Part shown: positions 1 through 29,540 of the stretch, one piece after another
Position numbering within the stretch: the stretch's first letter is position 1
Layout of the letters: each line of letters opens with the position of its first letter
Assembly: GCA_038870455.1 (NCBI GenBank)
Contig: JAWCPB010000011.1
Span: 1 to 29,540 of the forward strand
Direction: 5' to 3'
Length of the DNA stretch: 29,540 nt
From: Candidatus Micrarchaeia archaeon
GTDB lineage: Archaea; Micrarchaeota; Micrarchaeia; Burarchaeales; JACRGF01
Position numbers and translations under genes: made by a program
Notes under the pieces: model-generated
What the model saw: the letters and a program-made list of their open reading frames with translations, nothing else
What the model was told of the DNA's origin: nothing
Database searches by the model: none

Positions 1-584
1 TGGAGAAGGTTTACGATGGCGGTCCTCAGGAGCGCAACCTCCGGCCAGGCACAGAGAACTTGCCGGGAATAGCTGGTTTCGTGACGGCCGCCGAGATTGG
101 TGTGAAGGACATGGAGAAGAATAATGCGAGGATAAGGAAAATGCGTGACAAGCTTGTGGAAGGACTGCTGGCAATTCCGCACACGCAGCTCAACGGGCCA
201 AAAGGCCCCAATATGTACAGGAGGCTTCCGGGAAATGCCAACATCACTTTCAAGTATATTGAGGGCGAGGCGCTGATGATGAGCCTCAGCCTGGAGGGGA
301 TATGCGTTTCGACCGGAAGCGCCTGCTCCTCGCGCTCGCTCACCCCCAGCCACGTGCTTAAGGCAATCGGGCTGAAGCACGAGGAAGCGCACGGCTCGCT
401 CCGCTTCTCGCTCTCGAAGTTCAACAGGGAGGCGGAGATTCCGTTCGTGGTGGAAAAAACAAGGAAGGCTGTCGCGCGGCTGAGGAGGATAACCTCGTTC
501 AACCCGAAGATACACTCTGAAATAGAGTCGGCGCATCCAGTTACTTTCTACCAGGAGAGGGAGTCGCCGGCTGAAGAGGCGTGA
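1..584 (+). CDS. iscS: Cysteine desulfurase (IscS/NifS group I), 5'-truncated by the window edge
   Basis: Frame is open from position 3 (EKVYDGGPQERNLRPGTEN). Catalytic loop STGSACSS, SHVLKAIG and HGSLRFSL are present. Directly upstream of iscU. Confidence 0.95.
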   Translation, partial: EKVYDGGPQERNLRPGTENLPGIAGFVTAAEIGVKDMEKNNARIRKMRDKLVEGLLAIPHTQLNGPKGPNMYRRLPGNANITFKYIEGEALMMSLSLEGICVSTGSACSSRSLTPSHVLKAIGLKHEEAHGSLRFSLSKFNREAEIPFVVEKTRKAVARLRRITSFNPKIHSEIESAHPVTFYQERESPAEEA

Positions 585-593
585 GGTGGAATA

Positions 594-1235
594 ATGGCCC
601 TGCCGTACACCAAGAAAGTGCTTGAGTATTTCATGCATCCCAAAAACGTAGGCGAGATAAAGAACCCTGATGCGGTGGCAACGCTGGGCTCGCCCGCGTG
701 CGGCGACATGATAACCACTTACCTGAGGGTGAATCCCAAGACGCTTGTCGTGGAGGATGTGAAGTTCAAATCGTACGGGTGCGCGGCCAACATAGCCACG
801 GCGTCAGTCATTTCGGAAAAAGCCAAAGGCAGGACTGTGCATGAGATACTCGCCATGGACACGGCGACCGCGGCGAGGGAGCTGGGAGGACTGCCGCCGG
901 TCAAAATGCACTGCTCCGTGCTGGCGGTGAACACGCTCAAGAAGGCGATTAAGGAGTACATGGTGGCCAAGGGCATCTGGAAAAAGGAGGAAGTGCCGCT
1001 CACGCAGGATGCGATACTCTCCGAGCTGTTAAACGTCGTGAATCCGGAAATCGGGCTGGACATCGTGAGGCTGAAGATGGTCGAGAACATCAGGATAGAC
1101 AATGGGGAGGTGGAGGTGACCATCCGGCTCGGAACAACCGATGAGATGTTCGCCCAGGCCATCAAGGAAGAAGTGGAGGAGGAGCTCCGGGAACTCCAGG
1201 AGGTTAAGAAAGTCACGGTAATAGTGAAGAAGTGA
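594..1235 (+). CDS. iscU: IscU/NifU Fe-S scaffold fused to a C-terminal DUF59 (SufT/MIP18-like) domain
   Basis: YTKKVLEYFMHPKNVG, ACGD, FKSYGC and LPPVKMHCS give the three scaffold Cys. The C-terminal ~80 aa contain L.NVVNPEIGLDIV.L.MV..I.I, resembling DUF59. GAGGTGG RBS upstream. Confidence 0.92.
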   Translation: MALPYTKKVLEYFMHPKNVGEIKNPDAVATLGSPACGDMITTYLRVNPKTLVVEDVKFKSYGCAANIATASVISEKAKGRTVHEILAMDTATAARELGGLPPVKMHCSVLAVNTLKKAIKEYMVAKGIWKKEEVPLTQDAILSELLNVVNPEIGLDIVRLKMVENIRIDNGEVEVTIRLGTTDEMFAQAIKEEVEEELRELQEVKKVTVIVKK

Positions 1236-1239
1236 TGAA

Positions 1240-2511
1240 GTGCAGGAGCCCGTTTCGGTGATAATAGCCGACCCCCAAGGGAGGATTGTCTCTTTCAACA
1301 AGGGGGCTGAGGAAATTTTCGGCTACTCGGCGGAAGAGGTCGTCGGGAGGGCGCGCGTGAGCGTTTTTTACGATTGGCCGGCCGTCCTGCAGGAAGTGCC
1401 CCGCGTGCTGAAGACCGCGAGAGAGCGCGGGCGGTGGGAGGGCAGGGTCGTGCTGAAGAGAAAGAACGGCGGGAAGTTTGTCGGCAAGCTTGTTGTGACG
1501 AGCCTGTGGAAGGACGGCGAGCTGACAGGCTACTGCGGGGTGACGAGAGAGGTGAGGGGGGAAGACGTCGAGGGGAGAGAGGCCAGGCCAACGCTTGTCA
1601 CGCAGCTGATGAAGTGGGTTGTCGTTCTGCGCGCGCCGTTCTTCACCGCAACGATTATCCCGATTTTGTTGGGCGCTGCGCTGGCGTGGCGTGCGACGGG
1701 CGCGTTCGACTGGTGGCTGGGCGCGCTCACGCTGGCCGGCGCGCTCGCGCTGCACGCGGGAGTGAACACCGCCAACGACTACTGGGACTGGAGGACGGGC
1801 AGCGATGAAAAAAACTATGATTACATCGTGCCGTTCACCGGAGGAAGCAGGTCCATCCAGATGGGAATGGTCAGTCCCCGCGCGCTGCTGCTGCTTTCGC
1901 TCGTCCTGCTCGCGGCGGGCTCGGCCATCGGCTTTTACCTCGCGTGGCTAAGGGGATGGCAGATTGTCGCGCTCGGCGCGGTGGGCGTTGCCGCGGGCTA
2001 TTTCTATTCCGCGCCGCCCTTCAGGCTTGCGGGAAGGGGAATAGGAGAACTGCTGGTTGGGCTGAACTTCGGCGTGTTGATGACTCTGGGGGCTTATTTC
2101 GTGCAAGCGCAGGCGCTCGCGCCAGAGCCCCTGCTCGCCTCGCTGCCGGTCAGCTTCCTCATCTCCGCTGTGCTGTGGGCGAACGAGATTCCTGACGCGG
2201 GAGGCGATGCGGCGAGCGGAAAGAAGACCATGGTGGTGAGGCTCGGGAAGGAGAAGGCAGTTGTTGGGTTTGTTGCGCTGCTGTTCCTCGCGTACGTGAG
2301 CCTGCTCGCGGGCATCGCGGTGGCCGCCCTCCCGCTTTTCGCCTTTGCCGCGGTTGCGGGGGCGTTTTTCGCGTGGAAGGCCGCTGGCGAAATAGCCGCG
2401 CATGCAGGGGCATATTACAAGCTGGAGGGGGCGTGCGCCTCAACGCTCGCGGCGCATTTCCTTACCGGAGTGCTGATTGTGGCCGGGGTGCTCGCGGACA
2501 AGCTTATTTAA
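1240..2511 (+). CDS. menA: PAS domain fused to a MenA-like UbiA-family prenyltransferase (1,4-dihydroxy-2-naphthoate polyprenyltransferase)
   Basis: N-terminal PAS/PAC signature (VIIADPQGRIVSFNKGAEEIFGYSAEEVVG...KRKNG...GVTREV). C-terminal polytopic domain has the Asp-rich motifs NTANDYWD and NEIPDAGGD..SGKKT, plus YSAPPFRL..RGIGE. Confidence 0.88.
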   Translation: MQEPVSVIIADPQGRIVSFNKGAEEIFGYSAEEVVGRARVSVFYDWPAVLQEVPRVLKTARERGRWEGRVVLKRKNGGKFVGKLVVTSLWKDGELTGYCGVTREVRGEDVEGREARPTLVTQLMKWVVVLRAPFFTATIIPILLGAALAWRATGAFDWWLGALTLAGALALHAGVNTANDYWDWRTGSDEKNYDYIVPFTGGSRSIQMGMVSPRALLLLSLVLLAAGSAIGFYLAWLRGWQIVALGAVGVAAGYFYSAPPFRLAGRGIGELLVGLNFGVLMTLGAYFVQAQALAPEPLLASLPVSFLISAVLWANEIPDAGGDAASGKKTMVVRLGKEKAVVGFVALLFLAYVSLLAGIAVAALPLFAFAAVAGAFFAWKAAGEIAAHAGAYYKLEGACASTLAAHFLTGVLIVAGVLADKLI

Positions 2512-2533
2512 TTGCAAGCGAGAAAACCGCCCG

Positions 2534-4192
2534 ATGCTCAAGCATGATGTGCTTGTTGTCGGAGCAGGCCTGGCGGGCATGCGGGCCGCGCTGGAGGCGC
2601 ACGATAGAGGTTGTGATGTCGCGGTAGTCTCGAAACTGCACCCCATGCGCTCGCACTCTGGCGCCGCGCAGGGGGGAATAAACGCGGCCATCGGGAAGAA
2701 CGATTCGTGGCAGAAGCACTTTCGCGACACTGTCGTTGCAGGGGACTGGCTGTGCGACCAGGATGCCGTAGAGGCGCTGTGCAGGGAGGCTCCGAAAACG
2801 ATTAGGGAGCTGGAGAGGTTTGGCGCGCTTTTTTCGAGGGACGAGAAGGGAGGCATCGCGCAGAGGCCTTTCGGCGGGCAGGGGTTCGCCCGCACATGCT
2901 ATGCGGCAGACAAGACGGGCCACGAACTGCTGAACGCGCTGTACGGGGAAGTGCTGAGAAGGGGCATAACCGTTTATGAAGAATGGTTCGTGACAGCGCT
3001 CGCCGGAAACGGCGCGTGTTCCGGCGCGGTTGCGTTGGAGATTGCGAGCGGGGAGGTGCAGGCGATTTCCGCGAAGGCCGTTGTCCTCGCAACCGGAGGT
3101 CTCGGCAGGATCTATGGAAAGACGACCAACGCGCTGTCCTGCACAGGTGACGGCGTCGCGCTCGCCCTCCGCGCCGGCGCGCTCCTGAAGGACGTGGAGT
3201 TCGTTCAATTCCATCCCACAACGCTCTGTGGGACCAACATCCTCATCAGCGAGGCGGCGAGAGGCGAAGGCGGTATCCTGCTCAACAGGCGGGGAGAGCG
3301 GTTCATGAAAAAGTACGCGCGGGGGGCGGAGCTCGCGCCCAGGGACGTCGTCGCAAGAAGCATCCAGAGAGAGATTGACGGGGGAAACGGCTTTCCCGGA
3401 GGGTATGTGCAGCTTGACTTGAGGGAGTTGGGCGAGGAGAAAATCAGCGGGAGGCTCCCGCAGGTGAGGGAAATATGCATGCACTTTGCCGGCATCGACC
3501 CGGTCGAAGAGCCCATTCCGGTTCAGCCAGCCCAGCACTATGCTATGGGAGGCATCGCGACTGATTTGGACGGCGCGAGCAGCATGAGGGGACTGTACGC
3601 AGCAGGCGAGTGTGCGTGCTCCGGCGTGCATGGTGCGAACAGGGTCGGCGGTAATTCACTGCTCGAGACGATCGTGTTTGGAAAACGCGCCGGAGAGGCG
3701 GCGGCGGAGCACGCCAAAAAAACGAGCACGGACGCGAGCGAGGCAGAACGCGCGCTGAAAAGAGAGAGAAGACGACTGGAAGAGATTTTTTCCCGCAGGA
3801 AAGGTTACTCGCACTATGCCCTGAGAAGGCGCATGCAGAAAACAATGGATGAAAGAGCAGGGCTGTTCAGAAACGCGGGTGGATTGCAGAAGGCCGCGGA
3901 CGAGCTCGCTGCGCTCAGAAAAGCCGCCGGCCGCGCGTGGGTGGCGGACAAGGGAAAAGAGTTTAACACAGACTTGCTTGCGCTGCTCGAGCTCGAATGC
4001 TCGCTCGAGGCCGCGAGGGTTGTTGTTGCGGGCGCGCTGGCCAGGCAGGAAAGCAGGGGGGCGCACTACAGAACGGATTTCCCTAAAGCGAGAAGAGGAT
4101 GGCTCAAGCACACGCTCGCCAGAGTGAGCGGAGAGGAAATTGTGCTCGGCTACGAGCCGGTCAGGATGACGAGGCTGAAGGTGAAGGGATGA
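2534..4192 (+). CDS. sdhA: Succinate dehydrogenase/fumarate reductase flavoprotein subunit
   Basis: DVLVVGAGLAG Rossmann motif, RSHSGAAQGG (covalent-FAD His), QFHPT, SEAARGEG, HGANRVGGNSL and ESRGAHYR. Start trimmed to the ATG at 2534. Confidence 0.96.
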   Translation: MLKHDVLVVGAGLAGMRAALEAHDRGCDVAVVSKLHPMRSHSGAAQGGINAAIGKNDSWQKHFRDTVVAGDWLCDQDAVEALCREAPKTIRELERFGALFSRDEKGGIAQRPFGGQGFARTCYAADKTGHELLNALYGEVLRRGITVYEEWFVTALAGNGACSGAVALEIASGEVQAISAKAVVLATGGLGRIYGKTTNALSCTGDGVALALRAGALLKDVEFVQFHPTTLCGTNILISEAARGEGGILLNRRGERFMKKYARGAELAPRDVVARSIQREIDGGNGFPGGYVQLDLRELGEEKISGRLPQVREICMHFAGIDPVEEPIPVQPAQHYAMGGIATDLDGASSMRGLYAAGECACSGVHGANRVGGNSLLETIVFGKRAGEAAAEHAKKTSTDASEAERALKRERRRLEEIFSRRKGYSHYALRRRMQKTMDERAGLFRNAGGLQKAADELAALRKAAGRAWVADKGKEFNTDLLALLELECSLEAARVVVAGALARQESRGAHYRTDFPKARRGWLKHTLARVSGEEIVLGYEPVRMTRLKVKG

Positions 4193-5094
4193 ACATAACG
4201 CTCAGGGTGCTCAGGAGCGTCGGGGGAAAAAGCCGGCTCCAGTCCTTTCGTTTGAATCTGCGGAGAGATGCCACTGTGCTCGATGCGCTCAGGGAAGCAA
4301 AGGAAAAGTTCGCGCCCTCGCTCGCGTTCAGGGCGTCGTGCAGGAGCAGGATATGCGGGGCGTGCGCAGTGAGGATAAACGGCACCGCGAGGCTCGCGTG
4401 CGGGACCAGGGTAAGTGAGGTTGCCGAAAAAGGAATAGTCACGGTCGAGCCGCTGAAGAGCGCGCGGGTGGTGAAAGACCTTGTGGTGGATGAGGGCGAG
4501 TTCTGGGAAAAGATGAAAAGTGTTGAGCCCTGGATGGCCTGGGAGGGCGGGCGTATGAGCCGCGCCGAGCTCGAGCGCATCGGGGGTGCGGCCGATTGCA
4601 TTAAGTGCTGGGCCTGCATGAGCGAGTGTGATGTGGCGTGCGAGGATAGAAGTTTTCTGGGACCTGCGCCCGCAGCTGTGGCATGGAGATTTGTTGCGGA
4701 CAAAAGAGATGGAAGGAAAAGGGAAAGGCTCGAGGATGCCGTTCGGCTAGGGTTGTGGAAATGCGCGCATGCCTATGCATGCAGCGAGGTCTGCCCGAAA
4801 AAGGTTGACCCACTTGAGGCGATCGCGAAGCTCAGGGAGGAAGCGCTGAGGCACGGGCTAACCGCCTCGGATGGCGCGAGACATGTGCTGGCATTCGTGG
4901 AGTTGGTGAGGAAGAGTGGCAGGCTCGACGAGATGTTGCTCATCCCCCTCACGCTCGGGGTGAAGTCCATCCGCGAAATCCCCGTGGCGCTCAGGCTGCT
5001 GAAGAAAGGAAAGCTGCCTTTTCCGAGAATGCGCGCCATAAAGGATGCCGTGAGCGCGAGGAGAATGCTTGAAGAAAATGGAGGGAGAAAATGA
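4189..5094 (+). CDS. sdhB: Succinate dehydrogenase/fumarate reductase iron-sulfur subunit with C-terminal extension
   Basis: CRSRICGAC...C (2Fe-2S), CIKCWACMSEC and CAHAYACSEVCP. ATGA overlap with sdhA sets the start at 4189. Confidence 0.93.
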   Translation: MNITLRVLRSVGGKSRLQSFRLNLRRDATVLDALREAKEKFAPSLAFRASCRSRICGACAVRINGTARLACGTRVSEVAEKGIVTVEPLKSARVVKDLVVDEGEFWEKMKSVEPWMAWEGGRMSRAELERIGGAADCIKCWACMSECDVACEDRSFLGPAPAAVAWRFVADKRDGRKRERLEDAVRLGLWKCAHAYACSEVCPKKVDPLEAIAKLREEALRHGLTASDGARHVLAFVELVRKSGRLDEMLLIPLTLGVKSIREIPVALRLLKKGKLPFPRMRAIKDAVSARRMLEENGGRK

Positions 5095-5966
5095 TCCGCT
5101 ACGCTTTCTTTCCAGGTTGCATGGCGGACAACGTTACGAGCGAGCAAAAAAATGCGGCGAGGCTCGTCGCGCAAAAGGTTGGGATAGAGCTCGTTGATTT
5201 CCCTGAGTTTTCGTGCTGCGGGGCGCGAGTGATTCGGGACAAGAGCGAGGAGGCAGAGCTCGCCCTGAATGCGAGAAACTTTGCCTACGCCGAAGAAGCC
5301 GGCCTCGACATGGTGACCATCTGCTCGACCTGCCTGATAACGATGAGCAAGGCGAATCACAGGCTGAAAAACGACGCGAGGCTCAGGAAAGAAATAAACA
5401 GTAAGCTCTCAGAGTTCGACCTCGCCTACAAGGGCAATGTGAGGGTGAAGCACTTCCTGTGGGTGCTCGCTGATGAGATTGATTTGAGGAAATTTGTGGC
5501 CAGGCCGCTGCGTGGGATACGCGCGGCGCCATTCTACGGCTGCCACATCCTGCGCCCCAGCGAGGTGCTCGAGAAAAAGGAGGGCGAGAAGCCTTCATCT
5601 TTTGAAAAGGTCATCCGCGCGCTTGGGGCCACGCCAGTCAGCTATGAGGAGATGTTCCGGTGCTGCGGGTTCCACACCGCGCTCACAGGGAGGGCTACGA
5701 GCGTGAGGCTCGCTGGAAAAGCAGTCGAGAGCGCAGCGGGGGAGCGGGCGGACGTGCTCGTCACTCCCTGCCCGTTCTGCCACGTCATGCTCGACGCCTA
5801 CCAGGAGGACGCCAGGCGACAGCTGGCCTTCAGCGCGCACATTCCCGTGTTGCACCTGGAGCAGCTCGTCGGGCTGGCGCTCGGCCTTCCGCCGAAAGAG
5901 CTCGGGCTGGACAGGAACGTGGAGAGCGTTGAGAAGTTGCTTGCAAAGCTCAGGTTTAAAATCTAA
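5091..5966 (+). CDS. HdrB-like CCG-domain protein (SdhE-type anchor of non-classical type E SDH)
   Basis: YAFFPGC, FSCCG, CSTC, FYGCH..RP, RCCG and TPCPFC form two CCG domains. ATGA overlap with sdhB. Confidence 0.9.
   Translation: MIRYAFFPGCMADNVTSEQKNAARLVAQKVGIELVDFPEFSCCGARVIRDKSEEAELALNARNFAYAEEAGLDMVTICSTCLITMSKANHRLKNDARLRKEINSKLSEFDLAYKGNVRVKHFLWVLADEIDLRKFVARPLRGIRAAPFYGCHILRPSEVLEKKEGEKPSSFEKVIRALGATPVSYEEMFRCCGFHTALTGRATSVRLAGKAVESAAGERADVLVTPCPFCHVMLDAYQEDARRQLAFSAHIPVLHLEQLVGLALGLPPKELGLDRNVESVEKLLAKLRFKI
5938..5965 (+). repeat. 28-bp direct repeat, copy 1 (contains a TATA-like TTTAAAA)
   Basis: TGCTTGCAAAGCTCAGGTTTAAAATCTA, 26/28 identical to 7075-7102. Confidence 0.85.
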
Positions 5967-5984
5967 AAAGACATTTACAAAATC

Positions 5985-7049
5985 GTGTCAGGACAACAAC
6001 AGTATACTGAGCCGCGTATCCAACGATATCTCGAAATAAATAGGGGGCTCACTGAAGAAGAAATCCAAAGGTATCGTGCCTTCAAGTTCATTGTCGTTTT
6101 TGATAAGTCTACCAACACCACGGTCGTGTTCAATCGCAAAGCAATCGAGGAAAAGAACCCTTACGCGCTCTCGAGAGCAATATGCATTGTGCGATGGACG
6201 GAATACGAAGAAGCAAAGGAGCTGTGGGACGCAGTCATCAAAGCCGCAGGGGTGGGTCGCTGGACCAGACTTTTTCGCAAGAAGGAAACAGAAATGCGGA
6301 TAGCGCTTCAGAAGTTGACAGGAGATGAGAATGATATGGTGAGGGATGCGGCAAGAAAAGTGCTGAGAGGAATGATGAAATTCACCGGCCCTCCCGTGCT
6401 GCTTTATCATGATGTGGTGGTGAAAACGAAGCGGTCACGATATGACATTCTGTACGAGGACCTTGCGTACCAGCTGAAGGATGTTCACGATAGAGGATTG
6501 CACACTATTACGGCCACCGAACTTGTAGAAGCAGCGAAGAAAGGAAAGCCTTTGCCAAAAACGATTGTGCTCACATTTGATGATGGCTACGCGAGTTTTT
6601 ACTACAAGGTTTTTCCTCTGCTCAAAAAATATGGAATAAAAGCGACTGTCTTCATCGTGACCGGTGATGTCGGCAAAAAGGGCTACATGACATGGGAGCA
6701 GATCAAAGAAATTGGCGATTCGGGGCTTGTTGAAATCGGCTCTCACTCCGTAAGTCACCGGAACCTCGCCAATATGGATGAGAAGTCTATAATGGAGGAG
6801 CTCAGAAAAAGCAAGGAAGAAATTGAAAAGCATATAGGAAAAAAGGTCAGGGTGTTTGCGTGGCCGTATGGGGAGGCGCCTCTAAACGCCGAAAAGCTGG
6901 TTAAAAAGGCCGGTTATGACGGGGCGTTTCGGAGCTTCGCTCCCCGCGGCGGCGATAACCCATATGGCCTGAACAGAACGTCCACCGGCGGTGAGCAAAG
7001 CAGAATAATTTACGAGGAGGCACGCAATACTGCCCTGAAAAAGGCTTGA
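5985..7049 (+). CDS. Polysaccharide deacetylase (NodB/CE4, IcaB/PgaB-like) with an unassigned N-terminal region
   Basis: PVLLYH, LTFDDG, ATVFIVT, EIGSHSVSH and FAWPYG motifs. GTG start lies 30 nt after TTTAAAA. Confidence 0.9.
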   Translation: MSGQQQYTEPRIQRYLEINRGLTEEEIQRYRAFKFIVVFDKSTNTTVVFNRKAIEEKNPYALSRAICIVRWTEYEEAKELWDAVIKAAGVGRWTRLFRKKETEMRIALQKLTGDENDMVRDAARKVLRGMMKFTGPPVLLYHDVVVKTKRSRYDILYEDLAYQLKDVHDRGLHTITATELVEAAKKGKPLPKTIVLTFDDGYASFYYKVFPLLKKYGIKATVFIVTGDVGKKGYMTWEQIKEIGDSGLVEIGSHSVSHRNLANMDEKSIMEELRKSKEEIEKHIGKKVRVFAWPYGEAPLNAEKLVKKAGYDGAFRSFAPRGGDNPYGLNRTSTGGEQSRIIYEEARNTALKKA

Positions 7050-7074
7050 GCCCGCGGGTTCGCCGCCGCCAGGG

Positions 7075-7102
7075 TGCTCGCAAAGCTCATGTTTAAAATC
7101 TA
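7075..7102 (+). repeat. 28-bp direct repeat, copy 2
   Basis: TGCTCGCAAAGCTCATGTTTAAAATCTA, 26/28 identical to 5938-5965. Confidence 0.85.
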
Positions 7103-7122
7103 GGAAAACGCAAAGGCTGTGC

Positions 7123-7398
7123 GTGAGTGTGCCCCAGTTCGTGAAAATAAAGGCTCTCGGCAAAAAGCCCGCCTCCGCGCAGGACGCTCCGGAAGGGATA
7201 ATCGTTGCCGAGCCGCCCCGGGATCCAGAGCTCGCCGCGAGAGCCGAGCGGTATGGGCTTCCTGTGATAACAGTCATCACGGAATCCGGCAGCCCGAGGT
7301 ACGCCAAGTCCGGAGAGGCTTATCTGAGTCTGAGCGTCAGAGAGGGGGAGGTCGCGCGGGTCGCCACGCTTACAGCCGCAGGCCCAGCCATTGAATGA
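7123..7398 (+). CDS. Small hypothetical protein (91 aa)
   Basis: GTG lies 31 nt after TTTAAAA (7092). Composition is protein-like and the ORF fills the gap. Its 3' end overlaps the convergent hydrolase gene by 29 nt. Confidence 0.55.
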   Translation: MSVPQFVKIKALGKKPASAQDAPEGIIVAEPPRDPELAARAERYGLPVITVITESGSPRYAKSGEAYLSLSVREGEVARVATLTAAGPAIE

Positions 7399-8062
7399 TC
7401 TCCTGCGTTAGATTTGTCCTCGCCAGCATGTCGGTGCCGTGCCCAGCTCCCGAAAAAGTCCTGAGCTCGCTGGCGGAAGCGAGCTGAGCGAGGCGCTGTA
7501 CAGATATGAAGGAGTACTCATCCTCGTCGCTCGCTGCGATGAGAAGGGGAATGGCCGTCCTGCCCGCCGCATCCTCGGTCTTCACGCCGCGGTAATCGAG
7601 GCCGGGTGAGAGGAGCACGGCGGCTTTGACATCGCTGTCGCCGGCTGCGTATACGAGCGCGGTGTTCGCGCCAATGCTTGCGCCAATGAGCGCGAAGGCG
7701 CGCGCGCCCTGCGAGGCGAGGAATTCCTTGGCGGCCCGCACATCCTCCACCATCGAGTTGAAATCGGCCTCGCCAAAGGAGTCCCATGTTCCTTTGTTCG
7801 TGCTTCCGCCGTGCCCGCGCGAGTCGATGGCAAGCGTTTTGTAGCCCGCCTTCTGGAGAGCGAGCGCCAGCTCCCTGTAAGTGCTCCTGTCCCGTCTCAG
7901 CATGTGAAGCAGGATGACGCTCTTGTCCGAGCTCGCATTATAGAAAGTCCCCTTGATGAGCCAGCCATCGGCAGTAGTGAGGGTCACCTCTCGCACGTCA
8001 ATCCCGCCCGGGGCCTGCGCGCATCCTGCCAGCAAGAGCGCGATGAGGAATGCCGCGCGCAT
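7370..8062 (-). CDS. Alpha/beta hydrolase with lipoprotein-type signal peptide
   Basis: N-terminal MRAAFLIALLLAGC lipobox. ILLH, IDSRGHG, nucleophile elbow GASIG, Asp (SDED) and His (GHGT) are present. Confidence 0.9.
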   Translation of the reverse strand: MRAAFLIALLLAGCAQAPGGIDVREVTLTTADGWLIKGTFYNASSDKSVILLHMLRRDRSTYRELALALQKAGYKTLAIDSRGHGGSTNKGTWDSFGEADFNSMVEDVRAAKEFLASQGARAFALIGASIGANTALVYAAGDSDVKAAVLLSPGLDYRGVKTEDAAGRTAIPLLIAASDEDEYSFISVQRLAQLASASELRTFSGAGHGTDMLARTNLTQEIIQWLGLRL

Positions 8063-8114
8063 GCAGCACGTTGCCCCGGGGGAATTTTAATAGCTTTGCT
8101 CGAGAAGTAAGCGC

Positions 8115-8894
8115 ATGCAGGAATTGCCAAGAATCAGAAGGCTGCTGTTGCGCGCATCGCACGCCGCCGCCATCATGCTCAGGAAAAACTTTCTCCGCGT
8201 AAAGCGCGTGAGGGAAAAAGCGCCCGGCAGCATCGTTACCAACGTGGATGAGGAGATTGAGGAAAAGCTGCGCTCCCTGATTGCAAAGGCCTTTCCGGAA
8301 CACGGCATTATGGGGGAGGAGGGAACCGAGAAAGCCGGCGAAAGCGCCTGGAAATGGGTGATAGACCCCATTGATGGGACAACGAACTACGCCCGGGGGG
8401 TGCCATTCTTCAACTGCTCCATCGGGGTGGCCAGGGAGAACGAGGCGGTGCTGGGCGCGGTTGTAAACCCCATAACGGATGAGCTCTTCTTCGCCGAAAA
8501 GGGAAGAGGTGCTTTCCTGAACGGGAAAAAAATCAGCGTGTCCAGTGTGCGGCAAATCTCAAAAGCCTACATCGCATACTGCGACGGGCACTCTAAGGAA
8601 GAGAAAGCGCAGATGATTGGGCCCGCCAACCGCTTCAAGCTCGCCGCAGTTGATGCGAGGAAGTTCGGCAGCGCGGCGCTCGAGCTCTCCTACGTGGCGT
8701 GCGGAAGGTTCGATGCGCTCGTGGCATTCGCCACAAAAACATGGGATAGCGCCGCCGGAAGCCTGCTCGTACAGGAGGCTGGCGGCAGGGCAACGGGAAT
8801 CGGCGGCGAGGAATGGAACCTCGAGTCTGACGGAATCATCGCGTGCAACAGATGGATTTACGATGATGTGAGGAGAATTCTGCTGGAGGGATGA
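8115..8894 (+). CDS. suhB: Inositol monophosphatase family protein
   Basis: GEE, WVIDPIDGTTNY, GSAALEL.YVACGR.D and WD.AAG.LLV.EAGG. TTTTAATA lies 30 nt upstream. Confidence 0.94.
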   Translation: MQELPRIRRLLLRASHAAAIMLRKNFLRVKRVREKAPGSIVTNVDEEIEEKLRSLIAKAFPEHGIMGEEGTEKAGESAWKWVIDPIDGTTNYARGVPFFNCSIGVARENEAVLGAVVNPITDELFFAEKGRGAFLNGKKISVSSVRQISKAYIAYCDGHSKEEKAQMIGPANRFKLAAVDARKFGSAALELSYVACGRFDALVAFATKTWDSAAGSLLVQEAGGRATGIGGEEWNLESDGIIACNRWIYDDVRRILLEG

Positions 8895-8895
8895 C

Positions 8896-9312
8896 ATGGA
8901 GGAATGCATTTTCTGCAAGATAGCAGCCAGGCAGATTCCCGCGGATGTCGTTTACGAGGATGAAAAGTACATCGCGTTCCTCGACATTAACCCGGCTGCC
9001 AAAGGCCACTCGCTTGTCGTGCCCAAAAAGCACACGAGCGATATACACGACATGGAGGAGCCTGAGCTGAGCCTGTTCGCGGGTGTTGTGCAGAGGGTCG
9101 CGCGCGCTATCAAGGAGGTCACGAAATGCGATGGAATAAACATCGTCATGAACAACGGGAGAACGGCGGGCCAGATAATTTTCCACGCGCACTGCCACGT
9201 CGTGCCCAGGTTTCACGCGGACGGCATTTCCTTCCGCGTTCCCAGAGCGAGGTATGCGGAGGGAGAGGCGGCGGAGGTCGCAAGAAAAGTTTTAGAGGCG
9301 ACGAAACAATAA
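8896..9312 (+). CDS. HIT family nucleotide hydrolase
   Basis: CIFCKI, AFLDINP..GH.LVVPK.H and the histidine triad HAHCHVVPR. Confidence 0.95.
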   Translation: MEECIFCKIAARQIPADVVYEDEKYIAFLDINPAAKGHSLVVPKKHTSDIHDMEEPELSLFAGVVQRVARAIKEVTKCDGINIVMNNGRTAGQIIFHAHCHVVPRFHADGISFRVPRARYAEGEAAEVARKVLEATKQ

Positions 9313-9318
9313 CTTACA

Positions 9319-9358
9319 GCCCTCATAGTCTAACCCGGACAGGACACGGGCCTCCGGA
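9319..9358 (+). tRNA. 5' half only of tRNA-Arg(CCG): a split-tRNA piece or a tRNA remnant
   Basis: GCCCTCA (acceptor 5' strand), TA, D arm GTCT-AACCCGGACA-GGAC, A, anticodon stem CGGGC, CT-CCG-GA. No 3' anticodon strand, T arm or TGAGGGC follows. Confidence 0.72.
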
Positions 9359-9524
9359 CAACCCTTTTTCGGCGAACCGAAAAAGCGTTGACGGAAAAAA
9401 GGGAGAGCCCTTCGGGCCCCAACCCTTTTTCGGCGAACCGAAAAAGCGTTGACGGAAGACAAAGGGGGGAAGTATCCCCCCTTCGTCCTAGACCTTCCCC
9501 CCTCGTTGACGGAAAAAGGGGTTG
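9359..9524. repeat. Palindromic repeat element (REP/MITE-like) with two identical 38-nt hairpin units and one partial unit
   Basis: CAACCCTTTTTCGGCGAACCGAAAAAGCGTTGACGGAA at 9359-9396 and 9420-9457. Partial copy CGTTGACGGAAAAAGGG at 9504-9520. Additional hairpin at 9458-9487. The ends are imperfect inverted repeats. Confidence 0.85.
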
Positions 9525-9529
9525 CGGGT

Positions 9530-10549
9530 TTATTTTTCCTCGAACTTGTACTGTCTGAGAGTTACGCCGGCCTCCTTGAACATCCCGCTCGCGGTCTCCG
9601 CGAGCGGGTAGTCCGCGTTATAGACGACTTCGCTGATTCCCGCGTTTATTACCATCTTGGCGCACAGCAGGCACGGCGAATAAGTGGTATAGAGCGTCGC
9701 TCCCTTGACGCTTATCCCGTGGTAAGCAGCCTGCACGATGGCGTTCTCCTCGCCGTGCGAGCACAGGCATTCCTCGAGCCGGCTTCCGGCGTCGGCGAAC
9801 GCGTTGCAGCGCGGGCATCCTCCCTCGTTGCAGTTTTTCAAGCCACGCGGCGTGCCATTATAGCCGGTCGATATGATGCGTTTGTCCTTCACTATGACGC
9901 TCGCCACGTGCCTCTTTATGCAGTTGCTCCTGCTCGCCACCACCTTGGCTATGTTCATAAAATACGCGTCCCAAGAGGGGCGCGCGAGCTTGAACTCCGC
10001 AGACACCCCGGCGAGCAGTGCATCCACCGCATCATACAAGTGTTCGAGCGTGCTGCTGTTGTCAATCTTTTTGTCGGCCATCCTTATTGTTTTCAGCAGC
10101 TGTTGACCCGAACCCTCCCTTGACTTTGCCTCCTGTTCCTCGAGCCTCAGGAATGCCTCGAGCGTTTTTGGGTCGCCTTCCCTGCTCCTCGCGCGCATGC
10201 GCTCGAACCTGACTTCCGGAGGCGCCGTGACATGAACGAGGACAAAGCCCTTCATTTTCTTGAACACCGCGGCTTCCCTCGGGTGCCTGATCGAGTCTAT
10301 GACGTAATTCTTTCCTGGCTCGAGCCTCATGGCGATTTTCTCGGCCAGAATGCTTTCGCCGTATTTCCTGCGCAGCTCGCTGCCTTTTTTGATGAGGTTT
10401 TCCCTGGTGATCTCCTTTCCTTCCCTAGCCAGCTCCTCTCTGATGACATCCGAAAGCGAGTAGTAATAAAAGCTTTTTTTCGCGAGGTAAGCGGCCACCG
10501 TGCCCTTGCCCGCGCAGTTCTCCCCAGTCAAGCCGATGATCACTCCCAC
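9530..10549 (-). CDS. P-loop NMP/dephospho-CoA kinase-like domain fused to dCMP deaminase
   Basis: N-terminal IIGLTGENCAGKGT and VIDSIR. C-terminal RPSWDAYFM, TGYNGTP, HGEEN and PCLLC zinc motifs. Confidence 0.92.
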   Translation of the reverse strand: MGVIIGLTGENCAGKGTVAAYLAKKSFYYYSLSDVIREELAREGKEITRENLIKKGSELRRKYGESILAEKIAMRLEPGKNYVIDSIRHPREAAVFKKMKGFVLVHVTAPPEVRFERMRARSREGDPKTLEAFLRLEEQEAKSREGSGQQLLKTIRMADKKIDNSSTLEHLYDAVDALLAGVSAEFKLARPSWDAYFMNIAKVVASRSNCIKRHVASVIVKDKRIISTGYNGTPRGLKNCNEGGCPRCNAFADAGSRLEECLCSHGEENAIVQAAYHGISVKGATLYTTYSPCLLCAKMVINAGISEVVYNADYPLAETASGMFKEAGVTLRQYKFEEK

Positions 10550-10573
10550 ACCAGCGCTTATTTTCCAGACAAA

Positions 10574-11869
10574 TTAGAAAAACCTTCTGCCCTTGTGCTC
10601 CCTTTCGTGCGGCTGCCTTCTGTGTCCGTAGCCGCCTTCCCTCCTCTCGTGCGGCCTTCCGCCGTACCCACGCCTCTCGCTGTGAGGCCTTTCCCAGCGC
10701 GGCCTTTCGCCTGCCGCGCCTTCCCTTCTGGGCGCGTGCTCGCGCGGCTGCCAGGGCGGAAGCTCTATCTTCTCTTCCTCCATCCTTATCCCGCATGTCC
10801 TCTCTATCTGCCCGAGCAGGCCCATCTCATCATGCGCGATGATGCTGAAAGCCGTCCCGCCTTTTCCCATCCTTCCGGTTCTGCCCACCCTGTGCGTGTA
10901 TGTCAGCGGGTCTTCCGGAATGTTGAAGTTTATCACATGCGATATTTCAGGAATATCGAGGCCGCGGGCCGCCAAGTCCGTTGCCACCAGCATGTTGGTT
11001 TTCCCCTGCTTGAACAATGACATGGCCGTGTCGCGCTGCCTCTGGCTCAGGTCCCCGTGAAGCGCTTCTGCCCTGAATCCAATCCTACGCAGGTCACGGG
11101 CAAGCCTGTCCGCCCCGAACTTCGTCCTGCAGAATATTATGGTGTGCGTGGGGGCGTGTTTTTTGAGATAGGCGAACAGCGTGCGGTGGCGGTCCCTGTG
11201 GTTGATTTCCACAAACGAATGCCTGATGTGTGTTATCGTAATCTCGTCCCTGCTCACAGAAATGAACTGCGGGTAGTTCTGGTATTCCTTCGAAAGCGCG
11301 AGAATCTCGGGCGGCATGGTGGCCGAGAAGAGCAGCGTCTGCCTCTCCCTACTGACGTGCGACAGGATGCGCCTCACATCGTCGATGAATCCCATGTCCA
11401 GCATCCTGTCCGCCTCGTCAATCACGACGAAATGCACTTTGCTCAAGTCGAGTGTGCGCCTCTCCAGGTGGTCGAGTATCCTTCCGGGCGTTCCCACGAC
11501 AATATGAACGCCTCTCCTCAGCTCCTCTATCTGGGGATTGATACTCGCTCCGCCGTAAATCGTAGTCACTTTAATGCGCGTGTGCTTTCCGATGCGCTTT
11601 ATCTCATCCGTAATCTGGACGGCCAGCTCCCTTGTCGGCGCGAGCACAAGCCCCTGGACTTCCCTTGAGTCAGGCTCGACCGTTTCAACCAGATAAATTC
11701 CGAAAACCGCAGTCTTTCCAGTTCCGGTCTTTGCCTGGCCGATGACGTCCTTTCCTTGAAAGACGACCGGCAGCGCCTCCATCTGTATGTCCGTGGGCTT
11801 TTCGAAGCCCATTTCCTGCAGCGCCCGCAGCACTTCAGGCCGCAGGTTAAATCTAGCAAATTCGCTCAT
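10574..11869 (-). CDS. DEAD-box RNA helicase
   Basis: Q motif, AKTGTGKT, PTRELA, TPGR, DEAD, SAT, ARGLD and HRVGRTGR, with an Arg/Gly-rich tail. Start trimmed to MSEF (ATG 11869, GGAGG upstream). Confidence 0.96.
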   Translation of the reverse strand: MSEFARFNLRPEVLRALQEMGFEKPTDIQMEALPVVFQGKDVIGQAKTGTGKTAVFGIYLVETVEPDSREVQGLVLAPTRELAVQITDEIKRIGKHTRIKVTTIYGGASINPQIEELRRGVHIVVGTPGRILDHLERRTLDLSKVHFVVIDEADRMLDMGFIDDVRRILSHVSRERQTLLFSATMPPEILALSKEYQNYPQFISVSRDEITITHIRHSFVEINHRDRHRTLFAYLKKHAPTHTIIFCRTKFGADRLARDLRRIGFRAEALHGDLSQRQRDTAMSLFKQGKTNMLVATDLAARGLDIPEISHVINFNIPEDPLTYTHRVGRTGRMGKGGTAFSIIAHDEMGLLGQIERTCGIRMEEEKIELPPWQPREHAPRREGAAGERPRWERPHSERRGYGGRPHERREGGYGHRRQPHEREHKGRRFF

Positions 11870-11959
11870 GCAATTTCCTCCAAGTTTCTGAAAGAATGAG
11901 AAACAGAATTTTCCCCTTCTTTCTTCAAACTCTTTTTTCAACTGTCTTATATTATGAAG

Positions 11960-11990
11960 CTCTGGGTTTAAAAGCATGCTTATATACCGG
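11960..11990. promoter_or_regulatory. Back-to-back TATA boxes of a divergent promoter
   Basis: GGGTTTAAAAGCATGCTTATATACC. TTATATA lies about 31 nt before GTG 12011, and TTTTAAA on the minus strand faces the helicase. Confidence 0.55.
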
Positions 11991-12010
11991 AAAGCCCCCA
12001 AACCCTTCCC

Positions 12011-13483
12011 GTGACAGCACATCAGACAAGGCGGATAGCAAGAGAGGTCAAGGTTTTTGCCGATGAGCGGAAAGGCTTTCGCGACCGGCTCCTCAGCGAA
12101 AAGGAAGCCCGCATCGAAGAGCTGCTCCAGCGCATCGGGGGAAAGACCATCCACGGGATTGACGAGAACGGGAGGCCGGCGAAGACCAAGCCACCCCACC
12201 GCCTGAAGGCGTGCATCACCTCAAGCGGCAGGGTGACGCTCGAATTCTCAAGGGAAAGCCACAGGAGGGTTGCGCGCCTGCTTCCCGAAACGATTGAAGG
12301 GCTGGCCAGGAAAGGCGGGAAATTCCCCGGAAAGAAAACAACTTTTTCAACAGACCTGCTGCATGCTGTCAGGAGCCTGAAGCACCTGAGGGAAGGACAC
12401 GCGAGCGAGATATCGGCCAAGGACAGGGTTCTCGATGAGGTCAAGAGGCTGAACCTTGAGCTCGACCAGCTTGATTCCCATGCGTCAAAAATGGAGCTTG
12501 ATGCGTTCAGGAAGAGGCTCCAGGGCTTTGTTGTAGAGCTGGAAAAAATGAAACTGCTTCTCAAACGCGCGGCCAAAAACAAGCTGGCCGAGGCCGCAGG
12601 ACTACTGGCGCAGGTTGGGGAAGAAGATAACGCGCAGGAAAAGTACCGCCTCCTAACCGCAGCGTGCTCCAAAATCGCTGCGGTCGAAAACCGCTTGGGA
12701 AGATGGCGCGACGAGGACATCATCGGCATGGACTTCTACAACCTCCTGCGCGAGCGCGCCCTGCGCCTCGCGCGTGACGCCTTTCTCTGCTTCGAGCTCA
12801 AGAGATATGCGGGAATTTTCGGAAGCCCCTGCAGCGCCAGCAGGTGGCTCGGGTTTTACAGGCACGACATGGAAGTCGTTGCGCTCATCGAGTCGATTGG
12901 AGAGGAAATCCAGCGCCCGCGGCTCTCGCTGCCAGAAGAGCAGTCTGCGAGAATCACCGCAGTGAGCAACCTCCTCCTCGCGCTCGACAGCCCGGATGCG
13001 ATGCCGCGACTCGAAGCCATCGGGAAAGCGGTCGCGGAAGAAGGCCGCGATTACATCGCGCTGCGCGAGCTCAGGCAAGCCTATAGGGCGCTGAAGAAAG
13101 GGGACGAGCTGGAGGCGGCGGCTCGCCTGGAAGAGTCCCTTCGCTTCTACTCCGACAGGCTCTCCTACCTCGCCGGGGAAATGAATAACGAGAAGTGGCT
13201 CGTGGCGCGCCACCTTTACATGGCGCGCGACCATCTCATGAGAAAAAGACGCCCGCAGAGGAGCGAAGCCCTCAATCACTTCGAGAAAGCCATTCGCTTC
13301 ATCCGCATGAACAAGCTCGATTACTTTGCTGAAGAGCTTGAGGAGACAGGGGACGCTTACACAAGCCAGGCCGTCAAGCTCATAAAACAGGCTCACGAGC
13401 ATTTCATCAGCGGCCGCTTCGCCCAGGCGCGCGAGTGCTGTCTGCAGGCAGAGGCCGAGATAAGGAAGTTCCAGCCAAAGTGA
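12011..13483 (+). CDS. Hypothetical alpha-helical/coiled-coil protein (490 aa)
   Basis: Long ORF rich in E/K/R/L/A with a TATA upstream and a TGATG overlap with the next gene. No recognised motif. Confidence 0.8.
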   Translation: MTAHQTRRIAREVKVFADERKGFRDRLLSEKEARIEELLQRIGGKTIHGIDENGRPAKTKPPHRLKACITSSGRVTLEFSRESHRRVARLLPETIEGLARKGGKFPGKKTTFSTDLLHAVRSLKHLREGHASEISAKDRVLDEVKRLNLELDQLDSHASKMELDAFRKRLQGFVVELEKMKLLLKRAAKNKLAEAAGLLAQVGEEDNAQEKYRLLTAACSKIAAVENRLGRWRDEDIIGMDFYNLLRERALRLARDAFLCFELKRYAGIFGSPCSASRWLGFYRHDMEVVALIESIGEEIQRPRLSLPEEQSARITAVSNLLLALDSPDAMPRLEAIGKAVAEEGRDYIALRELRQAYRALKKGDELEAAARLEESLRFYSDRLSYLAGEMNNEKWLVARHLYMARDHLMRKRRPQRSEALNHFEKAIRFIRMNKLDYFAEELEETGDAYTSQAVKLIKQAHEHFISGRFAQARECCLQAEAEIRKFQPK

Positions 13484-14562
13484 TGGGCATGGACAATGGG
13501 CTCGAGCTTGCCCTCGGAAGATACCTGCGGGTGATGGCCGATGAGCTGCCGGCGCGTTTCCTCGTTGCAAAACGCGTTCCCGTAAAGATAAGCGAAAACA
13601 TCGATGAAAATTGGGAGGAACACGAGAAGGGGGTGGCGAGGTTTGAGCAGCTTCTCAAAAAAATCTCTTCACTGCACGAGCTCGCCAGGATGCCCAAGGC
13701 CTCGCCAAATCTCCTTGACCTGAAAGCGAAAATTGCCGATACCCTGACCGAGGCGTGCATTTTCTGCGAGCGCCGGTGCAGGGCGAACAGGAAGGCAGGC
13801 AAGCTCGGCTGGTGCAGGGTGGGCTATGTCTCGCGCGTTGCCTCGGCTTTTGAGCACCTCGGCGAAGAGCCCGAGTTCGTTCCCAGCGGGACGATTTTTT
13901 TTGCTGGCTGCAACCTGGCGTGCGCGTTCTGCCAGAACTGGGATATCGCATTCTTTCCAGAGCGAGGGACGGTGTGGAGCAGTCGGGACTACTGCGGCTG
14001 GATAGCTAAGCGCAGGAGTGCTCCCGGCGGCTTTCGCATTCGGAATGTGAATCTCGTGGGAGGAGAGCCGACGCCGAACCTCCATACAATTCTGCGGTGG
14101 CTGGCCGAGTGCGACATCAACATCCCGGTTATATGGAATTCGAACATGTTTCTCAGCGTGGAGGGCATGCGCTTGTTGCACGGTGTGGTCGATGTTTTCA
14201 TCGATGATATCAAGTACGCTGACGACCGATGCGCCATGCGTCTCTCAAAAGCGCCCAAATATTGGGATACGGTCAAACGAAACAACCTGATGGCGATAAA
14301 TCAGGCAGAGATTCTCGTCCGCCACCTCGTCATGCCCGCCCACCTCGAATGCGACACAAAACCTATTTTCGATTGGATTAAGGCAAACCTGGGCGACCGC
14401 GTGCGCGTGAACATCATGAGCCAGTACCACCCCGAGTACAAGGCATTCGACTTCCCGGATATTTCGAGGAGGCTGCGGCCCGAGGAGTACGCGGAGGCAG
14501 TGGATTACGCTAAAAAGATTGGCTTGTGGAACATCGAGCTCCAGCCCATGGGCTTTCTGTGA
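13483..14562 (+). CDS. Radical SAM protein, PflX-like (pyruvate formate-lyase activating enzyme-related family)
   Basis: CIFCERRC, HLGEE...PSGTIFFAGCNLACAFCQNWDI (CX3CX2C), GGEP, VRHLVMP and NIMSQY.P. Confidence 0.9.
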   Translation: MGMDNGLELALGRYLRVMADELPARFLVAKRVPVKISENIDENWEEHEKGVARFEQLLKKISSLHELARMPKASPNLLDLKAKIADTLTEACIFCERRCRANRKAGKLGWCRVGYVSRVASAFEHLGEEPEFVPSGTIFFAGCNLACAFCQNWDIAFFPERGTVWSSRDYCGWIAKRRSAPGGFRIRNVNLVGGEPTPNLHTILRWLAECDINIPVIWNSNMFLSVEGMRLLHGVVDVFIDDIKYADDRCAMRLSKAPKYWDTVKRNNLMAINQAEILVRHLVMPAHLECDTKPIFDWIKANLGDRVRVNIMSQYHPEYKAFDFPDISRRLRPEEYAEAVDYAKKIGLWNIELQPMGFL

Positions 14563-14613
14563 AGGCAAGAGTTTTTATTCCCTAAAAGACATATCTTCCT
14601 GCGGTGTGGCTCG

Positions 14614-15462
14614 GTGGACATCATCAAGGCAAGACAAAAGGCTGTTCAGCGCAAAAAAGACGGGGCGCCTTTTCGGACCAAGTTCTTGGAAATCAAAGGC
14701 GAGGGGGGCTTCGCCGGGCTTCCCATTTTCACCAGGGGAAACAAGCGGCTTCAGGAAGTCCTCGAGCGCGTTTTTCAGAACGTCGAGGTCGATGAGCTTT
14801 TTGCATGCTCCAAGCAGCGCGCCAGGGAGCTGAACCTCAACGAGCACGGCCACCACCACGCGCTCATCACAGCAAGCTACGCTCTCGAAATACTCCGCAT
14901 ACTACAGGAAAGCGGCAGGATATCCGAGAGCCTGGAGCACGGGAGCGTGGTTCTCGGAAGAGAGGACATTGAAGTCGGCATCGCGCTCGCGGGCCTCTTT
15001 CATGACATAGGCAACGCCTACCACCGCGACCACCACGCCCTCACCTCCACGTTCATCGCAGAGCCCATTCTTGACAGCGTGCTCGCGCCCGCCTACCAAG
15101 ATGCGGCGAGGCGGACTTCGCTCAAGGCGTTCGTCCAAGCCTGCATACGCTACCACGACAAGCACGTGGAAGCACCTGGCCCGGTTTATGGAATAGTGCG
15201 CGTGGCGGACGCGCTTGACATGGAAGAGGGCAGGGCGAGGTGGGCGACCAAGAGCGACATGCACAAGATTTCCGCCAGGGCGATCAAGAAAGTCTCGGTG
15301 CTCGCGGGCACCAGCAAGCCCGTGCTCGTCCGCATTGAGATGGACAACGAGGCCGGAATGTTTCAGGTTCTCGAGCAGCTCGAGCCGAAGCTCGAGGGCT
15401 CGCAGCTCAAGCCGCTCATAGAGTTCGATGTGCAGTGCAATGGAGAGCACATCAGACTCTAG
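14614..15462 (+). CDS. HD-domain metal-dependent phosphohydrolase
   Basis: NEHGHHH, LFHDIGN, HD and VADALDM. The exact start is uncertain. Confidence 0.85.
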   Translation: MDIIKARQKAVQRKKDGAPFRTKFLEIKGEGGFAGLPIFTRGNKRLQEVLERVFQNVEVDELFACSKQRARELNLNEHGHHHALITASYALEILRILQESGRISESLEHGSVVLGREDIEVGIALAGLFHDIGNAYHRDHHALTSTFIAEPILDSVLAPAYQDAARRTSLKAFVQACIRYHDKHVEAPGPVYGIVRVADALDMEEGRARWATKSDMHKISARAIKKVSVLAGTSKPVLVRIEMDNEAGMFQVLEQLEPKLEGSQLKPLIEFDVQCNGEHIRL

Positions 15463-15519
15463 CCGCCCGCCGAAGTAAAGAATTAAAAAGGGAAAGACGA
15501 AAGCCCCTGCGTGGTGGCG

Positions 15520-17904
15520 ATGGCGAGGAACATAGCTTGGTTTTCAGAGATAAGCAAGGAGGATGTGAGGATTGCTGGCGGCAAGGGCGCCAATCTGGGC
15601 GAAATGGCCAGCATGCAGTTGCCCGTTCCACCAGGCTTTGTGGTCACGAGCGATGCCTACTTCAGGTTCATCGAAAAAACGGGCCTGCGGGACAAGATCC
15701 GCGAGCTCACCGCCACTCTCGATGTGCGGGACACGGCGCGCCTGCAGGCAGTCAGCGACGAGATAAAAAATTTCATCGTCAGCGCGCCGGTTCTTGAGGA
15801 CATCCGCAATGACATCGTGAGTGCCTACTTGGACTTGTGCGGCACGCGCACCCCGACTCCAGAGCAGGAGGTGTATGTTGCGGTCAGGTCATCGGCAACT
15901 GCGGAGGACCTGCCAGAGGCGAGCTTCGCTGGCCAGCAGGCGACGTTCCTCAATGTAAAGGGCGCCGACAACGTCGTGGAGGCCGTGAAGGCGTGCTGGG
16001 CCTCTCTCTTCGAGGCGAGGGCGATTTTCTACAGGCAGGAAAAGGGCTACGACCACCTCAAAGTGGGGCTGGCCGCTGTCGTGCAGGAAATGGTTCAGAG
16101 CGAGCGCAGCGGCGTCCTCTTCACGGTCGATCCAATCACCGGCGATCCCAACAGGATAGTCATCGAGGCGGCGTACGGGCTCGGCGAGATAGTCGTCTCT
16201 GGCTCGGTCACACCGGACAGGTACGCCGTGGATAAGGCCAAGCTCAGGATAATCAGCAAGGATGTTGTCGAACAGAGCTGGATGATAACAAAAGTCGGCG
16301 AGAGGAACGAGCACGTGAATGTCGAGACCGATGTGAGGGGAAAGCAGAAGCTCGAAGACAAGTATATTGTTGAGCTGGCCAGGCTTGGCAAAACCATTGA
16401 AGAGCACTACGGCTCGCCGCAGGACATCGAGTGGGCCTACAGGGACGGAAAGCTCTACATCGTGCAGTCCAGGCCGATCACCACGCTAAAGAAGGCGGAG
16501 AAGGCTGAAGTGAAGGCGAAGGAAAAGCCGAGGGAAAAGAGAGAGCGCATTCCCGTGGAGAGGGCGGCCATCCTCGCGCGCGGGCTGGGCGCGAGCCCGG
16601 GCGTGGCGGTCGGGCCGGTCAAGCAAATCGCTTCGATGCGAGAGCTCGACAAAATGGAACAGGGCGCCGTGCTGGTTACAGAAATGACCACGCCGGACTT
16701 CGTTCCTGCCATGAGGAGGGCCAGCGCGATCGTCACGAACTCTGGGGGCAGCACTTGCCACGCCGCTATCGTCTCGCGCGAGATGGGCATTCCCTGCATC
16801 GTGGGGACTGGAAATGCCACCACAGTGCTTAAGGACGATACAGTCATCACCGTGGATGCCGACCATGGCATCGTGTACGAAGGCGAGGTCATGCTCGAGG
16901 GCATTGTCAAGCCCGAGGAAGTCGCGCCGGCCGTGAAGGCCGAGTTCGCTCCCGTCACCGGAACAAAAATTTACGTCAATCTCGCCGAAGCCGCGCTCGC
17001 GGAGAAAGTCGCCCAGCAGCCTGTCGATGGCGTGGGACTGCTGCGCGCCGAGTTCATGATTGCAGAAATAGGCGAGCACCCCCGCAAGATGCTCGAGGAG
17101 GGGCGCAGGCAGGAGTTCGTGGACAAGCTGGCCGAAGGCATACGGCGCTTTGCAGCCGCCTTCCACCCGCGCCCGGTTGTCTATCGCGCGACCGACTTTA
17201 AGACAAACGAGTACCGCAACCTGGAGGGAGGCGAGAAGTACGAGCCGGTCGAGGCGAATCCCATGATGGGCTACCGCGGCTGCTCGCGCTACATCAAGGA
17301 GCCGGATGTATTTCGCATGGAGCTTGATGCCATAAAGAAAGTCCGCGAGGTGTATGGCCTGCGCAACCTGTGGCTCATGATCCCGTTCGTCAGGAGGACT
17401 GGCGAGGTGCGGCACATCAAGCAGCAGATGGCCGAGGCGGGGCTGCATAGAACGCGCGACTTCAAGCTGTGGATAATGGTCGAAGTGCCCAGCACGGTGT
17501 TCCTCATCGACGAGTTCTGCAAGGAAGGCATTGACGGCGTCTCCATAGGCAGCAACGACCTCACCCAGCTCATCATGGGCATCGACCGCGACAACGCCAC
17601 GCTCGCGGCGGAGTTTGACGAGAGAAACGCGGCAGTGCTGCGGGCGATAAAGCACGTGGCATCGGTTTGCAGGCGGTATGGCGTCACGGTCTCCTTATGC
17701 GGCCAGGCGCCCAGCGTTTATCCGGAGTTCGCCGAAAAGCTTGTCGAGTTCGGCGTCACCAGTATGAGCGTCAACCCAGACGCCATCGAGAGAACGCGCA
17801 AGATAGTCGCCGCGGCCGAACAGCGCCTCATCCTCAAGCGCCTCAGCGAGCTTCGCGAGCACGAAAAGCATATCGAGAAAAAGTTTGGGGTTGAAGAAAC
17901 ATAA
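15520..17904 (+). CDS. ppsA: Phosphoenolpyruvate synthase
   Basis: GGKGANLGE, VAVRSSATAEDLPEASFAGQQ, phospho-His motif TCHAAIVSRE, NPMMGYRG, SIGSNDLTQ and CGQAPS. Confidence 0.97.
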   Translation: MARNIAWFSEISKEDVRIAGGKGANLGEMASMQLPVPPGFVVTSDAYFRFIEKTGLRDKIRELTATLDVRDTARLQAVSDEIKNFIVSAPVLEDIRNDIVSAYLDLCGTRTPTPEQEVYVAVRSSATAEDLPEASFAGQQATFLNVKGADNVVEAVKACWASLFEARAIFYRQEKGYDHLKVGLAAVVQEMVQSERSGVLFTVDPITGDPNRIVIEAAYGLGEIVVSGSVTPDRYAVDKAKLRIISKDVVEQSWMITKVGERNEHVNVETDVRGKQKLEDKYIVELARLGKTIEEHYGSPQDIEWAYRDGKLYIVQSRPITTLKKAEKAEVKAKEKPREKRERIPVERAAILARGLGASPGVAVGPVKQIASMRELDKMEQGAVLVTEMTTPDFVPAMRRASAIVTNSGGSTCHAAIVSREMGIPCIVGTGNATTVLKDDTVITVDADHGIVYEGEVMLEGIVKPEEVAPAVKAEFAPVTGTKIYVNLAEAALAEKVAQQPVDGVGLLRAEFMIAEIGEHPRKMLEEGRRQEFVDKLAEGIRRFAAAFHPRPVVYRATDFKTNEYRNLEGGEKYEPVEANPMMGYRGCSRYIKEPDVFRMELDAIKKVREVYGLRNLWLMIPFVRRTGEVRHIKQQMAEAGLHRTRDFKLWIMVEVPSTVFLIDEFCKEGIDGVSIGSNDLTQLIMGIDRDNATLAAEFDERNAAVLRAIKHVASVCRRYGVTVSLCGQAPSVYPEFAEKLVEFGVTSMSVNPDAIERTRKIVAAAEQRLILKRLSELREHEKHIEKKFGVEET

Positions 17905-17958
17905 ACCGCGGGGGCGAGCAAAGCCTATTTTATATACTCTGAGAGATAAAATTCTTGT

Positions 17959-18834
17959 ATGACACAGAAAACCGCCACCGGTATGCGATCTGCGGTTCCC
18001 AAGCAGCCTTCTGCGCCATCTACGCAGCCTTTTTTCAAAGATTTTGAGAATCTTGAGAATGATAGAAAACGGTGCATTAGGCAAATCGAAGAAATTTGCT
18101 ACAAGAGATTTGCCGAAAAGCCGTTGCGCATCACCTTAATAAAGTCCCAGTTATCCGATTTTGATGCGAGAGCTGTTTTTCGCGTTGAATTCGAAAAGGC
18201 GAAAGGCCGCGTCGGCTCACCAAGCAGCTTTCTTTACTTCAAGACCTGCAGGGGCTTCAGTTTTGAAGCAGAGTTTCACGGAAGCGTTTTCATCAAAGCG
18301 CTCGGTGGGCTGGCTCCGGCAACGCTGTGGGTTGAAGATTTTTTCGTCAGCGAAGGGCTGCCGGGTGTTTCCGGCAGCAAGATTTTCGAACAAGCCGACG
18401 CCCGCCTGCTTGCGAAAGAATTCGGAAAAGCCATGGCGTACGCTTACGCCGCAGGCCTCGGGGACAGGGCGCCCGACAACTTCGTTCTGATGGAAGACAA
18501 AAACAGCAAAACCGGGTTCAAAATTGCCAACATTGATTTGACCACAGCTTTCCAACGCACCGGCTCGCTTGAGGAAGTGTTTAACATCCTGGAACTTCTT
18601 CTTGTAAGGAAAAAGAGCGAGCACGCGCTGAACAAGGAGATAGCCGCCTCTTTCATCGACTCTTTCTGCGAGGAGTTCGTAGCAATAAAAGAGACGGCTG
18701 CAGGCTTGAAGTTTGACTTCAGAGGACATGCACAGCAAAAAATCGAGCAAGCGCTGGCCCATATTGCTGCGGCCAACCCGCAAACACTCAGGAAACAGCT
18801 TTTGAATTATTTCCAGAGCATAAAACCAAAGTGA
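17959..18834 (+). CDS. Hypothetical protein with PI3/PI4-kinase-like (atypical kinase) motifs
   Basis: LYFK (beta3 Lys), EAEF (alphaC Glu), GLGDRAPDNF (catalytic loop) and ANIDL (Mg-binding Asp). TTTTATATA lies 31 nt upstream. Confidence 0.65.
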   Translation: MTQKTATGMRSAVPKQPSAPSTQPFFKDFENLENDRKRCIRQIEEICYKRFAEKPLRITLIKSQLSDFDARAVFRVEFEKAKGRVGSPSSFLYFKTCRGFSFEAEFHGSVFIKALGGLAPATLWVEDFFVSEGLPGVSGSKIFEQADARLLAKEFGKAMAYAYAAGLGDRAPDNFVLMEDKNSKTGFKIANIDLTTAFQRTGSLEEVFNILELLLVRKKSEHALNKEIAASFIDSFCEEFVAIKETAAGLKFDFRGHAQQKIEQALAHIAAANPQTLRKQLLNYFQSIKPK

Positions 18835-18838
18835 TTTC

Positions 18839-19741
18839 ATGCGCATTCTGCTGCAGTTCCCAGAGGGCCTGAAAAACGAGGCGTTGAAGGAGGCGGATAA
18901 ACTGGAAAAGGAAGGGCATGAAGTTTTCGTCTCCTCCTCCCCCTGCTATGGCGCGTGCGATGTCGCTGTGGATGAAGCAAGAAAAATCGGCGCGGACAAA
19001 ATCATTCATTTCGGGCACTCCAAATTCATGGAAATACCGGGCGTTCCAATCGAATACATCGAGCATTTTGTCGAAGTCGATTTCAAGCCTGTTATCGAGA
19101 GAGCGCTTGCAGAGCTGAAGGAAGCAAAAACAATTGTTTTGGCGACTACTGTTCAGCACGCGAGGCAAGTCGGCGAAATGAAGCGCTTTTTGGAAAACAA
19201 GGGAAAAGTTGTCCTCATCAGCAAAGGCCGTCTCGCGCCCTATCCCGGGCAGGTGCTCGGCTGCGACGACGGCGCGGTCGCGAGCGTCGCAGAAAAGGCG
19301 GACGCAATTCTTTTCTTCGGAGGGGGAGCCTTCCATCCTCTCGGGATAAAGGCCGGCGGAAAACCAGTCATCGCCTGCGACCCGTTCTCCGGCATGGTGA
19401 GAAGGCTGAATGCCGAGCTGGCCAGGCTGGAGAGGAGAAGGCGCGCGATGTTCTCGAAAGCCAGCGAGGCAAAAACATTCGGCATACTCGTTTCGACAAA
19501 ACCAGGGCAGTATAATATGGGAATTGCGAGGAAGGTGAAGGAAGCGCTCGAGAAGGCAGGCAGGCGAGCCACCATCCTCGTCTCCAACGAAATAAACTTC
19601 CTTTCTCTGGAAAACTTCCGTTCTTTTGACTGTTATGTTAACACGGCGTGCCCGCGCCTTTGGGAGGACTTCGAGCTAGCCAAAAAACCGATTCTGAATG
19701 CAGAGGACGCGCTGGGGCTTGCCGCGCTTTTGAAACGCTAG
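18839..19741 (+). CDS. dph2: Diphthamide biosynthesis enzyme Dph2
   Basis: ILLQFPEGLK, CYGACD, HFGH, GQVLGC, STKPGQ and NTACPR carry the three cluster Cys. Confidence 0.95.
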   Translation: MRILLQFPEGLKNEALKEADKLEKEGHEVFVSSSPCYGACDVAVDEARKIGADKIIHFGHSKFMEIPGVPIEYIEHFVEVDFKPVIERALAELKEAKTIVLATTVQHARQVGEMKRFLENKGKVVLISKGRLAPYPGQVLGCDDGAVASVAEKADAILFFGGGAFHPLGIKAGGKPVIACDPFSGMVRRLNAELARLERRRRAMFSKASEAKTFGILVSTKPGQYNMGIARKVKEALEKAGRRATILVSNEINFLSLENFRSFDCYVNTACPRLWEDFELAKKPILNAEDALGLAALLKR

Positions 19742-19772
19742 CGAGCCTGGGAGGCATCGGCCGCTGGGGGTT

Positions 19773-21353
19773 CTAATGAGGAATCTGCGGCAGCTCCCTT
19801 ATCACCGGCTCGGCTTCTGATACTTTCCCAAGAATGACTCTCTGCAGCTCGACGACAGGCCATTCCTCGAGCGCCTTGAGCGCGAAGTCAAGCTTCGCCT
19901 CGCTCTCGGAGACTATCTCGAACAGCACGTCGCCGGCCTTGACGCGGTCGCCGTGCTCCGTGTGCAGGATGACGCCCGCGCCCTTGTCCTTGGGCGCGCC
20001 CGCCGCGCGCGCTATCTTATTGACCATCCTGTTATCCACGTGCTCCACCCTGCCCTCTTTCTCCGCGACGATCTCGTGCCTGAACTTGCCCACGGGAATG
20101 TCTTCGATGCGTACATTCGGGTTACCCCCCTGCGCTTCGATGATCTCGCGCATCTTGTTGTACGCCTTGCCGCTCTTGAGCAGGTTGAGCGCAACCTCAT
20201 AGCCACCTCCTTTTTCCACTTTGCCGCACAGCTCGAAAAGCGCGCCCGCGAGCTGGCAGCTCTTGTCCATCAAATCCTGCGGCCCGCTTCCCTGCAGCAC
20301 GTTCAGCACATCAATGCACTCGAGGCCCGGCCCCACGCCGTTCCCCACCGGATCCGTGCCGTCTGTCAGGAACGCCTCGAGCCGCATGCCGAGCCTCGTG
20401 CCGATTTCGAGAAAGTCGCTGGCCAGGCTGCTTGCAGTCTTGACGTCCTCTATTTTCGCCCCCCTGCCGACAGGAATGTCGATGACCACGTACTCGGCGC
20501 CGACGGCTTTCTTCTTGGCGAGAATGCTCGCAAGCAGGACTCCCCTCGGGTCGAGCCTTAGCGGATGTCTTATCCTAATGAGGTGGTCGTCGGCAGGCGC
20601 GAGGTTTATTCCCCCTCCCCAGACGATGCACCCGCCCGTCTTGAGCACAATCCTCTTCATTTCCTCGACGCTGAACTCCACGCTCGCCAGCACTTCCATG
20701 GTGTCCGCGGTTCCGGCCGCGCTTGTTATCGATCGCGAGGAAGTCTTCGGGACGAACAGGCCGCCCGCGGCGAGAATCGGGACCATGACCATGGTCGTCC
20801 TGTTGCCCGCAACCCCGCCGGCGCAGTGCTTGTCGACAACAGGCTTTTTCCCCAAGTCAAGCGTCGCTCCGGAACCGACTATGGCGTTGGTGAGCGCGAC
20901 CGTCTCGTCCTGGCTGAGGCCCCTTATGTACAAGCTTGCGATGAACGCGCTGAGCTCGATTTCGCTGAGCTTGTTCTCCATCGTTTCCCTGATTATGGCA
21001 TCGATTTCCTCGCTTTTCAGCGGCTTTCCGTCCATCTTCTTTTTGATGAAATCAATGCTCGCGGGCTGCCTGGTATGCCTTATTTCAATGAGGTCACCCG
21101 GATTCACCCTCAGCTTTTTCATCACTTCGGAGAACACCCCGACCTCGCCTCGCTTGACGAGGGAGGCGCTGAGGTCGCATATGACTGTCAGCTCCTGCGC
21201 GCCCTTCTGCAGGATTATCCTGTCGGCCGTGTAGACGTCGTTCTCGTGCGCCTCTTCCTCGTTGAGCACGGCGATGAGCGGCCCGGCCTCTATGTCAAAG
21301 CACTTGGCTCGTGTTATGTATGGTTTGAACTTCCACACCTCCCCTCCGGCCAT
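19773..21353 (-). CDS. AMP phosphorylase (thymidine phosphorylase family)
   Basis: DKHCAGGVAGN, PKTSSRSITSAAGTADTMEVL, SILAKK and ARAAGAPKDKGAG, with the N-terminal extra domain. Adjacent to the R15P isomerase gene. Confidence 0.94.
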   Translation of the reverse strand: MAGGEVWKFKPYITRAKCFDIEAGPLIAVLNEEEAHENDVYTADRIILQKGAQELTVICDLSASLVKRGEVGVFSEVMKKLRVNPGDLIEIRHTRQPASIDFIKKKMDGKPLKSEEIDAIIRETMENKLSEIELSAFIASLYIRGLSQDETVALTNAIVGSGATLDLGKKPVVDKHCAGGVAGNRTTMVMVPILAAGGLFVPKTSSRSITSAAGTADTMEVLASVEFSVEEMKRIVLKTGGCIVWGGGINLAPADDHLIRIRHPLRLDPRGVLLASILAKKKAVGAEYVVIDIPVGRGAKIEDVKTASSLASDFLEIGTRLGMRLEAFLTDGTDPVGNGVGPGLECIDVLNVLQGSGPQDLMDKSCQLAGALFELCGKVEKGGGYEVALNLLKSGKAYNKMREIIEAQGGNPNVRIEDIPVGKFRHEIVAEKEGRVEHVDNRMVNKIARAAGAPKDKGAGVILHTEHGDRVKAGDVLFEIVSESEAKLDFALKALEEWPVVELQRVILGKVSEAEPVIRELPQIPH

Positions 21354-21357
21354 GCGC

Positions 21358-22326
21358 TCACCTTCGCCTTTCCTCCAGGAAAGCCGCAAACGGGTTCTCC
21401 ACGGGAAAGGCGTTCCTGACGAAGCTCAGCAGCCCCTGCGGGGGAATCACGCCCATTTCGGTGATGTACGCGTGAATGTGCTCCGCGGGAGTGACGTCAA
21501 AGGCCGGGTTCCGCACGCGCACGCCCTTGAACTCCGGCCCGCCAGCCACCTCGTCGGCAGCCCGCTCTTCAATGGTTTCCATCGTGCCCCACATGGTGAG
21601 GGGATCGAACTTGTGGAGCTCGGCCGCGGAGTAGAACGGCACGCCGGCGTGCCGCGCGACCAGCGCGAGGACAGAAGTACCGATTTTGTTGTACAGGTCG
21701 CCCGTGGCGGAAATGGCGTCAGCCCCCACCATCGCCACGTGCGCGTCGCGGATGAGGCTCTTCATCGCGCCGTCGACTATGAGCGTGACCGGCACGCCGG
21801 CGTCGCGCAGCTCCTTGGCCGTGATGTGCCCCTGGTACTTGGGCCTCGTCTCGCACGCTATGACATCAATGTCCCTGCCGATCTCGTGGGCGCGCTTGAG
21901 GATGGACACAACCGTGGAGGAGTGGCAGTGGGTCATGACCGTGGCGCCCTGCGGGATTTCCTTCGCCCCGTACTCGGCTATGCTGCGCAGCGCGGCCTCG
22001 ACGCTCTTGAAGTAGCTCGCCTCCTCTCTCGCCACGATGGCCTTGAGCTGCCCAACGCTCGCCGCCCTGTTTTTCCTCAGCTGCACAAGCACGTGCCGGA
22101 TGGAGTTCCTCAGCGAGTTGCGGAGCATGGGCTCGGTGGGCCTCGTTGCGGCCAGCGCGTCGGCGGCTTCGAGCAGTTCTGCCAGGAACTCGGAGGGCTT
22201 TTTCGCCTTGCTCTTCCTGGCCTGCACCCCCAGCGCATGCACGGCCGCCTTGGCGATTTCCCTGGCTCCCTGTATCTTCAAGGCACGAATGTCCCTGCAG
22301 ATTTCTTTGACTTCGTCTGCCACCAT
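21358..22326 (-). CDS. Ribose-1,5-bisphosphate isomerase (eIF-2B-like family)
   Basis: IQGA, TRPTEP.LRN, THCHS, ETRP..QG, GAD, NKIGT and NPAFDVTP. Cotranscribed with AMP phosphorylase. Confidence 0.92.
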   Translation of the reverse strand: MVADEVKEICRDIRALKIQGAREIAKAAVHALGVQARKSKAKKPSEFLAELLEAADALAATRPTEPMLRNSLRNSIRHVLVQLRKNRAASVGQLKAIVAREEASYFKSVEAALRSIAEYGAKEIPQGATVMTHCHSSTVVSILKRAHEIGRDIDVIACETRPKYQGHITAKELRDAGVPVTLIVDGAMKSLIRDAHVAMVGADAISATGDLYNKIGTSVLALVARHAGVPFYSAAELHKFDPLTMWGTMETIEERAADEVAGGPEFKGVRVRNPAFDVTPAEHIHAYITEMGVIPPQGLLSFVRNAFPVENPFAAFLEERRR

Positions 22327-22426
22327 CAAATCATCGTCGGAGCGCTATTGGGTGTGAACCTTTAAATAGGTTAGTCGGTATAACGTTTTAAAGCTCTCCT
22401 TGCTAAATAAAACAAAGGTGCTTAGT

Positions 22427-23515
22427 GTGGTTGATGCCAGGCTCGAGCCGAAAGCCGCGCCCGCGAGCCCTGCCAGCGCGGAGGACGCCGAGCTGCTCAA
22501 GTTCCTTGAGGCCTCCAAGCCCAAGATAATCGTGGCCGGCATAGGCGGCTCCGGCTGCAACACGCTCAACCGCATGGCAGAGGTCGGCGTGCACGGCGCC
22601 ACGCTCATAGCCATGAACACCGACGTGCAGCACCTCGTGAGGGTGCGGGCCGACAGGAAAGTCCTTCTTGGAAAGAACCTCACGCGCGGGCTGGGCGCCG
22701 GAAGCAACCCGCAGGTCGGCGAGGCAGCCGCCAAGGAGAGCGCGGAGGAGGTAAAGAACGCCATCGCGGGCGCTTCGCTCGTGTTCGTCACGTGCGGGCT
22801 CGGAGGAGGCACGGGCACCGGGGGCGCCCATGTTGTTGCAGAAGCCGCGAAGAGCGCGGGCGCGCTGTGCGTCGCGGTCGTCACGCTCCCGTTCAGGAGC
22901 GAGGGGCACACGAGGAGGACGAACGCGCTCGCCGGGCTCGCCAAGCTCCGCAAGCACGCCGACACGACCATCGTCATCCCCAACGACAAGCTGCTGACCG
23001 TTGTCCCGGACCTTCCGCTGAACACGGCCTTCAAGGTGTGCGACGAGGTGCTCTCTTCCTCGGTCAAGGGCATTGCCGAGCTCGTCACGCGCGCGGGCCT
23101 CGTAAACCTCGATTTTGCAGACCTCAAGACCATCCTACAGGGCGCGGGCTGCGCGGTCATCGGCATGGGCGAGAGCTCGCTGGACACCAAGCCGGAGCAG
23201 CGCGCGCTCGTGGCGATAGAGACCGCGCTGCGCTCGCCGCTTCTCGACGTTGACATCAGCAACGCCAACCGCGCGCTCGTGAATGTCGTGGGCGGGGAAG
23301 ACATGACGCTGCGCGAGGCCGAGCTCATGGTCGGCGAGGTGAGCAGGCGCATTCACCCCTCTTCTCACATCATCTGGGGCGCGCGCATAGAGAACGACCT
23401 TCCGCGCAACACGCTGCGCGTGCTCGCAGTCATCGCCGGCGCGTCCCTCCCGCAGTACGAGAAGGAAGAGGAGGGGTTCGGAGCAGGGCTCGAGCTCGAG
23501 ATTGAAAACATCTGA
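22427..23515 (+). CDS. ftsZ: Cell division protein FtsZ
   Basis: GIGGSGCN, NTD, GAG.NP..G, tubulin motif GGGTGTG, NDKL and NLDFAD. GTG start with AGGTG RBS is inferred. Confidence 0.97.
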   Translation: MVDARLEPKAAPASPASAEDAELLKFLEASKPKIIVAGIGGSGCNTLNRMAEVGVHGATLIAMNTDVQHLVRVRADRKVLLGKNLTRGLGAGSNPQVGEAAAKESAEEVKNAIAGASLVFVTCGLGGGTGTGGAHVVAEAAKSAGALCVAVVTLPFRSEGHTRRTNALAGLAKLRKHADTTIVIPNDKLLTVVPDLPLNTAFKVCDEVLSSSVKGIAELVTRAGLVNLDFADLKTILQGAGCAVIGMGESSLDTKPEQRALVAIETALRSPLLDVDISNANRALVNVVGGEDMTLREAELMVGEVSRRIHPSSHIIWGARIENDLPRNTLRVLAVIAGASLPQYEKEEEGFGAGLELEIENI

Positions 23516-23525
23516 GGTGCTCTGC

Positions 23526-23720
23526 TTGGACATCGCAGGACTTCCGTCAAAAACCAAGGGCGAGCTGGAGTCGTTCTACCAGCGTTCGATGCGCGTGCTG
23601 CGAGTGAGCTACCGCCCCACAGAGCGGGAGTTCTGGAGCATGGTCAAGACGACCGCCCTCGGCATGGCGCTCATCGGCATCGTGGGCTTCGCCATCACGC
23701 TCGTATTCAGCTACATATAA
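23526..23720 (+). CDS. secE: Protein translocase SecE/Sec61-gamma
   Basis: RVLRVSYRPT.REF...G..LIG.VGF.I with a single TM helix. Conserved position after ftsZ. TTG start with GAGGTG RBS. Confidence 0.9.
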   Translation: MDIAGLPSKTKGELESFYQRSMRVLRVSYRPTEREFWSMVKTTALGMALIGIVGFAITLVFSYI

Positions 23721-23732
23721 GGGTGGGAAACG

Positions 23733-24176
23733 ATGTTGTTCGTGTACAGGCTGACGGCCGGACAGGAGAAAGTCGTTGCCGACGTGCTTTACAACAAGAT
23801 CCAGAAGGAAAAGATTCCCGTGTATGCGCTGGCTGTCATCGACGAGCTGCGGGGGTACATCATGGCCGAGGCCGACGACGAGACCGCGGTGCGGCAAGCG
23901 GCCATGCGCATTCCCCACATAAAGGGCGTGCTGCACAAGACGATGGGCACGCAGGAAATCGACGCGCTCGTCGAAGCCAAGCAGGCGCCGCCCGCTTTTC
24001 ACAAGGACGACGTGGTCGAGCTTGTGGCCGGCCCGTTCAAGGGCGAGAAGGCCAAGATAATCAAGATTGACGAGAGCAAGGAGGAGGTGACCGTGGAGCT
24101 GACCGAAGTGGCGGTTCCGATTCCGGTCACGATAAAAATGAATACCATCAGGCTGTACAGGAAAGCCGAGGAGTGA
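23733..24176 (+). CDS. spt5: Transcription elongation factor Spt5/NusG
   Basis: TAGQE, LRGYI.AE and KOW motif DVVELVAGPFKGEKAKI. Conserved synteny. Confidence 0.95.
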   Translation: MLFVYRLTAGQEKVVADVLYNKIQKEKIPVYALAVIDELRGYIMAEADDETAVRQAAMRIPHIKGVLHKTMGTQEIDALVEAKQAPPAFHKDDVVELVAGPFKGEKAKIIKIDESKEEVTVELTEVAVPIPVTIKMNTIRLYRKAEE

Positions 24177-24190
24177 CGAGAGGGATTCGC

Positions 24191-24658
24191 ATGAAAGTGA
24201 CCATCCAAGCGCTTGTCGAGGGAGGAAAGGCCAGCGCGGGCCCACCTCTGGGGCCCGCTCTCGGGCCGCTGGGCGTGAACATCCAGGCCATCATAGCGGC
24301 CATCAACGAGAAGACCAAGGGCTTCGCTGGCCTGTCCATTCCCGTCAAGGTCGTTGTCGACAAAGAAGCCAAGTCCTTCGAGGTAGAGGTTGGCACGCCT
24401 CCCACGAGCGCGCTCATCAAGAAAGAGCTGGGAATAGAGAAGGGCGCAAAGGCAAAGGACGAGAAGGCCGGCGACATCACGCTCGAGCAGGCGGTGAAAA
24501 TCGCCAAGGCAAAGGGCGCGGCCAGCCTGTCGAAAGACCTCTCGCGCGCGGTGAAGGAAGTGCTGGGAACGTGCGTCAGCATGGGCGTCACCTGCGGGGG
24601 GAGGGACGCCAGGGAAGTGATCAAGGAAATTGATGAGGGAAGACACAAGTTTTCCTGA
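24191..24658 (+). CDS. rpl11: 50S ribosomal protein uL11
   Basis: LVEGGKASAGPPLGPALGPLG, PPTSALIKKE and GTCVSMGV. Confidence 0.97.
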   Translation: MKVTIQALVEGGKASAGPPLGPALGPLGVNIQAIIAAINEKTKGFAGLSIPVKVVVDKEAKSFEVEVGTPPTSALIKKELGIEKGAKAKDEKAGDITLEQAVKIAKAKGAASLSKDLSRAVKEVLGTCVSMGVTCGGRDAREVIKEIDEGRHKFS

Positions 24659-24662
24659 AGCG

Positions 24663-26285
24663 ATGGCCATGACGCGCCTGTCGAAAGTTTTTGTCTTCCT
24701 CGCGTTTTTCTCGGCAGCCGTTTTTTCCGCGGGCACGAAATGGAGCTATGCGACAAAAGGCTATGTCTCAGGCACTCCGCTGCTCGAGGCTGAGGCTCTT
24801 TTCATCGGCTCGAGCGACGGCTTCCTGTACGCGCTCGACCCCCTCAGGGGCTTCGAGAACTGGAAGTTCGAGACGGGCGGCCCCATCCTCGGCGACCCCA
24901 TCTTCATCAACGGCCTCATAGTGTTCGGCTCTGCGGACAAGAACATTTACGCGCTCGACCCGGCATCTGGCCAAGTCGCCTGGAGGTTTTCGGCAAAAGC
25001 CCCCATCCTCTCCACGCCCTCCGCTGGCTTCGGCAACATTTACTTCGGCGACGCAAACGGCACGGTGTACGCTGTGGGCGTGGACAAGGGACAGTTGGCC
25101 TGGAGCTACGCCACGGCCGGCCCGATTGAAAGCCGCCCGGCGCTCTTCGGGGGCAAGGTGTTCGTGGCCTCGGGCGACAGGTTCCTGTACGCCCTGAACG
25201 CCACGACGGGAGAGAAGGTGTGGGCTTTCGGCGCGCCTGTGGGGCTGTGGCGCTCCTCCCCCACCGCTTTCAACAACCTTGTTTTCTTCGGCGCGCCGAA
25301 CGGGAACGTGTACGCCGTCAACGCCGAGACGGGCGCGAACGCCTGGGTCTTCCAGACTAACGGCTGGGTGCTCTCCTCCCCGCGCGTCATAGACGGCGTT
25401 CTCTACGTGGGCTCGAACGACGGCAGCCTGTACGCGCTCGAGCCCGCCTCCGGCAAGCTCCTCTGGAAGTTCGAGACGGGCGAGGCCGTCCAAGGAAGCG
25501 TGAGCGGGACGGGCGAAACGGTCTATTTCGGCTCTAACGACGGCCGCGTGTACGCGCTCAGCGCCAAGAACGGCTCGCTGCGGTGGTCTTTCGAAATCGG
25601 CGACTGGGTGCAGAGCGCGCCCGTGGTCCACGGGAACTACGTCTACGTCGGCTCTTACGACGGAAAGGTGTATGGCCTTTCCTCGCTCTCGTGCTCCTTC
25701 ACCTCGCCGGACAGCGGCACGGTCGTGTTCGAGCCCGTGGTCAACATCACCGGAATGGCGCTCTCGGACTCGGGCGTGCTCGCTGTGCAGGTGCGCGTGG
25801 GCGACACCGGCGCGTGGCAGACTGCCCGCGGCACTGCCGACTGGACCTTTCCGCTCTCTGCCTCAGCGCTTCCCCTCGGTAACTTCACCGTGTATTGCCG
25901 CGCGGTCGATGCCGCGCGCGCCGAGGAGCCTCCTCCCTATGCCAGGCTGCTGCTTTCGCGCAGCAACACCCCACCGCGCATGGTCGTCACCTATCCGCCG
26001 GACGTGATGCTCGGCCAGTCGTTTGCCATCGTCGTGAGGGACGACAAGGGAAAGCCCCTCGACCAGGTTACGATAACGATTAACGACCTGACTTTCACTG
26101 GCATCAACGGAAGCAGGGAATTCACCGCGCCATACGAGGGCCAGCTGAAGGTCACCGTGGCGCGCGTTGGTTTCGCGAGCGAAACATTCGCCATCACGGC
26201 CTCGCGCGACCTCGGCTGGCTCTACATCGGCGGAGGCGTCGTGCTCGCCCTGCTCGCCGCGGCCTACTTCTTCAGGCGGAGATAG
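24663..26285 (+). CDS. Secreted, membrane-anchored PQQ-like (BamB-type) beta-propeller repeat protein
   Basis: Signal peptide, then about eight ~40-aa repeats (GS.DG.LYAL...G...W.F), then a beta-rich Ig-like region, a C-terminal TM helix and RRR. Start is 24663 or 24669. Confidence 0.9.
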   Translation: MAMTRLSKVFVFLAFFSAAVFSAGTKWSYATKGYVSGTPLLEAEALFIGSSDGFLYALDPLRGFENWKFETGGPILGDPIFINGLIVFGSADKNIYALDPASGQVAWRFSAKAPILSTPSAGFGNIYFGDANGTVYAVGVDKGQLAWSYATAGPIESRPALFGGKVFVASGDRFLYALNATTGEKVWAFGAPVGLWRSSPTAFNNLVFFGAPNGNVYAVNAETGANAWVFQTNGWVLSSPRVIDGVLYVGSNDGSLYALEPASGKLLWKFETGEAVQGSVSGTGETVYFGSNDGRVYALSAKNGSLRWSFEIGDWVQSAPVVHGNYVYVGSYDGKVYGLSSLSCSFTSPDSGTVVFEPVVNITGMALSDSGVLAVQVRVGDTGAWQTARGTADWTFPLSASALPLGNFTVYCRAVDAARAEEPPPYARLLLSRSNTPPRMVVTYPPDVMLGQSFAIVVRDDKGKPLDQVTITINDLTFTGINGSREFTAPYEGQLKVTVARVGFASETFAITASRDLGWLYIGGGVVLALLAAAYFFRRR

Positions 26286-26329
26286 AAAAGAATAAAACGC
26301 CGCCCCCCCAAATTCTCAATGGCGGTCTG

Positions 26330-26866
26330 ATGGTCGGAGTGTCTTTCGTGAAGGAGAAGGGGCTGACCGAAACGCGCGCCAAAATCCTCACAAGAGCTTT
26401 GGAAAAAATTGATCGGGAGTACGAGGCCGAGCTGTTGCGCGCGAAAAACAAATACCTCGAGCGGTTCAGGCGTCTCGCAAGCCAGTCTCTCCCCGCAGAA
26501 ACAAAGGACAAGTACAAGAAAAATTTTCTGAAACAGTGCAAGAAAGAACTCGAACAAATTGAAACGCGGTACTTCAAAATGGCCAAGGAAGCAATTGATA
26601 AGGAATTCCCCGGCGCAGATCCGGTCAGGCTGGAGGCTGCTTTCCAGAAAGCACCGCGGGGGCTCAAGCACCTGACAAAATGGGGGAAGAAACTGTGGGG
26701 ATCGGTCAAGGAATGGTGGAAAGAACGGGCCGTCAAGAAAGAGTTTAGGGAAACAGAGTTTGACGTAGGCAGGACGGCAGAATCTACTTATGAAGAGATT
26801 CTTCACGAGCTCAGTCAGCTAAGCTGGGCAAATCTCCGGAAGACGACGCCCCAGAAGCTCGTGTGA
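26330..26866 (+). CDS. Hypothetical Lys/Glu-rich helical protein (178 aa)
   Basis: ORF fills the gap on the operon strand and has natural composition. No recognised motif. Confidence 0.7.
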   Translation: MVGVSFVKEKGLTETRAKILTRALEKIDREYEAELLRAKNKYLERFRRLASQSLPAETKDKYKKNFLKQCKKELEQIETRYFKMAKEAIDKEFPGADPVRLEAAFQKAPRGLKHLTKWGKKLWGSVKEWWKERAVKKEFRETEFDVGRTAESTYEEILHELSQLSWANLRKTTPQKLV

Positions 26867-26873
26867 AGCCATC

Positions 26874-26890
26874 GAAAAGATTTAAATTAA
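26874..26890 (+). promoter_or_regulatory. BRE-TATA promoter of rpl1-rpl10-rpl12
   Basis: CGAAAAGATTTAAATTA matches the archaeal BRE plus TATA consensus. Confidence 0.7.
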
Positions 26891-26962
26891 TTTATCGCTA
26901 CAATAACCTCGCTGTTTCTCCCGCAAGCACCAACCCGCTCACGGGCTTGGGAGGGGAGGGGC

Positions 26963-27604
26963 ATGGCAATCTCAAGAGAGCAAATCAACCGTGCACTCGG
27001 CGAAGCCCTCGCGGACAAGGGCAAGCGCAAATTCACACAGAGCCTCGAGTTCATCCTCAACTTCAAGGGAGTGGATTTCGGCAAGCCCGACAAGCGCCTC
27101 AACCTGGAGGTCGCCCTTCCCAACGGCAAGGGCAAGGTCCCGAAGATAGCCGTTTTCGCGGACGGCCAGCTCGCGCTCGATGCAAAAAAAGATGGGGCGG
27201 ACCTCGTACTGGCGGGCGCGGACATTCCGAAGCTCGCGGCGGACAAGCCAAGGCTCAAGCAGCTCATGCGGGACCACGAGTTCCTAGCCGCCCCGCAGCT
27301 CATGATGCAGGTCGGAAAGTCGCTGGGCCAGGCCATGGGGCCCAAGGACAAGCTGCCTAAGCCCGTAATGGGAGGCAAGCTCGGCGAGCTCATTGAAAAA
27401 GCCAGGCGGACCGTAAAGCTGAAGACCAAAGGAAAAAACCTCCCCACAGTCCAGTGCATTGTCGGAAACGAGAATATGCCCGTGGAACAGCTCGCGGAAA
27501 ACATCGAGGCCGTCCTCGAGGCCGTGAAGGCAAAGCTCGGCGGGGAAAACATCGCCAGCGCGTTCGTCAAACTCACGATGGGAAAGCCAGCCAGAATATC
27601 CTGA
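26963..27604 (+). CDS. rpl1: 50S ribosomal protein uL1
   Basis: KRKFTQSLEFILNFK.VD, V.LPNG.GK, GP....P.P and VG.E.M..EQL.EN...KLTMG. Confidence 0.96.
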   Translation: MAISREQINRALGEALADKGKRKFTQSLEFILNFKGVDFGKPDKRLNLEVALPNGKGKVPKIAVFADGQLALDAKKDGADLVLAGADIPKLAADKPRLKQLMRDHEFLAAPQLMMQVGKSLGQAMGPKDKLPKPVMGGKLGELIEKARRTVKLKTKGKNLPTVQCIVGNENMPVEQLAENIEAVLEAVKAKLGGENIASAFVKLTMGKPARIS

Positions 27605-27614
27605 GGTGCGGCGG

Positions 27615-28475
27615 ATGAAGAAACCGGAAAAGGGGGAGAGGAGGAAGGCGAAGGAAAAGACAGTCGCTCTACTCACCCAAGAAATAAAGAAAGCAAAGAC
27701 CATCGGCATAGTGGATCTGCGCGGAGTTCCGGACCGCCAGCTGCAGTCGATGAGGAAAAAGCTGCGCGGCAAGGCAAAGTTCATAGCAGCCAAAAGCAGT
27801 CTGATCAAGCGCGCGCTCCAGGCGGCCGGCAAGGCAGTCGAGCTGTCCCAGGAAATGAAGGGGCCCACGGCCATCATCCTCGCCGACATGGATCCGTTCG
27901 CGCTCTACGGCTTCGTAAAGAAAAACAAGGGAAAGGCAGCCGCCAAGCCCGGCCAGCTCTCCCCATTCGACCTTGTCGTTCCGGCAGGCGAGACCACCCT
28001 AGCGCCGGGCCCTGTGCTGACAGAACTCAAGGCGGCCGGCATCGACGCGCGCATCGCAGGGGGCAAAGTCGTCATAGGCAAGGACAGCGTGGTCGCGAAA
28101 GCCGGAACCAAAATCTCCCCGGGCGCGGCCAAAGCGCTGCAGAAGCTCGGCATCGAGCCATTCGAGGTGGGGCTCAAGATCCCTGCAATCTGGGAAGGCA
28201 TTCTCTACCGCGAGTCGGTGCTCGACATCGATGAGAAAAAGTTCCTCGCCGAGCTCTCCACGGCCTCCTCTGCGGCGTTCAACCTGTCGGTGAAAATCTG
28301 CTACCCGACGAAAGAAAACATCAGAGTTCTCCTTGCAAAGGCCGCGCGCGAGTCGCGTTCCCTCGGCCTAAAGGCAAGGGTTTTCGCCAAAGACACAGTC
28401 CCGTTCCTGCTCGCCCAAGGCGTTGCCGAAGCTCGCGCTCTCGAGAGCAAGGCAAAACCGGAAGCGAGCCAATAA
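27615..28475 (+). CDS. rpl10: 50S ribosomal protein uL10 (acidic protein P0)
   Basis: QLQ.MRKKLRG, AAAKPG...P.D.VVPAG.T...PGP and L.KLGIEP..VGL. GAGGTG RBS. Confidence 0.95.
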   Translation: MKKPEKGERRKAKEKTVALLTQEIKKAKTIGIVDLRGVPDRQLQSMRKKLRGKAKFIAAKSSLIKRALQAAGKAVELSQEMKGPTAIILADMDPFALYGFVKKNKGKAAAKPGQLSPFDLVVPAGETTLAPGPVLTELKAAGIDARIAGGKVVIGKDSVVAKAGTKISPGAAKALQKLGIEPFEVGLKIPAIWEGILYRESVLDIDEKKFLAELSTASSAAFNLSVKICYPTKENIRVLLAKAARESRSLGLKARVFAKDTVPFLLAQGVAEARALESKAKPEASQ

Positions 28476-28496
28476 AACGATTAGGAGGTCGAAACC

Positions 28497-28793
28497 ATGG
28501 AATACATCCACGCAGCGCTGCTGCTCCATGCGGCCAAGAAGGAAATCACCGAGCAGAACGTGTTGCACGTCCTGCAGGCCGCCGGAGTGCAGGCGGATGC
28601 TGCAAAGGCAAAGGCGCTCGTCGCCTCCCTCCAGGGAGTGAACATAGACGAGGCCATAAAACAGGCGGCCCTGCCCGTTGCGGCCGCACCGGCTGCAGCG
28701 CCAGCCCAAGCAGCGCCCAAGAAGGAAGAGAAGAAAGAGGAGAAAAAAAGCGAGGAAGAGGCTGCGGCAGGCCTTGCCAGCCTGTTCGGCTAG
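28497..28793 (+). CDS. rpl12: 50S ribosomal stalk protein P1/aL12
   Basis: [11 protein letters not shown], Ala-rich hinge and [22 protein letters not shown]. Confidence 0.97.
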
Positions 28794-28835
28794 CCGACCG
28801 AAACGCTTTTATACAACCTTCTCTCCTAGCCTTCC

Positions 28836-28970
28836 GCAGGGCTTCCGCAATCCGAAGCCGTGTTTGAGCACGCTAACGAAAACAATAGGAGCGTAGGCGT
28901 GTAGGAGTGGGCACGGACAGAAAGCGCGTTGCTGTGTCTGACTGGAGCACGGCGGACAAAGCCCTGCACC
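28836..28970 (+). ncRNA. Candidate structured non-coding RNA of unknown family
   Basis: BRE-TATA (CGAAACGCTTTTATAC), with the TATA starting 29 nt upstream. A 9-bp terminal stem GCAGGGCTT/AAGCCCTGC encloses further nested helices. Confidence 0.6.
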
Positions 28971-28971
28971 T

Positions 28972-29540
28972 TCAACTTTTTCTCATGAACCTCTCAAGCC
29001 CGTCGAACGCAGCCTCGAGTTCCTCGAGCGGCGGAAGGAATACAAACCGGAAGTGAAGGTGCTCGAGCAGCGAGGAGAAGCCGCTGCCGAACACTGTGAG
29101 CACGCCCGTCTCTTCAAGAAGCTTGTAAACGAATTCCTTGTCGCTTCTCCACCTTCCATTCTCGACTTTTGGAAAAGCATAGAACGCCGCGGCCGGCTTT
29201 ACCAGCGAGATGCCCGGTATCTCGCTCGCCCTCTTGAAAGCGAAATCTCTCCGCTGCTTGAGCCTCGCCATCATGTCCTTCCTATAGCTCTCCGCCCGCG
29301 CGCGCTGCCTGTAAGTCTCGAGCACAGCCCACTGGAACGGGTGGTTCGCCGACAGCCTCATCCTGCACAGCCCAAGAATCCCGTTCTTGAGGTCCTGCGC
29401 ATCATTGTGAAAAGCGACATAACCCATGCGGAAGCCCGTGCAGGCGTATTTTTTCGACCAGCCGTTGAGCGCGATGACCGGCACGTCTTTGGAAACCTCC
29501 CACGGCATTGTGGCGCGGCCCTCGAACTCCATCCCCCTAT
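28972..29540 (-). CDS. PLP-dependent aminotransferase class I/II, 5'-truncated by the window edge
   Basis: NGWSKKYACTGFRMGY (PLP Lys), P.AAFYAFP, GVL.V.GSGF and HFRFVFLP. Confidence 0.92.
   Translation of the reverse strand, partial: RGMEFEGRATMPWEVSKDVPVIALNGWSKKYACTGFRMGYVAFHNDAQDLKNGILGLCRMRLSANHPFQWAVLETYRQRARAESYRKDMMARLKQRRDFAFKRASEIPGISLVKPAAAFYAFPKVENGRWRSDKEFVYKLLEETGVLTVFGSGFSSLLEHLHFRFVFLPPLEELEAAFDGLERFMRKS

Follow-up and report, generated by a model that had tools for sequence, protein, structure and literature searches.

The window analysed here, a 29,540-nt stretch of DNA assigned to Candidatus Micrarchaeia archaeon (GCA_038870455.1, JAWCPB010000011.1:1-29540), is archaeal by its gene content, which includes a diphthamide synthase, an L10/P0 protein carrying the RL10P insert and, beside an IF-2B-family protein, one that resembles AMP phosphorylase. 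At its beginning lies a tightly packed plus-strand operon whose upstream partners (3..1235) are a cysteine desulfurase, of which the C-terminal part is present (3-584), and a protein with NifU_N and FeS_assembly_P domains (594-1235). It continues, 4 nt after nifU, with an ORF at 1240..2511 encoding 423 residues plus a stop codon and, after a further 22 nt, with the downstream partners (2534..5966): sdhA (2534-4192), sdhB (inferred start at 4189, end at 5094) and the gene for a CCG-domain SdhE-type subunit (5091-5966), with overlapping stop and start codons among these sdh genes. The ORF at 1240..2511 starts with GTG, and a longer upstream form is ruled out by the in-frame TAG (1222-1224) and TGA (1225-1227) codons that the sequence carries immediately 5' of it. 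A Shine-Dalgarno-like GTGATG (1232..1237, +), which we take to resemble the archaeal anti-SD complement, lies 3 nt before the start codon and shares bases with the stop codon of nifU (1233-1235). The 29.5-kb window was found to hold no further men or mqn gene. A radical-SAM ORF (13435-14562) considered as MqnC or MqnE was rejected, its best matches being glycyl-radical-enzyme activases, all below cut-off, as was an alpha/beta hydrolase (7370-8062) considered as MenH, which scored 36 versus 208 bits. According to the accessible part of one study, some orders of Micrarchaeota possess menaquinone pathways that are complete or nearly so (PMC12892359).

The ORF joins a PAS domain to a UbiA/MenA-type prenyltransferase domain. 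The PAS domain (residues 4-105; 1249..1554, +) was delimited with Pfam, NCBIfam, AF2 and Foldseek and comprises strands A, B, G, H and I with helices C-F. Its curated scores exceed the cut-offs (over residues 4-104, Pfam PAS_9 gives 47.7 bits against a cut-off of 27, E 2e-12, and Pfam PAS 40.4 bits, also above cut-off; NCBIfam TIGR00229 sensory_box gives 58 bits against 22.9), and AF2 predicts a five-stranded sheet (strands 6-10, 15-19, 65-73, 79-91 and 94-104) with flanking helices, the order of elements being E6-10, E15-19, H21-63 and E65-104. A 13-residue linker (residues 106-118; 1555..1593, +), coil but confidently modelled by AF2, leads into a helix before TM1 (residues 119-131; 1594..1632, +; H119-130 in AF2) in which W126 and R131 are conserved and Met124 is not, and near which single-domain relatives start. 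The remainder (residues 132-423; 1633..2508, +) is the transmembrane domain with nine long helices, recognized by Pfam, NCBIfam, AF2 and a match to UBIAD1 (8djk). It carries two Asp-rich motifs, N176-x2-N179-D180-x2-D183-x5-D189 (1765..1806, +) and N315-x2-P318-D319-x3-D323-x4-K328 (2182..2223, +). The tabulated catalytic Asn/Asp positions are conserved in 111 or 112 of 112 distinct fused sequences. Within the two motifs, N176, N179, D180, D183, D189, N315, P318 and D319 are each present in all 112, and D323 and K328 in 111.

The prenyltransferase part shows the features of the UbiA superfamily, namely a curated score, two cytoplasmic Asp-rich motifs and an all-helical fold with nine long helices. 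Pfam UbiA (PF01040) matches residues 139-382 with 118.2 bits against a cut-off of 34.2 (E 5e-34), and several NCBIfam models of the MenA type cover residues 116-421, the ten best models all being MenA-type or generic prenyltransferase models, with chlorophyll-synthase models scoring far lower. None of the MenA equivalog cut-offs is reached: TIGR00751 gives 100.3 against 102.15, the best model, NF004751, 153.1 against 264, and the others score lower. By score, the enzyme is thus nearest to MenA, yet outside the MenA equivalog. The closest solved protein is UBIAD1 (8djk; profile E 4e-22, Foldseek TMt 0.75), and Foldseek matches of the membrane domain comprise UBIAD1, DGGGP synthase and ApUbiA/AfUbiA. 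The active sites of the UbiA family face the cytoplasm. The loops on the N-terminal side of the membrane hold eight Lys and Arg residues and the opposite loops none, which places the PAS domain and both Asp-rich motifs on the cytoplasmic side.

The use of GTG as start codon and the presence of an in-frame ATG (Met124) just before TM1 would speak for an artefact, either an assembly chimera at the junction or a true start at Met124 with the PAS-like stretch outside the protein. An independent assembly, a 152-kb contig also from Candidatus Micrarchaeia archaeon (L001), argues against both. It shares with the window the gene order cysteine desulfurase, NifU, fusion, SdhA, SdhB and SdhE; its identity to the window is 84% over the PAS-linker query and 87% over the UbiA domain; and the two sequences align without gaps across all 1272 nt, so that the junction (residues 105-131; nt 1552-1632) is collinear and gap-free. 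The start in L001 is an ATG exactly at the position of the window's GTG, with the same GTGA-type motif 5' of both (GTGAGG in L001 where the window has GTGATG). Comparison of the two copies gave a dN/dS of 0.18 for the PAS domain, 0.33 for the linker (residues 106-131) and 0.12 for the UbiA domain, and the value for the PAS domain indicates that this part is translated and constrained by purifying selection.

Further evidence comes from a genome-collection scan with an alignment of PAS, linker and TM1 as query, which yielded 230 pattern matches, 192 of them confirmed by tblastn in as many species-level genomes. Among the best 80 of these 192, which were kept, the PAS match lies inside an ORF of at least 400 aa with a stop codon in 76; of the other four, three ORFs run off their contigs and one has 369 aa. 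Several fusion loci are on nanopore or Mb-scale contigs, and local HMMs recovered both domains in 77 of the 78 fusion ORFs that were checked, a set to which the window's own belongs. Met124 is replaced by another residue in 16 of 18 aligned fusions. A search for stand-alone or split PAS domains of this kind (residues 1-118 against proteins of 30-231 aa, 25 candidates, with sensitivity limited to shared words) found none at E of at most 1e-10. The earlier note, made from the DNA sequence alone, had placed a PAS domain and a complete UbiA/MenA domain with both Asp-rich motifs in one frame at 1240..2511, without a stop or frameshift between them. Pfam and NCBIfam agree with it, coordinates included, the ORF holds no stop or frameshift between the domains, and the two doubts which the note itself had raised, a chimeric junction and initiation at the internal Met of MKWVVVLR, are contradicted by the data above. 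We conclude that the junction is not an assembly artefact, to judge from the compared sequences, and that the ORF is translated from GTG 1240 into a real protein of two domains in a Micrarchaeia-type archaeon, with an intact catalytic site in its prenyltransferase part; that the fusion is an artefact in either form is extremely improbable.

The fusion is predominantly bacterial. Of the 80 loci kept, 78 are bacterial (59 Chloroflexota, 7 Fidelibacterota, 4 Gemmatimonadota, 3 Myxococcota, 2 Ignavibacteriota and 3 others) and two archaeal, and the confirmed matches include records of Thermoflexus hugenholtzii and Anaerolinea thermophila. One of the archaeal loci is a 2.5-kb contig labelled Nitrosopumilaceae that groups tightly with an Anaerolineales copy and is probably mis-binned. 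Other collections tell of the same recurrence: PAS plus UbiA is found in 19 of 120 listed near-length homologues (window included), with PF01243 plus UbiA in another 13, and PAS-UbiA fusions account for 20 of the best 150 representatives at 50% identity, counting the window and one 292-aa partial sequence. The ESM Atlas holds 18 clusters of at least 50 members with PAS and UbiA, some of them automatically named 'PAS/UbiA prenyltransferase family domain-containing protein'. These clusters have the same architecture as the window protein but carry automatic names only, without an attached function or experiment; with just two archaeal loci among the 80, the window copy is an archaeal outlier. 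In the source records, relatives bear the automatic annotation of DHNA octaprenyltransferase. Thus, the domain-architecture search that the note had proposed does recover the combination, and its view that there is no characterised example held up as well, since we found no description of a PAS-UbiA or PAS-MenA fusion in the published literature outside subscription journals. The PAS-MenA architecture is therefore real, widespread and uncharacterised; being already catalogued automatically, it is a variant of a known enzyme and not a new kind.

The note's premise that MenA is normally a single-domain enzyme fared less well, since N-terminal fusions are common in this MenA subfamily: among 336 relatives with a near-complete UbiA domain, a sample biased toward relatives of the fused query, 116 carry a PAS domain of this type and 40 another N-terminal extension. 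In the sister enzymes, a scan of 32 extended forms with other N-terminal modules identified PNPOx_N in 12 (four above the Pfam cut-off) and an EF-hand plus PAS in one, while the remaining 19 gave no N-terminal Pfam match. The genomic surroundings of the fusions are not conserved. When 857 genes around 78 fusion genes were clustered (a count that omits L022, L054 and L069, whose ORFs run off the contig), no strongly conserved partner emerged, and the best reached 11 of the 78 loci (an ECF sigma factor and an ABC ATPase) and is unrelated to quinones. A polyprenyl synthetase gene lies just upstream on the same strand at 4 of the 78 loci, and a UbiE/COQ5 methyltransferase gene is adjacent at 4.

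How the archaeal copy arose was addressed with trees of the individual domains. In a FastTree phylogeny of 334 UbiA domains, 108 of the 114 PAS-fused rows fall on one side of a fully supported branch, and the trio containing the window falls on the opposite, mostly single-domain side; the median identity of the window UbiA domain is 45% to single-domain relatives versus 40.6% to fused ones. A mixture-model tree of 84 rows leaves the pair containing the window unresolved, right at the central branch. An AU test did not reject the union of this pair with the main fused clade (p-AU 0.875; the constrained tree was 42 lnL better, for a group named after the tree had been seen), and a tree of the PAS domains only is poorly resolved, the window pair not being cleanly sister to the main fused PAS clade. 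An independent origin of the archaeal fusion, suggested by FastTree, is thus not claimed, since the mixture-model position and the AU test allow a shared clade. The simplest reading, albeit not a proven one, is that the domains were fused once, long ago, and that the gene was later transferred into Micrarchaeia; for the archaeal copy, we infer a bacterial donor as the most likely source.

A second question is what the PAS domain of these fusions might sense. A PAS profile built from the bacterial fusions only gives the window PAS 97.6 bits versus at most 49 bits for generic multi-PAS sensor repeats, the best PAS-only matches of the window PAS, which marks the fused PAS as a dedicated subfamily specific to these fusions, distinct from generic sensor repeats. 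Four signature residues stand out among the 112 distinct fusions: Cys10 in strand A (102), Arg39 before helix E-alpha (107), His52 in helix F (83) and Cys99 in strand I, within the motif GYCGVT (101). The window copy retains Arg39 and Cys99 (codon 1534..1536, +), the latter as its sole signature cysteine, and has Ala at position 10 and Glu at position 52, with no His anywhere in residues 1-118; it also has Y44-D45-W46 where relatives carry S-P-G. These deviations from the fused-PAS consensus (Ala10, Glu52 and Y-D-W) are shared by L001. A small subgroup of fusions (P0127, P0135 and P0139) instead carries His44 and Met99.

Neither sequence nor fold allowed a cofactor or ligand to be assigned to the archaeal copy. 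The top Foldseek match of its PAS domain is 3lyx (TM 0.80-0.83, rmsd 1.1-1.5), whose PDB title names no ligand, and the next solved PAS folds are FAD-binding NifL (2gj3), Aer (8dik), LOV domains and the heme protein DosP. In heme PAS domains of the DosP/FixL type the proximal His sits on helix F-alpha, and the family's His52 aligns with the His of the DosP motif 'RPAHPEY', which we take to be the proximal heme ligand. A heme PAS of this type was rejected for the window copy, which has Glu52 and no His, although the feature may hold family-wide, given the His in 83 of 112 members. LOV domains have a conserved Cys in an E-alpha motif of the 'NCRFLQ' type; a LOV assignment was likewise rejected, since the corresponding G36-R-A-R-V-S-V-F43 of the window has no Cys and LOV structures are only distant fold matches, and no LOV-type flavin-binding motif is evident in the window PAS sequence. 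What the window retains of a possible thiol switch is one conserved cysteine (C99 in I-beta), the second family cysteine (C10) being Ala.

AF2 models of the protein reached pLDDT 93.3 and pTM 0.90 with 46 sequences, the linker blocks (residues 101-120) having pLDDT 92-94, and pLDDT 86.5 and pTM 0.84 with 18 sequences. The PAS domain is predicted to be held rigidly by the short ordered linker against the cytoplasmic, active-site face that bears both Asp-rich motifs. This fixed cytoplasmic docking in the models, together with the Cys/His/Arg signature of the family, favours the ligand or redox gating that the note had proposed, but the window copy lacks two of the four signature residues. We consider the chances roughly even that the PAS domain serves as a regulator built into the enzyme, responding to redox state or a ligand and acting on the membrane step of menaquinone synthesis. 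The enzyme part would attach a polyprenyl tail to 1,4-dihydroxy-2-naphthoate (DHNA), the membrane-committing step of menaquinone synthesis, and its product may feed the quinone supply of the succinate dehydrogenase encoded directly downstream. Depending on redox state or a small ligand, the PAS domain would adjust either entry to the active-site cap or its closing. Most members of the family may sense through Cys10 and Cys99 as a conserved pair, through His52, or through both, much as PAS sensors that rely on thiols or heme do; in the window copy, with only Cys99 and Arg39 left, sensing would be altered or reduced. That PAS-MenA is more specifically a one-component sensor, whose PAS domain would use heme or thiols to read oxygen or the redox state of the quinone pool and would directly gate the membrane-committing step of menaquinone synthesis, the archaeal copy having been horizontally acquired and rewired, is a tentative proposal that we regard as possible but not probable.

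The partial loss of sensing residues in the window copy makes a mainly structural role a serious rival to regulation. The PAS domain might be a non-sensing module that stabilizes, oligomerizes or localizes the enzyme, for example through PAS-PAS dimerization, at least in the archaeal copy. Many PAS domains carry no cofactor, and the window copy has lost Cys10 and His52 and acquired the bulky Y44-D45-W46 in place of S-P-G; the rigid, fixed arrangement of PAS and enzyme in the AF2 models would also suit such a role, and purifying selection fits it as well as it fits a sensory one. However, the Cys/Cys/His/Arg signature across the family is hard to explain by structure alone, and the small-molecule-binding N-terminal domains of sister proteins (PNPOx_N in 12 of 32, EF-hand plus PAS in one) point to the input of a signal or cofactor, and on this evidence we hold the structural role to be rather unlikely, if well worth keeping in view.

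The other two alternatives change the chemistry assigned to one of the domains. The UbiA-type domain might prenylate an aromatic or lipid acceptor other than DHNA, so that the PAS domain would control a different product, and the failure of all MenA equivalog models to reach their curated cut-offs, the lack of men or mqn genes in the window and the mostly uninformative neighbourhoods are in keeping with this. By contrast, the ten best NCBIfam models are MenA-type or generic and chlorophyll-synthase models far behind, no solved relative ranks above UBIAD1 in sequence or in fold, UbiE/COQ5 and polyprenyl synthetase genes are neighbours in some genomes and relatives are auto-annotated as DHNA octaprenyltransferases, which makes a different acceptor improbable. 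Alternatively, the N-terminal domain may be a redox accessory whose flavin or heme holds the naphthoquinol, as substrate or as product, at the correct redox state during prenylation, the PNPOx-like domain of sister proteins doing likewise. Flavin or heme is indeed bound by the closest solved PAS folds whose ligand is known (NifL 2gj3, Aer 8dik, LOV, DosP), and PNPOx_N-UbiA fusions exist in the same UbiA subfamily. We know of no PAS domain acting catalytically on quinones, however, and LOV-type flavin motifs are not evident, the window PAS has no His and no cofactor has been assigned to it. Although the accessible part of one source discusses the split-barrel enzyme Ddn as an F420-dependent quinone reductase (PMC3567243), we consider such an accessory role quite improbable.

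To our knowledge, the characterised MenA and UBIAD1 proteins are single-domain. The window protein resembles them in its UbiA-superfamily fold, its nine helices and both Asp-rich motifs, and its best family models are all MenA-type, but it differs by the 118-residue N-terminal PAS plus linker and by scoring below every curated MenA equivalog cut-off. Among PAS sensors with a known cofactor, DosP (EcDOS), FixL, NifL and Aer offer the nearest solved folds, and the family's His52 aligns with the DosP His; yet the window PAS shows no recognisable flavin-binding motif and has Glu at this position and no His, and His52 is present in just 83 of 112 family members. A different parallel comes from the histidine kinases ArcB and EvgS. 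In the accessible part of the source, the cysteines of their PAS domains act as quinone-linked redox switches, with EvgS C683 located in I-beta (PMC8174306). As far as that source goes, the likeness lies in a cytoplasmic PAS near the membrane with conserved cysteines, the family's Cys99 lying in I-beta like EvgS C683. The output, however, is a histidine kinase in ArcB and EvgS versus an integral-membrane enzyme here, there is no sequence-level orthology, and the window copy retains only one of the two cysteines of the fused-PAS family. Control of the menaquinone pathway itself is also on record: the accessible parts of three sources describe post-translational, allosteric feedback of DHNA on MenD that protects redox balance (PMC9835592; 10.1101/841569; PMC12421875). 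The likeness to the fusion, on the strength of these excerpts, is post-translational regulation of the menaquinone pathway, but MenD is a soluble early enzyme with an allosteric site, in contrast to a fused sensor domain on a membrane prenyltransferase.

In the accessible parts of those sources, known post-translational control of menaquinone synthesis concerns early soluble steps only, as with DHNA on MenD; with a sensor attached to the membrane enzyme itself, respiratory quinone supply would be controlled at a new level. If regulation by the PAS domain is true, the fusion would join the few cases in which a PAS domain controls an integral membrane enzyme of a biosynthetic pathway. Should the one-component-sensor proposal hold, PAS-MenA would become the first member of the UbiA superfamily with regulation by a sensor domain, and the PNPOx-like and EF-hand plus PAS modules of sister enzymes would show MenA to be a point at which quinone supply is generally controlled after translation. 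The family is large and includes records assigned to cultured species such as Thermoflexus hugenholtzii and Anaerolinea thermophila, so that the regulator hypothesis is directly testable. In the archaeon itself, the position of the gene between those for Fe-S assembly and succinate dehydrogenase bears on the respiratory self-sufficiency of some Micrarchaeota.

The PAS-MenA gene (1240-2511, + strand) is translationally coupled to a gene at 594-1235 (+), which lies immediately 3' of the cysteine desulfurase gene and encodes a 213-aa fusion of a NifU_N scaffold domain with an FeS_assembly_P domain of the DUF59 type. Next come succinate:quinone oxidoreductase genes (2534-5966, +) with overlapping stop and start codons. 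They belong to the type in which a CCG-domain SdhE, not a heme-b subunit, serves as the anchor; the top model for the window SdhE was methylmenaquinol:fumarate reductase SdhE, with a score of 257 bits that falls below the cut-off of 500. The polysaccharide deacetylase gene that follows (5985-7049, +) sits in a stretch with a GC content of 0.47-0.48, compared to 0.57-0.64 on both flanks (GC profile, 6001-6900), and this low-GC stretch may be an older foreign insertion. The deacetylase gene is also found in L001, the 152-kb Micrarchaeia contig with a syntenic PAS-MenA copy.

Elsewhere in the window, the minus strand encodes a 537-aa AMP-phosphorylase-like protein with Glycos_trans_3N, Glycos_transf_3 and PYNP_C domains, along with an adjoining IF-2B-family protein of the ribose-1,5-bisphosphate isomerase type (19773-22329). 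Together they correspond to the AMP salvage pair of archaea; the ORFs scanned in the window included no RuBisCO gene. A candidate 490-aa ORF (12011-13483, +) had no match in Pfam or NCBIfam and overlaps by ~190 nt the 5' end of an opposite-strand DEAD-box helicase gene (10574-12199), and its status as a real gene is uncertain.

Could the PAS-MenA fusion occur in a second archaeal lineage, or have arisen more than once? The 2.5-kb locus L030 (CAYWRD010000211.1) is labelled Nitrosopumilaceae, which would make it such a lineage, but its PAS-MenA clusters on short branches with the Anaerolineales copy L005 (99% SH-aLRT), and L030 is probably a mis-binned bacterial contig instead. As for repeated origin, the single-domain clade holds, deep within it, three PAS-fused MenA-like proteins (P0127, P0135 and P0139) whose PAS signature deviates, with His44 in 'FH.P' and Met99 replacing the conserved Cys99. 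The main-clade PAS profile scored only 49 bits against the PAS domain of P0139, and on this low score P0139 may represent an independent fusion.

PAS is not the only N-terminal module in this MenA-like subfamily. A second fusion type joins PNPOx_N (PF01243, split-barrel) to UbiA in proteins of 462-516 aa, represented among the listed homologues by P0020, P0025, P0042, P0045, P0047, P0055, P0058, P0091, P0093, P0105, P0114, P0119 and P0121, and further by P0138, P0157, P0178, P0214, P0225 and others, with source names including Bipolaricaulia, Margulisiibacteriota and Methanofastidiosia. The N-terminal region (50-200 aa) of 19 further extended forms had no Pfam match. Finally, the 551-aa relative P0134 has a three-part layout of an EF-hand pair, PAS and UbiA, in which the EF-hand pair suggests a calcium input atop the PAS module.

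Follow-up and report, generated by a model that had tools for sequence, protein, structure and literature searches.

A candidate structured small RNA gene at the end of the ribosomal stalk operon of a Micrarchaeia archaeon

DPANN archaea are uncultured, and their non-coding RNAs are, to our knowledge, almost entirely unexplored. Here we ask what lies in the 178-nt gap that separates rpl12 from a convergent aminotransferase gene in a Micrarchaeia (DPANN) contig. The stretch of DNA that was analysed as a whole, referred to below as the window, is 29.5 kb long and has a G + C content of 59%. The gap is filled by a predicted structured RNA, which the original prediction had described as a stable non-coding RNA with its own promoter, possibly representing a new family. 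The evidence assembled below points to a lineage-restricted small non-coding RNA gene on the plus strand, reaching from about 28836 to 28967-28981 (132-146 nt), as the probable answer.

For comparison, 80 Micrarchaeia/Micrarchaeota loci of about 12 kb per genome were recovered with a P0 profile. The P0 protein of the window likewise finds its closest named relatives among bins of Candidatus Micrarchaeia and Micrarchaeota. The closest relative among them is L001, with a P0 identity of 81%, which is also the only one of the 80 in which an aminotransferase gene lies next to rpl12. The comparison of the RNA itself covers the window and L001, with a third member of the clade, P0002 (P0 83% identical), left aside. 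The locus comprises the following features, the functions of the promoter-like motifs being putative:

26963-27604, plus strand: rpl1 (Pfam Ribosomal_L1)
27606-28475, plus strand: rplP0 (Pfam Ribosomal_L10 plus RL10P_insert)
28497-28793, plus strand: rpl12, encoding an archaeal P1-type acidic stalk protein, final gene of rpl1-rplP0-rpl12 (Pfam Ribosomal_60s, 2.8e-16)
28799-28804, plus strand: BRE-like CGAAAC, at -37 to -32 relative to G28836, identical in L001
28807-28814, plus strand: TATA-like box TTTTATAC, which reads TTTATATA in L001
28836-28967, plus strand: structured RNA core of 132 nt, delimited by folds, pair counts and identity with L001
28968-28981, plus strand: unconserved 3' tail of 9 nt, then TTTTT at 28977-28981, the presumed termination site
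28972-29538, minus strand: 3' part of a convergent class I/II aminotransferase gene (Pfam Aminotran_1_2, 5.2e-16)

The stop codon of the aminotransferase gene is at 28972-28974, and its open reading frame continues beyond the end of the window. Directly 5' of rpl1 lies a Lys/Glu-rich ORF of 178 aa (26330-26866) without a Pfam family, and no rpl11 is evident beside rpl1 within the window.

The minimum-free-energy fold of the plus strand (28836-28970) has an energy of -56.3 kcal/mol (z = -3.05; 2 of 200 dinucleotide shuffles were equally good). All four helices of the original prediction recur in it, and together they form the architecture that had been proposed, an interrupted stalk capped by a three-way junction. 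The predicted fold consists of the following elements:

28836-44/28959-67, plus strand: closing helix P1, 9 bp
28845-56/28954-58, plus strand: asymmetric purine-rich internal loop between P1 and P2, with a possible 3-bp UCC/GGA helix
28857-65/28945-53, plus strand: helix P2, 9 bp
28868-28902, plus strand: hairpin A, including CACGCT/GGCGTG, with 7 bp, a bulged A, 3 bp and a 13-nt loop
28906-28943, plus strand: hairpin B, including GGGCACGG/CTGTGTCT, with 14 pairs, two single-base bulges and an 8-nt loop (28921-28928)

The single strands of the three-way junction are GA, AGG and G. The loop of hairpin A (28879-28891) contains the Shine-Dalgarno-like motif UAGGAG, of which the predicted fold exposes two copies. 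The many G-U pairs that had been noticed earlier amount to 8 of 45 pairs and, since they occur on the plus strand only, the RNA was assigned to that strand; the minus strand folds with z = -1.50, a value equalled by 17 of 200 shuffles. By itself, the stability of the fold is unremarkable in a GC-rich window: when 135-nt tiles from both strands (1308 in all) were compared in a GC-regressed energy scan, 19 of them had an equal or lower GC-corrected energy. Beyond its stability, the RNA stands out from chance through where it lies, in a gap between convergent genes, through the promoter-like motif in front of it and through its conservation in L001.

Some details of the fold allow for variation. 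A reading of the sequence and a shifted fold both indicate an alternative 6-bp hairpin at the 5' end (28840-45/28854-59) that could compete with both long helices. In the internal loop, GAA (28854-56) faces GGA (28954-56), where purine-purine pairs are possible and where the flanks, judged by eye only, do not fit the canonical kink-turn of L7Ae-bound RNAs, with its tandem sheared G-A pairs beside a bulge of 3 nt. Loop-loop pseudoknots joining 28845-50 with 28921-28, also sought by eye, were rejected because they are not retained in both copies.

Does the RNA belong to a known family? Rfam, the first check that had been proposed, gave no match at gathering score anywhere in the window. At E <= 10, a search with 601 nt yielded four sub-threshold matches (the best with 18.8 bits against a gathering score of 50) and a search with 156 nt yielded one (10.5 bits against 81); none of these was a 5S, SRP, RNase P, tRNA, LSU rRNA, ribozyme or riboswitch family. 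The earlier statement that signatures of 5S, SRP, RNase P and C/D box RNAs are absent is borne out by Rfam together with motif checks.

The general shape of the RNA nevertheless recalls that of a 5S rRNA (RF00001), in that it measures about 120-135 nt, pairs its ends in a 9-bp closing helix, carries a three-way junction with two arms and appears as a stand-alone gene behind a promoter-like site. These likenesses, the 2, 3 and 1 single-stranded bases of the junction among them, and the apparent promoter of its own are what speaks for a very divergent form of a universal RNA, be it 5S rRNA, a tRNA-like RNA, SRP RNA or RNase P RNA. We consider such an identity highly improbable. RF00001 was silent both at gathering score and at E <= 10, with 601 nt as with 156 nt, and the geometry differs, since the junction does not sit straight on helix I but above an interrupted stalk of 30 nt, with arms of 35 and 38 nt; 5S rRNA was therefore rejected. 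The archaeal and bacterial Rfam models of SRP RNA and RNase P RNA were likewise silent at E <= 10 and these families were rejected, as were tRNA and tmRNA, with no Rfam tRNA match at E <= 10 and no ARAGORN prediction at default stringency, introns on or off; lowering the threshold to 70% produced four calls, all implausible. The distribution, with 2 of 81 loci when the window is included, is also unlike that of a universal RNA, although the 79 relatives' loci that lack it cover only about 12 kb of each genome. Moreover, ordinary 5S genes are reported for Micrarchaeota genome bins in PMC8561730, and its bins LFW-35, LFW-121_3 and LFW-281_7 are our loci L022, L030 and L075.

The remaining classes were rejected on more specific grounds. 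The 3' end GCCCTGC-A-CC, which had been compared with a tRNA acceptor end, is present in the window, but the tRNA-like A-CC is unconserved, L001 having a deletion and a different tail. For a C/D box RNA, RTGATGA was unmatched with up to one mismatch on either strand of 28076-29267, and the only box-D-like CUGA is at 28938-28941. In H/ACA RNAs the lower stem is directly followed by an ACA (ANA) box, some 14-16 nt away from the pocket; in place of such a box, the closing helix is followed by ACC in the window and by CTT in L001. A riboswitch was rejected because no Rfam class matched and the sole downstream gene is on the opposite strand.

The original prediction had also found no credible ORF, and this judgement holds. 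The plus-strand frames carry one to three stops. Against L001, a 49-aa ORF on the minus strand shows 2 synonymous and 6 non-synonymous changes and the other open minus-strand frame 5 and 3, and a plus-strand ORF starting at 28907 has 8 non-synonymous and 0 synonymous changed codons. Both the 49-aa ORF and the ORF from 28907 are put out of frame by an indel of 1 nt at 28968. A small protein-coding ORF was rejected on the basis of these stops, the mostly non-synonymous change and the indel.

The copy in L001 (7187-7318) is 93.2% identical over 132 nt (blastn, nhmmer), compared with a mean identity of 82.3% over 5.2 kb of aligned window and L001 DNA; at the third codon positions of rpl12 the two sequences are 71% identical. 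Among distinct 132-nt windows of this alignment the RNA ranks second (70 of 4874 when overlapping windows are counted). Its 9 substitutions in 132 nt fall on 3 unpaired positions (28847, 28922 and 28923, out of 42 unpaired positions) and 6 paired ones. The conservation of the unpaired positions has a probability of P = 0.002 at the rate of the spacer and of 0.04 at the regional mean; hairpin A does not differ at all between the two copies. The alignment shows that the predicted stems and single-stranded parts change at a much lower rate than the spacer beside them and the adjacent genes. Because the unpaired positions are conserved and hairpin A is identical, specific bases appear to be recognised, beyond the mere presence of a stable hairpin.

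The L001 copy is predicted to adopt the identical structure (-61.0 kcal/mol, z = -3.72; 0 of 200 shuffles equally good), and the consensus fold of the two copies is again the same. Standard pairing is preserved at all six stem substitutions. Four of them toggle G-U with G-C or A-U, and the pair 28913/28935 has changed on both sides, from A-U to G-C; hairpin B holds four of the six, including this double change. In the covariation test, the observed score was reached by 262 of 500 shuffles, statistics of this kind being powerless because there are only two sequences and these are 93% identical. Under a null model with transitions only, we estimate that all stem changes would be compatible in about 1 of 32 cases. 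The changes that preserve the predicted pairing are suggestive, not decisive, and conservation is a stronger signal for the candidate than covariation in this comparison.

Beyond L001 the RNA was not recovered. A covariance model (R1), built from the window and L001 copies and run over the window and the 80 loci (862,834 bases), agreed with blastn and nhmmer in finding it absent from the other 79 loci, and thus present in 2 of 81 including the window; a hit in L019 (16 bits, E = 1.6) was treated as chance. Searches of phage and plasmid collections gave either no match or chance matches of 25-27 nt (E = 0.6). The proposal to collect homologues downstream of rpl12 was rewarded in part, with one copy in L001 that has kept its pairing and none in the other 79 loci. 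The RNA is restricted to a narrow clade of Micrarchaeia of the hot-spring type. Since it is missing from 79 loci, it must be of recent origin or evolve fast, and the phylum can do without it.

Structure at the position after rpl12 recurs across Micrarchaeota without a common sequence. Clusters of near-perfect hairpins lie 3' of rpl12 in L053 (7202-7340, z = -8.5) and L065 (7166-7300, z = -5.35), and likewise just past rpl12 in L038 and L041. These clusters resemble the RNA in position, in high stability and in the T-rich run that follows; they differ from it in having no sequence or model similarity and no promoter evidence, and those of L053 follow a T6 run.

A different element of about 85-91 nt is conserved right 3' of rpl12 in seven genomes (about 190 nt after it in L003):

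L003: 7334-7424
L004: 7152-7240
L005: 7152-7236
L006: 7151-7236
L007: 7022-7108
L008: 7139-7225
L009: 7146-7234

It forms a hairpin of 14 pairs, in which the interchange of G-U and G-C fits the minus strand, with a T run after it on that strand, and sits downstream of a conserved 41-aa minus-strand ORF without a significant Pfam family. An Rfam search at gathering score gave no match for it. As a homologue of the RNA it was rejected, since it has no similarity and lies on the opposite strand by its G-U pattern. L003 (7150-7260) and L004 (7250-7400) further share a conserved block (AGCTTCCTGCTTCAT...), found on opposite sides of this element.

How might the RNA be transcribed? The TATA-like box that had been placed 29 nt 5' of G28836, the first base of P1, is indeed there, and the usual archaeal promoter geometry would presumably direct initiation to 28836-28840, the opening bases of P1. 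TTTATA occurs twice in the 29.5-kb window, and the second copy lies 30 nt 5' of the ATG of gene 17959. The pattern AAANNYTTWTAWA, devised after the site was seen, occurs once in the window (28801-28813) against 0.05 expected. AAAGC-type motifs resembling CGAAAC are found 5' of the TATA-like boxes at genes 17959, 12011 and 7370. The putative promoter agrees in sequence and in spacing with the window's other promoter-like sites, in line with the earlier promoter reading. Both BRE and TATA are kept in L001, while the 42-nt spacer upstream of the RNA otherwise differs at 26% (11 positions). At the level of motifs, the locus has what an independent archaeal RNA gene would show, namely a properly spaced BRE/TATA, a purine start and an oligo-T run, all kept in L001. 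As a wider observation, TATA-like boxes about 30 nt 5' of start codons, often after AAAGC, occur at 17926-17961, 11979-12013 and 8083-8117, a spacing which suggests that leaderless mRNAs are common in this organism.

Archaeal transcription ends at oligo-T runs. The run TTTTT at 28977-28981 is the first T5 3' of rpl12; it overlaps the final codons of the aminotransferase gene, and L001 has retained it. Most related loci have such a run close to rpl12, no more than 40 nt from the stop codon in 59 of 72 (median 13 nt), whereas the first T5 follows the stop after 183 nt in the window and 182 nt in L001, just past the RNA in each case. In the window, the TTTT within TTTTATAC is the sole T4 run 3' of rpl12; in L001 there is none between rpl12 and the T5 run at the 3' end of the RNA. 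Since rpl1-rplP0-rpl12 lacks a separate oligo-T terminator, the operon transcript probably reads into the RNA.

This last point bears on a second reading, in which the element is the 3' end of the rpl1-P0-rpl12 mRNA, possibly also of the convergent aminotransferase mRNA. The helices would then shield the message from 3' exonucleases, the T5 run would terminate transcription, and the resemblance to BRE/TATA would be incidental. That the rpl12-proximal T5 typical of relatives (59 of 72) is absent in the window and L001 until the end of the RNA is what one would expect of such an element, as is its place in the gap between convergent genes, and the reading is kept alive by the unrelated hairpin clusters that follow rpl12 in other Micrarchaeota (L065, L053, L038 and L041). 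We regard it as doubtful all the same, as a passive stabiliser requires pairing only, yet loops and junction are conserved (3 of 42 positions changed), and as the BRE and TATA are maintained inside a divergent spacer and match the other promoter-like sites of the window. A 3' UTR and a separate gene are compatible with each other.

The separate small RNA gene is the reading that we prefer. Under it, the BRE/TATA at -37 to -22 would start transcription at or near G28836, transcription of rpl1-rplP0-rpl12 would probably also continue into the RNA, and both kinds of transcript would end at the T5 run, 10 nt beyond the closing helix. The candidate RNA may arise from its own promoter, from read-through and processing, or from both. 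Of the stable non-coding RNA described at the outset, the structure, the lack of coding capacity, the plus strand and the conservation in L001 stand, and its discreteness and the use of its own promoter are to be taken conditionally. The possible new family is in keeping with the lack of an Rfam match, its basis being two sequences that are 93% identical.

As to function, the RNA would most likely be recognised in a sequence-specific manner, as a component of an RNP or as a regulatory small RNA and not as a passive hairpin, because its loops, its junction and all of hairpin A are conserved in sequence beyond the needs of pairing; our confidence in this is low. The same applies to our first guess for the partner, a member of the translation apparatus, which was prompted by the two exposed UAGGAG motifs and the location at the end of the stalk-protein operon.

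A more specific version of this guess is a decoy that mimics rRNA. The stalk, internal loop and junction would imitate the P0-P1/L11 site of 23S rRNA (helices 42-44) or the site of L1, and the RNA would bind surplus protein and thereby balance the expression of the adjacent operon. The RNA lies directly 3' of rpl1-rplP0-rpl12, and it shares with mimics of rRNA bound by ribosomal proteins, such as the archaeal L1 mRNA operator and the bacterial L10 leader, the linkage to the genes of L1, P0 (L10) and P1 (L12), an internal loop and a multi-helix junction. A long stalk with an internal loop, followed by a junction with two hairpins, is an arrangement that we take to resemble helices 42-44. In addition, L1 is described as binding its own mRNA as a translational repressor in Methanococcus (PMC2175363). 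This version is unlikely, however. In a Smith-Waterman alignment to E. coli 23S rRNA, used as the reference in place of that of the lineage itself, the best local score of the RNA was 19, below the average of 20.9 +/- 2.3 for shuffled RNAs, and 266 of 300 shuffles scored at least as high; no 23S rRNA gene was found in the 80 loci. Short resemblances to the GTPase centre and the L1 stalk of 23S rRNA failed this shuffle test, and mimicry at the level of sequence was rejected. The archaeal and bacterial LSU models of Rfam were silent even at E <= 10, and no Rfam leader matched. The known autoregulatory sites are 5' leaders, whereas the RNA lies 3' of the operon as an apparently separate gene with its own promoter-like site. 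We hold it to be quite unlikely that the RNA is a new archaeal RNP RNA for the ribosomal stalk, one that is separately promoted, copies the architecture of the rRNA stalk base and acts in trans, where it would titrate free stalk proteins or, via UAGGAG, small subunits.

The convergent gene suggests yet another function, antisense control, in which transcription of the RNA would run against the aminotransferase gene from its 3' end, and the choice between a stop at T5 and antisense read-through would hinge on whether the closing helix folds, possibly under the influence of a ligand or protein. The promoter-like site faces the aminotransferase gene, T5 lies in the final codons of that gene, and the alternative 5' hairpin (28840-45/28854-59) might compete with the long helices. 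The RNA and the aminotransferase gene also occur together in the window and in L001 and are both missing near rpl12 in the 79 other loci; given how closely the two genomes are related, this co-occurrence counts as a single event in evolution. Rfam matched no known class of riboswitch, and we know of no archaeal termination that relies on an upstream helix, so that control of this kind is distinctly improbable. When the window was scanned for duplexes that the RNA could form with targets, nothing stood out but the RNA's own antisense.

We accordingly rank an orphan small RNA first, followed by a 3' UTR or terminator, a stalk-protein decoy, antisense control of the aminotransferase gene and a divergent universal RNA. 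Orphan and 3'-UTR-derived small RNAs are a general class from methanogens and haloarchaea. The RNA resembles them in its size (about 100-200 nt for the class), its location between genes at the 3' end of an operon, its possible origin from a BRE/TATA promoter or from read-through, its narrow phylogenetic range and its exposed conserved loops. It differs from base-pairing small RNAs in its unusual length and in how tightly it is paired, with 45 pairs in 132 nt. A literature search, judged by titles and the openings of abstracts, found no description of a small RNA from Micrarchaeota. The RNA is best filed as a candidate for a new, narrowly distributed archaeal small RNA, supported by two sequences. 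Lying beside the stalk-protein operon, it is a concrete candidate for the mining of metatranscriptomes and for binding tests with L1, P0-P1, L11 and L7Ae; it is useful for annotation and as the seed of a covariance model, and leaves views of any pathway unchanged.

Other parts of the window showed features of their own. The most conserved 132-nt stretch in comparison with L001 is 26912-27043 (95.5% identity against a mean of 82%), which covers the 5' leader and the first codons of rpl1. Judged by eye, CUUGGGA and UCUCAAG in this leader could pair around the ribosome-binding site and start codon, an arrangement that would presumably suit an autoregulatory L1 operator like the one of Methanococcus. 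The most stable fold of the window (residual z = -4.7 in the GC-regressed scan) is found at 9359-9521, where two perfect 38-nt direct repeats, each of them a 14-bp inverted repeat, lie 61 nt apart and are joined by a third, partial copy at 9504-9521; possible identities are a small array of repeats, a mobile palindromic element and a further RNA.
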